DNA of 64,000 bases from an uncultured SAR86 cluster bacterium (GCA_902604535.1 CACKZK010000004.1:14620-78619), one strand, 5' to 3'; positions 1-64,000 are shown, counted from the first letter of the stretch. A program made the numbers and translations. The notes: a model not told the origin generated them from the letters alone.

Positions 1-45
1 AACTTTATTTTTGTTTGTTCTTTGAAGGTTATTAAGTTTTAACAT
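1..45 (-). CDS. rplO: 50S ribosomal protein L15, first 15 codons only (gene runs off the window start)
   Basis: Reverse complement of 1-45 reads ATG TTA AAA CTT AAT AAC CTT ... = MLKLNNLQRTNKNKV (cf. E. coli L15 MRLNTL...). The ATG at 45-43 abuts the rpmD stop at 46-48, the conserved spc-operon position. Confidence 0.6.
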   Translation of the reverse strand, partial: MLKLNNLQRTNKNKV

Positions 46-228
46 TTATTCTAAGACCTCCAGAAGATGATGAGCTTTCTTAATCATTCCTAGATTTTCA
101 GGTGTATTTTCAATCTCAACTATTTGGTTGATTTTTTTTAATCCCAACCCTTTTACTGAAAGTCTCTGATTTTTCATCGAGCCTGCTAAACCTCTTTTTA
201 ATTTAACTCTGATCGTTTCGTTAGACAT
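46..228 (-). CDS. rpmD: 50S ribosomal protein L30
   Basis: 60-aa ORF MSNETIRVKLKRGLAGS... with an L30-like sequence. ATG checked at 228-226. Lies between rpsE and rplO as in the spc operon. Confidence 0.9.
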   Translation of the reverse strand: MSNETIRVKLKRGLAGSMKNQRLSVKGLGLKKINQIVEIENTPENLGMIKKAHHLLEVLE

Positions 229-237
229 TTCTTCCTC

Positions 238-720
238 TTAAGATCTCCTTTCTGCAACCTGTTCTGGTGATTCAACGCTTGCTAATCCCTTCACAGTTGC
301 TCTAACAACGTTAATTGGATTAGTTGAGCCATATGTTTTAGCTAATACGTCTTTAATACCGGCTAGCTCTAGGACAGCTCTCATCGCTCCGCCTGCAATT
401 ACTCCAGTACCTGGAGAAGCTGGCTGCATATAAACTGTTGAACTTCCATGAGTTGATTTAACTGGGTAATGAAGAGTAGAGCCTTTAAGTTCAATCTTGA
501 TCATATTTTTTCTAGCATTTTCTAATGCTTTTTGAATGGCCATAGGAACCTCTCTGGCCTTTCCTCTTCCGAAACCAACCTTGCCTGCTCCATCTCCCAC
601 AACGGTAAGAGCTGTAAACCCAAAAATTCTTCCGCCTTTTACAACTTTTGCTACTCTGTTGACTCCTACAAGTTTTTCTTCTAGAGCTTCATTACTAAAC
701 TGATCTATATTTTCTTCCAT
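238..720 (-). CDS. rpsE: 30S ribosomal protein S5
   Basis: 160 aa. S5-typical stretches [15 protein letters not shown] and [19 protein letters not shown]. Operon position fits. Confidence 0.95.
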
Positions 721-726
721 AATTCC

Positions 727-1077
727 TCAAAATTCTAAGCCCGCTTCACGTGCAGATTCTGCAAGACTCTTTACACGACCATGATATTTATATCCTGATC
801 TATCAAACGTAACCTTTTTAATGCCTTTCTCTATAGCTCTTTTAGCAACCAATTCTCCAACTTTTTTTGCAGCCTCTTGATTTCCGCCATTATCAAGCTT
901 TGCTTCTTTATCTGTGGAGGAAGCATGCGCAAGCACTTCTCTCCCATCGGGAGAAAAAACCTGAGCATAGATCTGATTGTTAGATCTAAAAATAGATAGC
1001 CTATGATTACTCATTTCTTTAGTCTTAGATCTGAGTTTCCTAGATCTTCTTTGTCTTGCGGTAAATTTATCACTCAT
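727..1077 (-). CDS. rplR: 50S ribosomal protein L18
   Basis: 116 aa. [15 protein letters not shown] and [26 protein letters not shown] are L18-like. Operon position fits. Confidence 0.95.
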
Positions 1078-1079
1078 GC

Positions 1080-1613
1080 CTAAGCCTTCTTGGATTCTTT
1101 TCGTTTAATTCTTTCTTCAGCATATTTAACCCCCTTTCCTTTATAAGGTTCTGGAGGTCTAAATGATCTAATTTTTGCAGCGGTTTCTCCTAAAAGCTGC
1201 TTATTAGCTGACTTGAGAATAACTTCAGTTTGAGAGGGCACATCGGCGCTTATCCCGTCAGGCAGTTGATAAATTACTGGATGAGAAAATCCCAATGAAA
1301 ATTCCAATTTGTCTCCAGAAAGCTTTGCTCTGTAACCAACGCCATTAATTTCCAATTTTTTTTCAAAACCGTCTGAAACTCCTTTAATCATATTTATTGC
1401 TAAAGCCCTCATTGTCCCTACCATTGCAATAGATTCCTTAGTTTCCTCTTTTGGAGAAAATAATAGTTCTCTATCGGGAGTGCTTGCCATAACTGAAGGA
1501 TGAATGGACATAGACAGGTCTCCATTCTTACCCGAAATTTTAAGTAAATTTTCAACAAGGGATATTTCTATACCGTCTTGAATTGGAATTGGTCTTTCAG
1601 TGTTCCTTGCCAT
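1080..1613 (-). CDS. rplF: 50S ribosomal protein L6
   Basis: 177 aa. GVGYRAKL and [11 protein letters not shown] are L6-like. Operon position fits. Confidence 0.95.
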
Positions 1614-1615
1614 AA

Positions 1616-2011
1616 TTAAAATACAGTGCAGATTAATTCTCCGCCTACTCCATGTTCTCTTGCTTCTTTATCTGTCAAAACTCCTTTACTTGTTGTAATG
1701 ATTCCAACCCCCAAACCATTTCTGACTGAAGGTATTTCTTTCGATGAAAAATATCTTCTTAGCCCAGGTTTACTTATCCTTTTCAATTCTCTAATAACTG
1801 GCGCTTCTTGATGGTATTTGAGTGAAACTAAAATAGTTTTTTTGCTTACCTCGCCTTCAATCTTAAAGGATGAAATGAATCCTTCTTTCTCTAAAACTGA
1901 GCAAATAGCATTTTTAATCTTAGAAGATGAAAAGCTCACCGTTGCATGACCTCTGGCTTGAGCGTTCATGACTCTAGAAATCATGTCAGAAATTGGATCT
2001 TGCATACTCAT
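1616..2011 (-). CDS. rpsH: 30S ribosomal protein S8
   Basis: 131 aa. N-terminus MSMQDPISDMISRVMNA matches the S8 N-terminus pattern (E. coli MSMQDPIADMLTRIRNG). Confidence 0.96.
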   Translation of the reverse strand: MSMQDPISDMISRVMNAQARGHATVSFSSSKIKNAICSVLEKEGFISSFKIEGEVSKKTILVSLKYHQEAPVIRELKRISKPGLRRYFSSKEIPSVRNGLGVGIITTSKGVLTDKEAREHGVGGELICTVF

Positions 2012-2020
2012 GGATAACCT

Positions 2021-2326
2021 CTACCAACTCGATTTAACTAGCCCTGGAACATCTCCATTCATAGCCAATTCTCTTAATTTATTTCTTGAAAGACCAAACC
2101 TTCTATATACAGCATGTGGTCTCCCGGTTATTTGACATCTTCTTTGAAGACGAACAGGACTCGTATCTCTTGGAAGTTTTTGAAGTTTTAATCTTGCCTC
2201 ATATCTTTCTTCATCAGATACACTCATATCTGAGATGGTTTTCTTAAGTTCCTCTCTCTTTTTTGCAAACTTTTGAACCATCTTGATTCTTTTATTCTCT
2301 CTAGCGATCATTGAAACTTTAGCCAT
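2021..2326 (-). CDS. rpsN: 30S ribosomal protein S14 (long form)
   Basis: 101 aa. [13 protein letters not shown]... and C-terminal ...[11 protein letters not shown] are S14-like. Confidence 0.95.
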
Positions 2327-2337
2327 AATTTTTACCT

Positions 2338-2880
2338 TTAACTTTTGAATGGGAAGTTTAATTTTGATAGTAGCGCGAATCCTTCACTATCATTATTAGC
2401 GGAGGTTGTAATACAAATATCCATACCGCGAATTTTTTCTACCTTGTCATAATCGATTTCAGGGAAGATGATGTGTTCTTTAATTCCCAATGAGTAATTA
2501 CCTTGACCATCGAAGGATTTTGGATTCAAACCTCTGAAATCTCTTTCCCTCGGAATAGCTATAGACAACAACCTGTCTAAAAATTCATACATTCTGTTTC
2601 CTCTTAAAGTAACTTTACAACCAATTGGAAATCCTTCTCTTATTTTAAAGCTCGCTACAGACTTCCTTGCAAAAGTCTTTATTGGTTTTTGACCTGCGAT
2701 TAATTCAAGATCTGCGATAGCATCGTCAACTGATTTTCGATTGTTGAGTGCATCTGGTCCTAAGCCCATATTTACTGTGACCTTTGTTATTTGGGGAACG
2801 GCCATAGAGCTTTTAACACCCAGATCATCTTTAAGTGAACTAATGACGTTATCCTTATAGTTCGTTCTCGTAATAGACAT
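2338..2880 (-). CDS. rplE: 50S ribosomal protein L5
   Basis: 180 aa. The length and the stretch ...[10 protein letters not shown]... are L5-like. Lies between rplX and rpsN. Confidence 0.95.
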
Positions 2881-2882
2881 GA

Positions 2883-3194
2883 CTATTTGACTTCCTTATT
2901 TGTTGATTTAGAAACTCTAATCTTTCCTTTTTTTTCATCTGAATTAATTTGTAATTTATCTCTCTTTTTAGTACTGCTATTGTAATAAGCAATATTAGAT
3001 ATATTAATAAAGGACTCCTTTTCAATAATCCCCCCGGGTTCATTGATTTGAGGATTTGGTTTTACATGTTTTTTTACTAGTTTTATTCCAGATACTAAAC
3101 ATCTATCGCCTACAATTTTAGTTAGAGTTCCAGTTTTTCCTCTATCTTTTCCTGATATAACAATCACTTCATCACCAGTTCTTAACTTATTCAT
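2883..3194 (-). CDS. rplX: 50S ribosomal protein L24
   Basis: 103 aa. KOW motif region [16 protein letters not shown]. Its ATG shares one base with the rplN stop (TAATG). Confidence 0.95.
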
Positions 3195-3562
3195 TAAATA
3201 ACCTCAGGTGCTAGAGAAATTATTTTCATGAAATTATTCGATCTCAGCTCTCTGGAAACAGGACCAAAAATTCTTGTTCCAATTGGTTGTTGTTGGTTAT
3301 TTATAAGCACAGCTGCATTATCATCAAATCTAACGGTTGATCCATCCTCTCTGCGAATGTCTTTTTTAGTTCTAACTACAACTGCATCTGCAACTTGACC
3401 TTTCTTAACCCTGCCTGTTGGAATAGCTTCTTTTATTGCCACTTTAATGACATCGCCAACTCTTGCATAACGTCTTTTAGATCCACCAAGCACTTTGATA
3501 CACATCACTCTTCTGGCACCACTGTTATCAGCTACTTCTAAAATGGTTTCTGTTTGAATCAT
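3194..3562 (-). CDS. rplN: 50S ribosomal protein L14
   Basis: 122 aa. [28 protein letters not shown] is almost the canonical L14 N-terminus. Confidence 0.97.
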
Positions 3563-3816
3563 GACTTACCCTCTTTGAGTATTTCTACCAACGTCCATGA
3601 TTTAGTTTTTGAAATTGGTCGACATTCTTTAATAATAACTTTGTCGCCAAGCGAGCAAACATTTCCCTCATCATGAAAACTGATCTTTGAAGATCTTCTA
3701 ATTATTTTTCCTAATTTAGGGTGTTTAACTTTTCTATCTATTTTTGCTATTGCAGTTTTATGAGAGTTACAACTTACAACCATGCCTGTCATTGTTCTTA
3801 TTGTTTTATCAGACAT
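3559..3816 (-). CDS. rpsQ: 30S ribosomal protein S17
   Basis: The track ORF starts at 3822 (MQMSDK...). I prefer the ATG at 3816, giving [15 protein letters not shown] (cf. E. coli MTDKIRTLQGRVVS). [14 protein letters not shown] motif present. ATGA overlap with rplN. Confidence 0.9.
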
Positions 3817-4003
3817 TTGCATCCTCTTGTTTTTTTAGCTCTTTAAGAGAAGTCAAAATTCTTGCAACAGCCTTTTTTTTCTCCTTTAAAAGGTGTGTCT
3901 GTTGTAGTGAAGCAGATGAGCTCTTTAATTTAAAGTCTAATAATTCAGATCTAGTTTTCTCCAGATCCTTCATTAAATCAGCATGAGATGGATTTTTAGC
4001 CAT
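3809..4003 (-). CDS. rpmC: 50S ribosomal protein L29
   Basis: 64 aa. ...[21 protein letters not shown]... is L29-like. Lies between rplP and rpsQ. Confidence 0.9.
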
Positions 4004-4416
4004 TAGATAACCTTCCTAGAGATAAATTGAGTTGAAACAGGAAGTTTTGCAGCTGCTAGAGAAAAAGCCTCTCTGGCCAAAGCTTCATCAACACCTTCCA
4101 TTTCATAGAGTATTTTTCCTGGTTTAATTGGTGAAACCCAATATTCTACGTTTCCTTTACCTTTTCCTTGCCTTACTTCAAGGGGTTTTTTGGTAATTGG
4201 TTTATCGGGAAAGATTCTGATCCAGATTTTTGCTCCACGTTTAACGTGTCTAGTCATTGCTCTTCTTGCAGCCTCAATTTGACGAGATGTAATTTGACCT
4301 CTTGATGTAGCTTTCAAACCAAATGTACCGAAGTCTAGAGAATTAGACCTCTGTGCAAGGCCTCGATTGCGACCTTTCATTTGTTTTCTATATTTAGTCC
4401 TTTTTGGCTGAAACAT
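4003..4416 (-). CDS. rplP: 50S ribosomal protein L16
   Basis: 137 aa. [19 protein letters not shown] is the L16 N-terminus. Confidence 0.97.
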
Positions 4417-5075
4417 TAGCTTTCCTTGTCTTTTTCTTTAACTTTTTTATCTATTAACTCGCCTCTAAATATCCACACCTTCACACCAATAATCCCGTAA
4501 GTAGTTTTTGCTTCGGCTAAGCCGTAATCAACATCTGCTCTTAATGTATGAAGAGGCACTCTCCCTTCTTTATGCCACTCAGATCTAGCAATCTCAGCTC
4601 CACCTAATCTTCCTGAAACTTTAATTTTGACACCTAGTGCTCCCTGTCTCATAGTATTTTGAGCAGCTCTCTTAATAACCCTTCTGAACATTGCTCTTTT
4701 TTCAAGTTGAAGTGATATGTTTGCAGCAACAAGCTGAGCATCAAGATCAGGTTTTCTTATTTCTTGAATGTTAAGACTGACCGGCACATTCATTATTTGT
4801 GTCAGCTTCTCTCTCAAACGATCGATATCTTCACCTCTTTTACCAATGATCATTCCCGGCCTTGCAGTATGAATGGTGACTTTTGCACTCTGAGCAGGCC
4901 TTTCTATATGGATTTTGCTAACAAATGCATTATCAAGTTCTTTTTTAAGAAACTCTCTAACTTGAAAATCATTGAAAAGAATCTCTCTATATTTATCTTT
5001 TTCTGCAAACCATACAGAGTTATGATCTCTGGATATGCCTAGTCTGATTCCTACTGGATTAACCTTTTGTCCCAC
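4416..5075 (-). CDS. rpsC: 30S ribosomal protein S3
   Basis: 219 aa. GTG start (cac at 5073-5075). [13 protein letters not shown] is the S3 N-terminus. Confidence 0.97.
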
Positions 5076-5084
5076 TTTATCTCC

Positions 5085-5417
5085 TTAATTACTTAATTTT
5101 AGGTTTATATGACACGACTTTTTTTCGATTCGGTCTGCTCTTCCTCTGGCTCTTGCCCTTATTCTTTTCATGATTAGGGCTTCATCAACAGAAATATGAC
5201 TGATGTATAATGTATCAATGTCTAAACCATAATTATTTTCAGCAGAAGAAATTGCAGAATCCAAAAGCTTTTTCAGATTTCTAGAACCGGACTTTGGACT
5301 AAAAATAAGAATATCTAAGGCTTCATCAACTTTTTTTCCACGAATTTGATCTGCCAAAAGCCTGATCTTAGATGCTGAGGACTTAAATCTTGATAATTTT
5401 GCTGATACTTCTGTCAT
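5085..5417 (-). CDS. rplV: 50S ribosomal protein L22
   Basis: 110 aa. ...KIRLLADQIRGKKVDEALDIL... is L22-like. Operon position fits. Confidence 0.95.
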   Translation of the reverse strand: MTEVSAKLSRFKSSASKIRLLADQIRGKKVDEALDILIFSPKSGSRNLKKLLDSAISSAENNYGLDIDTLYISHISVDEALIMKRIRARARGRADRIEKKSCHINLKLSN

Positions 5418-5686
5418 TAAACTTTCCTATCCCCTGAGTGTTGTTTAAAAGTTCTAGTAGGAACAAATTCACCGAGCTTATGTCCAACCATATCCTCTTG
5501 AATGAATATGGGAACGTGCTGTCTTCCGTTATGGATGGAAATTGTTAAGCCAACCATTTCTGGAGAGATCAAGGATCTCCTAGACCAAGTTTTGATAGGC
5601 CTCTTATCTTTGGACTCAACAGCCTTTGAGACTTTATCCATCAAATGATGATCTATAAATGGACCTTTTTTAATAGAGCGCGGCAT
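5417..5686 (-). CDS. rpsS: 30S ribosomal protein S19
   Basis: 89 aa. [15 protein letters not shown] is the S19 N-terminus. Confidence 0.97.
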
Positions 5687-5688
5687 TT

Positions 5689-6513
5689 CTATTTCTTCCT
5701 TCTTCTAATAATTTGTTTATCTGTTCTCTTATTGCTTCTTGTTCTAAATCCTTTTGTTGGCACACCCCAAGGTGAGACTGGGTGTCTCCCCCCAGAAGTT
5801 CTTCCTTCTCCACCGCCATGAGGGTGGTCTATTGGGTTCATTGCCACACCCCTCACAGTAGGTCTAACCCCTAACCATCTTTTAGCTCCTGCTTTTCCGA
5901 TAGATTTCAAAGAATGCTCAGAATTAGATACGGTTCCAAGAACAGCTCTACACTCGACAGGCACTCTTCTTACCTCACCACTTTTCATTCTTAGGGTTGC
6001 TGTATTTCCTTCTTTTGCGACAAACTGAACATAAGATCCAGCACTTCTTGCTATTTGAGCGCCTTTTTTTGGCTTTAGCTCGACACAGTGAACAGTAGAT
6101 CCAACGGGTATAGCATTAAGATCAAGCGCATTACCCACTTTTATTGGAGCGTCGTTACCAGATTGAACAGTATCTCCTTGTTGAAGGCCAGAAGGAGAAA
6201 TTATGTACCTCCGTTCTCCATCTGAATATAACAATAAAGCTATGTGAGCAGATCTGTTAGGATCATATTCTATTCTTTCGACAATTGCAGGTATCCCATC
6301 TTTTGTTCTCTTAAAGTCAATGATTCTGTAATGTTGTTTATGTCCACCGCCTTGATGTCTTACGGTTATTCTTCCTCTATTATTTCTTCCTCCATTTTTA
6401 CTTTTTGTGGTCAATAGAGGTGCATGAGGTTTTCCTTTATGAATGTTCTGATCTACCTGGAAGCTTCTAAATCTTCTGCCCGCAGACGTTGGTTTTGCTT
6501 TAACTACAGTCAT
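5689..6513 (-). CDS. rplB: 50S ribosomal protein L2
   Basis: 274 aa. [14 protein letters not shown] motif. Confidence 0.97.
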
Positions 6514-6515
6514 AA

Positions 6516-6812
6516 TTATTCAATTGATAAATCTATTTGATTGCCTTCCTTAAGAAATACATAAGCCTTTTTCCAATCACTTTTTTTTCTAATCTTGTTC
6601 TTCAATGTTCTTTTTGTTTTGCCTTTTACATTCATGATGTTTACTTTTTCAACTTCAACTTTGTACAAAGATTCTATTGCTTTTTTTACTTGAAGCTTGT
6701 TAGCAGAAGAAGAAACTTTAAAAACGTAACTATTTGCATTTTGAATGGCCAAAGAAGCTTTCTCGGAAAGGTGAGATGAATTTAATACTTTTAAAGGGTG
6801 TAATTGACTCAT
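6516..6812 (-). CDS. rplW: 50S ribosomal protein L23
   Basis: 98 aa. Lies between rplD and rplB, with an ATGA overlap with rpl[21 protein letters not shown] is L23-like. Confidence 0.93.
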
Positions 6813-7414
6813 GAATATGCCCTTATGATTTTTTCTAAAGATTTATCTGTGAGTAGGATTTTTTCATGAGAAATTAAATCTACTGGATTGATTTGATTTG
6901 TCGTAGTGATATGAATATTTTTTAAATTTCTAGACGCTAAATGAAGATTTTGAGAAATTTCATCTAAAACAATAGTTATAGAGGAAGTCTCAAACGGAGA
7001 GATTAACTCTAATAATTTTTTTGTTTTTGGTTCATCCAAAGAAAAATCTTTTACCATGATTATTCTTTCTTCTTTGGCTAATTTGGAAAGGATTGATTTA
7101 ATCCCGTTATTGAACATCTTTTTATTAATTTTTTTCTTAGTAAGTTGAGGTCTGGCAGCAAAAGTAACACCACCTGATCTCCAGATCGGTCCACGAGTTG
7201 TTCCAGCTCTTGCTCTACCGGTTCCTTTTTGTCTCCAAGGTTTTTTGCCACCGCCGCTTACATCAGATCTATTTTTCTGAGATTTAGTGCCATTATGATT
7301 ATTTGAAATTACAGTGTTGACTAATTGATGAATAAGATCTTCGTTAAAATCTTGTTCAAAGATAGTCTCAGGCAGATCTGCTGATGTTTTTTCTTTGTAA
7401 TAAGATAGCTGCAT
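6809..7414 (-). CDS. rplD: 50S ribosomal protein L4
   Basis: 201 aa. [26 protein letters not shown] motif. Confidence 0.96.
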
Positions 7415-7419
7415 GGTGA

Positions 7420-8055
7420 TTAGTTTTTAGTTGCTGGCTTTATAATGACAGGCGAGCCTTTTGATCCTGGTAAGGCACCTTTTACTAAAATAAGATTATT
7501 TTCTGCATCTATTTTTTGTATTTTTAAATTTTGTGTTGTCTGGCGGGTATTTCCCAAATGGCCTGCCATTTTTTTTCCTTTCCAAACCCTTCCAGGAGTT
7601 TGACATTGACCTATAGATCCAGGTTTTCTATGAGCTAAAGAATTCCCATGTGTTGCATCTTGCGTTGCAAAGTTCCAACGTTTGACCGTGCCAGCAAAGC
7701 CTTTTCCTTTGGTTGTTCCGGTAACATCGATAATCTGACCTTCTTCAAACATCTTTAACTCCAGTGATTGACCTAGCTCGATATTTTCTAAGTCTGATTC
7801 TTGGATTCGGAATTCTTTAATTGTTTTTGCTGAGGCGGTGTTTGATTTATTGAGATGGGCTTTTTCAGGTTTTGAGAGATGTTTTTCTTTTTTGGTTCCG
7901 GTAGATATTTGAATTGATGAGTAACCTTCTGTAGCAATTTTTTTTATCTGGGTTACAACATTGGAGTCGATTTTTACCACGGTAACGGGCACAGAATTTC
8001 CATCTTCTGTGAAAACCCTGGACATTCCCTCTTTTATGCCTATCAATCCTATCAT
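7420..8055 (-). CDS. rplC: 50S ribosomal protein L3
   Basis: 211 aa. MIGLIGIKEGMSRVFTEDG (cf. E. coli MIGLVGKKVGMTRIFTEDG). Confidence 0.97.
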   Translation of the reverse strand: MIGLIGIKEGMSRVFTEDGNSVPVTVVKIDSNVVTQIKKIATEGYSSIQISTGTKKEKHLSKPEKAHLNKSNTASAKTIKEFRIQESDLENIELGQSLELKMFEEGQIIDVTGTTKGKGFAGTVKRWNFATQDATHGNSLAHRKPGSIGQCQTPGRVWKGKKMAGHLGNTRQTTQNLKIQKIDAENNLILVKGALPGSKGSPVIIKPATKN

Positions 8056-8056
8056 T

Positions 8057-8380
8057 TTATTTACTTAACTCATCTAGTGAGATTTGAACGTCAACCCCAG
8101 CGGAAAGATCAAGCTTCATTAAAGCATCTACAGTTTTTTCAGTGGGCTTGATGATATCCATCACTCTTTTATAGGTTCTGATTTCATATTGATCTCTAGC
8201 ATCTTTATCCTTGTGCGGTGAGATTAATATAGTAGTGCGACTTTTTTTGACAGGCATTGGTATTGGTCCTTTAACAACCGCGCCAGTTCTTTTAACAGTA
8301 TCAACAATTTCTCTTGCTGATTTATCAATTAATTTATTGTCAAAAGCTTTGAGCCGAATTCTAATATTCTGGTCTTGCAA
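8057..8380 (-). CDS. rpsJ: 30S ribosomal protein S10 (TTG start)
   Basis: The track ORF begins at a TTG at 8392. The minus strand reads cttttGGAGGTtggtTTGcaagaccag. The first TTG therefore sits inside a GGAGGT Shine-Dalgarno, and the second TTG (8380-8378) gives [14 protein letters not shown], co-linear with E. coli [14 protein letters not shown]. Confidence 0.9.
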
Positions 8381-8421
8381 ACCAACCTCCAAAAGTAATA
8401 AATATCTGTTAAAGAACTAAA

Positions 8422-8439
8422 CGATTTATCTTTAAATCG
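8422..8439 (-). promoter_or_regulatory. Small hairpin in the S10-operon 5' leader (possible attenuator-like element)
   Basis: Minus strand CGATTT-aaagat-AAATCG (6-bp stem) followed by tttagttcttt. It lies between the predicted S10 promoter and the rpsJ SD. The stem is weak and AT-rich. Confidence 0.2.
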
Positions 8440-8466
8440 AAACATCCATCTCACGGACGAGCGGCA

Positions 8467-8495
8467 ATTCTATTGGGACATCAGTGCGATGTCAA
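8467..8495 (-). promoter_or_regulatory. Sigma70-type promoter of the S10 operon
   Basis: Minus strand TTGACA (8495-8490), then the 17-nt spacer tcgcactgatgtcccaa, then TAGAAT (8472-8467), followed by the GC-rich discriminator tgccgctcg. Located in the 123-nt fusA-rpsJ gap. Confidence 0.5.
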
Positions 8496-8503
8496 CAAGC
8501 GTA

Positions 8504-10621
8504 TTAGCTTTTATTTATAATAGATTCCGCAACGTTGTTGGGGACTTCTGCGTACTTGAGAGGCTCCATTGTAAACGTTGCTCTACCTTGAGTTGCAGAT
8601 CTTAAATCCGTTGCGTAACCAAACATTTCTGCCAAAGGAACTTCGCCATTTAGAGCCTTTCCAGAAGGTATATCGTTCATACCTTGCACAATTCCTCTTC
8701 TTCTATTTAAATCTCCAACGACATCTCCCATATATTCTTCGGGAGTGACAACTTCAAGCTTCATAATTGGTTCAAGTAAAACAGGTTTAGCTCTCATAGC
8801 CCCATCTTTCAAAGCTTGTGAAGCAGCGACCTTAAATGCTATTTCACTCGAATCTACATCGTGGAAAGAACCATCATAAAGAGTTACTTTGACATCAATT
8901 AAGGGATAACCAGCTATAACGCCAGCTTCCATCTGCTCTTTAACGCCTTTATCAACAGCTGGAATAAATTCTCTCGGGATTGTTCCTCCTACGATTGAAT
9001 TCACGAACTCATAAATATCTCTGTCTTCTTCTTCAATATCCTCATGAATCAAAGGCTCAATTTTTATCCAAACGTGACCGTATTGTCCTTTTCCACCCGA
9101 TTGTCTAACAAATTTTCCTTCGGACTCGACCATCTGCTTAATAGTCTCTCTATATGCAACCTGAGGTTTACCAATGTTGGCTTCAACATCAAATTCTCTT
9201 TTCATCCTATCAACAATCACGTCTAAATGAAGTTCTCCCATTCCTGATATAATTGTTTGACCAGACTCTTCATCACTATTTACTCTGAAAGATGGATCTT
9301 CTTGAGCTAGCCTGCCTAATGCAGTAGACATTTTTTCCTGATCAGTTTTAGTTTTAGGCTCAACAGCCACAGAAATAACAGGTTCTGGAAAAGTCATTCT
9401 CTCCAAAATGATGGACTTATCTCTGTCGCAAAGAGTTTCTCCTGTGCTAACGTCTTTCAAACCAATTACTGCACAAATATCCCCTGCTCTTACTTCAGAG
9501 ATTTCTGTCCTGTTATTAGCATGCATCTGCAACATCCTACCAATTCTTTCCTTTGATCTTCGAGAAGGAGAGTAAACAGAATCTCCAGATGATAAGACTC
9601 CTGAGTAAACCCTTATAAAGGTTAAAGTTCCTACAAATGGATCTGTAGCTATCTTGAATGCTAATGCAGAAAAGGGCTCTTCGTCACTAGAAGATCTTTG
9701 ATCTTCAGTCTCTTCGTCTTCAAGGACACCTTTAATCGCTTCTACCTCATCAGGTGATGGAAGAAAATTAATCACTGCATCTAGGACGCATTGAACTCCT
9801 TTATTTTTAAATGCCGAGCCGCAAAGACATAAAACTATTTCATTAGATAAAGTTCTTTGTCTGAGCCCTAAAATGATTTCCTCTTCAGTAAGATCACCAT
9901 TTTCAAGGTACTTATCCATGAGATCTTCAGAAGCTTCAGCAGCAGATTCAAGCATTTGTTCTCTGTAATTTTCACAGTCAGCAAGCATTGATTCGGGAAT
10001 ATCTTCTTCTCTGTATGATTTACCCATATCATCGAGATCAAAATAAAGTGCTTTCATTGAAATCAAGTCAACCATTCCTTCAAAATCATCTTCAGCCCCA
10101 ATTGGAAGATTGATGGGTACAGGTGAGGCGCCTAATCTATCTTTCATCTGCTGAACGACATTCAGAAAGTTTGCTCCAGCTCTATCCATCTTATTTATAA
10201 AGGCAATTCTTGGTACCTTATATCGATTTGCTTGTCTCCATACTGTTTCGGACTGGGGCTCAACTCCAGAACTGCCGCAAAAAACGACAACTGCTCCATC
10301 TAATACTCTTAAGGATCTTTCAACTTCAATGGTAAAGTCCACGTGCCCAGGAGTATCAATGATATTAACTCTGTGCTCATCAAACTGTTGTTTCATTCCC
10401 TTCCAGAAACAGGTTGTTGCAGCTGATGTAATAGTTATACCTCTTTCCTGCTCCTGTTCCATCCAATCCATAGTCGCAGCACCATCATGGACCTCTCCTA
10501 TTTTATGAGATATTCCTGTGTAATATAAAACTCTCTCCGTAGTGGTTGTTTTGCCGGCATCTACATGAGCGCAAATACCGATATTTCTGTAAAGTTTAAG
10601 TGGAACCTTTCTGCCGCTCAT
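8504..10621 (-). CDS. fusA: Elongation factor G
   Basis: 705 aa. [19 protein letters not shown] and DTPGHVDF GTPase motifs. Follows rpsG. Confidence 0.97.
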
Positions 10622-10642
10622 TTTTAGATTATGTTTGTATTA

Positions 10643-11113
10643 TTAAAATCTGAAATGTGAAAATGCTTTGTTTGCATCAGCCATCTTATGAGTATCTTGT
10701 CTCTTTTTAACAGCCTCTCCTTTACCGTCTGAAGCATCTAATAACTCATTAGCTAACTTATCAGCCATTTTCTTTTCAGATCTCTTCTTAGCACTATTTA
10801 CTAACCATCGCATTGCAAGTGCCATTTTTCTGGCAGACTTCACTTCTATTGGAACTTGATAAGTTGCCCCACCCACTCTTCTAGACTTAACTTCTACTTG
10901 AGGTGCAACTTGGTCCAAAGCATCTTCGAATACTTTTAAAGGATCTTGTTTAGATTTAGAAGAAATTTGATCTAAAGCTGTATACATTATTTTTTCAGCA
11001 ACACTTTTTTTTCCTCGTTGCATAATCTGATTAATGAATTTAGCAACTTTGATGTTGTCAAATTTTGGATCAGCGAGTATGTCTCTTTTTGGAACTGGAC
11101 CTTTTCTTGGCAT
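10643..11113 (-). CDS. rpsG: 30S ribosomal protein S7
   Basis: 156 aa. [18 protein letters not shown] is the S7 N-terminus. Confidence 0.97.
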
Positions 11114-11121
11114 ATTAAAAA

Positions 11122-11493
11122 TTATTTAGGTTTTTTTGATCCGTACTTGGATCTTCTTTGCTTTCTATCATCGACTCCTGATGTATCCAGCGTACCTCTA
11201 ACCGTATGATACCTAACTCCTGGAAGATCTTTCACCCTTCCACCTCTAAGAAGAACTACAGAGTGTTCCTGAAGATTATGCCCTTCTCCACCAATGTAGG
11301 AAATGACTTCATAACCGGAAGTTAACCTAACTTTACAAACTTTTCTTAAGGCAGAATTAGGCTTCTTTGGCGTAGTAGTATAAACCCGAGTGCAGACTCC
11401 TCTTCTCTGTGGGCACCTATCTAAAGCAGGAACATCTGACTTTGCAGATTTACTTTTTCTAGGTTTTTTAATTAGTTGATTAACTGTAGCCAT
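11122..11493 (-). CDS. rpsL: 30S ribosomal protein S12
   Basis: 123 aa. [15 protein letters not shown] is the canonical S12 N-terminus. Confidence 0.97.
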
Positions 11494-11504
11494 TTAGGAG
11501 TGCG

Positions 11505-11533
11505 ATTTTAGATATGATGATAGCCTAGGTCAA
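11505..11533 (-). promoter_or_regulatory. Sigma70-type promoter of the str operon (rpsL-rpsG-fusA)
   Basis: Minus strand TTGACC (11533-11528), then the 17-nt spacer taggctatcatcatatc, then TAAAAT (11510-11505). Only 11 nt (cgcactcctaa) separate the -10 from the rpsL ATG. Confidence 0.5.
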
Positions 11534-11544
11534 ACATTATTTAT

Positions 11545-14500
11545 CTAGTCCTCAGGAACCTCTGTTCCTTCCATAGCTTCTGCCAACTCAATTTCTAAGT
11601 TAGACTCGATTTCATCTTTTTCAGCATTAAAGCCTGTACCTGCAGGAATTAATTTTCCAATAATGACATTTTCTTTGAGCCCTCTAAGATTATCGATCTT
11701 GCCAGTAACAGCAGCTTCAGTTAAAACTCTAGTTGTTTCTTGGAAAGATGCCGCTGATACGAAAGAGTCAGTCGCAAGTGAAGCCTTGGTAATTCCAAGC
11801 AAAAGTCTGTTAAATTCAATTAAAGATTTTCCATCTTCTGAAAGAGATTTATTTTTTTCATAAACTGCAGATAGTTCGGCTTGTTCCCCTAAGATAAAGT
11901 CAGAGTCACCAGGATCAGTGATTTCAACTTTCCTAAGCATTTGCCTGAGAATGACTTCTATGTGTTTATCAGATATTTCAACTCCTTGGAGTCTGTAAAC
12001 ATCTTGTATTTCATTTACAACATAGTCAGTTAGCTCTTCGACTCCTTTAAGAGCTAAAATATCATGAGGACTTAGTGGACCATCACTTACAATATCCCCT
12101 TTGCTAACCATCTCTCCTTCGAAAACATTAATGTTTCTTGTTTTAGGAATGAGTGTCTCAGAAGTTACTTCCTCCTTACCATTCATTTTTGTTATGACTA
12201 ACCTTCTTTTACCCTTAGTTTCCTTACCCCAAGAAACCAGCCCAGACATATCAGCTAAGATTGCCTCCTCCTTAGGTTTTCTGGCTTCAAATAAATCTGC
12301 AACTCTTGGAAGGCCACCAGTAATGTCTCTGGTTTTTGATGATTCTTTAGGAATACGAGCTATAACATCACCAACTTTTATCTTTGAATTATTTGTTAAC
12401 CCAAGAATCGAATTACCTTCAAGAGAATAAACTGCAGCATGCTTTCCTCCAGGTAGAGTTACTTCCTTCCCTTTCTCGTCAATGATACTTACAGAGGGGT
12501 TAAGCTCCTTACCAGAAGTAGATCTTTCAGAAACATCTAAAACTTGAGTGCTACTTAATCCTGTTAAATCATCCTGAATTGTACGAACTGTTATGCTCTC
12601 TTCCATATCAGATAATTTTACTTTACCTTCAACTTCAGAAATTATTGGCCTTGTATGTGGATCCCAAGAAGCAATTGTATCCCCTGCTTTGGCTTGATCT
12701 CCATCTTTTACAGAAATAATTGCTCCATAAGGAACTTTGTATCTTTCTTTTTCCTGACCATTTTCATCTGATACGGATATTTCAGCGGATCTAGAAATGC
12801 ATACATTTTTCTTTTCTCTATTAATCAACGAATTAAGATTTGTATATTTAATGGAACCATCATATTTAATTTGAACCTTATCTTCTTCAGAGGATCTTGA
12901 AGCTGCGCCTCCAATATGGAAGGTTCTCATAGTTAATTGTGTGCCTGGCTCACCAATTGATTGGGCAGCTACAATACCTACTGCCTCACCAGGATCTACA
13001 AGGTTCCCTCTTCCCAGATCTCTTCCGTAACACATAGAACATATTCCGTAGGATGTCTCGCAAGTAATCGGGGATCTGACAAAGATTGAATCAATAGAAT
13101 GATTTCCTAGCTCTTGAGCTATAGTCTCATCAATAACTGTATTAGCTGGTAGCTTGAAAGATCCATCTGATGATGAAACTTCTTTTGCTGTAACTCTCCC
13201 TAAAACTCTATCTTTGAGCTTAAGAACAGTTTCGCCTCCTTCGATAATTGATTTAATCTCTATGCCTCTTTTAGTTTCGCAATCAACTTCTCTTACAACT
13301 AAATCTTGTGCTACATCAACAAGCCTTCTAGTTAAATAACCAGAGTTTGCCGTTTTAAGGGCAGTATCTGCCAAACCTTTTCTAGCTCCATGAGTGGAGG
13401 TAAAGTATTGCAATACTGTTAAACCTTCTCTGAAATTTGCAGTTATAGGGGTTTCAATGATTGAGCCATCTGGTTTGGCCATTAGTCCTCTCATACCTGC
13501 AAGTTGCCTGACTTGTGCGGGCGAACTTCTAGCGCCAGAATCTAAATACATGTAAACAGAATTGAAAGAATCTTGATCAACCTCCTCTCCATCTTTATTA
13601 GTCACTTTCTCTTTAGATATAGTATCCATAAGAGAATTCGCAACTTTTTCATTTGCGCGAGACCAGATATCGATGACCTTATTGTATTTTTCTCCCTGAG
13701 TAACCAAACCAGATGAATATTGAGCTTCGATGTCTTTCACTTCTTGTTCTGATTTCTCAATGATTTCAGCCTTATCATCTGGTATCAAACAATCATCTAC
13801 GCAAATTGAAGAGCCAGATTTAGTTGAATATTCATAACCTTGATACATCAATTGATCAGCAAAAATTACAGTATCTTTAAGACCACAATCCCTATAACAA
13901 GTGTTTATTAGATCGGAAATAGCTTTACTAGTTAAGGTCTTATTGAAATGTTCAAAATTTAAACCATCTGGAGAGATTTGATAAAGTAAAGCTCTTCCAA
14001 CCGTAGTATCTTTAAGCTCATTTTGACCTTCTTTATTTTTAATTCTTACTTTAACTATTGCTTGTAAATCAACAGCTTCTGTCTCAAAGGCTCTGGATAC
14101 TTCTTTAACATCAGCAAAGATAGACCCCTCACCTTTTGCATTAACTTTTTCTCGTGTCATATAGTAAATACCTAAGACAACATCTTGAGACGGATCTATA
14201 ATCGGCCTACCATTAGATGGAGAAAGAATATTATTACTAGCCATTAGCAAGGCACGGCATTCTAATTGAGATTCTAAAGTTAAGGGAACGTGAACAGCCA
14301 TTTGATCCCCATCAAAGTCGGCATTGTATGCTTTACAAACCAAAGGATGTAACTGAATTGCTTTACCTTCGATCAACAAAGGTTCGAATGCTTGAATGCC
14401 CAATCTATGAAGAGTTGGTGCTCTATTTAGTAGAATGGGGTGTTCTTTTATAACGTCAGCTAATATATCCCAAACAACAGGTTCTTCTTTCTCGACCATT

Positions 14501-15693
14501 CTTTTAGCACCTTTAATGGTGGTAGCTAGCTCAAGATTTTGAAGTTTTCCGAAAACGAATGGCTTGAAAAGTTCCAAAGCCATTTTCTTTGGTAATCCGC
14601 ATTGATGCAATTTTAAAGTTGGCCCAACCACGATTACTGAACGTCCAGAATAATCAACCCTTTTTCCTAAAAGGTTTTGTCTAAATCTTCCCTGTTTGCC
14701 TTTTATCATGTCAGCTAGAGATTTAAGAGGTCTTTTATTAGAGCCAGTTATTGCTCTTCCTCGTCTTCCATTATCTAAAAGGGCGTCTACTGATTCTTGA
14801 AGCATTCTCTTTTCATTTCTGACAATAATTTCAGGGGCATTTAGTTCCATAAGTCTTTTCAGCCTGTTATTTCTATTTATGACTCTTCTGTATAAATCAT
14901 TTAAATCTGATGTAGCAAACCTGCCTCCTTCAAGTGGCACCAAAGGTCTTAAATCAGGAGGAAGAACAGGAAGAACGTCAAGTATCATCCATTCAGGCTT
15001 GTTGGAAGAATTATTAAATGATTTAATAATTTTCATTCTTTTGGAAAGTTTTTTTATTTTTGCTTCAGACTTGGTTTCAGTCATTTGCTGCTCTATTAAA
15101 GAAATTTCTTCTTCTAAATCCATTTCCATTAATAAGGTTTTGACAGCTTCTGCACCCATACCAGCTTTAAATTCTTCACCATAATTTTCAAGAGCTTCGT
15201 AATACTCCTCTTCATCCAAAATCTGACATCCTTCTAGATCAGTCATTCCAGGATCAGTAACAACAAAAGATTCAAAATAGAGAATTCTCTCTAACTCTCT
15301 TAATGTCATATCTAGGAGAAGAGCAATTCGTGAAGGTAAAGATTTTAGAAACCAAATGTGGGCAACGGGCGCGGCCAATTCTATGTGACCCATTCTCTCT
15401 CTTCTTACCTTGGCGAGGGTAACTTCAACTCCACATTTTTCGCAAACAACTCCTCTATGTTTCATTCTTTTGTATTTTCCACATATACATTCGTAATCTT
15501 TTATAGGACCAAAAATTTTTGCACAAAACAGACCATCCCTCTCTGGTTTAAATGTTCGATAGTTTATTGTTTCTGGCTTTTTTACTTCTCCAAAAGACCA
15601 CGATCTGATTTGTTGAGGAGAAGCAAGTCCTGCTTTGATCGCATTGAATTCTTCTTGTTCGCCTTGATTAAATAATTTTAATAAATCTTTCAT
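11545..15693 (-). CDS. rpoC: DNA-directed RNA polymerase subunit beta'
   Basis: The track ORF extends to 15723. I prefer the ATG at 15693, giving [10 protein letters not shown] (cf. E. coli MKDLLKFLKAQ), preceded by GAGGAGG within the last codons of rpo[10 protein letters not shown] catalytic motif present. Confidence 0.96.
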
Positions 15694-15697
15694 TTGA

Positions 15698-18600
15698 TTA
15701 AACCTCCTCGAAATCGATATCAATAGCTAAGGATCTGATTTCTTTTGTTAGGACGTTATATGACTCAGGTATCCCAGCTTCCATCTCGTATGAGCCATCA
15801 ACAATATTTTTATAAATTTTTGTCCTTCCATATACATCATCAGACTTGACTGTAAGCATTTCCTGAAGAGTATGTGATGCACCATAAGCTTCAAGAGCCC
15901 ATACCTCCATTTCTCCAAGTCTTTGTCCCCCAAATTGGGCTTTTCCTCCAAGTGGTTGCTGAGTAACTAGACTATATGAACCAGTCGAACGTGCATGCAT
16001 TTTGTCTTCGATAAGATGATTAAGTTTAAGCATGTACATGTAACCAACGGTAACTTGGCGATCAAATTTATCTCCTGTTCTTCCGTCATATAGTGTTGTT
16101 TGGCCAGTTTCAGGGAGATTGGCTAACTTCAACATATCCTTAATTTCTGACTCATTTGCACCATCAAAAACTGGAGTTGCCATGGGAACGCCGTTTTTAA
16201 GATTATGACAAAGCTCCAAAAATTCACTGTCATTAAGAGAATTTACATTCTGATTCATCCCAGATTTAAGATAAATTTTATCAATGTATGATCTCAAAGA
16301 TTTAAGATCCTTATAATTTTCAAGCATCTTAGATATTTCATCTCCAAGTCCTTTTGCAGCCGAACCAAGATGTACTTCAAGGAGTTGTCCAACATTCATT
16401 CTTGACGGCACTCCTAATGGATTCAATACTAAGTCAACTGGTTCACCATTTTCATCATAAGGCATGTCTTCAACTGGCATTATTACGGATATAACACCCT
16501 TGTTACCATGTCTACCTGCTAATTTATCACCTGGCTGAATTCTTCTTTTAATTGCTAAATAAACTTTAATAACTTGCTGAACACCAGGAGGAAGATCATC
16601 CCCAGAGATGATTTTTTTCTTCTTAGCTTCAAATCTATTTTTGAGCATTTTTTCATATGCCTTTAAATTATCTTTAGATTCTTTTAATTGATCGTTAATA
16701 TCTTCACTTTGCATTCTCAACTTAAACCATTCATCAGGTGCAAGGTTATCTAAAAACTCTTTAGATAAAGTTTCTCCTTTAGATATACCTCTTCCTGAGA
16801 TGACTTTTTGGCCTGTCAAAACAGATCTTAAAGAATTAATCGTTGCATTTGTAACTATCTCTAATTCCTCATCGAGATCTTTTTGGATTTCAGCTAAGGA
16901 AACAGATTCTATAACAGAAGCTCTGGGATTCTTCTCTAATCCCTCTCTAGTATATATTTGAACATCTATCACTGTTCCATCAGCACCGCTTGGAACCCTT
17001 AAGGAGGTATCTTTTACATCTGCCGCCTTTTCTCCAAATATTGCTCTTAGAAGCTTTTCTTCGGGCGAAAGCTGTGTTTCACCCTTAGGTGTAACTTTTC
17101 CAACTAAAATATCTCCAGCTTTTACTTGTGCTCCAATGTATACGACTCCACACTCATCAAGCTTTCCTAAAGCGGATTCACCTACATTTGGAATATCAGC
17201 TGTAATTTCATCAGGTCCTAATTTCGTATCTCTAGCTGTACAAGTTAGTTCTTGAATATGAATGCTTGTAAGTTTATCTTCTTTGACTAATTTATCAGAA
17301 ATAAGGATTGAATCTTCAAAGTTATATCCATGCCAAGGCATAAATGCAATCTTAATATTTTGACCAAGAGCTAATTCTCCAAGATCAATTGAAGAGCCAT
17401 CTGCTAAAATATCTCCTTTGGCAACTTTATCTCCAACTTTAACTATTGGTTTCTGATTCATACATGTATTTTGGTTAGACCTTGTATATTTTGTAAGGTT
17501 GTAAATGTCTACGGCAGAGTTAGTCGAAGAGATTTCTTTCATATCTTTTCTAACCACTACTCTTCCTGAATCTACTCTTTCCACGATACCTTTATTTTCT
17601 GCAATAACACAGTCGCCCGAATCTTTAGCAACTAATCTTTCCATTCCAGTTCCAACAAGAGGAGCCTCTGTTTTTAAAGTAGGAACTGCCTGTCTCATCA
17701 TATTAGAGCCCATCAATGCCCTATTTGCATCGTCGTGCTCCAGAAAAGGTATAAGAGAAGCTGCTATAGATACTACCTGCTGAGGAGAAACATCCATAAG
17801 CTCAACTCTGTCTGCTGACATAAGTTCAAATTCATTTTTAAATCGAACAGGAACAAGCTCGTCTAAAAATTTATTATTTTTATCTAGCATTGCACTTGCT
17901 TGAGCAATAACAAACTCACCTTCTTCTATTGCAGAAATATACTTAATATTTTCTGTCACTTTGCCGTTAATGACTTGTCTATATGGAGTTTCAATAAATC
18001 CAAAATCATTGACCTTAGCAAAAACTGATAAAGAATTTATTAATCCAATATTAGGTCCTTCTGGGGTTTCTATAGGACATACTCTCCCGTAATGACTGGG
18101 GTGAACATCTCTTACTTCAAAGCCAGCTCTTTCTCTAGTTAATCCTCCTGGTCCTAATGCTGAAACTCTTCTTTTATGTGTAATGGCTGCAAGAGGATTA
18201 TTTTGATCCATGAATTGTGAAAGTTGACTTGAACCAAAAAATTCATTTATAGCTGCAGTAACAGGCTTAGCATTGATAAGATCTGCTGGTCCAAAACCCT
18301 CAGCTTCAGCAACGTTTAATCTTTCTCTAACAGCTCTTTCGACTCTAAGAAGTCCAACTCTTACCTGATTAGATACCATTTCACCGACTGATCTTATTCG
18401 TCTATTTCCCAGATGATCAATGTCATCGCAGTCTTGCTTTCCATTCCTTATATCGACAAGAGTTTTTGTGACATCGATAATATCCTCTTTACTTAAAATA
18501 CCTAATCCTTGAAGATCTTCCCTTCCCAAACGACGGTTGAATTTCATTCTTCCTACGTCAGATAGATCGTATTTTTCCGGATTAAAAAATAAATTTTCAA

Positions 18601-19777
18601 AAAGATTTGTTGCTGCTTCTTTTGTTGGAGGCTCTCCGGGTCTCATCATTCTATAGATCTCTGCTAAAGCTTCTAATTGAGAAGTGGTAGTATCAGACCT
18701 CAGTGTTTCTGAAATATAAGGTCCTGATTCGAGCTCATTTATATAAAGAACTTTAATTTCCTTGAGTTTTTTTTCCTGAATAGCTTTGACAATTGTCTCA
18801 TCAATGACAGAGTTACATGGTATTAGAAGCTCCCCGGTTTCTTTGTTAATGATATCTTCAGCAGTGATTAAGCCATCTAAGCCATCAGAATCCAAAGTTA
18901 TTGTTTTAATTTTATTGGAATCAATTAGCCTTATGTGCCTTGCAGTAATTCTTTGTCCTTTTTCAACAATTGTCTCCTTGCCATCCTTATCCTTAATTTC
19001 AACTGGTGATATTCTTCCCATCAGTCTTCTTGAGTTGATTTTAAGAGAGAATCCTTGTGGGATTACAGAATAAGTCTCCGATTCATAAAACGTTTCTAAT
19101 ATCTCCTGATTAGCCATTCCAAGAGCCTTAAGTAAGATAGAAGCATAGAGTTTTCTTCTTCTATCTATTCTTATGTAGACATGATCTTTATGATCAAATT
19201 CAAAGTCCAGCCAAGAGCCTCTGTAGGGAATTACCCTTGAAGCATAGAGTAATTTCCCAGAAGAATGCGTTTTTCCTTTGTCATGATCAAAAATTAAGCC
19301 AGGTGATCTATGTAATTGAGAAACAACTACTCTTTCAACACCATTGATTACAAAAGTTCCATAGGTTGTCATCAAAGGTATAGTCCCCATGTAAACCTTC
19401 TCCTCTCGAGCAGATTTAAGAATTTCCTCTCCAGTTGCTTTGTCTAAGAAAGAAATTCTACATATGATTCTCATTGTTGATTCATATGTAGTACCTCTAG
19501 CAATGCACTCGCTTACATCGAATTCTGGCTCATCAAGCTCGTAACCAAGGTATTCAATTTTTGCGTTACCTGAGACACTAATGATAGGGAAGATAGAGTT
19601 GAATACTCCATGAAGGCCCTGATTTTGCCTTTCTTCTGGAGATAGATGAGATTGTAAAAATTCCTTATAAGAGTTTGTTTGTACTTCAAGAATATCAGGA
19701 AAATTCATGACACTTGAAATTTTTTCAAAACTATTTCTTATTCTTTTCTTTTCGGCAAAACTATATTTATTTGGCAT
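15698..19777 (-). CDS. rpoB: DNA-directed RNA polymerase subunit beta
   Basis: 1359 aa. [17 protein letters not shown]... with conserved regions throughout. Sits 4 nt upstream of rpoC. Confidence 0.97.
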
Positions 19778-19798
19778 AAAAATTATATATATTTAAAG

Positions 19799-20182
19799 TT
19801 ATTTAAGTTCGACAGTGGCTCCAGCTTCTTCTAATTGAGATTTTGCTTGCTCAGCTTCATCTTTATTAGCCCCTTCTTTTAATGATGAGGGCGCCCCATC
19901 AACAAGAGCTTTAGCTTCTTTTAGCCCAAGACCAGTTATGGTCCTAACAACTTTAATTACATCAATTTTTTTATCGCCAACTTCAGCTAGGAAAATCTCA
20001 AATTCTGATTTTTCCTCTGCAGCTTCACCGGCTTCAGCTCCTGCCGGAACTGCTGCAACTGCAGCGACAGGTGCTGCGGCAGTGACTCCGAATTTATCTT
20101 CCATAAGTTTTATTAGATCTACCATATCCATTACACTCATATCGGATATTGCATCTAATATTTCTTCTTTTGATAGTGCCAT
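19799..20182 (-). CDS. rplL: 50S ribosomal protein L7/L12
   Basis: 127 aa. Ala-rich hinge [24 protein letters not shown] and C-terminal domain ...[15 protein letters not shown].... Confidence 0.97.
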
Positions 20183-20209
20183 TACTACTCCTTAAATTAA
20201 AGTTTAGAA

Positions 20210-20728
20210 TTATGATTTAGCATCTTTTACAGCATCCAAAGTTCTTACAAAGTTTGAAGGCAAATTATGCAATCCACCTGCAAATTTTTGAATTGGACTT
20301 TGTAGTACGCTCATTAACATAGAAATTGCTTCTTCCTTTGATGGTAGTGTAGCAAGTCTATCAAGCTCACTAGCATCCATAAGCCCTTCACCCACTGACA
20401 ACCCTTTTACGCTAAAAGACTCATGAGATTTTGAGAAATCTTTTACGAGTTTTGCAGCACTTTTAAAGTCATCAAGAGAAAAAGCAAATAAACTAGGCCC
20501 ACTAAGAACTTCATTGATTGAATCAAATTTAGTTCCTTCTAAGGCTCTTTTAGCCAGTGTATTTTTGATCACTCTTAAATAAACTGAACTAGATGAAGCA
20601 TCTTTTCTTAGAAGGGTTAAGTCAGGAACATTCGTACCTCTATAATCAACGACAACGGCTGACAAGGCTTCATCAGCAACCTTCTTTAACTCATCTACAA
20701 CTAATTTCTTTTCTTCTAAACGCGACAT
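20210..20728 (-). CDS. rplJ: 50S ribosomal protein L10
   Basis: 172 aa. Sits upstream of rplL. ...AVVVDYRGTNVPDLTLLRK... is L10-like. Confidence 0.95.
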   Translation of the reverse strand: MSRLEEKKLVVDELKKVADEALSAVVVDYRGTNVPDLTLLRKDASSSSVYLRVIKNTLAKRALEGTKFDSINEVLSGPSLFAFSLDDFKSAAKLVKDFSKSHESFSVKGLSVGEGLMDASELDRLATLPSKEEAISMLMSVLQSPIQKFAGGLHNLPSNFVRTLDAVKDAKS

Positions 20729-20898
20729 TAAATAAACCTCTCTTTTTTAAAGTGAGAGAACTTCCAACCAAGGTATAAAAGACTTGGTACATCTACGCAT
20801 GAAATTAAGTTTTTATGGTAAAAACCAAAAAACACATGCGGTCTAAGACAATCGCGAAAACGCAAATGCTTATTTAAATGTTCTGGATCGCGCATCAT
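20728..20898 (-). CDS. Hypothetical 56-aa ORF filling the rplA-rplJ spacer (doubtful)
   Basis: Hand translation gives MMRDPEHLNKHLRFRDCLRPHVFFGFYHKNLISCVDVPSLLYLGWKFSHFKKERFI. The ATG lies 11 nt after the rplA stop, and the TAA shares a base with the rplJ ATG (TAATG). The ORF is below the track's length cut-off, has no SD, and I recognise no family. Confidence 0.15.
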   Translation of the reverse strand: MMRDPEHLNKHLRFRDCLRPHVFFGFYHKNLISCVDVPSLLYLGWKFSHFKKERFI

Positions 20899-20909
20899 AC
20901 AGGAAAAAA
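20729..20909 (-). promoter_or_regulatory. rplA-rplJ spacer: probable rplJ 5' leader / L10 autoregulatory region
   Basis: This is the largest non-coding gap in the window (181 nt) and is relatively GC-rich. Minus-strand stems: CGCATG...(33 nt)...CATGCG, ACCAAG-tcttttatac-CTTGGT, and CTCTC-actttaaaaaa-GAGAG, which sequesters the rplJ SD. A -10-like TATGAT (20899-20894) is followed by gcgcgatcc. In other bacteria this position carries the L10 leader. Confidence 0.35.
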
Positions 20910-21605
20910 TCAGAAATTGAGAGAGGAAATATCTATTTCTAATCCAGGTCCCATAGTTGATGACATCGAAACTTTTGAAATGAAAACTCCCTTAGATGAA
21001 GGTGGTTTTGATTTCTTTAAATCTGCTAAAAAATATTGCAAGTTATCTTTAATTTCTTCCTTGCTTTGAGTTATCTGACCTATCCTGCAATGCACTATTC
21101 CTTGCTTATCAGATTTAAATCTAACTTGACCAGATTTAGCATTTTTCACTGCGCTGGAAACATCTTTTGTCACAGTTTCAGACTTAGGGTTTGGCATTAA
21201 GCCTTTAGGTCCAAGGATCTGACCCAAAGGACTAACAATTTTCATAGTATCAGGAGTCGCTACAATTACATCATAGTCTATTGCCCCAGATTTCATTTCA
21301 TCGGCGAGTTCTTCCATGCCTACTTTATCAGCTCCTGCATCAAGCGCATTTTTAGCATCATCACCCTCAGCAAAGACAGCGACCTTATATGAACGACCAG
21401 TGCCATGAGGAAGATTAGATGCCCCTCTAACATTTTGGTCTGACTTTGATGGATCGACACCAAGATTAATGCTCACATCTAGTGCCTCGGTGAATTTTTC
21501 AGATTTATGCTCAAAAAGGATATCTAAAGCTTCTTCAAGGTTATAGGTAGAAGCTTGGTCTAACTTTTCTCTTAAAGGTTTATTCTTTTTTGATGTTTTA
21601 ACCAT
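20910..21605 (-). CDS. rplA: 50S ribosomal protein L1
   Basis: 231 aa. ...ALDVSINLGVDPSKSDQNVRG... is L1-like. TAATG overlap with rplK. Confidence 0.96.
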   Translation of the reverse strand: MVKTSKKNKPLREKLDQASTYNLEEALDILFEHKSEKFTEALDVSINLGVDPSKSDQNVRGASNLPHGTGRSYKVAVFAEGDDAKNALDAGADKVGMEELADEMKSGAIDYDVIVATPDTMKIVSPLGQILGPKGLMPNPKSETVTKDVSSAVKNAKSGQVRFKSDKQGIVHCRIGQITQSKEEIKDNLQYFLADLKKSKPPSSKGVFISKVSMSSTMGPGLEIDISSLNF

Positions 21606-22036
21606 TAATCTATTACCTCTATTCCCATACTTCTTGCACTTCCAGATATAATTTTTACTGCAGCATTCATATCAGCAGCGTTAAGATCTTGCATTTTCTT
21701 TTGAGCTATTTCTTCAACTTGAGCCATGGTAACTTTTCCTACTTTCAGAGAGTTAGGCGTAGGACTACCTTTATCAAGACCTGCAGCTTTTTTCAAAAGA
21801 ATGCTTGCAGGAGTTGTCTTTACAATAAAATCAAAACTTTTATCTTCGTAGACTGTAATTACAACAGGAACAGGAACATTCTTTTCCATGTCATTAGTTT
21901 TAGAGTTGAATGCATTACAAAAGTCCATCAAATTTACACCGTGTTGACCCAAGGCTGGTCCAACAGGAGGACTAGGAGAAGCAGCGCCAGCAGGTACTTG
22001 AAGTTTTATATAAGTATCGATCTTTTTTTCCGCCAT
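21605..22036 (-). CDS. rplK: 50S ribosomal protein L11
   Basis: 143 aa. [30 protein letters not shown] motif. Confidence 0.97.
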
Positions 22037-22569
22037 TATGCTCTCTCAATTTGATTAAAATCTAACTCGACCGGAGTCGATCTTCCAAAAATCATTACTG
22101 CTACCTTAATTTTTCCTTTATCTGGATCAACTTCTTCAATCACACCGCTAAAGTCATTAAAAGGCCCATCAATGACTCTAATCATTTCTCCAGCCTCGTA
22201 GATATTTTGTTTTGAGGATGTTTCAACTCCAGATTCAATTTGATTTAAAATTCTGTTAGCTTCGTTTTCTGATATTGGTCTGGGGTTTGTCTTGGTGCCT
22301 CCTATAAAACCTAGGACTCTTGGAGTCTCTTTAACAAGGTGCCACGTATCATCATTCATTTCCATCTCAACTAAAATGTATCCTGGGAAAAATTTCTTTT
22401 GGATGGTTTTTTCTTTTCCTGCTTTCATTTCAGTTATTTCTTCCGAAGGAACTTCTATCTTTCCAAAAAAATCATCCATTCCATGAAGATTTATTCTTTC
22501 AATAAGCTGCTCTTTGGCCTTATTTTCATATCCAGAGTAAGAATTAAGAACGTACCAAGATTTTGACAT
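22036..22569 (-). CDS. nusG: Transcription termination/antitermination factor NusG
   Basis: The track ORF extends to 22623. The ATG at 22569 gives [18 protein letters not shown] (cf. E. coli ...RWYVVQAFSGFEGRV). C-terminal KOW region [17 protein letters not shown]. Confidence 0.95.
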
Positions 22570-22571
22570 TT

Positions 22572-22919
22572 CTACCCCAACAACAAATTTAATCCAAAAG
22601 AAAAAAGAGAGTCTAAGCCCCACAACAACAATGATGCAGCAATAACCGCTGCTAGAACTATTAGTGTCGTTTGCGTAGTCTCAGATCTATTCGGCCACAC
22701 TACCTTCCTTACCTCTGTTAAAGAAGCAATGATAAGATTGTATGCAGAATTTCCAAAAATTGTGAATCGAATAATTGATAACCCTAGAATTAGCAAGGCA
22801 ATAACAATCAATGTTCTGTATAACAGTGCTATTTCTGAATAATAAGAGTTCCCCCAAACAGCAATCAATATAACTGCTGACCCGAGGATCCATAAAATTT
22901 TACTGCTAACTGAAGCCAT
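22572..22919 (-). CDS. secE: Preprotein translocase subunit SecE
   Basis: 115 aa with three hydrophobic segments. EVRKVVWPNRSETTQTT motif. Lies between tRNA-Trp and nusG. Confidence 0.92.
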   Translation of the reverse strand: MASVSSKILWILGSAVILIAVWGNSYYSEIALLYRTLIVIALLILGLSIIRFTIFGNSAYNLIIASLTEVRKVVWPNRSETTQTTLIVLAAVIAASLLLWGLDSLFSFGLNLLLG

Positions 22920-22944
22920 ATTTTCTATTCTATATCCATTTGCG

Positions 22945-23020
22945 TGGCAGGCCAGGAGGGAATCGAACCCCCAACCTGCGGTTTTGGAGACCGCCGCTCT
23001 ACCAATTGAGCTACTGGCCT
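22945..23020 (-). tRNA. tRNA-Trp (anticodon CCA)
   Basis: 76 nt: AGGCCAGTAGCTCAATTGGTAGAGCGGCGGTCTCCAAAACCGCAGGTTGGGGGTTCGATTCCCTCCTGGCCTGCCA. Acceptor stem AGGCCAG/CTGGCCT and anticodon arm GCGGT-CTCCAAA-ACCGC fold as a cloverleaf. CCA is encoded. Confidence 0.95.
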
Positions 23021-24212
23021 ATTCAACGATTTTGGATACTACTCCGGAACCGACAGTTCTTCCACCTTCTCTGATAGCAAAACGCATTCCTTCTTCCATA
23101 GCAATTGGGGATATCAGATCAACATTAATTGCTACATCATCACCAGGCATAACCATCTCAACTCCTTCTGGAAGAATGACTTCTCCAGTTACGTCAGTCG
23201 TTCTTACGTAAAATTGAGGTCTGTAACCTTTGAAGAAAGGTGTGTGTCTCCCACCTTCTTCTTTATTTAAGACATAAACTTGTGCTTCAAATTTAGTATG
23301 AGGAGTGATTGAACCTGGTTTTGAAAGGACCTGACCTCTTTCAACTTCTTCTCTTTTTGTACCTCTGAGAAGAACACCGACATTTTCACCTGCACGTCCT
23401 TCATCAAGAAGTTTTCTGAACATCTCCACACCTGTGCAAGTTGTTTTTTCTGTATCTTTGATTCCAACAATCTCCATTTCGTCATTTACTGAAACCATTC
23501 CTCTTTCAATTCTTCCAGTAACTACTGTTCCCCTTCCTTGAATAGAAAAAATATCTTCGATAGGCATCAAAAATGGCTTATCCAGATCTCTTACAGGTTC
23601 AGGGATATGGGCATCCAATGACTCAACTAATTTAAGAATAGCTTCTTTCCCGTGTTCACCTTCATCTCCTTCTAGAGCTTTTAATGCGGATCCGATTGTT
23701 ATTGGAGTATCGTCTCCAGGGAAATCGTATTCGTTTAAAAGGTCTCTAATTTCAACTTCCACAAGTTCAATCAACTCAGCGTCATCCACTTGATCGGCTT
23801 TGTTTAAAAAAACAACAATATGTTCAACACCTACCTGTCTTGCCAGAAGTATATGTTCTCTTGTTTGAGGCATAGGGCCATCTGCGGCATTAACTACTAA
23901 TATAGCTCCATCCATTTGTGCAGCACCAGTAATCATGTTTTTTACGTAATCAGCGTGTCCAGGACAATCCACGTGTGCATAGTGTCTAGCTGGAGAATCA
24001 TATTCAACGTGCGAAGTTGCTATGGTAATACCCCTTTCTTTTTCCTCAGGAGCATTATCTATGCCATCAAAAGCTACTGCCTCACCCGACCCATGGGTCT
24101 CTGCACAAACTTTTGTTAATGCAGCAGTTAAGGTAGTTTTTCCATGATCAACATGACCGATGGTTCCCACGTTTACGTGGGGTTTGGTTCTTTCAAATTT
24201 TTCTTTAGCCAT
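23019..24212 (-). CDS. tuf: Elongation factor Tu
   Basis: 397 aa. [14 protein letters not shown] and DCPGHADY motifs. The stop TAG (23021-23019) overlaps the first 2 nt of tRNA-Trp. Confidence 0.98.
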
Positions 24213-24240
24213 TATCTATCCTCTCTAAAAATTTTCTGTC

Positions 24241-24316
<76 letters not shown>

Positions 24317-24401
24317 ATAAATGTTCATAATTTCCGGATCAAAAAGAATAAATTATTGTTAAAATTCAATGAAATATTCTAGACCTTCCGCTCCGGAGGC
24401 A

Positions 24402-24430
24402 TTTATACTGTTTTATTGCCATAAAGGCAA
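24402..24430 (-). promoter_or_regulatory. Candidate sigma70 promoter for tRNA-Thr-tuf-(tRNA-Trp-secE-nusG...)
   Basis: Minus strand TTGCCT (24430-24425), then the 17-nt spacer ttatggcaataaaacag, then TATAAA (24407-24402), followed by the GC-rich tgcctccggagcgg. Confidence 0.4.
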
Positions 24431-24437
24431 GATTTTC

Positions 24438-24521
24438 TGGTGGAGGGGGCAGGATTCGAACCTGCGAAGCCGAAGCGGCTGATTTACAGTCAGCTGGGTT
24501 TGACCGCTCCCCAACCCCTCC
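24438..24521 (-). tRNA. tRNA-Tyr (anticodon GTA), long variable arm
   Basis: 84 nt: GGAGGGGTTGGGGAGCGGTCAAACCCAGCTGACTGTAAATCAGCCGCTTCGGCTTCGCAGGTTCGAATCCTGCCCCCTCCACCA. Acceptor stem GGAGGGG/CCCCTCC and anticodon arm GCTGA-CTGTAAA-TCAGC. Confidence 0.95.
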
Positions 24522-24535
24522 AGTCAGAGCGTGGT

Positions 24536-24564
24536 ATTCTCGGAGTCATGATGGATGTTGTCAA
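24536..24564 (-). promoter_or_regulatory. Candidate sigma70 promoter for tRNA-Tyr, embedded in the 5' end of birA
   Basis: Minus strand TTGACA (24564-24559), then the 17-nt spacer acatccatcatgactcc, then GAGAAT (24541-24536), then 14 nt to the mature tRNA 5' end. The spacer contains the birA ATG on the opposite strand. Confidence 0.4.
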
Positions 24565-25345
24565 CAAAAATCCTTTAGATAAGGAAAAAATATTATCAAA
24601 ACTTAGTAATCACTTAAGTAGAAAATTTTCTTTGGAGATATTCGATACCATAAGTTCAACGAATGACTACCTCTTAAAAGGAGAAACAAAAAAAGATAAA
24701 AAGATAAAAATATGCATCGCTGAAGAACAAACAAAAGGAAGAGGTCGTAGAGGAAAATCTTGGATCAGTCCTAAGTTTAAGAATATATATTTCTCGCTAA
24801 GTTTATTTTTAGAAAAAGAAGATTTATCTGGTCTAAGCATTGCAATAGCTTTATCAGTATCTGAAGTCCTGACTGAATTCAATGTAGAGGCTTTAATTAA
24901 ATGGCCAAATGATCTTCTTGTTAGAAATAAGAAGATTTGTGGCATTCTCATAGAATCAGCAAAAGAAGATGAATTAACTAGAGTAGTTATTGGAATTGGG
25001 CTTAACGTAAATATGGAGAACTCAGAACTAATAGATCAAAAGTGGACCTCAATAAAATTAGAAAAAAAACAATCAATAGATCGAAACTTAATCATTGTAG
25101 AAATGATCAATAAATTATCCTCTACCTTGATCAAATTTGAGCAAGAGGAGTTTGGTTACTTCCATGAAAAATTTACTTCTTTAGATTTATTGAAAAATAA
25201 AAAATTTACTTTGAAAGAAAGCCCTGATATTACTTACACTGGAAAAGGAATTGATAGCAAGGGTCTTTTAATTGCTCAAAATTTAAAGGACCAAAATATA
25301 GTTAAATTTAGTTCTGGAGAAGTATCTTTAAAATTAAAGAAATGA
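24548..25345 (+). CDS. birA: Biotin--[acetyl-CoA-carboxylase] ligase, short form without an N-terminal HTH
   Basis: The track ORF starts at GTG 24440 inside tRNA-Tyr. The first ATG at 24548 gives MMDVVNKNPL.... GRGRRGKSW biotin-binding loop and KWPNDLL motif. About 265 aa, leaving no room for a repressor domain. Confidence 0.88.
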   Translation: MMDVVNKNPLDKEKILSKLSNHLSRKFSLEIFDTISSTNDYLLKGETKKDKKIKICIAEEQTKGRGRRGKSWISPKFKNIYFSLSLFLEKEDLSGLSIAIALSVSEVLTEFNVEALIKWPNDLLVRNKKICGILIESAKEDELTRVVIGIGLNVNMENSELIDQKWTSIKLEKKQSIDRNLIIVEMINKLSSTLIKFEQEEFGYFHEKFTSLDLLKNKKFTLKESPDITYTGKGIDSKGLLIAQNLKDQNIVKFSSGEVSLKLKK

Positions 25346-25364
25346 GTTTATAATTCTTTTCGTT

Positions 25365-25440
25365 GCTGGCGTAGCTCAGTTGGTAGAGCTCCTGATTTGT
25401 AATCAGGCGGTCGTAGGTTCGACTCCTATCGCCAGCTCCA
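25365..25440 (+). tRNA. tRNA-Thr (anticodon TGT)
   Basis: 76 nt: GCTGGCGTAGCTCAGTTGGTAGAGCTCCTGATTTGTAATCAGGCGGTCGTAGGTTCGACTCCTATCGCCAGCTCCA. Acceptor stem GCTGGCG/CGCCAGC and anticodon arm CCTGA-TTTGTAA-TCAGG. Confidence 0.95.
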
Positions 25441-25906
25441 CTTTGGAGACTAATACTCCTGTTGAATCTCCATAAACCCAATCTTTTGAATTTATTATCA
25501 GTCCGTTTACTTCAATTGGTTCATCAACTGAACCTCGATCTTTTTTTTCACTTTTTCTCGGAACGGAACCTAGAGCAAAAATTCCTATATCGATTGTCTT
25601 CAAGACATCTACGTCTCTGACGCAGCCGAGGATAATTATTCCGTTCCAATTATTTTTATAGGCACTTTCAGCAATCATATCTCCCAAGAGTGCAACCTCA
25701 AAACTTTTGTTCCCATCGACAAAAAGAACTCCTCCATGTCCTTCTGTGGCAAGAGTTTTTTTCACAAAAGAATTATCGTTTGGAGCATGAACCGTTTTGA
25801 TCGCCCCGTAAAGAAAATCTCTTGCTCCATATGAATTAAATTGTAGGCCGATGAATGGTACGCTTGGATTAAAATCGCTCAGGTCTGGAGTTGAGATTTT
25901 TTGCAT
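25403..25906 (-). CDS. rraA: RraA family protein (regulator of RNase E activity A / HMG-aldolase fold)
   Basis: 167 aa, co-linear by eye with E. coli RraA (...VLFVDGNKSFEVALLGDMIAESAYKNNWNGIIILGCVRDVD...DIGIFALGSVP...). The last ~13 codons run antisense through tRNA-Thr(TGT). Confidence 0.8.
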   Translation of the reverse strand: MQKISTPDLSDFNPSVPFIGLQFNSYGARDFLYGAIKTVHAPNDNSFVKKTLATEGHGGVLFVDGNKSFEVALLGDMIAESAYKNNWNGIIILGCVRDVDVLKTIDIGIFALGSVPRKSEKKDRGSVDEPIEVNGLIINSKDWVYGDSTGVLVSKVELAIGVEPTTA

Positions 25907-25908
25907 TT

Positions 25909-26838
25909 CTAAAGATTATTTAAAATTGGTTTATAAGTCGAACCTTTTTCAAACTCATCCATTATTTTAGATATTTGAGTAATTGATTTAGAAGCATCTT
26001 CAACGGTAAAACCTTTCCCCTCAAGAATTGATTCATAACTCCTAGTGTGTAAATCTTGAAATCCGCCAGTAAATTCAAATTCATTGCCATTTATGGTGAA
26101 AGATCTATAGAGCACTTCCTCTTGCCCCATCTCCTCAAGTTTTTCTTTTGACAAGACGTTGATCATTATCAAGACTTTCGCATTTTCATGTTCAATAAGG
26201 ACGTTTGCTTGATTAAAAGATAACTTATTGACATTGAAATTTATAACTTGGCCAAAAATATCTATCAAAATATCCAAATAATGAATACCAAATTCAAAAA
26301 GAATCCCCCCTGATTTATTTTCGCTTCCTCTCCAGGATGAAAAAAACTCTGAACCTCTGGTTGTAGCATATATTAGGATGACCTCATGTTTTTCATCTAA
26401 CCTTTGTGAAGTTATCTTTTCTTTTAATTGAATAATTGATTCATGAAATCTAAGTTGCATAATTGTAAAAATAGATGCAGAAGAACCAGACTCAGATTTC
26501 CTAATTCTATCTAGATCTCTAATAGATAAAGCGAGTGGCTTTTCGCAAATCACGTTTATATTATTTTCTAAGCATGCGATTATTTGATCCGTGTGTAAGT
26601 GATTTGGGGTGCAGATAGAAATATAGTCTAAGCTATGTTGCTGATGATATCTGATCATTTCCTCAAGACTATCAAGGGTTTCTATGTGTTTTGAGTGAAA
26701 TTCTTTTTTTTGAGCTGGGTTGAAATCTAAATCACTAACGCACATCAGGTCTGCATTTATATTATTGATAGCTTGAATATGACGAGGAGCTATGTACCCT
26801 AGTGCTCCTAATAATCCAAATTTGAGCTTATTACTCAT
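25909..26838 (-). CDS. Gfo/Idh/MocA-family NAD-dependent oxidoreductase, WbpB-like
   Basis: 309 aa. GALGYIAPRH, YISICTPNHLH, VICEKPL and IMQLRFH closely parallel my recollection of the P. aeruginosa WbpB motifs. Confidence 0.7.
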   Translation of the reverse strand: MSNKLKFGLLGALGYIAPRHIQAINNINADLMCVSDLDFNPAQKKEFHSKHIETLDSLEEMIRYHQQHSLDYISICTPNHLHTDQIIACLENNINVICEKPLALSIRDLDRIRKSESGSSASIFTIMQLRFHESIIQLKEKITSQRLDEKHEVILIYATTRGSEFFSSWRGSENKSGGILFEFGIHYLDILIDIFGQVINFNVNKLSFNQANVLIEHENAKVLIMINVLSKEKLEEMGQEEVLYRSFTINGNEFEFTGGFQDLHTRSYESILEGKGFTVEDASKSITQISKIMDEFEKGSTYKPILNNL

Positions 26839-26874
26839 TGAAAAAGTATACTTGAGTAACTCGATGAGACATAA

Positions 26875-28737
26875 ATGTTTAAAGGAATAGTAAAACTTTC
26901 AAAAAATGGAAAAGGATCTTTAATCGTTTCTGAAGATCTCTCCTTTAAGCTTTCAAAAAAGGAATTATTCAAAGTATTTCCAGGTGACAAAGTTGAATGT
27001 TCTGTTCAACAAGATAAAGCAACCATCCAAAGAATAATTGAAAGAAATACAAACGAAGTCATAGGTAAACTAAAAAAAACTAATAAAGGGTGGATTGCAG
27101 AATCTGTTAATAATGAGTTTCACCTAGAAATAGTAATTAAAAAGAATACGTCTAAAAAACTTAAAAATGGTGACCTTTGTAAAATAAAAATTAAAAAACA
27201 ACCTAGCTTAAAACATAGATCTGAAGGTTACATAGTTGAGCAACTTATTTTTTCAAATATTTTTGAAGAAGCAGATGAAATTGCTTTACAAACAAATCTA
27301 AACATTAGAAGAACTTTTCCAAAAAAAATATTGCCAGAAATAAATAAAATTTTGAAAGAACATAATTCTGGTAATTTTTCGTCAGAGTATGAAGATTTAA
27401 CTGACAGAAACTTTTTTACTGTTGATGGAAAAAATGCAAAAGATTTTGATGACGCTATTTGCTGTGAAAAAGCTTCAGATGGTTATAAATTATTAGTAGC
27501 AATTGCAGATGTATCTGCTTTTGTAGACGAAGGATCTTCCTTAGATGAGGTGGCTGCAAAAAGAGCAACATCGATTTACTTAAACTCAAAAGTTATTCCG
27601 ATGTTACCAAAAGAATTATCAAATAATATTTGTTCTCTGCGCCCTCTGGAAAAAAGGTTAACGCTTGTATGCGAAATGATCCTCGATAAAGATTGTTCTC
27701 TAAGTAATTTCAAATTTTATTCGGCAATTATTGAGTCAAAGAAAAGGTTTACTTATGACGAACTTTCAAATCTAGAGAATGAAGACATTAATAGATATCC
27801 AGATTTTTCAGGTGATTTAAGGAGATTGTCAGAAATTTGCAAAAAAAGAATCAAAAAAAGGAAACAAAGGCTTGCAATAGATTTTGAAATGAATGAGTAC
27901 CGACCAGAAATTAAAAAAGGAAAACTTAAAGCTTTTGTTCCGGTAACAAGATATTTGAGTCACAAGGCTGTAGAAGAAAGTATGATTTTGGCAAATATAT
28001 CTGCAGCAAAATTTCTCAAAGAAAATCATACAAGTACTATTTTTAGATTTCATGACTTCCCGGATATGGAAAAGATCATTACATTGCAAAAATTTCTTCA
28101 ATCAAGAGGTATACCCATAACAGGGGATTTTAATCTTTCCAGAAAATCTATTTTCGATTGGGTTCAAAAAACCTCAAAACATAAAATCAATGAAATCTTA
28201 ACTTTAGAAATTCTAAAAAGTATGAAACTAGCAATTTACTCTTCTGAGAGGAGTGAACATTTTGCTTTGGGGCTAGATGAATATTTACACTTCACCTCTC
28301 CCATCAGAAGATATCCAGATTTAGTTGTTCATAGATGTATAAAAAAAATTACCCAAAACAAAACGTATAACTCTCTATCAAAAAATGATTTAGACGATAT
28401 TGCTGAAAATTGTAGTTTCAAAGAAAGAGAAGCAGATCAAGTTTCTAAAGAGGCAGATAAAGTTCTAAGATCGCGATGCGGACAAAATTATATAGGTAAT
28501 AAATTTTCTGGGATCATAACAGGAGTTACAGAGTTTGGAGTATTTGTGAAGCTGGATCAAATCAACATTGAAGGGCTTTGTCATATAAGCTCATTTAAAA
28601 ATAAATATTATAATTTTAATAGTGAGATGAAATCCCTAACTAGCAGACAGGGTTCGTTAAGCATCGGCGATAAAATGAGTTGCATTATCGAATCGGTGCA
28701 TCCATACGAAGGTAAAATAAGTTTAATACCAGCATAA
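26875..28737 (+). CDS. rnr: Exoribonuclease, RNase R/II family (short RNase R)
   Basis: 620 aa. RNB-domain motifs DAKDFDDAI, SIYLNSKVIPMLP and HFTSPIRRYPDLVVHR, plus a C-terminal S1-like domain. Followed by rlmB as in E. coli rnr-rlmB. Confidence 0.88.
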   Translation: MFKGIVKLSKNGKGSLIVSEDLSFKLSKKELFKVFPGDKVECSVQQDKATIQRIIERNTNEVIGKLKKTNKGWIAESVNNEFHLEIVIKKNTSKKLKNGDLCKIKIKKQPSLKHRSEGYIVEQLIFSNIFEEADEIALQTNLNIRRTFPKKILPEINKILKEHNSGNFSSEYEDLTDRNFFTVDGKNAKDFDDAICCEKASDGYKLLVAIADVSAFVDEGSSLDEVAAKRATSIYLNSKVIPMLPKELSNNICSLRPLEKRLTLVCEMILDKDCSLSNFKFYSAIIESKKRFTYDELSNLENEDINRYPDFSGDLRRLSEICKKRIKKRKQRLAIDFEMNEYRPEIKKGKLKAFVPVTRYLSHKAVEESMILANISAAKFLKENHTSTIFRFHDFPDMEKIITLQKFLQSRGIPITGDFNLSRKSIFDWVQKTSKHKINEILTLEILKSMKLAIYSSERSEHFALGLDEYLHFTSPIRRYPDLVVHRCIKKITQNKTYNSLSKNDLDDIAENCSFKEREADQVSKEADKVLRSRCGQNYIGNKFSGIITGVTEFGVFVKLDQINIEGLCHISSFKNKYYNFNSEMKSLTSRQGSLSIGDKMSCIIESVHPYEGKISLIPA

Positions 28738-28738
28738 A

Positions 28739-29449
28739 ATGTTTGAGACATCTGATTTAAATACCATTAAAACGTTACTTATCAATAAGCCTGAATCTGT
28801 TATCTTTTTGGAAGTAGATGACAATTCAATTTCAAAAAGATTAAAAGATATTAAAGAGCTTGCTTTAGAGAAGAAAATAAAAATCAAGATAAAAAAATTT
28901 AAAAATCCAAAAATAAAGATCAATCTTACTTTCAAACCATCAGAACCAAAAAATATAGAATATTTGGAAAAAATTTTAGAAACTAAAGAGGACATTATTG
29001 TTATTTTGCTCGATCACATAACAGATCCCAATAACCTAGGATCTATTCTCCGTACAAGCTTGGGAGGGTTGGTTGATGCAGTAGTGGTTCCTAAGTCTAG
29101 GGCCTGTCATTTAACTAAATCAGTGAGAGAAGTTTCAAAAGGATCAAGCGAGCTTGTCCCATTTGTGATCGTGCCGAACTTAAAGAGAATTACAGAAATG
29201 CTTAAACTTCGAGGATTTTTAATTTATGGAGCTGAAAGCAGTGAACAGTCAAAATCAATTTATGATACTGATTTTTCCAAAAAAGTAGGCTTGATAGTCG
29301 GTTCAGAAAATACAGGTATTCAAGAAACTTTAAAATCAAAATGCGATAAAATGATCAAGATTCCAATCAGTGATAAATTGGAGAGTCTCAATGCAGCTAT
29401 CGCAACTTCAGTAATTGTTTTTGAGATTAATAGACAAAGAATAAACTAG
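28739..29449 (+). CDS. rlmB: SpoU/TrmH-family 23S rRNA 2'-O-ribose methyltransferase (RlmB-like)
   Basis: 236 aa. [23 protein letters not shown] and [18 protein letters not shown] motifs. Lies downstream of rnr. Confidence 0.85.
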
Positions 29450-29451
29450 AA

Positions 29452-30372
29452 ATGCTAGCTCAAAGAACTTTAACTAATCCCATCAAGGCAAGTGGAGTAG
29501 GCTTGCACTCAGGCAGAAAAATTACAATAAAACTTTTACCTGCACCCGAAAATACTGGAATTATTTTTCAAAGAGTTGATTGTGATCCAATTGTTGAGAT
29601 CCAAGCTAAAGTTGAAAACGTCGGAGCTACAGCACTTGCAACGACACTTGTAAGCGGAGATGTTGAAATTTCTACGGTCGAACACATGCTCTCTGCTTTT
29701 GCAGGTTTAGGCATTGATAATGCTTATGTCCAAATTAATGACATTGAAGTTCCTATCATGGATGGTTCGGCAAATCCTTTTGTTTTTTTGATTCAATCCG
29801 CTGGCATTAAAGAACAACAAGAAGTTAAAAAATTTATAAAAATAAAAAAACCGGTATCCGTTGAAGCAAATAATGGCGCCAAAGTATCGCTTTCTCCCTA
29901 TGATGGTTTCAAAGTAAGTTATGAACTTGATTATAATCATCCTGTTCATAGAAGGCAGCCCAATAAGGCTACCATTGACTTCAATTCAACAACTTTTCTT
30001 AAAGAGATATCTCGTGCAAGAACTTTTGGCTTTATGAGTGAAGTTGATGCATTAAAGAAAGAAAACTTAGCTCTGGGGGCAAGTGAGAAAAATGCTATAG
30101 CTATTGGTGAAAATGAAATTCTAAATGAGGAAGGTTTGAGGTCAGAGGATGAGTTTGTTAAACATAAAATTCTTGATGTTATAGGTGACTTATATTTACT
30201 GAAACACAATTTAATTGGATCTTTTGAAGGTTATAAATCTGGTCATTCACATAACAACCAACTTCTAAGAAAACTTATCGATAATCCTGATACTTGGGAA
30301 ATAATTACTGCAGAAGAAGGCAATCAGTTCATTAGATATATCGATCCAATCATTGACCCGAGCACAGGATAA
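29452..30372 (+). CDS. lpxC: UDP-3-O-acyl-N-acetylglucosamine deacetylase
   Basis: 306 aa. [40 protein letters not shown] and ...[13 protein letters not shown].... Confidence 0.96.
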
Positions 30373-30374
30373 AA

Positions 30375-32990
30375 ATGTTTGGCTTTCTATTTGGCTCAAA
30401 ACATAAAAGAGTCATCAGTCGTATTTCTAAAACTGTTGATCAAATTAATTCTTTGGAGACATCTCTTGAGAAGTTAAATACTGATGATTTGTTGACAAAG
30501 TCTAATGAACTAAAAGATCAGATTCGATCGGGTGAGACGCTAGAAAATTTACTTCCACAAGCCTACGCATTGGTAAGAGAATCAAGCAAAAGAAATTTGG
30601 GTTTAAGACATTATGACTGCCAACTTGTTGGTGGAGTTATTCTTAATGAAGGAAAAATCGCTGAAATGGCTACTGGTGAGGGAAAAACCCTTGTCGCGAC
30701 GCTACCTTGTTACTTAAATGCTCTAACCGGAAAAGGTGTTTATGTAATTACTGTTAATGAATATTTAGCTGAAAGGGATGCAAATTGGATGAGGCCACTT
30801 TACGAGGGCCTTGGATTGACGGTAGGTCATGTTATTCCTAACCAAAGTTTTGAAGAGAAAAAAAATGCTTATCAGGCAGATGTTGTTTACATCACGAACA
30901 ATGAAGCTGGTTTTGACTACCTTAGGGATAACATGGCAATGGATAGTGCCCATAAAATGCAAAAAGATCTTTTTTTTGCTGTGGTTGATGAAGTGGATTC
31001 AATACTGATTGATGAGGCTAGAACTCCTTTAGTAATTAGCGGTATCGCCGAGGATAATTCAGAAATATACAAGAAGATCGGCCAAATAATTCCTCGCCTA
31101 AAGAAAGAAGAGTTTGATTTGGAATCGGGAGATATTTTTGTAGAAGGTGATTTTCAGATTGACGAAAAAGTAAGATCGGCGGAACTTACCGAAAAAGGTC
31201 ATGAAAACGTTGAGCGCCTTCTTGTTCACAACGGACTACTTAAAGAAGATGACTCACTCTATGCAAGTGAAAATCTTAAGTTATTGAACATGGTTCAGTC
31301 TACCTTGAGGGCCTTCAATCTATTTGAGAAAAATACAGATTACCTTGTCCAAAATGGTCAAGTAGTATTGATTGATACAAACACTGGAAGAGCTTTACCA
31401 GGAAGACGATTATCAGATGGAGTTCATCAGGCATTGGAACTTAGGGAAAATGTAAATATTCAAGTTGAAAGTCAAACTTTAGCTTCAACCACTTTTCAAA
31501 ACTTTTTTAGACTCTTCGATAAGTTGTCTGGAATGACTGGAACTGCTGTAACTGAAGCTCAAGAGTTCGAGGAAATATACTCTTTGGAAACCATTGTCAT
31601 ACCAACCAATTTGCCAATGATTAGAGACGATAAGGAGGACAAAATATACTTAACCTTAGAGGAGAAGTATGATGCTCTCGTTGAAGAAATAGAAAAGATT
31701 AACTCAACTGGGGCACCAATTTTAGTTGGGACAATTTCAGTAGAAACTTCTGAATTAATATCCAATAAACTTGAACAAAAGAAAATCGAACATAATGTTT
31801 TAAATGCAAAACAGCATGAAAGAGAAGCAGAAATAATATCTCAAGCAGGAGCTGAGAATGCTGTAACCATCGCAACAAATATGGCCGGAAGAGGAACAGA
31901 TATCGTACTTGGGGGCAATGAAAATAAAGTATCTTATAGGGAAAAAGTTCTATCACTCGGCGGTTTGCATGTGATTGGAACTGAAAGACATGAATCAAGG
32001 AGAGTTGATAATCAGCTTAGAGGAAGATCTGGAAGACAGGGAGATCCTGGCTCCTCACAATTCTTTCTCTCTTTAGAAGATAGTTTGATGAAAATTTTTG
32101 CACCGGAAAGAGTTAAAAATCTTATGCAATCAATCGGTGGCATGAAAAAGGGAGAATCTATAGAACATAGAATGCTTACTGGAGCAATCGAAAGAGCTCA
32201 AAGAAGAGTTGAAGGACGAAATTTTGATTTAAGAAAAAGGATTCTCGAATTTGATGATGTTCTCAATGAACAAAGACAAGTTATTTATTCTCAAAGAGAA
32301 GAAATTCTTCAAGAAGATGACTTAACAGAATTAATTGATTCAATGCGATTCAATGAAATATCAGATTTAGTATATTTGTTTCTGCCACCTTCTAGCGTAG
32401 AAAGTCAGTGGCAAACTGATAAATTGAAGAATGCCTTATCTTCAGACTTTGCTTTTGAATTTGATCTAGCTCAGTTCTTAGATGATGAAAAGAATAATCA
32501 AGATACCTTAATAGATGAAATTGTTAGTCAGCTTAAAAACAAATATCTCGATAAAAGAATAGAGTACAGTGAGGTTCTTCCTAGTCTAGAAAAACAAATC
32601 GTTTTGCAGGTCATAGATATATCCTGGAAAAATCATATTAATGCTCTTGAGTACTTAAGACAGAATATAGGTTTTAGAAGTTATGCAGGGAAAGACCCAA
32701 GACTTGAATATAAAAGAGAAGCTTTTGAAATGTTTGAAGGTCTTCTAACAAATATTAATGCTGAAGCCATAAAGTTTTTATCGAAAGTACAAATCAATAG
32801 AGAAGAGAAAGCTGCTCAGGCGAGTTCTATTATAAAAAATACAATAAGTCATAAAGAAGAGATTCAATCAGCTTTTGATTCGCCACAAGAACAAGTCAAT
32901 AAAAATAAGTCTGAGCAAAATGAAGAATTCTCAGGAAACAGAAGGATGAGAAGACTTCAAGCCAAGGCAAAAAGAAAGAAAAGAAGATAG
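30375..32990 (+). CDS. secA: Preprotein translocase ATPase SecA
   Basis: 871 aa. MATGEGKTLVATLP Walker A, DEVDSILIDEARTPLVISG and TNMAGRGTDI motifs. The basic C-terminus lacks the Cys-rich zinc motif. Confidence 0.97.
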   Translation: MFGFLFGSKHKRVISRISKTVDQINSLETSLEKLNTDDLLTKSNELKDQIRSGETLENLLPQAYALVRESSKRNLGLRHYDCQLVGGVILNEGKIAEMATGEGKTLVATLPCYLNALTGKGVYVITVNEYLAERDANWMRPLYEGLGLTVGHVIPNQSFEEKKNAYQADVVYITNNEAGFDYLRDNMAMDSAHKMQKDLFFAVVDEVDSILIDEARTPLVISGIAEDNSEIYKKIGQIIPRLKKEEFDLESGDIFVEGDFQIDEKVRSAELTEKGHENVERLLVHNGLLKEDDSLYASENLKLLNMVQSTLRAFNLFEKNTDYLVQNGQVVLIDTNTGRALPGRRLSDGVHQALELRENVNIQVESQTLASTTFQNFFRLFDKLSGMTGTAVTEAQEFEEIYSLETIVIPTNLPMIRDDKEDKIYLTLEEKYDALVEEIEKINSTGAPILVGTISVETSELISNKLEQKKIEHNVLNAKQHEREAEIISQAGAENAVTIATNMAGRGTDIVLGGNENKVSYREKVLSLGGLHVIGTERHESRRVDNQLRGRSGRQGDPGSSQFFLSLEDSLMKIFAPERVKNLMQSIGGMKKGESIEHRMLTGAIERAQRRVEGRNFDLRKRILEFDDVLNEQRQVIYSQREEILQEDDLTELIDSMRFNEISDLVYLFLPPSSVESQWQTDKLKNALSSDFAFEFDLAQFLDDEKNNQDTLIDEIVSQLKNKYLDKRIEYSEVLPSLEKQIVLQVIDISWKNHINALEYLRQNIGFRSYAGKDPRLEYKREAFEMFEGLLTNINAEAIKFLSKVQINREEKAAQASSIIKNTISHKEEIQSAFDSPQEQVNKNKSEQNEEFSGNRRMRRLQAKAKRKKRR

Positions 32991-34151
32991 ATGATGAAAG
33001 AAGTTAAAATTGGCTGTTCTGCTAGTCATCAAAAATATGGCAAAAGGCTCGATACTTCAATAATTGAATTGCCGTGTGATACAAATATATCAGGGTTATT
33101 TACTTCAAATAAATTTCCTGCAGCCCCGGTATTGGTTGCAAAAAAGAATTTAAAAAACCTTGATAAGAAAAAGAAAACTGCATTATTTATAAACGCAGGA
33201 AATGCAAATGCCGCAACAGGGCCTGGGGGATTAAAAGATATAGACAAGATGTTTACTGATTACAAAGATATAAATATTCTGCCCTTCTCAACCGGAGTTA
33301 TTGGTGAAAGGCTAGACCTTCAAAAGTATGGAAAATCTTTTTCTTTTGCCTATGAAAATCTTGGTAAAAGTAAATGGAACAATTTTGCTACTTCAATAAT
33401 GACAACAGATAAAAAAGAAAAAATAATAAAAAAAAGTATCAATATAAAAGGCAAGACTATAAATTTTATTGGCATCGCTAAGGGTTCTGCAATGATTGAA
33501 CCTAACATGGCGACAATGTTGTCCTTTGTATTTACTGACGTAAAGATAAGCAATTTGAAGTTAGACAAAATCCATAAATTAGCCTGCGAAGATTCTTTTA
33601 ATTCAATAACTATTGATGGAGATCAATCAACAAATGACTCTTCTTTGCTTGTCGCTACTGGATCATCACTAATTTCATTGTCGAAAGCTAATGAAAGTAA
33701 GATTGTGAAAACTATTCAAGAAATTTTTTATTCCTTGGCAGAGAAAATAGTACTAGATGCTGAAGGAGCGACAAAGCTAATTTCGATCACCGTTAAAGGA
33801 CTCAAGACTGAGAGTGATTGCAAAACAATTGCTAAAAATATTGCTAATTCTCTGTTAGTAAAAACAGCTGCTTTCGGAGAAGACCCAAACTGGGGAAGAA
33901 TCTTAATGGCGGTAGGTAATACCAATATTAATTTTGATGAGAAAAAATTTAATCTAAAGCTTGGAAAGCTCCAAGTATTTAAAAATGGAAAGCTCGGCTC
34001 AAATTATTCAGATAAATTAGGGTTAAAAGAATTTAAAAAGAAAAAAATAGACATAAACATTAAGTTGGGTGAAAGCGATAAGATAAGCAAAGTTCTTACA
34101 TCGGATTTATCTAAAGATTATGTAAGCATGAATGCAGACTATAGATCCTGA
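32991..34151 (+). CDS. argJ: Bifunctional glutamate N-acetyltransferase / amino-acid acetyltransferase
   Basis: 386 aa. Autoprocessing-site context PNMATMLSFVFTDV. C-terminus ...NADYRS. secA-argJ adjacency as in Pseudomonas. Confidence 0.92.
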   Translation: MMKEVKIGCSASHQKYGKRLDTSIIELPCDTNISGLFTSNKFPAAPVLVAKKNLKNLDKKKKTALFINAGNANAATGPGGLKDIDKMFTDYKDINILPFSTGVIGERLDLQKYGKSFSFAYENLGKSKWNNFATSIMTTDKKEKIIKKSINIKGKTINFIGIAKGSAMIEPNMATMLSFVFTDVKISNLKLDKIHKLACEDSFNSITIDGDQSTNDSSLLVATGSSLISLSKANESKIVKTIQEIFYSLAEKIVLDAEGATKLISITVKGLKTESDCKTIAKNIANSLLVKTAAFGEDPNWGRILMAVGNTNINFDEKKFNLKLGKLQVFKNGKLGSNYSDKLGLKEFKKKKIDINIKLGESDKISKVLTSDLSKDYVSMNADYRS

Positions 34152-34683
34152 TTATTTTTTTATTACTCCTCAAGTAATTCCAGAAAATTACTTAGAATTA
34201 TTGGAATCAATCAAAATTAAAAAAGAATTGCTTTTGCTGAGATGTTTGGACAACTTTGAACTCAATAAAAATTTAAAAACATTTTTAACAATAAAAAATA
34301 AATATCAAACTAAGCTGATTTTGAGTTCTAGACACTTAAATATCTCCGAACGGTTTGATGGCATTCACTACAATTCAGCGGATCTTATGAGTTTAAAGAA
34401 CTTAAAAAATTCTCAATATTACTTAGGTGCATCCTGTCATAACAAGGATGAGATAAATAAAGCAAATCAACTAAAGTTAGATTATGTTTTTATCTCACCA
34501 ATCAAAAAAACAAAAAGTCATCAGGAAGCTTCTTCTCTGGGTTGGAAAAAATTTAAGGAATTAAGATCACTAACCAAAATAAAGACTTATGCTCTTGGAG
34601 GAATAAGAATTTCTGACTTACACGAGGCAAAAAAACATTCTGCTGATGGAATAGCAGGTATTTCTTCTTTTATGGGTCAATAA
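34132..34683 (+). CDS. Thiamine-phosphate synthase (ThiE/TenI)-like domain protein
   Basis: 183 aa. YFFIT, GIHYN, GASCHN, DYVFISPIKKTKSH and ALGGI...ADGIAGISSF parallel the TMP-TENI fold motifs. Overlaps argJ by 20 nt and yacG by 14 nt. Confidence 0.6.
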   Translation: MQTIDPDYFFITPQVIPENYLELLESIKIKKELLLLRCLDNFELNKNLKTFLTIKNKYQTKLILSSRHLNISERFDGIHYNSADLMSLKNLKNSQYYLGASCHNKDEINKANQLKLDYVFISPIKKTKSHQEASSLGWKKFKELRSLTKIKTYALGGIRISDLHEAKKHSADGIAGISSFMGQ

Positions 34684-34843
34684 ATAGATCATCCTCATCT
34701 ATAATTGGTCTAGAAATCTTGTGTTTCTCAAAAAACCAATCGCCTAAGTCTATAGCCTGACATTTTTCGCTGCAAAATGGTCTATGGTTTGAATCTTTAT
34801 CAACAGAATACATTTTTCTGCATCGAGGGCATTTTTTCTTCAT
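34670..34843 (-). CDS. yacG: DNA gyrase inhibitor YacG (zinc-ribbon protein), 57 aa
   Basis: Not in the ORF track (<60 aa). Hand translation gives MKKKCPRCRKMYSVDKDSNHRPFCSEKCQAIDLGDWFFEKHKISRPIIDEDDLFIDP. It has the YacG pattern CPxC...PFCSxxCxxIDLGxW. Its ATG overlaps the coaE stop (ATGA at 34840-34843). Confidence 0.8.
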   Translation of the reverse strand: MKKKCPRCRKMYSVDKDSNHRPFCSEKCQAIDLGDWFFEKHKISRPIIDEDDLFIDP

Positions 34844-35436
34844 TTACTTATTTCTCTTTCCAAGTCTTCATGAAATTTTTTAACTTTCTCTTCCAATTCC
34901 TGCAAAGATCCATCATTTAAAATAATGATATCTGCAAGTTCATTCCTGCTTTTTCTATCTATCTGGGAGTCAATAATTAATTTAACCTGATCAGGTTCAA
35001 CATTATCCCTTTTAGAAGTTCTGTCAATTTGTCTATCCTCGCTTGTATCGACAACTATTGTTTTAGAGCATAAGTCTTTTTGATTTGTTTCAAACAATAA
35101 AGGAGATACTAAGATTGCATAACTAGAACTTGCACTAGTCAAATCATCAATGAGTATTTGATGAATAAGCGGATGAAGAAGATTTTCTAACCAGTCTTTT
35201 GCAGAATTGTCGTTGAATATTATCTCTCTAAGCTTTCTTCGATCTAATTCTCCCTCAGAAGTAAGAATATTAGCTCCAAATTTTTCAGCAATTTTTTTTA
35301 ATGCTGGTTCTCCTTTCATCACCGGTTGCCTTGAAGCAACATCTGCATCCACAACTTTAACACCCAAGCCTTCAAAGATCTTTGTGACGGCTGATTTTCC
35401 TGATCCAATTCCTCCTGTTAAACCTACTACTATCAT
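34840..35436 (-). CDS. coaE: Dephospho-CoA kinase
   Basis: 198 aa. MIVVGLTGGIGSGKSAV P-loop. coaE-yacG neighbourhood as in enterics. Confidence 0.92.
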   Translation of the reverse strand: MIVVGLTGGIGSGKSAVTKIFEGLGVKVVDADVASRQPVMKGEPALKKIAEKFGANILTSEGELDRRKLREIIFNDNSAKDWLENLLHPLIHQILIDDLTSASSSYAILVSPLLFETNQKDLCSKTIVVDTSEDRQIDRTSKRDNVEPDQVKLIIDSQIDRKSRNELADIIILNDGSLQELEEKVKKFHEDLEREISK

Positions 35437-35500
35437 AAAAATTATTTTTCTGGATAATGATTATATTCCATGAACGGATAAATAATTCAACTGGGGGAAT

Positions 35501-36766
35501 ATGAATCCATATAGGTTACTTTTCTTTTTGACGCTTCTGAATCTTTTAAATTTTGTAGACCGTCAACTGATTGCAAGTTTTGCAAATTTTATTGTTCCTG
35601 ACCTTGGCTTAACTGATTGGCAGTACGGTATTTTGACTGGATTAGCTTTTGTCTTTTTTTACTCGATCATGGGATTGTTCATGGGAACACTGGCAGATAA
35701 GTACAATAGACCAAGACTAATTGGTTTTGGAGTTCTACTATGGAGTGTTTTTACTGCGCTCACAGGGGCTGCCAAAGGATTTATCAGCATGGCTATTCCC
35801 AGAGCCTTTATTGGAGTTGGAGAATCAATCTTAACGCCGACATCTATGTCGATGCTTTCAGATAGCTTTCCAGCAAATAGGATGGGTTTTGCTGCAGGAG
35901 TCTACTATATGGGTGTTCCTATCGGAGTTGGCATAAGCCTTCTTATAGTAGGTTTTCTTGGTGAACCCTTGGGATGGAGAAATTGTTTTTACATTTTGGG
36001 GGGTATAGGAGCAGTTTTGGGGATCGTCGCATTTTTCTTTAAAGATCGTCCTAGAAAACACCTTATCGATAATCCAGATGAGGTTAATCTCTCATTTTTA
36101 GAAATAGTTTCTACTTTAAGGCAAGCTTTGACCTCTTCCAACGCATTAATCTTAACTATTGCCGGAGGAGTTCTTTATCATGTGGCGCTTGGAGCAGCAG
36201 TTTTTGAACAACTTTGGTACGCCCAAGAAAGAGGTTTCGAGAGATCAGAAATTGCCCAACTTACAGGAATCATTGGGGTAGTTGCAGGTCTAGCTGGAAA
36301 CTTATTTGGTGGTTTGATGAGTGACTGGTGGTTAAGAACTTTCAATCAAGGACGTCCTATGTTTCTTTTTTGGCTTACACTTTTGCTATTGCCTCTTGGA
36401 ATTATTTATAGATTTGTAGAGCCGAATACTTTTATTTTTTGGCTGGGAGTTGTTATCGGTTATTTCCAACTTGGATGTTTTTACGGTCCAACCTTTTCAA
36501 CCGTTCAGGAGCTTGTTCCTCCTAAAATAAGGGCTACTGTAGTAGCATTTTATATATTATGTCTTAACCTAATAGGTCTTACTTTTGGATCTTTAGGGGG
36601 TGGAATCTTCACTGATATTTTAAGATCATTTGATGTGATAGAACCTTATACAATAATGTTAGTTACTTTTTCTTTAATCGCTGGATTAGCTATACCCTGT
36701 TATTATTTTGGTGGCAAAATTTATGAATCAGATAGAAAAAGACTTTTGGAAAAATTTAACAATTGA
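35501..36766 (+). CDS. MFS transporter (Spinster-like)
   Basis: 421 aa, about 12 hydrophobic segments. LADKYNRPRLIG loop motif. ATG preceded by ctGGGGGaat. Confidence 0.8.
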   Translation: MNPYRLLFFLTLLNLLNFVDRQLIASFANFIVPDLGLTDWQYGILTGLAFVFFYSIMGLFMGTLADKYNRPRLIGFGVLLWSVFTALTGAAKGFISMAIPRAFIGVGESILTPTSMSMLSDSFPANRMGFAAGVYYMGVPIGVGISLLIVGFLGEPLGWRNCFYILGGIGAVLGIVAFFFKDRPRKHLIDNPDEVNLSFLEIVSTLRQALTSSNALILTIAGGVLYHVALGAAVFEQLWYAQERGFERSEIAQLTGIIGVVAGLAGNLFGGLMSDWWLRTFNQGRPMFLFWLTLLLLPLGIIYRFVEPNTFIFWLGVVIGYFQLGCFYGPTFSTVQELVPPKIRATVVAFYILCLNLIGLTFGSLGGGIFTDILRSFDVIEPYTIMLVTFSLIAGLAIPCYYFGGKIYESDRKRLLEKFNN

Positions 36767-37917
36767 AATTACAAGATTGTCATAACATTAGCGATTTAAG
36801 AAAAGCTGCTGAAAAAAGATTACCGGCAGCAATGTTCCATTACATCGATGGTGCTGCTGGAGATGAATGGACCATAAAACACAACACAAATTCCTTTGAA
36901 CAATATGAAGTAATTCCTAATTATTTAGTTGATGTAGATAATATTGATACTTCAACTAAAGTTCTTGGAACTGAGATTGATTGGCCTTACATATGCTCAC
37001 CTACAGGGTATCATAGATTGTTTCATCACGAAGGAGAGATAGCAGCCGCAAATGCTGCAAGTGATATGGGTACGATTTTTTGTTTGTCTACCCTCTCAAC
37101 TACTACTATAGAAGAGGTTGCAGAAAAATCTAAAGGTCCGAAAGTTTTTCAAATTTATGTTCTTAAAGACAGAAGCATTTCAGTTGAATACATTGAGAGA
37201 TGTAAAGCTGCTAATTACGATGCTCTATGCTTGACTATCGATGTCCCTGTTAACGGGAGACGAGAAAGAGATCTCCGAACAGGCATGACGGTGCCACCAA
37301 AATTAACCTTGAAGTCTTACCTTAATATTGCCAGTAAATTTGATTGGACATTAAATTATCTTACTCATCCCCCCACACCTTCCATGGTTAATATTGAGCA
37401 CAGGTTGAAAGATGCAGCTAACGATATTTCCGTGATGGATTTTATGAACAGTCAGTTTGATAGAACCGTCACTTGGAAAGATGCAGAGTGGATGATAGGT
37501 CAATGGGATAAGGCTTTTGCGGTCAAAGGAATTTTATCTGTAGAAGATGCTAAACGAGCAAAGGATATTGGTGCTTCAGCAATAATGATTTCAAATCATG
37601 GAGGAAGACAATTAGATGGATGCCCAGCGCCATTTGAAATGTTAAAAGAAATTAGAGATGCCGTTGGAGACTCTATTGAAATTATAGTTGATGGGGGCAT
37701 CAGAAGAGGAATTCATGTCATAAAGGCCCTTGCCATGGGAGCTAATGCTTGCATGGGTGGTAGACCTTACCTTTATGGACTATCAGTAGGAGGATACAAA
37801 GGTGCTAAATATGCATTAGAACTTTTAAAAGATGAAGTTGAACAGAGCATGATACTCACAGGAGTTAAAAACGTTAATGAATTAAATAGATCTTTTTTAA
37901 GAAGGCCTGGAGACTGA
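36763..37917 (+). CDS. FMN-dependent alpha-hydroxy-acid dehydrogenase/oxidase family (LldD/glycolate-oxidase-like)
   Basis: 384 aa. RLPAAMFHYIDGAAGDE N-terminus and SNHGGRQLDG active-site motif. TTG start overlapping the MFS stop (TTGA at 36763-36766). There is no in-frame ATG upstream of the conserved N-terminus. Confidence 0.85.
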   Translation: MKLQDCHNISDLRKAAEKRLPAAMFHYIDGAAGDEWTIKHNTNSFEQYEVIPNYLVDVDNIDTSTKVLGTEIDWPYICSPTGYHRLFHHEGEIAAANAASDMGTIFCLSTLSTTTIEEVAEKSKGPKVFQIYVLKDRSISVEYIERCKAANYDALCLTIDVPVNGRRERDLRTGMTVPPKLTLKSYLNIASKFDWTLNYLTHPPTPSMVNIEHRLKDAANDISVMDFMNSQFDRTVTWKDAEWMIGQWDKAFAVKGILSVEDAKRAKDIGASAIMISNHGGRQLDGCPAPFEMLKEIRDAVGDSIEIIVDGGIRRGIHVIKALAMGANACMGGRPYLYGLSVGGYKGAKYALELLKDEVEQSMILTGVKNVNELNRSFLRRPGD

Positions 37918-37970
37918 GGATTAAATTACTGATTATTTTAGCTTTATTAAAGTTTAATAGCCAAAGTGTT

Positions 37971-39875
37971 CTACTGTGAAACGATAGAGCTTGTAACTTT
38001 TCTTCCTTGAAATGACCAAATTTTTCTGAGTATTTTGATAATGAATAATCTAATAGTTTTATCAAAAAAGGAGATTTTTTCTTTGGTATCTTTGGCCTCT
38101 GATATTTGCTTCCCTCTTACGACTTGGCCTGGGAGAGTTCCTGTTGCTTGGCCATTCTCATAAACAACCTCACCACTTTTAATAGTCGTTAAATAACCAA
38201 AAGATTCCTGAACAAGCCTTTTCCCTCCTTTTGGTAGATCAAAGATCATTTTTGGAAGAGAAACATTTAATTTTTCAAAATCAATGATATTGATGTCTGC
38301 AATCATTCCAGCTTTTATCTCTCCCCTATCAAACAGTCCATAAGTTTCAGCAGTATCTTTTGTTTGTTTCCTAATGATGAGTTCTAAAGGAATCTTATTG
38401 CCTGCAGATCTATCTCTTGCCCAATGAGATAAATTTGTTGTGGGCATGCTTGCGTCACAAATAAGACCGCAATGCGCTCCCCCATCACTCCCACCAGCTA
38501 CAGACGATTTTAGTTTGTAGAATGTTTCAACGAACTTAAGTTTATGATTTTCATAAGGAGTGAAACATGCATAAATTAAACTTTTACCATCATCTTTTAT
38601 CAATTCGTCATAAATGACTTCTTCTTCTGACTGATTTCTCTGCTCAGCTAAGTAAGCAATACTATCTTCTCTTGTTGGTTCGTAATTAGGAGGATCACTT
38701 AAAATAAATTGGGTTTCATAATTAGAAATTAGTTTTTTGCCTATTTCTGCTTCTGCTTTAATTTCTTCTTTAGTCTTATTAGATTTTTGTTCTTGAGCAG
38801 CTTTTTGCAAATCATCTTTAAAACTCGGCGACTCATTTAAGATTTTTTGCTTAAAAGAAGGATCTCTCATGATTGAGAGTCTCTCGTTCAAGGAAAGATG
38901 AGAAATTTCTTTGTAGGAAGGATGACCTATAAAAGGATGCAAAGAACTTTCTAGACCAAACATAAGTCCAACATTTCTTCCTGGGAACTGAGGTCGAACA
39001 TTTTTACCTTTAAGAAACTGTTCTTCACAATAAAGAATTGTTTTAACGGAGTCACCATTTGTTTGAAGTAAAGTTAAACCGCAATCAGACTTTTCAACGT
39101 ATTCTTTCATCCATGACATTTCTATTTCTTGGTCCAGCCAATCAGATACAATTTCTAAAGTACCCTCACCTGCACGATCCACTGCAAAAGCAAGTTCTTT
39201 CATTTCTTCTGAGCTTGCTTCTGTTCCAGGCACATAAACACCATAAACGTCCCTGTGTAAGATAGTTCTTGATGTGCTGAATCCTAGTGCACCAGCATTA
39301 ATAGCTTCTTCAACTATTTCTGACATTTGGTTAATTTCATCTTTAGATGCATCAACTTGGTTTTGACATCTGTCGTAGCCCATAACATAGCTTCTTACCG
39401 GTCCATGCCCAATCATAAATCCTAAATCCATAACAAATTCTTTCCTTTCAATTGCATCAAGAAATTCAGGGAAAGTTTCCCACTCCCAATCAATACCTTC
39501 ATGCAGTGCAGTACCTGGAATGTCTTCAACACCTTCCATAAGTTGAATAAGGAAATTTTCATCACCGGGTTTCACGGGTGCAAAGCCAACTCCGCAATTT
39601 CCCATAACAACTGTGGTTACTCCATGCCAGCTCGAGGGAGTTAAATAAGGATCCCAACAAACCTGACCATCATAATGTGTATGAATATCTACCCATCCAG
39701 GAGAAACAAGGTTTCCATCAGCGTCAATTTCTTTTTTACCGGAGTTAATGACCTCACCGACTTTGGTGATTTTTCCCTCATCAATTGCAATATCTCCAAG
39801 AAAAGGTTTTTTCCCTGATCCATCAACTATATTGCCGTTTCTAATAACTACATCATGTATGTGCATCTCTCTCAT
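37971..39875 (-). CDS. N-acyl-D-amino-acid deacylase (D-aminoacylase) family amidohydrolase
   Basis: 634 aa. DVVIRNGNIVDGSG...GDIAIDEGKITKVG...DADGNLVSPGWVDIHTHYDGQ is the family N-terminal pattern. There is a ~45-aa basic/hydrophobic C-terminal tail. Confidence 0.8.
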   Translation of the reverse strand: MREMHIHDVVIRNGNIVDGSGKKPFLGDIAIDEGKITKVGEVINSGKKEIDADGNLVSPGWVDIHTHYDGQVCWDPYLTPSSWHGVTTVVMGNCGVGFAPVKPGDENFLIQLMEGVEDIPGTALHEGIDWEWETFPEFLDAIERKEFVMDLGFMIGHGPVRSYVMGYDRCQNQVDASKDEINQMSEIVEEAINAGALGFSTSRTILHRDVYGVYVPGTEASSEEMKELAFAVDRAGEGTLEIVSDWLDQEIEMSWMKEYVEKSDCGLTLLQTNGDSVKTILYCEEQFLKGKNVRPQFPGRNVGLMFGLESSLHPFIGHPSYKEISHLSLNERLSIMRDPSFKQKILNESPSFKDDLQKAAQEQKSNKTKEEIKAEAEIGKKLISNYETQFILSDPPNYEPTREDSIAYLAEQRNQSEEEVIYDELIKDDGKSLIYACFTPYENHKLKFVETFYKLKSSVAGGSDGGAHCGLICDASMPTTNLSHWARDRSAGNKIPLELIIRKQTKDTAETYGLFDRGEIKAGMIADINIIDFEKLNVSLPKMIFDLPKGGKRLVQESFGYLTTIKSGEVVYENGQATGTLPGQVVRGKQISEAKDTKEKISFFDKTIRLFIIKILRKIWSFQGRKVTSSIVSQ

Positions 39876-39917
39876 GAACTTATTATGTATCTGTAATGAG
39901 GAAAATTGAAGTGTTTT

Positions 39918-39993
39918 TGGTGGAGCCAGGCGGGATCGAACCGCCGACCTCCTGCGTGCAAAGCAGGCGCTCTCCCAGCTGAGCTATGGCCCC
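39918..39993 (-). tRNA. tRNA-Ala (anticodon TGC)
   Basis: 76 nt: GGGGCCATAGCTCAGCTGGGAGAGCGCCTGCTTTGCACGCAGGAGGTCGGCGGTTCGATCCCGCCTGGCTCCACCA. The G3:U70 identity pair is present, and the anticodon arm is CCTGC-TTTGCAC-GCAGG. Confidence 0.95.
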
Positions 39994-40040
39994 AGAAGAA
40001 GGGGTAGATTAGAGAAAGATGTAAGAAATGTCTAACTTTT

Positions 40041-40715
40041 TTAAGCAGGCAATGCATTAGAGATAGCTTTTAGAAGCGGTCTCTGGTGTGCTTGCTTAGT
40101 TTTTAAATAATGAGGATGGCCTAAAGTAGCTAAATCTTCTGCCTTCTCCATTATTCTTTTTTCAAAATCTGAAGGTGATACTATTTCATCGAGTAGTCCG
40201 GCCTCAATACACTTATCAAAAGGATAAGGATCAGCATGATAAAGCACAGAATAAACATGCTTTTTATCTATTCTGCTTTCAGCAACTTCCATAATAGGAG
40301 AGGGAATATCCATGTTATTTCTAACTTCGTTTGCCTGAGCGACAAATTTTCCTTCAAGTGCAATCCTATAGTCCCCGCAACATACTATAAAGAGGCCCAT
40401 TGCGATAGTGTGTCCAGTTACAGCCATAATCACAGGTCTAGGGAAAGTATATAAGTCGTGCATTGTTTTCATTCCCATCTCAACCATTTTTTTGGATTTT
40501 TCTGCATCTTCACCTTGAATAGTTTTTAGATCAAAGCCTGCGGAGAATATTCCTTCTCTACCTCTTACGATCAATGCACCTTTATCTTTTGGCACTTCTG
40601 CTAAGCATTGCTGAATAGACTCAAGCATTTCTAACGAGCAAACGTTAACTTTTCCATCATCTAAAACTATCGTTGAGATGTCACCATCAGTACTTAAAGT
40701 TGCTATCTCTGTCAT
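40041..40715 (-). CDS. Enoyl-CoA hydratase/isomerase (crotonase) family protein
   Basis: 224 aa. ALIVRGREGIFSAGFDLK oxyanion-hole motif region. Confidence 0.75.
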   Translation of the reverse strand: MTEIATLSTDGDISTIVLDDGKVNVCSLEMLESIQQCLAEVPKDKGALIVRGREGIFSAGFDLKTIQGEDAEKSKKMVEMGMKTMHDLYTFPRPVIMAVTGHTIAMGLFIVCCGDYRIALEGKFVAQANEVRNNMDIPSPIMEVAESRIDKKHVYSVLYHADPYPFDKCIEAGLLDEIVSPSDFEKRIMEKAEDLATLGHPHYLKTKQAHQRPLLKAISNALPA

Positions 40716-40729
40716 AATTTCTCCTAAAT

Positions 40730-41311
40730 TTATATTAAATCACAAGCCTCGGCAGGCATCCAATGTGCATCTTTACCATCCCATTTTATATTGCAACCGA
40801 TCGGATTGGTAATAGGCGTAGTAATTTTTTTATTTCCTAAGTGTTCATCAATGGCAGTTTCAAGATCGTTCTGAGAAGCTAAGGAGGGATTTCTTGGATT
40901 ATCTATTGACCTGCCAGTATAAATAAGCTCTCTACTCTGATTGAATAAAAAAAAGTGAGGTGTTTTCAACGCTCCAAATGTTTGCGCTATCTCTTGTGTT
41001 GAATCATAAAGATAATCCCAAGGAAAATTGAATTCTTTCATTCTGTTTTGCATATTTTCAAAGCTATCCTCTTCATAGGTATTAGGACTATTAGAGTTGA
41101 TACAAACAAATTTGATACCTTTTCCTAAGTACTTTTCAGCACTTATTCTAGTAGCTTCATCAGATCCGATGACGTAAGGGCAATGATTGCAAGTAAATGA
41201 AATGACTAATAATTCATAAGATGCGTAATTGGAAAGACTATAAAATTTTTCGTCAGTTGCTAAAAGATTAAAATCTGGCGCGTCTTGTCCAATTTCTAAA
41301 GTATAAGCCAT
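40730..41311 (-). CDS. Thioredoxin-fold (AhpC/TSA-redoxin-like) protein with CNHC motif
   Basis: The track ORF starts at TTG 41335. The ATG at 41311 gives MAYTLEIGQDAPDFNL, a typical redoxin N-terminus. FTCNHCPYV motif. Confidence 0.75.
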   Translation of the reverse strand: MAYTLEIGQDAPDFNLLATDEKFYSLSNYASYELLVISFTCNHCPYVIGSDEATRISAEKYLGKGIKFVCINSNSPNTYEEDSFENMQNRMKEFNFPWDYLYDSTQEIAQTFGALKTPHFFLFNQSRELIYTGRSIDNPRNPSLASQNDLETAIDEHLGNKKITTPITNPIGCNIKWDGKDAHWMPAEACDLI

Positions 41312-41318
41312 GATCGAA

Positions 41319-41347
41319 ATTCTACTGTTCTGCAATAATTAGATCAA
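41319..41347 (-). promoter_or_regulatory. Candidate sigma70 promoter immediately upstream of the thioredoxin-fold gene
   Basis: Minus strand TTGATC (41347-41342), then the 17-nt spacer taattattgcagaacag, then TAGAAT (41324-41319), then 7 nt (ttcgatc), then the ATG at 41311. No SD. Confidence 0.4.
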
Positions 41348-41376
41348 TTTTGAATAAAAAAGATTTATAGATATTT

Positions 41377-41453
<77 letters not shown>

Positions 41454-41505
41454 ATATGAAATGGAATGCAACCTTAGCAAGCTATTATCAATAAATAAAG
41501 TTAAA

Positions 41506-42456
41506 TTAATTCTCGGAATCCCTTCTTATTACATAAGGACGTTTTTTATTCGAAAAGTAAATTCTAACGACCACTTCAGCCAATAATCCGGTTGTTAAAA
41601 GTTGGGTTCCAAACACAACAGAAAGTATTCCGCCGTAAAATAAAGGTCTATCGCCTAGGTCTATGCCGAGCATTATTTTTTGGGCACTTAATATAAATAA
41701 GATAATTATTCCAAGGCCCAGAAACACTAAACCAGGAAAACCAAAAAAGTGTGCTGGTTTAGATAAAAATCTTTGGAAAAAAATAATTGAAAATAAATCC
41801 AAAGGTACTCTCGCAATTCTTCCAAACCCATACTTACTCTCGCCAGCAATTCTAGGTCTATGATTTACAACCTCCTCGCTTATTCTTGCCTTATCTGTAT
41901 ATAGACTCATCCAAGCAGGAATTAACCGATGCATTTCACCGAACAATTGAACTGCTTTGAGGGTTTTATTTCTGTAGACCTTTAAGCTACATCCGTAATC
42001 ATGGAGTTTTATATCAGTCGACCAGCCAATTAAAGAATTTGCCATCTTTGATATGAGACTTCTAAGAAAAGGATCTTTTCTGTCTTTTCTCCATCCAACA
42101 ATTAAATCCAATTTTTCTTCTTTCAGCCTATTCAAAAGTCTTAAAATATCCTTCGGATCGTTTTGAAGATCACCGTCCAAAGTTGCTATGTATTTTCCTT
42201 GCACGTGGTCAAAACCTGCTTGCATTGCAGCTGTTTGCCCTGAATTCCTTCCTAATTGCAGGTACCTGACTTCTTTTTTTAATTTGGCAATTGATTCACA
42301 TATATCTCCAGTATTATCTTTACTTGAATCATCAACAATGAGTAATTCCCATTCTTTGTCTAGAGATTCCATCGATTGATAAATTTCATCGACGAGAGGT
42401 TTTATATTTTCTTCCTCGTTGTAAACAGGAACAACAATGCTTAAATAAGTTTTCAT
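41506..42456 (-). CDS. GT2-family polyprenyl-phosphate glycosyltransferase (ArnC/GtrB-like)
   Basis: 316 aa. LSIVVPVYNEEENI and DGDLQNDP motifs, with two C-terminal hydrophobic helices. ATGA overlap with the upstream gene. Confidence 0.8.
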   Translation of the reverse strand: MKTYLSIVVPVYNEEENIKPLVDEIYQSMESLDKEWELLIVDDSSKDNTGDICESIAKLKKEVRYLQLGRNSGQTAAMQAGFDHVQGKYIATLDGDLQNDPKDILRLLNRLKEEKLDLIVGWRKDRKDPFLRSLISKMANSLIGWSTDIKLHDYGCSLKVYRNKTLKAVQLFGEMHRLIPAWMSLYTDKARISEEVVNHRPRIAGESKYGFGRIARVPLDLFSIIFFQRFLSKPAHFFGFPGLVFLGLGIIILFILSAQKIMLGIDLGDRPLFYGGILSVVFGTQLLTTGLLAEVVVRIYFSNKKRPYVIRRDSEN

Positions 42457-44089
42457 GTCTTCTTAATGAATGTTGAAATAATTGCAAGGATAAGACTATA
42501 TAAAAGAACAGTAAAGTGGACCAATAAAGAAGCACTAATCATTGAATCGATATTAATATTTTTATCAAAAGAATTTAGTCCAAATATTATGCCTCCCTCA
42601 TATGTCCCCGTTCCTGCAAAGCCATGGATGGGTAGGATTGATGTTAATTCACCAAAAATAACGGCAACGAAAGAACTTTCTAAGCTTGCTGAAATCAAAG
42701 ATAACAGAAGATAAGTGAGTGCAAATATTTTTATGAACCAAGCTAACAAAGACAAAATCAAAATTTCAATTTTTTCAAAAAGATTTTTTTTAATATCTCT
42801 TTCTTGCAATAAATAACTTACTCCTAAATACCAAGTAACTAAAATTAAAAAATTAAGCATTAAAGAATAGTAGAAACTAAGAAAGACAAATAAAGACAAA
42901 AAAGTGATTGATAGAAGATCTGTGATCCTGAAAATAAAAAGTGCTCTGAGGGATATCTTATTATCGATCCCATAAGATTCTCTCAAAAGCAAAGGAAAAG
43001 AAAATTCTCCAATTCGCATAGGTAAGAAATTATTTAAAAAGTTATGCAAGAAAGTGATTCGCATAACTCCTAGACTCTTTGTTTCCTTATTAAAAAATCT
43101 TCTAATTCGAGCAGCCCTTATCAATAGGCTTAAAACCAAAAGACCTAATGCAACGGACACTAGGAGAAAATCCAAATTTTCTGTCATTAAAAGAAAGGAA
43201 CTAAAAGATCCATATTGATAGATTAAATATATGAATGTGGAAGAGATAAGCAAAGGCATAAAGATTTTAAAAAAATTACTCTGAGATACCTTTATTTTGG
43301 TGAAATATTCTAAAGCAATACTAAAAATGTTCTCTATCTTCAGTAAATTAAGAAATAAAAGGGGACTCAAGAAAATAAGAATGTATAACCAACCTATTTC
43401 ATTTGCAAAATCATAGGTAGAAAAATTGCCAATGATTAGTGTGTAAAGCGCGATGCTTAATAAAATAATGAAAAATACAGAATATAAAGTATCCAAAATT
43501 TTTGACGATCTATCTGCCAATGAAGCTGAGAGTAAAGGCAAACTAAAACCCAAAGAAGCCCCGATCAGAATATCCATTGGCCAGTGAGCCCCAACTAATA
43601 TCCTTGTAAAAGCAATAAGTGAAAAGGCGAAAATTAACAGTACAAAATAATTTTTTTTAATCATGCCTGAGACAACCAAACAAGAGAAAAATAAAAAGAG
43701 ACTAAATGCGTGTCCAGAAGGCACGGATTGAGAGGTCAAAAGAGGCTCAACAACAAAAAATTCTTCTCTTGCTAAGATTGCCCCAGGTCTTGGAATATCC
43801 AGTAAAATTTTTAACCCCCTTGAGAGCAAGATTCCAATAAGTGTAGATGAGGTGATTAACCTAAAAAATTTTCTTGAGTAATATATTGGGATTACAGATG
43901 CAATCATCAGTACGGCTGCGTTACCAAATTCGGTAAGAAAAGTGATAGCTGATTGATTTATAAAAGCTCCCGCACTATTTAGTCCAATAAAAATAAAGTT
44001 ATTTAGAACAATTACAGGATCTAAATAATTCAAACCAATCAGAACCAGCGCCAACGCAAAGACAATAGATCCTGTTTTGTGCTGGGGAT

Positions 44090-44093
<4 letters not shown>
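42453..44093 (-). CDS. Fusion membrane protein: N-terminal PAP2 lipid phosphatase + C-terminal flippase-like (UPF0104 / lysyl-PG-synthase TM region) domain
   Basis: 546 aa, GTG start. All three PAP2 motifs are intact: KILLDIPRP, PSGH, and TRILVGAHWPMD. The C-terminal half has LPMRIGEFSFPLLLRE and GFAGTGTYEGG, resembling UPF0104 signatures. Confidence 0.65.
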
Positions 44094-46658
<2,565 letters not shown>

Positions 46659-47171
46659 CTAATACTCAATTGTAGTTTCACTTTCTGAAATGAGAAAGTT
46701 TTCCCCTGTCCCCATTCCAAGCAAACCTGATCTAGTAACTTCTAAAAAATTTTGCTTATTTAAAGATAGAAGAAAATCATCAACTTCATGATTGGAACCA
46801 GTAACTTTGATCATTACAAATTCATCTTTATGATTAATAATTTCTCCTATAATAGGGAAGGCATTATCAATGATTTTTTTTGCTTCTTCCTCAGTAATTT
46901 TTAACTTCACAATAGCAATCTCCAGTGAGACTGATTCAACGTCAGAGAGATTTTGCACTTCAACAACATCAATAACTTTATTTAGTTGTTTGAGTATTTG
47001 AGAAATTACGCTTTCTTCTTCTTTAACAACCATCGTAAGCCTAGATAAAGATGAATCGTTTGTAGGAGCAACAGATAAAGAGTCTATGTTGTATCCTCTC
47101 TGAGAAAATAAACCCACGACCCTAGAAAGAGCTCCTGGTTGGTTTTCCATTAAGATTGATATGTGACTCAT
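46659..47171 (-). CDS. ilvH: Acetolactate synthase small (regulatory) subunit
   Basis: 170 aa. ISILMENQPGALSRVVGLFSQRGYNIDSLSVAPT ACT-domain pattern. Confidence 0.94.
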   Translation of the reverse strand: MSHISILMENQPGALSRVVGLFSQRGYNIDSLSVAPTNDSSLSRLTMVVKEEESVISQILKQLNKVIDVVEVQNLSDVESVSLEIAIVKLKITEEEAKKIIDNAFPIIGEIINHKDEFVMIKVTGSNHEVDDFLLSLNKQNFLEVTRSGLLGMGTGENFLISESETTIEY

Positions 47172-47172
47172 T

Positions 47173-48906
47173 TTAAAAAGTCTTTTTAGTTTTACTAACT
47201 CTCATTTCAGACATATTCCCTCCGGCTTCAAGCATAGGGTATACATGTTCTTCTGGATCAACATATACATCCATAAATACAAGTTTATCTTTCATGGAAA
47301 TACATTCGTCCATTCTCTCTTCTAGCTCGCTGATATCCTCTACCTTCATGCCCACATGCCCATAAGATTCTGCTAATTTAACGAAGTCGGGTAAGGAATC
47401 CTCATAGAGAATACTTGAATACCTTCCTCCGTATTGCATATCCTGCCACTGCTTTACCATTCCTAAAGCTCTGTTATTGAGATTAATTATTTTCACAGGC
47501 AATCCATATTGCATACAAGTAGATAGCTCTTGAATACACATTTGAATACTTCCTTCTCCAGTCACACAAACAACATCTTCGTCAGGGTAAGCAAATTTAA
47601 CTCCCATAGCAGAAGGTAGACCAAATCCCATTGTTCCAAGACCGCCAGAATTGATCCATTTTCTTGGTTCATCAAATTTATAATATTGAGCTGCAAACAT
47701 TTGATGCTGGCCTACATCAGAGGTTATAAATGCTTTTCCGTTGGTAGACTTATACAACGACTGTATTACCTGTTGGGGTAGGATTTGCTTCTGATGAAAT
47801 TTTTTATCTAAAAGATCATGATTGAGACCATGAGTTTCTCTCCAGTTTTGGATTTCCTTATTCCAAAGTTCTATTGATGTTTTATCAATATTTTTAGGAT
47901 CTATTTTACTGAGTATTTGATTTAAAATCTTTTTAGCATCGCCATTTAAAGATACATCAACATTTATAATTTTTTCAATGGATCCATAATCACAATCTAA
48001 GTGTATTTTTTTGGCATTTAATGAGTATTTTTGAGGATTGTTAGTTGTTCTGTCATCAAACCTTGAACCCAATGCAAAAATCAAATCAGATTCATGCATT
48101 GCCATATTAGCTTCATAGGTTCCATGCATCCCTAACATTCCAATAAAGTTATTATGACTAGCAGGGAAAGCCCCCAAACCCATTAACGTATTTGTAACAG
48201 GAGCATTCATGATATTCGCTAACTTCATTAGTTCCTCAGATGCATTGCCTTGAATGATCCCACCACCGGCATATAAAACAGGCTTTTTTGCATTCTCTAA
48301 TAATGAAACTGCCTCTTCTATATGGTTTTCTTCTACCTCAGAAGGAGCTGAATAAGATCTCATTTTTATTTCTTTAGGATACTGATAGTCAAAAAGATGA
48401 TTCGGATCTGTCATATCCTTTGGAACATCAATCACAACAGGTCCTGGCTTTCCTGTTTTTGCAATAACAAAAGCTTTTTTGACAACTTCTGGTATCTCTT
48501 CTGGGCTTTGAATAAGAAAACTATGTTTGACGATAGGTCGAGATATTCCCATCATATCTGTCTCTTGAAAGGCATCTGTTCCTATTAGATGACTTGCAAC
48601 CTGACCTGAAATTACCACTAGCGGGATAGAGTCCATATAAGCAGTTGCAATACCTGTAATTGCATTTGTTGCGCCAGGGCCAGAAGTTACAAGAACAGTT
48701 CCAACTCTTCCAGTAGCTCTGGCATATCCATCAGCAGCATGCACAGCTGCTTGTTCATGTCTGACTAGAATATGCTGAACTTTATCCTGTTGATAGATTG
48801 CATCATAAATATGTAGAGCAGCTCCTCCAGGATATCCAAAGAGAAGGTCAACGTTTTCATCTGCTAAGGCTCTGATAAGAGCCGAACCACCTGATTCTTT
48901 CTTCAT
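47173..48906 (-). CDS. ilvI: Acetolactate synthase large (catalytic) subunit
   Basis: 577 aa. ThDP-enzyme pattern GGSALIRALADENVDLLFGYPGGA... and ...GLGTMGFGLPSAMG.... Confidence 0.96.
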   Translation of the reverse strand: MKKESGGSALIRALADENVDLLFGYPGGAALHIYDAIYQQDKVQHILVRHEQAAVHAADGYARATGRVGTVLVTSGPGATNAITGIATAYMDSIPLVVISGQVASHLIGTDAFQETDMMGISRPIVKHSFLIQSPEEIPEVVKKAFVIAKTGKPGPVVIDVPKDMTDPNHLFDYQYPKEIKMRSYSAPSEVEENHIEEAVSLLENAKKPVLYAGGGIIQGNASEELMKLANIMNAPVTNTLMGLGAFPASHNNFIGMLGMHGTYEANMAMHESDLIFALGSRFDDRTTNNPQKYSLNAKKIHLDCDYGSIEKIINVDVSLNGDAKKILNQILSKIDPKNIDKTSIELWNKEIQNWRETHGLNHDLLDKKFHQKQILPQQVIQSLYKSTNGKAFITSDVGQHQMFAAQYYKFDEPRKWINSGGLGTMGFGLPSAMGVKFAYPDEDVVCVTGEGSIQMCIQELSTCMQYGLPVKIINLNNRALGMVKQWQDMQYGGRYSSILYEDSLPDFVKLAESYGHVGMKVEDISELEERMDECISMKDKLVFMDVYVDPEEHVYPMLEAGGNMSEMRVSKTKKTF

Positions 48907-48954
48907 AATTATTAAACAGTTTTAAAAAGATTCGAATTGTGACACTAGAAGGCT

Positions 48955-49914
48955 TTAAGTCAAGTTTTCATTGGTTTTTAGGCGATCCAATAAATTTTGA
49001 AAATCCTTCGGAATTTTGCTCTGAAAATTAACCGTTTCATTAGATGAGGGATCTATGAAGGAGAGTTCTGTAGCATGTAGTGCCTGTCTAGGAAACTTGA
49101 TAATAAAATCTTTCAAATCATCTGAAGTATTTTTTGCAAACCTTTGACTAGTTCCATAAGTTTTGTCACCAACCAAGGGATGTTTAATGTGACTGAAATG
49201 TACTCTAATCTGATGAGTCCTCCCTGTTCCTAGATAAGCTCGGATATAAGTATAAAAACCCAAAAATTCTAATACCTTGAATTTAGTAATTGCTTCTTTT
49301 CCTTTTTCTGTCACCGATTGTTTTGTTCTTACTGTGCGATGCCTTCCAATAGGGAATTCTAAAGTTCCTGCTCTAAGTGTTCTGCCAATCACGATGAGAT
49401 CATATCCCCTTTTGACAGTCCTAGAGGATATTTGATCTGATAAGTGTTTATAGGCTCTATCATTTCTTGCGATAACCATAAGTCCAGAAGTATCTTTATC
49501 TAAACGGTGGATTATCCCAGCTCGTGGCAAATCTGCGAGCTCTGGAAAATTAAACAGTAAACTATTGAGAATAGTTCCAGACTTGTTTCCTGAACCAGGA
49601 TGTACAACAATCCCCGGAGCTTTATTTATTACTATGAAGTCCTTTGTTTCTTTTTTTATTTCAATCTCAATATTTTGAGGTAGATTTTCAACTTCTGTAT
49701 CAATTTGACCAGATAAACTAACTTTACTGCCTACTGGAACCTTCTCACTGACCTTAGATATTTTTTTACAATCAATAGATAAGAAATCTAGCTCTATGAA
49801 CTTTTTGATTTGCATTCTTGAGAACTCTGGAAATTTTTTGGAAATTATTACATCTATCCTTTTTCCTGAATCTTCAGCATCAACCTCGAAATCAATGGAA
49901 ATTTTTTTTGGCAT
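48955..49914 (-). CDS. rluD: 23S rRNA pseudouridine synthase, RluA family (RluD-like)
   Basis: 319 aa. N-terminal S4-like region and HRLDKDTSGLMVIA catalytic motif. Divergent from bamD as in E. coli. Confidence 0.88.
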   Translation of the reverse strand: MPKKISIDFEVDAEDSGKRIDVIISKKFPEFSRMQIKKFIELDFLSIDCKKISKVSEKVPVGSKVSLSGQIDTEVENLPQNIEIEIKKETKDFIVINKAPGIVVHPGSGNKSGTILNSLLFNFPELADLPRAGIIHRLDKDTSGLMVIARNDRAYKHLSDQISSRTVKRGYDLIVIGRTLRAGTLEFPIGRHRTVRTKQSVTEKGKEAITKFKVLEFLGFYTYIRAYLGTGRTHQIRVHFSHIKHPLVGDKTYGTSQRFAKNTSDDLKDFIIKFPRQALHATELSFIDPSSNETVNFQSKIPKDFQNLLDRLKTNENLT

Positions 49915-49947
49915 GTTTTTTAACCTTTAAACAGATAGAATTAACGA

Positions 49948-50721
49948 ATGTTATCTAGTAACAAGTACTATTTTATCTTTAATCTGCCTTTTTTACTGAT
50001 CTTGATGAGCTTATCTTCATCTTGTGCAAATAAAGATGAAACAATTGAAAGAGTTCTGCTAGAAAAAGAACTATTTGATCAAGCTCAAAATAGATTAAGA
50101 TCAGGTAATTTTGCCGCTGCCGCAATGAGCTTAGAAATGCTTGAGGCTAGATATCCTTTTGGACGATTTGCGACTCAAGCCCAATCTGAATTAATTTATG
50201 CTTACTTTAAATCAGCAAACTATGATGCTGCTATTTCTGCTGCTGATAGATTCATAAGTTTGCACCCCAATCATCCCAACGTTGATTATGCTTACTATTT
50301 AAAAGGAATGTCTGGCTACACTGCTGATATGTCAATTTTTAATCCAAATATGATCCTTGAAGATGCCGCCTCGAAGAGAGATCTAAATCAAGCAAAAAAA
50401 TCTTTCTCTGACCTAAGTGACTTTTTACTTAGATTTCCAGATAGCGATTATGCGGATCAAGCAAGACAACGTATGGTTTTCTTAAGAAACTTAGTTGCAA
50501 AAAAGGAAATTTATGTTGCGACTTTTTATATGGAAAGAAAAGCTTATGTTGCAGCATTAAATAGAGCTAATTACGTGATAGAGCATCTGCCAAATAGCTC
50601 CCAAGTTGAGCAAGCTCTAGAGATAAAAATTCAAGCATACAAAGAACTAAATCAATCAGATCTAGCCGACATAACTCAGGATTTACTCAAAGCTTTCAAA
50701 GAAGAAAAAATCAAATCCTAA
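49948..50721 (+). CDS. bamD: Outer membrane protein assembly factor BamD (lipoprotein)
   Basis: 257 aa. Lipobox LSSSC after a hydrophobic signal, TPR-like repeats, and rluD-bamD divergent synteny. Confidence 0.85.
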   Translation: MLSSNKYYFIFNLPFLLILMSLSSSCANKDETIERVLLEKELFDQAQNRLRSGNFAAAAMSLEMLEARYPFGRFATQAQSELIYAYFKSANYDAAISAADRFISLHPNHPNVDYAYYLKGMSGYTADMSIFNPNMILEDAASKRDLNQAKKSFSDLSDFLLRFPDSDYADQARQRMVFLRNLVAKKEIYVATFYMERKAYVAALNRANYVIEHLPNSSQVEQALEIKIQAYKELNQSDLADITQDLLKAFKEEKIKS

Positions 50722-50909
50722 TGGCTATATTAATTTCAGTTTTAATCTTTATCGGAATAATTGTAGGTCTAGCTCGTCTTTTAGGAGAGAGTTCGGTTGA
50801 TATTAGTGAAGATCAATCGAGCATGGTCAAATGTATAGAATGTGATGTTTACTTTCCCATGTTTGAGGCTAGGAAAACATCAAGGGGTTGGATCTGTAAA
50901 GATCATTAA
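50721..50909 (+). CDS. Small membrane-anchored Cys-rich protein (PP0621-family-like)
   Basis: 62 aa. N-terminal TM helix, then CIECDVYFP...WICKDH (CxxC...CxxH). TAATG-coupled to bamD. I recall the P. putida PP0621 gene sitting next to bamD. Confidence 0.45.
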   Translation: MAILISVLIFIGIIVGLARLLGESSVDISEDQSSMVKCIECDVYFPMFEARKTSRGWICKDH

Positions 50910-53218
50910 AATTTATATCTTAGTTTCAGAATAAATTGATCAGAGTAAGTAGTATTCCATCCAGTTGAATATAAATCCCCAAAAGATCTTATATCATTAT
51001 CATCATTATCATAATAATATCCGCCTCTTGTATAAACTGCATAAAAATTGGATAAAGGAGACAGTTCATACCTATACCTTATCTGGAAAGCGACCTGACT
51101 TAATTCAAATGGATTAAGAGATCCATCATAATTAATCATCTTCCCGTCAGTGCTTACATAGTAAGGATCTGGATCGTTGGCAGTTAGAGAATAAAATTGA
51201 GCTTTAATTCTTAACTCATGAATATTATTTTTTATCCAACCCAAAGATAAGGATGATGATAGTTTCTTCTTTTTATAATAACCAAACACATTATCAAATT
51301 CGTATTTGACCCAATTTTTATATTCATCATATCTAATGAGAGCAAGATTTAAGTCCAGATCTTGAGAAGGCTTAACAATTGCTCCTAAATTAAAACCCCA
51401 ACCCTCTCCTCTTTTAGAGTTTAAGGGATTATCAAATTTGTAGCCTCCAGATGAACTTTCAATTTTTATGAATGGTATGAAAATTTTCTGTTTTGGTGCT
51501 GAATATCTCATACTCAATAAGTATCCTCCAAGTCTCCTTATGTAAGGGGAATCTGAATAATTTCTTGTTTCAACGAAATCTTTTCCAGGTGACAGAATGC
51601 ACTCACAGAAAATATCAATTGAAGAAAAATCTTTCAAATCCAAATTTAATGATATCCATGCCATCGCTCCGCCATTTATTCCAGATATGCTTCGTTGATG
51701 TCCACTATTCAAATCTAATGTAAGACTTCTAATTAGAGAACTTTCTGAGAAATTGGTTTCTTTGTAAACAGCTGTAATGCCTGTTTCAGCAAAATTTCTC
51801 ATATCTAAGTAACCCATATCATTCATTTCATAGCCTTCATCATAAATACCAAAACCCCAAAGAGCGGAAAACTTTTCTGTAAAGTTTCTTGCTACTCTTC
51901 CTCTAAGAGCTACTCCCTCTGTTGTAGTTGAGTCAGAATCAATATTTGAATAACTTAGAGTCCCTGAGAATCTACTTGATTCATCGAAAGAATAATCAAA
52001 ATCCATTGTATGCACTTGAGCAGACCTAGTTATAGTTGGACGGTCAACATAAGTTAATAGATATCCAATGCGAAGATCATCTAAACTTTTTCTGTACCTA
52101 ATAGACTGGAAATTTCTTCCTTTATAAAATCTACCGTCCCTTTCAAAAGCTGAGAAAATTCCAAATTCGTCATCTGCCTCAGTCTGGGTATATCTTAGGG
52201 CCAAATCTATTTCACTGTATGTTTTTCTTTGAAGGTTACAGCTTGATTCATCTATTTCTGAAGAGCAATTATAGTCTGGTCGAGCACCAATCCTTCTTGT
52301 GTTTATTAAAAAAGAAGTTCTACCTCTTATTTGAAAAAGGTCCTGGTTTTCAGTAAAAAAAGGTCGTTTATCTTCATAAAAGGTCTCAATTGCATCAAAA
52401 CTTACAATAACATCATCACTTTCTACTTGACCAAAATCAGGATTTAAAGTGACATCTAATCTTTTTTCTGAATCTATTGCCCAAAATATTTCTCCACCAA
52501 TTTTATTCTCTTGTTTTCCACTCACCTCTTCCTGAGAAATAGAAATATAAGGAAAGTAATCAACTTGTGAGCTAGAGTTTTTTGCAAAATTTCTTATTTT
52601 TATAGGATGAAATCTTGAGATAAATTTTGTATCAGTCCAATTAATTTTAGGGAAACCATGCCATTCATTTTTAAAAAAATAACCTCTAGATGTCCTAACA
52701 TTTATTTCAATAAATTCTTTATCGGAAGTTTCCAATGGAGCAACATCCCAAGGAATCAAGAATTCAGCAAACCAAGCATCCTTATTTTGAGAAGTTTTAG
52801 CAAACCAAATTGCATCCCAATCTGATGATGGTTGATTTTCATTAGCCCAAACAGCATCTCCGATTGATCCACCCAAAGATACTGCAAAGCTATAGGCTCT
52901 TATGCCGTTTCCGTTGAAGTCTATTGCTAGAAAGGCTCTGTCTGCAGATGCATCCATAACGTCTCTTTTATGAAGCAAAGTTGTTTGATTCTCAATAGGT
53001 TGTTGATAATTTTTAAACCCAAAATATATCCCATCTTTGTTAGCAAAATATAAAACCTCAGTTTCAACCTCTGGAGTAGCATAAGTTAAGGGTTCGGTAA
53101 CAAAAAAAGTATCAATAACGCCTGCAGAATCCCACTCAATTTCATCTAATTTTCCATCAATTACTATTTCCGCTGATAATTGTGTGAAAAAAAATAGAAT
53201 TATTATTTTTCTAATCAT
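50906..53218 (-). CDS. Outer-membrane protein, N-terminal CBM9/DOMON-like domain + DUF5916-type beta-barrel (paralog 1)
   Basis: The track ORF starts at TTG 53275. The ATG at 53218 gives the signal peptide MIRKIIILFFFTQLSAE. IDGKLDEIEWDSA N-domain motif. Long amphipathic-strand C-terminal region ending ...LKLRYKF. The family name is from memory. Confidence 0.65.
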   Translation of the reverse strand: MIRKIIILFFFTQLSAEIVIDGKLDEIEWDSAGVIDTFFVTEPLTYATPEVETEVLYFANKDGIYFGFKNYQQPIENQTTLLHKRDVMDASADRAFLAIDFNGNGIRAYSFAVSLGGSIGDAVWANENQPSSDWDAIWFAKTSQNKDAWFAEFLIPWDVAPLETSDKEFIEINVRTSRGYFFKNEWHGFPKINWTDTKFISRFHPIKIRNFAKNSSSQVDYFPYISISQEEVSGKQENKIGGEIFWAIDSEKRLDVTLNPDFGQVESDDVIVSFDAIETFYEDKRPFFTENQDLFQIRGRTSFLINTRRIGARPDYNCSSEIDESSCNLQRKTYSEIDLALRYTQTEADDEFGIFSAFERDGRFYKGRNFQSIRYRKSLDDLRIGYLLTYVDRPTITRSAQVHTMDFDYSFDESSRFSGTLSYSNIDSDSTTTEGVALRGRVARNFTEKFSALWGFGIYDEGYEMNDMGYLDMRNFAETGITAVYKETNFSESSLIRSLTLDLNSGHQRSISGINGGAMAWISLNLDLKDFSSIDIFCECILSPGKDFVETRNYSDSPYIRRLGGYLLSMRYSAPKQKIFIPFIKIESSSGGYKFDNPLNSKRGEGWGFNLGAIVKPSQDLDLNLALIRYDEYKNWVKYEFDNVFGYYKKKKLSSSLSLGWIKNNIHELRIKAQFYSLTANDPDPYYVSTDGKMINYDGSLNPFELSQVAFQIRYRYELSPLSNFYAVYTRGGYYYDNDDNDIRSFGDLYSTGWNTTYSDQFILKLRYKF

Positions 53219-53375
53219 ATTTATTGCTTTAATGAGTGTTTGAGTCAAATTGAACTTAGAAAAGAAATTGGGCAATATTCTATCTGAATTAATCCGACCA
53301 ATGTTGTAGAAGAATCAATTAATATATTCTGAGAATGAAAATTATAAAGATTTTTAAATTTACTTACGAAGAATT

Positions 53376-55724
53376 TTAGTAAGAAAATCTATATCTTATT
53401 TTCAAAATAAATTGATCTGAGTAAGTTGTATTCCATCCTTTTGTATATAGCCTATCAAATGATGAAGGGACAATTTCAGAGTTGAAGTAATCTCCTCCCC
53501 TAGTATAAACAGCATAAATATGAGACAAAGGTGCCAATTGGTATTTATACCTGATTTGAAATGCCATTTGACTTAGCTCAAATGAATTTAAGCTTGCGCT
53601 CATAGATTTCATTTTTCCATCTGGAGAGACAAAAAAAGCTTCGGGATCCTCTGCTGTTAAACTATAAAATTGAGCTTTAATTCTTAATTCGTGTTTTCCT
53701 TCATATAATCCTAACGAAAAAGAGGATGACAGTTTTTTCTTATGGTAAAAACCAAATACGTTGTCGTATTCGAATTTACTCCAATTTTCATCTTCATCGT
53801 ATCTGATGAGTCCGAAGTTAATATTCAAATTATCTGTCGGTTTAATTGTTGCACCCAAGTTAAAGCCCCAGCCTTTCTCTTTTCTTGAAAACATAGGATC
53901 ATCGAATTCATATCCTGACGATCTACTCTCTAGTTTCACAGAAGGAATGAAAACAAGAGTCTCTGGTGCCTCGTATCTGATTGCAATGGTATACCCACCT
54001 TTATTTCTTATGAAAGGTGCATCAGGAAAACCTCTTGTTTCCATATAATCTTTTCCAGGGTCTAAAAAACACTCGCAGGAAAGTCTTAAAGAAGAGAAAT
54101 CTTTAAAATCAAGGCCTAGGTTCACATTTGCCAAAGATCCGCCGTATATTCCTGAGGCGCTTTTATTAAATCCACCATTTGAATCTATAGTTAAACTTTG
54201 AAGTTGGGAGTTATTTTCAAAGTCAGCTTCTCTATAGTTTGCTACCCATCCAGTAGACATATATTCCTTCATTTCACTATAACCCATATCGTTAAGATCA
54301 TAGCCCTTGCCATAAGATGAAAAAGCCCACAAACCTGAGAATTTTGTCGTAAATTGTTTCGAAACTAAAGCTCTGATTGCAGATCCATTTTTAGGTAAAA
54401 TTGGATCATCAATGTCTGAGTGGCTTAACATTCCAAAAAAACGAGTATCTTGATCGATGAAATATTCGTAATCTAAAGTATGAACTTGAGCAGATCTTGA
54501 TATATTTGGTTTATCAGCATAAGTTAATAAATAGCCTACTTTTCCTTTATTGAAATTTCTTCTGTAACGAATAGCTTGGAAATTTCTAGCTTTATAAATA
54601 TCCGTTCCCTTCTCAAAAGCAGAGAAAATACCAAACTCATTGATTGCACCGGATTGGGTATACCTTAAAGCAAGATCAATATCACTTGTAGATGAATTAT
54701 CTTTAAGGCATTTATCAGCAAGTCTTTCGTCTAATTGATTGCAGTCATAATCTGGCGCTGCACCAATTCTTCTAGTATTGACAAGATAGGTTCTCCAGCC
54801 AGTTATTTGAAATAAGTTTTGATTTTCAGTGAAGAAAGGTCTCTTATCTTCATAATATGTTTCAGTTGAATCAAAATTAACAATAACATCATCACTTTCT
54901 ACTTGGCCAAAATCAGGATTTATAGTTACATCTAATCTCTTTTCAGCATCTATAGACCAAAATATTTCACCACCTATTTTATTGATTTGTTCATCTGTAA
55001 CTTGCTCTTGTGATATTGAAATATAGGGATAGAAATCGGCGCCGCTTTTTGTATCCCGAGCAAAATTCTTTACTTTTATTGGTTCAAATTTAGATAAAAA
55101 AGCTGAGTCAGTACTCCAAATAGCAGGAAAACTTGACCATTCATTACTGAGAAAATCAAAAGTATTGAATCTTATTTTGATCTCTATTTCGTCTTCAGAA
55201 GATGAGCTAATGGGAGCTACATCCCAAGGTATTAAAAACTCAGAGTACCAAGCCTCACTATCTTTGCTAGTTTTTACGAACCAAACCCCATCCCAATCTT
55301 GATTGAACTGATTTTCATTCGAAACAGTTCCATCGCCAACAGAATCTCCTAGGGATGTTCCAAAAGAAAATCCGTTATTACCGTTTCCCACAAAATCTAT
55401 AATGATAAAATTTCTATCTCCATCTACCATCCATGCATCTCTCTTATGTTGAATTGGGGTTTGTCTCTCTGAAGGTTTAAAATTTTTAAATCCAAAGTAA
55501 ATTCCTTTTTCATTGGCAAAATATAAAACTTCAATTTTATATTTTGATTTTTTCAAGATGTTTGGCTGAACAATTAAAAGGTCATCAATTGACTTAGCTG
55601 AATTCCATTCTTCTTCATCAAGAATCCCATCGATGAGAATATCACCTATTGAAAAGCTAGGAATGAGGAGTAAGTATAGAAAAATTATGAAATTTTTCTT
55701 AAGTTTCAATTTGGAATAAATCAA
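53376..55724 (-). CDS. Outer-membrane protein, N-terminal CBM9/DOMON-like domain + DUF5916-type beta-barrel (paralog 2)
   Basis: 782 aa, co-linear with paralog 1 along its whole length. No ATG start: TTG at 55724, or at 55709 giving MKLKKNFIIFLYLLLIPSFSIG. Ends ...LKIRYRFSY. Confidence 0.65.
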   Translation of the reverse strand: MIYSKLKLKKNFIIFLYLLLIPSFSIGDILIDGILDEEEWNSAKSIDDLLIVQPNILKKSKYKIEVLYFANEKGIYFGFKNFKPSERQTPIQHKRDAWMVDGDRNFIIIDFVGNGNNGFSFGTSLGDSVGDGTVSNENQFNQDWDGVWFVKTSKDSEAWYSEFLIPWDVAPISSSSEDEIEIKIRFNTFDFLSNEWSSFPAIWSTDSAFLSKFEPIKVKNFARDTKSGADFYPYISISQEQVTDEQINKIGGEIFWSIDAEKRLDVTINPDFGQVESDDVIVNFDSTETYYEDKRPFFTENQNLFQITGWRTYLVNTRRIGAAPDYDCNQLDERLADKCLKDNSSTSDIDLALRYTQSGAINEFGIFSAFEKGTDIYKARNFQAIRYRRNFNKGKVGYLLTYADKPNISRSAQVHTLDYEYFIDQDTRFFGMLSHSDIDDPILPKNGSAIRALVSKQFTTKFSGLWAFSSYGKGYDLNDMGYSEMKEYMSTGWVANYREADFENNSQLQSLTIDSNGGFNKSASGIYGGSLANVNLGLDFKDFSSLRLSCECFLDPGKDYMETRGFPDAPFIRNKGGYTIAIRYEAPETLVFIPSVKLESRSSGYEFDDPMFSRKEKGWGFNLGATIKPTDNLNINFGLIRYDEDENWSKFEYDNVFGFYHKKKLSSSFSLGLYEGKHELRIKAQFYSLTAEDPEAFFVSPDGKMKSMSASLNSFELSQMAFQIRYKYQLAPLSHIYAVYTRGGDYFNSEIVPSSFDRLYTKGWNTTYSDQFILKIRYRFSY

Positions 55725-55741
55725 GAGGATTTTTCGCAGAT

Positions 55742-56140
55742 TTATTCTACGAAGATCGTAATTTTATCGGAAATGACCGGCTCTCTGTGTGGAATGTGGA
55801 GATAATTTCCCATTAAAAGTTGCAAGGTTCTTTTTCCCTTGGGTAATTCAAGAACTGTTTGAGTCTGACCTTTACCAAAGTGAATGTGGTTTTTATCAGC
55901 TGGAATTGGTTTTGAGAGATTAGGTAAATTTTCTAAATCAACAAGGAGATGATGATGACCAGTATTAGGAAAATCTATTCCTGCAGGAGCCACTCCCATT
56001 CCTGATAACCCAAAAACTATTTTTACAGGTCCTTTTAATGTTGCACCATCCTTAGGCTCAATAAAATAAAGCTCAATCTCGCTTGACGATACAAAGCTTG
56101 AGCAAAAAACAAAAATTAATAAATGAAATACTTTAAACAT
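55742..56140 (-). CDS. Secreted DUF4399-like protein with His cluster
   Basis: 132 aa. Signal peptide MFKVFHLLIFVFCSSFVSSSE. NTGHHHLLVD and HIHFGKGQT motifs as I recall for DUF4399. Its start overlaps the upstream gene by 8 nt. Confidence 0.55.
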   Translation of the reverse strand: MFKVFHLLIFVFCSSFVSSSEIELYFIEPKDGATLKGPVKIVFGLSGMGVAPAGIDFPNTGHHHLLVDLENLPNLSKPIPADKNHIHFGKGQTQTVLELPKGKRTLQLLMGNYLHIPHREPVISDKITIFVE

Positions 56141-56591
56141 ATTTTCCTTCTTGATATATCAGGGGTAACGAAGCCTCATTATGAATTAAATCTTTGATCT
56201 CACCAATGAAGATAGAGTGAGTAGTGTCTTCCATGATTTCTTTTAAGTTGCAGAAGAGATTTGATTGTGCATTTTCCAAATATGGGGTCTCCCCCTTTTT
56301 AAGCCAAGAATCATTAGAAAATCTTTCATTAATTTTCTCTGAATTACTACAAATATCAGCCACATGTTCTTGTTCCTTACTTAATAAATTAAGACAAAAA
56401 GATTCAGTAGTTTTTAAGAAGTCGTGCATAGCTGCAGATTTATTTATACAAACAAGCATTCTTGGTGGGTTAGCTGATAAAGAGGCTACTGAAGAAACAG
56501 TCATTGCCTCTTTCGAAACTGAATTTCCTGAAGAAATTACATAAACTGTTTGAGCTTGAGTTCTTAAAATATTTAGAAATATATCTTGCAT
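56133..56591 (-). CDS. Flavin reductase-like (FMN-binding split-barrel) domain protein
   Basis: 152 aa. MTVSSVASLSANPPRMLVCINKSAAMHDFL and HSIFIGEI...LPLIYQEGKY parallel flavin-reductase-domain patterns. No signal peptide. Confidence 0.7.
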   Translation of the reverse strand: MQDIFLNILRTQAQTVYVISSGNSVSKEAMTVSSVASLSANPPRMLVCINKSAAMHDFLKTTESFCLNLLSKEQEHVADICSNSEKINERFSNDSWLKKGETPYLENAQSNLFCNLKEIMEDTTHSIFIGEIKDLIHNEASLPLIYQEGKYV

Positions 56592-56629
56592 TTTGTTGCG
56601 ATTAGAAAAGAGAATTATAAAAGAAAATT

Positions 56630-57199
56630 ATGAGCAATAAAGCAATAAAAGGATCTTTCAGAATAATAGGCGGAAAATACAAAGGAAGAAAATTTGAATT
56701 CATTCCTTCTGATGTTCTGAGACCAACTCCAGACAGGATAAGAGAAACACTATTTAATTGGCTTGGACAAATTGTTGGTAATAAAAACTGTTTAGATATA
56801 TTTGCTGGAACTGGATCCTTAGGACTTGAGTCCTTATCAAGAGGAGCAGATAAAGTTACATTCGTTGAAAAAAATTCTCATCATTTAAATAAAATTAAAG
56901 AGTACGTTGAGAACATTAAAGCTGACAAAGATGTCTTTATAATTAAAAAAGATGTACTGACTTGGTTGGATGAAACAAATCAAGAGTTTGATTTAATATT
57001 TGTTGATCCGCCTTTTTATAAACAGCTTGCTGAGAAAGTCCTTTTAAAAATTAGATCAAATTCCCTGCTTTCTAAATTCGGGAAAATTTATCTGGAAGTA
57101 GAAAAAGAGTTGGATTTAAATTTTTTGGTGAAGGATTGGGACATCGTAAAAGAGACTAAATCTGGCAAAAAGCAGTATTTATTACTCAAAGAAAAATAG
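56630..57199 (+). CDS. rsmD: 16S rRNA (guanine966-N2)-methyltransferase
   Basis: 189 aa. RIIGGKYKGRKF...LRPTPDRIRETLFNWL, DIFAGTGSLGLESLSRGA and the DPPF motif. Confidence 0.9.
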   Translation: MSNKAIKGSFRIIGGKYKGRKFEFIPSDVLRPTPDRIRETLFNWLGQIVGNKNCLDIFAGTGSLGLESLSRGADKVTFVEKNSHHLNKIKEYVENIKADKDVFIIKKDVLTWLDETNQEFDLIFVDPPFYKQLAEKVLLKIRSNSLLSKFGKIYLEVEKELDLNFLVKDWDIVKETKSGKKQYLLLKEK

Positions 57200-58462
57200 T
57201 TATTTACCTTTCTTCATTGAGCTGAAGAATTCATTGTTGGTCTTATGTTTGCCAAGTTTATCTATCAGCCATTCAGTTGCATCAACATCTTCCATATCAT
57301 TGAGAAGCTTTCTAAGAATATTAATCCTTTGAAGTTCTGCATCATCAGTTATCAACTCTTCTCTTCTTGTTCCTGATCGTCTTATGTTTATGGCTGGAAA
57401 GACTCTTCTTTCTGCAATTGATCTGTCTAGGTGAATTTCTTGATTTCCAGTCCCCTTGAATTCCTCATAAATTACTTCGTCCATTCTAGATCCAGTATCA
57501 ATAAGTGCAGTTGCAATTATGGTGAGGCTCCCACCGCCTTCAATATTTCTCGCAGCACCAAAAAATCTTTTTGGTTTTTCTAAAGCGTTAGCATCCACAC
57601 CTCCCGTTAATATTTTTCCAGAAGCTGCTTGGGTAGAATTATAAGCTCTAGCTAGACGAGTAATTGAATCTAGCAAGATGATGACATCATTTTTTGTTTC
57701 AACAAGTCTCCTAGCTTTAGCAATTACCATTTCAGCTACTTGCACATGTCTTGAAGGTGGTTCGTCAAAAGTAGAAGCAACAACTTCACCACGAACTGAA
57801 CGTTTCATATCTGTTACTTCTTCAGGTCTTTCATCGACTAAAAGAACCATAAGCTTGCTATCAGGACTATTTCTTTCTATTGAATGAGCAATTGTTTGAA
57901 GAAGAAGAGTTTTTCCTGCTTTCGGGGGAGATACAATTAATCCTCTTTGCCCTTTACCTGTTGGAGCAGTTAAATCAATAATTCTTGCTGATAAATCTTC
58001 TGTAGTCCCGTTTCCAGCTTCCATGACGATTCTTTCTTCAGGGAATAATGGTGTTAAGTTTTCAAAAGCAACTTTTGATTTCGTTTGTTCTGGAGCAGTA
58101 AAATTTATTTTTTCTATCTTTAAAAGTGCAAAATATCTCTCACCTTCCTTAGGTGGTCTTATTTTTCCAGATATGGAATCACCAGTCTTAAGCCCAAATC
58201 TTCTAATTTGGCTGGGAGAAACATATATATCATCTGCACCAGCTAAATAAGAAGAAGACGGTGATCTCAAAAACCCAAATCCGTCATTTAGAATTTCAAG
58301 AACGCCTTCGCCTTCTATATCTTCACCTTTTCCAGAATGAGATTTGAGAATTCCAAAAATAACATCTTGTTTTTTTGAGCGGGCAAGATTTTCAATACCC
58401 ATCTCTTCAGCAAGACTGAGTAATTCTTCTACGGGCTTGGCTTTTAATTGGCCTAAATGCAT
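57200..58462 (-). CDS. rho: Transcription termination factor Rho
   Basis: 420 aa. [27 protein letters not shown]-terminus and [16 protein letters not shown]-loop. trxA-rho synteny. Confidence 0.97.
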
Positions 58463-58545
58463 AACAAATATTGGGATTTAATTAAAGATTGTCTAAGACT
58501 AGGTGGATTAATTTAACACCTTAGTTACCCCTAGTCTAGGTTAAA

Positions 58546-58866
58546 TTAAATGTGTGGTTCTATAAATGATAAAAGCTGAGCCTTTGATAAAGCACCTATT
58601 GCCTGATCAACTATCTCACCATCCTTGAATAGAATTAGCGTTGGAATGCTCATTATGTTTAATTGAGCAGCTAACTCTTGATTTGCGTCAACATCAACTT
58701 TTCCAACAGTGAGCTTTTCTGACATGTCAGAGGCAACTTCTTCCAGTATCGGGGCTACCATTTTGCATGGGCCACACCATTCTGCCCAGTAATCTACTAG
58801 CACAGGTTTATTCGACCCAACAGTTTCTGTAAAATTTTCTTTATTTAGCTCTATCGTGTTACTCAT
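58546..58866 (-). CDS. trxA: Thioredoxin
   Basis: 106 aa. WAEWCGPCK active site. Confidence 0.96.
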   Translation of the reverse strand: MSNTIELNKENFTETVGSNKPVLVDYWAEWCGPCKMVAPILEEVASDMSEKLTVGKVDVDANQELAAQLNIMSIPTLILFKDGEIVDQAIGALSKAQLLSFIEPHI

Positions 58867-58901
58867 AATATTATTATTAGGTTGAATTTAAAAAATGCAA
58901 A

Positions 58902-60572
58902 TTAAAAGTTATCTGTTATGGCACCCTCAGACGCTGATGCCACAGATCTTGCGTATTTAGCTAGAACTCCTCTTTTTGGAGGCTTTTTTAAAGATTGCCA
59001 TTTCTTCTTTCTGTCAACTAGCTGTGTTTCAGAGATATCAACATTTATTTGATCTTTTTTTGCATCAATGGTGACTAGATCTCCATCATGTAAAAGCCCA
59101 ATTGGACCTCCGTTTGCAGCCTCAGGAGTAATATGACCAACCACAAAACCGTGAGACCCGCCTGAGAATCTTCCATCAGTAATAAGCGCAACTTTATCGC
59201 CTAGCCCAGCTCCCATAATTGCAGCTGTAGGTTTTAGCATTTCCCTCATACCAGGACCTCCCACAGGACCTTCGTATCTGATAACTATTACCGAACCTTC
59301 TTGAATGGTATTTTTGAAAATAGCATCAACAGCCTCTTCTTCAGATTCAAATATTATTGCAGGACCTGAAAAAGATAATCCCTCTTTTCCAGTTATTTTG
59401 GCTACAGCCCCTTCAGGAGCCAGATTACCTTTCAAAATCCTAATATGACTTTCTTTCTTAATTGGATTACTAATTTGAGAAATAATTTTTTGGTCATCTT
59501 TATACGGTTCAATATTTTTAAGGTTTTCTTCTATAGTTTTTCCTGAAACGGTCAAACAACTTCCATCAAGCAATCCTTCAGAAAGCATCATTTTCATTAA
59601 AGGTTGGATTCCTCCTTGCTCGTTCAAATCACTCATTAAATAATAACCAGAAGGCCTGATGTCAGATAAAACGGGTGTAATTTTTCCAATCCTAGTGAAG
59701 TCATCGAGGTTTAAATCAACATTTGCAGATTTTGCCATTGCCAAAAGATGGAGCACCGCATTAGTTGAACCACCCAAAGCAATCACTACTTTAATAGAAT
59801 TTTCAAAAGCACTCTTAGTTAATATGTCACTGGGTTTAATATCTTTTTCTAATAAATAGTCGATAGCTTTTCCTACTGCTAAGCAATCATTTCTCTTCTC
59901 CTCAGAAATAGCATCTTGTGAACTGCTACCAGGCAAGCTCATTCCCAAAGCTTCAATTGCCGATGCCATAGTGTTTGCCGTATACATTCCTCCACAAGAA
60001 CCAGGTCCAGGAAGTGCATTTTTCTCAATTGCAATGAGTTCGTCCTCACTTATTTGATTTTGAGAGTATGCTCCAACTTTCTCAAGAACAGTAGCAAAAT
60101 CTGTATGATCCTTTCCTGGTTTGATAGAGCCGCCATAGACAAACAAACTTGGCCTATCTAATCTTATCAATCCCATCATGCAACCAGGCATATTTTTATC
60201 GCATCCACCAATCGCTACAACAGAATCAAATGACTGACACCCAACAACTGTCTCAATTGAATCTGCAATGACTTCCCTAGATACCAAGGAATATCTCATT
60301 CCTAATGTACCCATTGAGATACCATCAGAAATTGTAATAGTATTAAAAAGAACTGATTTTAAGCCAGCATGATCAACAGAATTGCATATGGTTTCTGCTA
60401 ATTCATTAATGTGCATATTGCAAGGAGTCACATTCGACCAAGTTGAGGCAATGCCAACTTGTGGCTTTTTAAAATCCTCGTCTGTAAAACCTGTTGGTCT
60501 TAGCATTGACCTCGCTCCAGCTTGATCGATTCCGTCAACTAGAGAAGATGAATATTTTCTTTTTTTAGACAT
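58902..60572 (-). CDS. ilvD: Dihydroxy-acid dehydratase
   Basis: 556 aa. ...[16 protein letters not shown]..., ...GGCDKNMPG... and ...[22 protein letters not shown].... Confidence 0.95.
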
Positions 60573-60577
60573 TGTGA

Positions 60578-62173
60578 CTAATTATAAGCAGCGTTTATAA
60601 GATTGATTGTATATCCATCTTGAGGTGTATCAAATATTTGATCAGTTGGACCAGATTCGATTATTGAGCCTTTTTTCATTACTAAAACTCTATCTGACAT
60701 TGATCTTATAACTCTTAAATCATGACTGATCAAAACATAGCTTATATTTTTTGAATTTTGTAAATCCTTTAACAACAGAAGTATCTCCTTTTGAATTGAA
60801 ACATCTAAAGCTGATGTTGGCTCATCCAGCAAAATCAATTTAGGATTTGTAATCAAAGCCCTTGCGATAGCAATTCTTTGTCTTTGACCTCCGGAAAATT
60901 CGTGTGGAAATTTTTTTAGACAAGAAGGATCTAAATGAACGTCGTTTATTGATTCTAGGATGCGTTGTTTTTTTTCTTTTTCACTCATTTGTTTGAAATG
61001 GATATCCAAACCTTCTTTTATAATCTCTTCCACTTTCATTCGAGGGGAAAGAGAACTAAATGGATCTTGAAAAACTACCTGACAATTCTTTCTTAGATTA
61101 CTTAACTTATCTTTTTTCAATATTTCATTTTCAAATAAAATTTTTCCTGAATATTCTTCAATACCTAAAATTGCTTTGAGAATAGTTGATTTCCCTGATC
61201 CTGATTCTCCTACAATTCCTAGGGTGGAATTAGTGATTAAAGAAAATGAGATTTTTTTAACTGCATCAAACCTTTCTTCCTTTTGAAGAAAAGAAGCTTC
61301 TTTAACTTGATAGCTTACATTTAGATTTTTGCATTCCAGAATTTTAGAACCTGACATGCTTTTAATCTTTTTAGGTTCGGGAATAGACTCTAATAATCTT
61401 TTTGTATAAGAATCTTTTGGATTAGAAAAAATGTCTGAAGTGGTTCCTTGCTCTATTACATTTCCTTGATTCATCACCAAAACCTTATCTGCGAATCGTT
61501 TCACAACATTTAAATCATGCGTTATAAAAATTATGCTAAGGTTTTCCTCCTCTTTCAATTTGTTCAGAAGGATTAGTAATTCTTTTTCAACAGTAACGTC
61601 CAAGGCTGTTGTCGGCTCATCCGCGATCAATATTTGAGGATTGTTTGATAAAGCCATTGCGATCATGACCCTTTGTCTTTGTCCTCCTGAAAGCTGATGA
61701 GGAAATGAAGAAAACTTTTGCTCTGGGTCTTCTATTTCAACTTTCCTTAATAAATCTATGGCTTTCTCTCTTGCATCTTTTTTAAATACTTTATTATGGA
61801 CTTGAATTGACTCTATGATTTGCTTTCCAACTTTTATAAAAGGGTTCAAAGAAGTCATAGGCTCTTGAAATATCATTGATATTCTCTTCCCTCTGATATT
61901 TTCAAGTTCTTTTTTGGGCAGATCAATGAGTTCTGAACCTTTAAAGTTTATGGAACTATCTTTGCTGTGAAATGCAATTGGATAAGGAAGTAATTGCATA
62001 ATAGATAAAGCTGTAACTGATTTCCCTGATCCACTTTCTCCTACAATAGCTAAAGTTTCCTTTTCAGAAAGATTAAAATTTAAATTATGAACTGCCTTAA
62101 AAGTTGAAGATTCATTTGCAAATTCAACATTAAGGTTGTTAACTTTTAAAATTGTTTCACCAAAATTATTCAT
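60578..62173 (-). CDS. Double-NBD ABC transporter ATP-binding protein, Dpp/Opp-type (YejF-like)
   Basis: The track ORF starts at TTG 62215. The ATG at 62173 gives [18 protein letters not shown], co-linear with the E. coli YejF N-terminus. Two Walker A motifs (GESGSGKS twice) and two signature motifs ([16 protein letters not shown]). Confidence 0.85.
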
Positions 62174-62612
62174 GAATTTATTTTTACTTTTTTTTTCAGC
62201 TGTCTTTTCAAGCAATAGTTTCTTGTTTATCGGGACGAGTGATCAGTTCGTATCTCCTGAGGAGGCATATACTATCACTATAAATTCTTTTGATGATCAT
62301 GTTTTGATAGATTTGAAATTACATCAAAATGTTTACGTTTATGCCGATAAGCTAAACTACTCAATCTCTCCGGCAAATAAAAATTTTAAGGTAGATACAG
62401 AGTCATCAGTTATAAAAGATGAGTTTTTTGGAGAATCTGAAGTCTTCATTAATAATATTTTCTTTAATGTCCCAAATCTGAAGGATGGCATTTTGTCATT
62501 AAAATTAAACTATTTGGGATGCTACCAAGGGAAGTACTGCTACCCGGAAAAAAATAACAAAATAGATCTATTATTCAAAGAAAATCGTTTAATTTCAAAA
62601 AAAATACTTTAA
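62172..62612 (+). CDS. Stand-alone DsbD N-terminal (alpha) domain protein
   Basis: The track ORF starts at TTG 62136. The ATG at 62172 gives the signal-like [27 protein letters not shown]..., VYVYADKL, KDEFFGESEVF and LNYLGCYQGKYCYPE align by eye with E. coli DsbD residues ~QFVPADQAFAF..., YYLYRKQI, EDEFYGKSEIY and TYQGCADAGFCYPP. The ORF stops 10 nt before aroQ, with no TM or thioredoxin domain. Confidence 0.6.
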   Translation: MNLFLLFFSAVFSSNSFLFIGTSDQFVSPEEAYTITINSFDDHVLIDLKLHQNVYVYADKLNYSISPANKNFKVDTESSVIKDEFFGESEVFINNIFFNVPNLKDGILSLKLNYLGCYQGKYCYPEKNNKIDLLFKENRLISKKIL

Positions 62613-62622
62613 AATTCGCTAA

Positions 62623-63069
62623 ATGTCTTCGATCTTGCTTTTAAATGGGCCAAATTTAAATCTTTTAGGTGAAAGAGAGCCAGATATTTATGGAAAGTTT
62701 TCTCTTGAAGACATTGAAAAAACAATTAAAGAGCTTGGCAAAGAGAATAATATCGAAACCGAATGCTTTCAAAGCAATGCAGAGCATGAGTTAGTTGATA
62801 AGATTCATGATGCTAAATCTAATGGAGTAAAAGTTATTCTATTTAATCCAGGCGCCTTCACCCACTCAAGCATATCTTTGAGAGATGCAATACTAGGTGT
62901 AAATATTCCTTTGATTGAAATACATTTGTCGAACATTTATGGCAGAGAAGAATTTAGAGAAAAGTCATTTTTTTCAGATATTGCTTTGGGCGTGGTTTCA
63001 GGATTTGGAAAGGAAAGTTATTTAATGGCCTTTCAAGCAGCAAAAAATTATCTACTAAGGGAGGATTAA
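62623..63069 (+). CDS. aroQ: Type II 3-dehydroquinate dehydratase
   Basis: 148 aa. [21 protein letters not shown] and [12 protein letters not shown] motifs. Confidence 0.95.
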
Positions 63070-63554
63070 TGGATATTCGTAAAGTAAAAAAATTAATTGA
63101 AATGTTAGAAGAATCTAATCTCAATGAAATAGAAATAAAAGAAGGCGAAGAAGCTGTAAAACTTGTAAAGAGTAACCCTGTTCCAGGTAATTTTATTTCT
63201 TCTACAACTCCTATCATTTCAGAACCTACTCAACAGTCTCCGATTGCTAAGCAATCGGCACCTTCGCCTGAAGAAACAGTTACTCAAGAAATAAGCCAAA
63301 CATCAAATGTTCTTGAAAGTGGAAACAAAATGAATTCTCCAATGGTAGGAACTTTTTATTCTGCTCCAAATCCAGAGTCAGAACCTTTTGTAAAAGTTGG
63401 TGATCAGATTAATGAAGGCGATGTACTTTGTATAATTGAAGCCATGAAAATGATGAATGAAGTAAAGTCAGAGTTTTCCGGAACAGTAAAACAAATCTTA
63501 GTTGACAATGCTGAGCCTGTTGAGTTCGATCAAACCTTATTTATTATTTCTTAA
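63069..63554 (+). CDS. accB: Biotin carboxyl carrier protein of acetyl-CoA carboxylase
   Basis: 161 aa. Pro/Ala-type linker and the EAMKMMNE biotinylation motif. TAATG overlap with aroQ. Confidence 0.95.
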
Positions 63555-63560
63555 AGACCA

Positions 63561-64000
63561 ATGTTTAAAAAAATCCTTATAGCTAATAGAGGAGAAATCG
63601 CCTTAAGAATCTTAAGAGCATGCGAGGAGCTTGATATAAAAACTGTTGCTGTTTATTCATCAGCAGATAAAGATTTAAAACATGTAAAGATGGCGGACGA
63701 ATCAATTTGTATCGGGCCTGCAGAATCAGCAAAAAGTTATCTCAACGTCGCTGCTATTATAAGCGCATCAGAACTGACAGGAATTGATGCTATTCATCCG
63801 GGTGTAGGTTTTCTTTCTGAAAACGATCATTTTGCTCAACAAGTTACATCTAGCGGATACAAATTCATAGGACCAGATTCTGAAACCATAAAAGTGATGG
63901 GAAACAAAATCACTGCAAAAGAAGCAGTTTTATCGGCTGGAATGCAGGCCGTACCAGGTACAGGAAGGATTAACTCGGAGAAAGAAGCATTGAAGATGGC
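63561..64000 (+). CDS. accC: Biotin carboxylase, N-terminal part (truncated by the window end)
   Basis: The ATG at 63561 gives [42 protein letters not shown], the canonical AccC N-terminus. The frame stays open to 64000. Confidence 0.93.

Follow-up and report, generated by a model that had tools for sequence, protein, structure and literature searches.

The window, by which we mean the whole 64,000-nucleotide stretch of DNA analysed here from an uncultured SAR86 cluster bacterium, contains four minus-strand genes set between bamD and a gene for an rsmD-type methyltransferase (Table 1). Their coordinates and junctions, as given in the initial annotation, were all confirmed in the sequence: the flavin reductase and DUF4399 genes overlap by 8 nt (ATGTTTAA), 17 nt separate DUF4399 from the gene for DUF5916-A, and the spacer between the two DUF5916 genes is 157 nt long. 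The rsmD-type gene is divergent from the reductase gene, with 38 nt between them, and no Fur-box-like sequence was evident by eye in this intergenic region. The start of DUF5916-A carries a five-codon uncertainty, one relative being annotated at 777 aa, and a start of that type would widen the gap to DUF4399 to 32 nt. The reading frame of DUF5916-B is open upstream to a TTG at 53275; we preferred the ATG because it agrees with both the signal peptide and the paralogue alignment.

Table 1. Positions of genes and other features at the locus, in window coordinates
Feature	Position	Strand	Remarks
bamD (YfiO)	49948..50721	(+)	Pfam YfiO E 5e-63; conserved flank, convergent with DUF5916-B
DUF5916-B gene	50906..53218	(-)	770 aa counted from ATG
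Spacer DUF5916-A/DUF5916-B	53219..53375	(-)	157 nt; weak promoter-like hexamer pair 53348-53321
DUF5916-A gene	53376..55724	(-)	782 aa ORF, TTG start
Most conserved DUF5916 segment	54681..54920	(-)	DUF5916-A residues 269-348; NPDFGQVESD ... ETxxxDKRPFFTEN ... NTRRIG
DUF4399 gene	55742..56140	(-)	132 aa ORF
Flavin_Reduct gene	56133..56591	(-)	152 aa ORF
rsmD-type methyltransferase	56630..57199	(+)	Pfam Cons_hypoth95 E 2e-51; conserved flank

Co-transcription of the four genes is possible. A consensus scan of the locus found no intergenic terminator-like sites, and an Rfam scan revealed no regulatory RNA, with no match in the 157-nt spacer. The close packing is no more than the genome background and is uninformative on function: the coding fraction of the window is 94%, the median intergenic gap is 6 nt, and the gap is 20 nt or less in 34 of 53 same-strand gene pairs, 11 pairs overlapping.

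The flavin reductase and the DUF4399 protein

The reductase matches the Flavin_Reduct family (PF01613) with an E value of 4.5e-35 and 121.5 bits against a gathering cut-off of 27, its residues 11-151 aligning to profile positions 3-149. Hydropathy gave no N-terminal signal segment, and the description of a cytoplasmic protein of flavin-reductase fold is borne out by both results. In its clear full-length domain match the protein resembles the short flavin reductases of the HpaC, RutF and StyB type, but it falls far under the NCBIfam equivalog cut-offs (RutF, 90 versus 254.75; HpaC, 85 versus 205.95; FerA, 48 versus 260), and on these scores it is a generic Flavin_Reduct member, below every equivalog cut-off. 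The nearest solved relative is 2r0x, a "possible flavin reductase" (E 1.6e-18). No partner monooxygenase gene adjoins it, the neighbors being rsmD, DUF4399, and DUF5916 both here and in SAR86 relatives, and this absence speaks against a two-component flavin monooxygenase system. We consider that the protein is probably a housekeeping-type cytoplasmic enzyme that adjoins DUF5916 because the whole rho-rsmD ... bamD-rluD-ilvBN neighborhood is syntenic in SAR86.

The DUF4399 protein covers profile positions 1-91 of 91 in PF14347 (E 6e-35, 119.9 bits, cut-off 28) and starts with a hydrophobic signal-like segment by hydropathy. All of the conserved family motifs (GHHHLL.D, H.HFG.GQT, and H.PH) are present, and seven histidines (His-62, His-63, His-64, His-85, His-87, His-115, and His-118) are invariant in 37 sequences, with His-64, His-87, and His-115 still invariant after an archaeal copy was added to the alignment. 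The small secreted protein with a His cluster that had been proposed is upheld by these data, and we consider the cluster most likely a metal site. An AF2 model (pLDDT 79, ~88 inside the domain) has the form of a seven-strand Ig/FN3-like beta-sandwich. A Foldseek search with this model retrieved generic FN3/Ig beta-sandwiches only, none below E 1e-3, and provided no support for a Cu,Zn-SOD-like or cupredoxin-like reading; single-protein and family-profile searches found no sequence relatives in the PDB. Copies from Burkholderiales and alphaproteobacteria are 50-57% identical to the window protein. Outside SAR86 the family occurs in diverse contexts (beside katG, rubredoxin, sigma/anti-sigma, or FGE-sulfatase with caspase genes) and includes tandem-domain proteins, whereas the window protein, with its full-length domain match, has a single domain and belongs to a marine gammaproteobacterium. 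It would represent a periplasmic beta-sandwich that entered the locus in only a part of the radiation of SAR86.

The DUF5916 proteins

DUF5916-A and DUF5916-B match PF19313 along their full length with E values of 1.9e-31 and 4.1e-34, respectively, and with scores of 109.9 and 118.7 bits (cut-off 22.6), the C-terminal part alone scoring 48.5 bits; like the Flavin_Reduct and DUF4399 calls, the assignment made initially is well over the Pfam curated cut-off. They are tandem paralogues, 56% identical over the full length and of the same architecture. In sequence searches DUF5916 comprised 14,426 clusters at 50% identity (E≤1e-3), making it a very large family, and one that normally stands alone in genomes. 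Its members, often annotated as "DUF5916 domain-containing" or "carbohydrate binding family 9 domain-containing," share with the window pair the usual architecture of N-domain and barrel, the invariant PDFGQVE.D and KRPFF motifs, and a C-terminal K.RYRF. The window pair does not differ in kind from the rest of the family; its proteins are tandemly duplicated SAR86 members, 35-43% identical to those of other SAR86 lineages and 22-30% to those of Xanthomonadales. Neither single proteins nor the family profile found sequence relatives of DUF5916 in the PDB, and no functional study of DUF5916 or DUF4399 was found in the literature under these names, their Pfam and InterPro accessions, or "carbohydrate binding family 9," in keeping with the earlier remark that the secreted families lack a defined function. 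The window genes add new members to families that are known but uncharacterised.

The secreted proteins of the locus have N-terminal signal-like hydrophobic segments, and hydropathy indicated no transmembrane helices in the DUF5916 pair. The AF2 model of DUF5916-A (pLDDT 83.4, pTM 0.78) has a signal peptide followed by a CBM9-like beta-sandwich at residues ~27-225 and an outer-membrane barrel at 226-782 with ~24 long strands between residues 228 and 777. All Foldseek matches to this model are large outer-membrane barrels, at 7-10% identity, and both window proteins end in an aromatic residue (RYKF and RYRFSY). The model, the Foldseek matches, and the C-termini together support the prediction, already made in the initial annotation, of outer-membrane beta-barrels with a BAM beta-signal-like end.

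We compared the predicted barrels with known outer-membrane systems. Among solved barrels the best structural match of DUF5916-A is MtrB, from the MtrCAB porin-cytochrome conduit (6r2q_B; TMq 0.38, TMt 0.45), but the two share 9% identity, and the window cluster has neither multiheme cytochrome genes nor CxxCH motifs. Cytochrome genes were absent from the flanks of the cluster and from the Pfam-checked neighbors at related loci, and the missing multiheme partner argues against an MtrAB-like conduit. LptD, also among the matches, resembles DUF5916 in layout, with a periplasmic N-terminal beta-jellyroll followed by a 26-strand barrel; however, identities of 7-10%, TM-scores of ~0.22-0.29, the lack of an lptE-like partner at the locus, and an N-domain that is CBM9-like rather than an Lpt jellyroll make this likeness an analogy only. 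TonB-dependent transporters, which account for many of the matches, similarly combine a large barrel with an N-terminal globular domain, but theirs is a 22-strand barrel with a plug, as opposed to ~24 strands and a CBM9-like sandwich. The window pair has no Plug or TonB_dep_Rec Pfam match, and an identity as TonB-dependent transporters was rejected on this ground.

The N-domain had been described as CBM9-like and part of the DOMON superfamily, whose members bind heme or sugars. The CBM9-like part of this description stands at the level of the family, in which 12 of 47 diverse representatives match CBM9_1 (PF06452; best E 2.1e-7), whereas the window N-domains themselves gave no CBM9 or DOMON Pfam match even at E≤10 and a family profile matched no PDB chain. 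The label is therefore indirectly supported for the window proteins, by transitive sequence similarity through their relatives. As in the CBM9 module of Thermotoga maritima Xyn10A and the DOMON-like superfamily, the domain has a beta-sandwich fold, and its conserved residues are Trp and Asp. Its His, Met, Lys, and Cys columns are all less than 80% conserved, with Tyr-76, Tyr-119, and Met-172 at 53-74% only. A heme-binding DOMON of the cellobiose dehydrogenase or ethylbenzene dehydrogenase type is not supported, since the axial Met/His or Met/Lys ligands are not conserved, and neither is a heme-binding reading of the N-domain.

The most conserved part of the family lies in the barrel. Columns of segment 269-348 are invariant or nearly so in three family alignments, and DSSP assigned no strands to this segment in the model, where it forms an insert after barrel strand 3; from the topology we infer that this insert is a loop on the extracellular side that folds into the lumen. 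Several charged or polar residues in and around the insert (Asp-271, Glu-276, Asp-278, Glu-288, Arg-295, Arg-319, Glu-371, Asp-418, Asp-560, Gln-723, and Arg-725) do not vary among relatives of 22-33% identity. Such conservation might be expected of an enzyme embedded in the outer membrane, such as a hydrolase of glycans or lipids with the insert as its active site and the CBM9-like domain targeting the substrate, and it is to glycoside hydrolases that CBM9 modules are classically attached (CAZy). However, the conserved charges are equally expected from contacts between plug and barrel, and the proteins have no sequence or fold similarity to known outer-membrane enzymes or hydrolases, so that we regard this reading as very unlikely.

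Fused domains in longer relatives point to a role at the cell wall and are the best functional lead for DUF5916. Of the top 150 representatives, 13 are extended at the N-terminus by a signal peptide and a linker rich in Pro, Asp, and Glu; 5 of these 13 contain a SPOR domain above the Pfam cut-off and 3 a weakly scoring one. The extended clusters are genuine, with up to 45 members and on contigs of up to 5.8 Mb. In some of the longer relatives the order is signal peptide, SPOR peptidoglycan-binding domain, long linker, CBM9-like domain, and barrel; the N-terminus should therefore be periplasmic, and contact with glycan or peptidoglycan is indicated. SPOR fusions are a minority in the family, and none was found in SAR86. 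A periplasmic CBM9-like sensor domain in Shewanella PghK has been proposed to sense glycan fragments of peptidoglycan (bioRxiv 10.1101/2023.05.05.539549).

Genomic context and candidate roles

Relatives of DUF5916 were located in genomes with an 18-sequence alignment profile. Among 80 genome loci examined by phmmer, Flavin_Reduct and DUF4399 genes occurred near DUF5916 in SAR86 only, always at the syntenic rsmD/bamD locus. No link to either gene was found at the ~75 non-SAR86 DUF5916 loci, which had no common partner either, and 9 non-SAR86 DUF4399 loci likewise had no link to DUF5916 and no partner in common. A Pfam scan of 133 immediate neighbors, using GC3-filtered gene calls for high-GC loci, returned SET (15), BamD (5), and DUF4399 (3), with nothing recurrent beyond clade-specific synteny; tightly linked same-strand neighbors in other taxa were heterogeneous. 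SAR86 lineages, even those whose DUF5916 proteins share no more than 35-43% identity, preserve the order reductase-[DUF4399]-DUF5916, with the genes tightly packed in one direction and overlaps of 8-11 nt, and a lineage-specific functional link may therefore exist. DUF4399 is missing from the same locus in some SAR86 lineages (three relatives). As far as the sequences tell, the SAR86 adjacency is inseparable from the synteny of the whole neighborhood.

These data bear on the original proposal of a single trans-envelope route, for redox or for metal/cofactor traffic, in which all four proteins take part: the reductase, the His-rich DUF4399 protein as a carrier, and a DOMON barrel. The tight, partly overlapping genes kept in several SAR86 lineages and the invariant His cluster would fit such a route, as would the top Foldseek TM-score to MtrB, albeit at a TMq of 0.38 and 9% identity, and the weak resemblance of the reductase, far under the cut-off, to FerA-type ferric/flavin reductases. 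The co-occurrence check failed, however, the families being linked only in SAR86 at one locus, where adjacency cannot be separated from synteny and the packing is the genome norm. DUF4399 is moreover dispensable at the locus, the cluster includes no inner-membrane protein, none of the four proteins has a CxxCH motif, and conserved His, Met, or Lys ligands for heme are lacking in the N-domain. We consider the route quite improbable, and the claim of a trans-envelope redox system is best dropped in its present form.

Copy number varies within SAR86, with one or two DUF5916 genes at the locus and another paralogue locus elsewhere. At one SAR86 locus a single copy is only 62% identical to the window copies, and its flanks are ~90% identical. 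Such fast turnover might be expected of substrate-specific uptake channels or porins, in a streamlined bacterium that scavenges nutrients, that have duplicated and diversified toward different substrates, with DUF4399 as a periplasmic binding or metal-handling partner in one SAR86 sublineage. The large barrel with a conserved lumen insert in the model would suit this role, and the gene of one DUF5916 relative is immediately followed by that of a TonB-dependent receptor. Against this, transport genes do not recur among the neighbors, the window proteins show neither a TonB box nor a Pfam signal for Plug or porin domains, and the SPOR fusions indicate the cell wall rather than nutrients; an uptake role is accordingly doubtful.

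The reading that we prefer, with a probability of about 0.55, is that the four genes are genuine and two encode duplicated outer-membrane barrels that contact glycan in the envelope, with no demonstrated machine among them. Each DUF5916 protein would be exported through its signal peptide, and BAM would use the C-terminal aromatic beta-signal to insert it as a ~24-strand barrel, with the lumen filled by the 80-residue acidic/basic insert after strand 3. The CBM9-like sandwich, rich in Trp and Asp and without heme ligands, would then lie on the periplasmic side, where it would most likely bind glycan, the probable ligands being strands of peptidoglycan or else a polysaccharide of the periplasm or envelope. 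The protein could be a tether or a gated channel, or combine the two roles. It is unlikely that the linked reductase, DUF4399, and duplicated DUF5916 genes make up a SAR86-specific envelope module that handles metal or redox, with DUF5916 at large being an unrecognised and very widespread class of ~24-strand barrels contacting glycan or peptidoglycan through the periplasmic CBM9-like domain, sometimes reinforced by SPOR.

A role of the DUF5916 barrel as tether, channel, or enzyme, once shown, would fill a gap in envelope biology, and both the fusions with SPOR and the invariant insert in the lumen offer testable handles in culturable Xanthomonadales. SAR86 is among the most abundant bacterial groups of the surface ocean, and its streamlined genome nonetheless retains two or three DUF5916 genes of ~2.3 kb each.

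Composition and packing of the gene cluster

The ORF list agrees exactly with the four packed minus-strand genes that the initial annotation had speculatively read together as a trans-envelope redox or metal/cofactor-acquisition route, and the three junctions described between them are all visible in the sequence: an overlap of 8 nt (ATGTTTAA), a gap of 17 nt, and a spacer of 157 nt. All four proteins exceed the curated cut-offs of their Pfam families by a wide margin, and the initial assignments to families and folds are right. Hydropathy likewise agrees with a cytoplasmic reductase and three secreted proteins; a signal-like hydrophobic N-terminal segment, with no hydrophobic helix further on, is present in the DUF4399 protein, DUF5916-A, and DUF5916-B and missing from the reductase. 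The CxxCH motif is absent from all four proteins.

Coordinates of the cluster genes, their flanks, and related features (positions in the window unless another locus is named)
Feature	Location	Strand	Basis or remark
Flavin_Reduct reductase, 152 aa	56133-56591	-	ORF list; Pfam E 4.5e-35
DUF4399 protein, 132 aa	55742-56140	-	ORF list; Pfam E 6.2e-35
DUF5916-A, 782 aa	53376-55724	-	ORF list; Pfam E 1.9e-31; TTG start
DUF5916-B, 770 aa from ATG	50906-53218	-	ORF list; Pfam E 4.1e-34; frame open further, up to TTG at 53275
rsmD			flank, divergent, 38 nt away from cluster
bamD			flank at other end, convergent with DUF5916-B
62-aa ORF	50721-50909	+	1 nt shared with bamD stop; 4-nt convergent overlap with DUF5916-B stop
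Terminator-like hairpin	53752-53773	-	sole one of the locus; within DUF5916-A coding region
Antisense ORF, 95 aa	53761-54048	+	inside cluster gene; probably spurious
Antisense ORF, 106 aa	56224-56544	+	inside cluster gene; probably spurious
Second SAR86 DUF5916 paralogue	L002 8001-10316		39-41% identity
Second SAR86 DUF5916 paralogue	L003 2256-4571		39-41% identity
Second SAR86 DUF5916 paralogue	L079		39-41% identity

GC content is low (~34%), which together with the names borne by the nearest database matches identifies a SAR86-type gammaproteobacterium. Of the 64-kb window, 94% is coding; among its same-strand gene pairs, the gap is ≤20 nt in 34 of 53, 11 of 53 overlap, and the median gap is 6 nt. 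Because dense packing is general in the window, the tight packing of the cluster, taken alone, carries no meaning. Consensus scans of the cluster gave only a weak promoter-like site within the 157-nt spacer; they placed no terminator between genes, and an Rfam scan of the locus returned no match. The 62-aa ORF beside bamD, which has no Pfam match, is called and conserved across SAR86, at 89-100% identity among close relatives and 29-37% among distant ones; after its N-terminal hydrophobic helix comes CIECDVYFP...WICKDH, a possible zinc-binding motif.

Architecture of the DUF5916 proteins

DUF5916-A and DUF5916-B share 56% identity from end to end and are thus tandem paralogues. The AlphaFold2 model of DUF5916-A, built with 39 homologues, is confident (pLDDT 83.4, pTM 0.78) and consists of a signal helix, a beta-sandwich at approximately residues 30-220, and ~24 long antiparallel strands (residues 228-777). 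Foldseek against the PDB retrieved large outer-membrane barrels only (MtrB, BtuB and other TonB-dependent transporters, LptD, and SprA), at identities of 7-10% and TM-scores ≤0.45, and neither the single sequence nor a family profile found a PDB chain. The outer-membrane barrel predicted by the initial annotation is therefore supported, as a barrel without a close solved relative.

The family is very large (14,426 clusters at 50% identity, E ≤1e-3), and an N-domain (the N-terminal beta-sandwich) followed by a barrel is its usual architecture. Conservation peaks not in the strands but in a stretch of 80 residues inserted after strand 3 (NPDFGQVESD ... DKRPFFTEN ... NTRRIG), along with charged residues dispersed through the barrel. 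With the N terminus placed in the periplasm, the insert is by topology an extracellular loop, and we infer that it folds into the barrel lumen. One protein of 1836 aa (P0309) joins, in frame, an AcrB-type RND pump and a DUF5916 protein with a signal peptide of its own, probably through read-through or a gene-call artefact; it shows adjacency of RND pump and DUF5916 genes in one genome.

The N-domain had been described as CBM9-like, of a DOMON superfamily that binds heme or sugars. The N-domains of DUF5916-A and DUF5916-B gave no Pfam match, even with the threshold relaxed to E ≤10; because 12 of 47 diverse DUF5916 representatives match CBM9_1 (best E 2e-7), the label is acceptable at the family level. 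The residues conserved family-wide are Trp (W40, W144, W148, W159, and W167) and Asp or Glu, and the alignment has no conserved His, Met, Lys, or Cys column. This pattern speaks against a DOMON that binds heme, and would fit sugar and Ca2+ binding of the CBM9 kind.

Of the best 150 DUF5916 representatives, 13 are extended at the N terminus by 170-330 residues; in five of these (P0321, P0325, P0333, P0344, and P0348) SPOR, a peptidoglycan-binding domain, passes the Pfam cut-off, and in three (P0340, P0355, and P0362) it scores weakly. The order is signal peptide, SPOR, an extended linker rich in Pro, Asp, and Glu, CBM9-like domain, and barrel, and the clusters of these extended proteins are genuine, reaching 45 members on contigs of up to 5.8 Mb. 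The SPOR fusions place the N-terminal half of the family in the periplasm and link the family, or at least some of it, to the cell wall. A relevant precedent for the N-domain is the Shewanella sensor kinase PghK, whose periplasmic CBM9-like domain is proposed to sense peptidoglycan glycan fragments (preprint 10.1101/2023.05.05.539549). At 6532-7950 of a Colwellia chukchiensis locus (L082), a histidine kinase gene overlaps a DUF5916 gene start by 1 nt; the CBM9 sensor kinases of PghK type found in marine gammaproteobacteria offer a worthwhile comparison.

The DUF4399 protein and the reductase

The window DUF4399 protein is strongly conserved: it is 78-98% identical to copies in close SAR86 relatives and 48% to that of L070, a divergent lineage, while copies from Burkholderiales and alphaproteobacteria share 50-57% identity with it. 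Its His cluster, singled out by the initial annotation, is real: His62, His63, His64, His85, His87, His115, and His118 are invariant in an alignment of 37 sequences, and His64, His87, and His115 remain so with an archaeal copy added. The AlphaFold2 model is a 7-strand beta-sandwich (pLDDT 79), for which Foldseek gave generic FN3/Ig-like folds only, none with E <1e-3. The His cluster is most economically read as a putative metal site.

In nine contexts outside SAR86, DUF4399 has neither DUF5916 nor Flavin_Reduct alongside; its neighbours are katG (Sulfitobacter), rubredoxin (Mycetohabitans), sigma/anti-sigma genes with DUF4384 and OmpA, FGE-sulfatase with caspase, or unannotated genes. On soil and Bradyrhizobium-type contigs (L095, L098-L101; genes ~5001-5880), DUF4399 is a tandem two-domain protein of ~285 aa that repeatedly adjoins FGE-sulfatase-domain and caspase (Peptidase_C14) genes.

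The reductase is a short Flavin_Reduct protein of generic type. It falls far short of all the NCBIfam equivalog cut-offs, and the closest relative with a solved structure, a "possible flavin reductase", is itself uncharacterised. No monooxygenase gene is among the genes adjoining it.

Co-occurrence across genomes

The order rsmD, reductase, DUF4399 where present, one or two DUF5916 copies, small ORF, and bamD is found in every SAR86 locus of this type recovered (L001, L004-L011, L070, L076, and L083), and it persists in lineages whose DUF5916 is just 35-43% identical to the window copies. The wider neighbourhood (rho, trxA, ilvD ... bamD, rluD, ilvBN) is syntenic across the same divergence, so that the persistent adjacency of the cluster genes is not distinguishable from synteny in general. 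DUF4399 is missing from the locus in L001, L004, and L005, and a second SAR86 DUF5916 paralogue lies elsewhere, adjoining a peptidase S9 gene, with neither reductase nor DUF4399 (L002, L003, and L079). We consider SAR86-specific functional coupling of the cluster genes improbable in each of its forms, to slightly differing degrees.

A DUF5916 genome scan gave 80 loci, mostly from Xanthomonadales and Steroidobacterales, the remainder including Porticoccaceae, Cellvibrionaceae, Colwellia, Gemmatimonadota, Acidobacteriota, and Rhodothermales. Culturable carriers of the family include Lysobacter, Pseudoxanthomonas, and Luteimonas (L021, L025, and L032). By phmmer, reductase and DUF4399 accompany DUF5916 in only three of these 80 loci, all SAR86. 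Pfam annotation of 133 immediate neighbours (SET 15, BamD 5, DUF4399 3) revealed no recurrent partner beyond clade-specific synteny, and ten genes closely linked to DUF5916 on the same strand in other taxa all differed. Across the loci compared, the link is thus confined to a single syntenic locus of one bacterial order, that of SAR86.

Given that the cluster offers no inner-membrane link and no heme ligands, that DUF4399 is dispensable, and that the genes do not co-occur at the other loci compared, the trans-envelope system is unsupported. We favor, with a probability of about 0.55 for its parts taken jointly, a reading in which the two DUF5916 proteins would be stand-alone envelope barrels that touch glycan through CBM9-like domains in the periplasm, the periplasmic His-cluster protein DUF4399 would be a lineage-specific insertion, and the cytoplasmic reductase would be at the locus through synteny. 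The cluster proteins are further members of known, uncharacterised families.

Among close SAR86 relatives (L006, L009, L011, L076, and L083), the rsmD/bamD locus has one or two DUF5916 copies. The single copy of L083 (7995-10334) is 62% identical to both window copies (50906-55724), with flanking genes ~90% identical, which suggests rapid turnover or replacement of DUF5916, typical of surface-exposed proteins. The second-paralogue locus also has a conserved 154-aa protein without a Pfam match.
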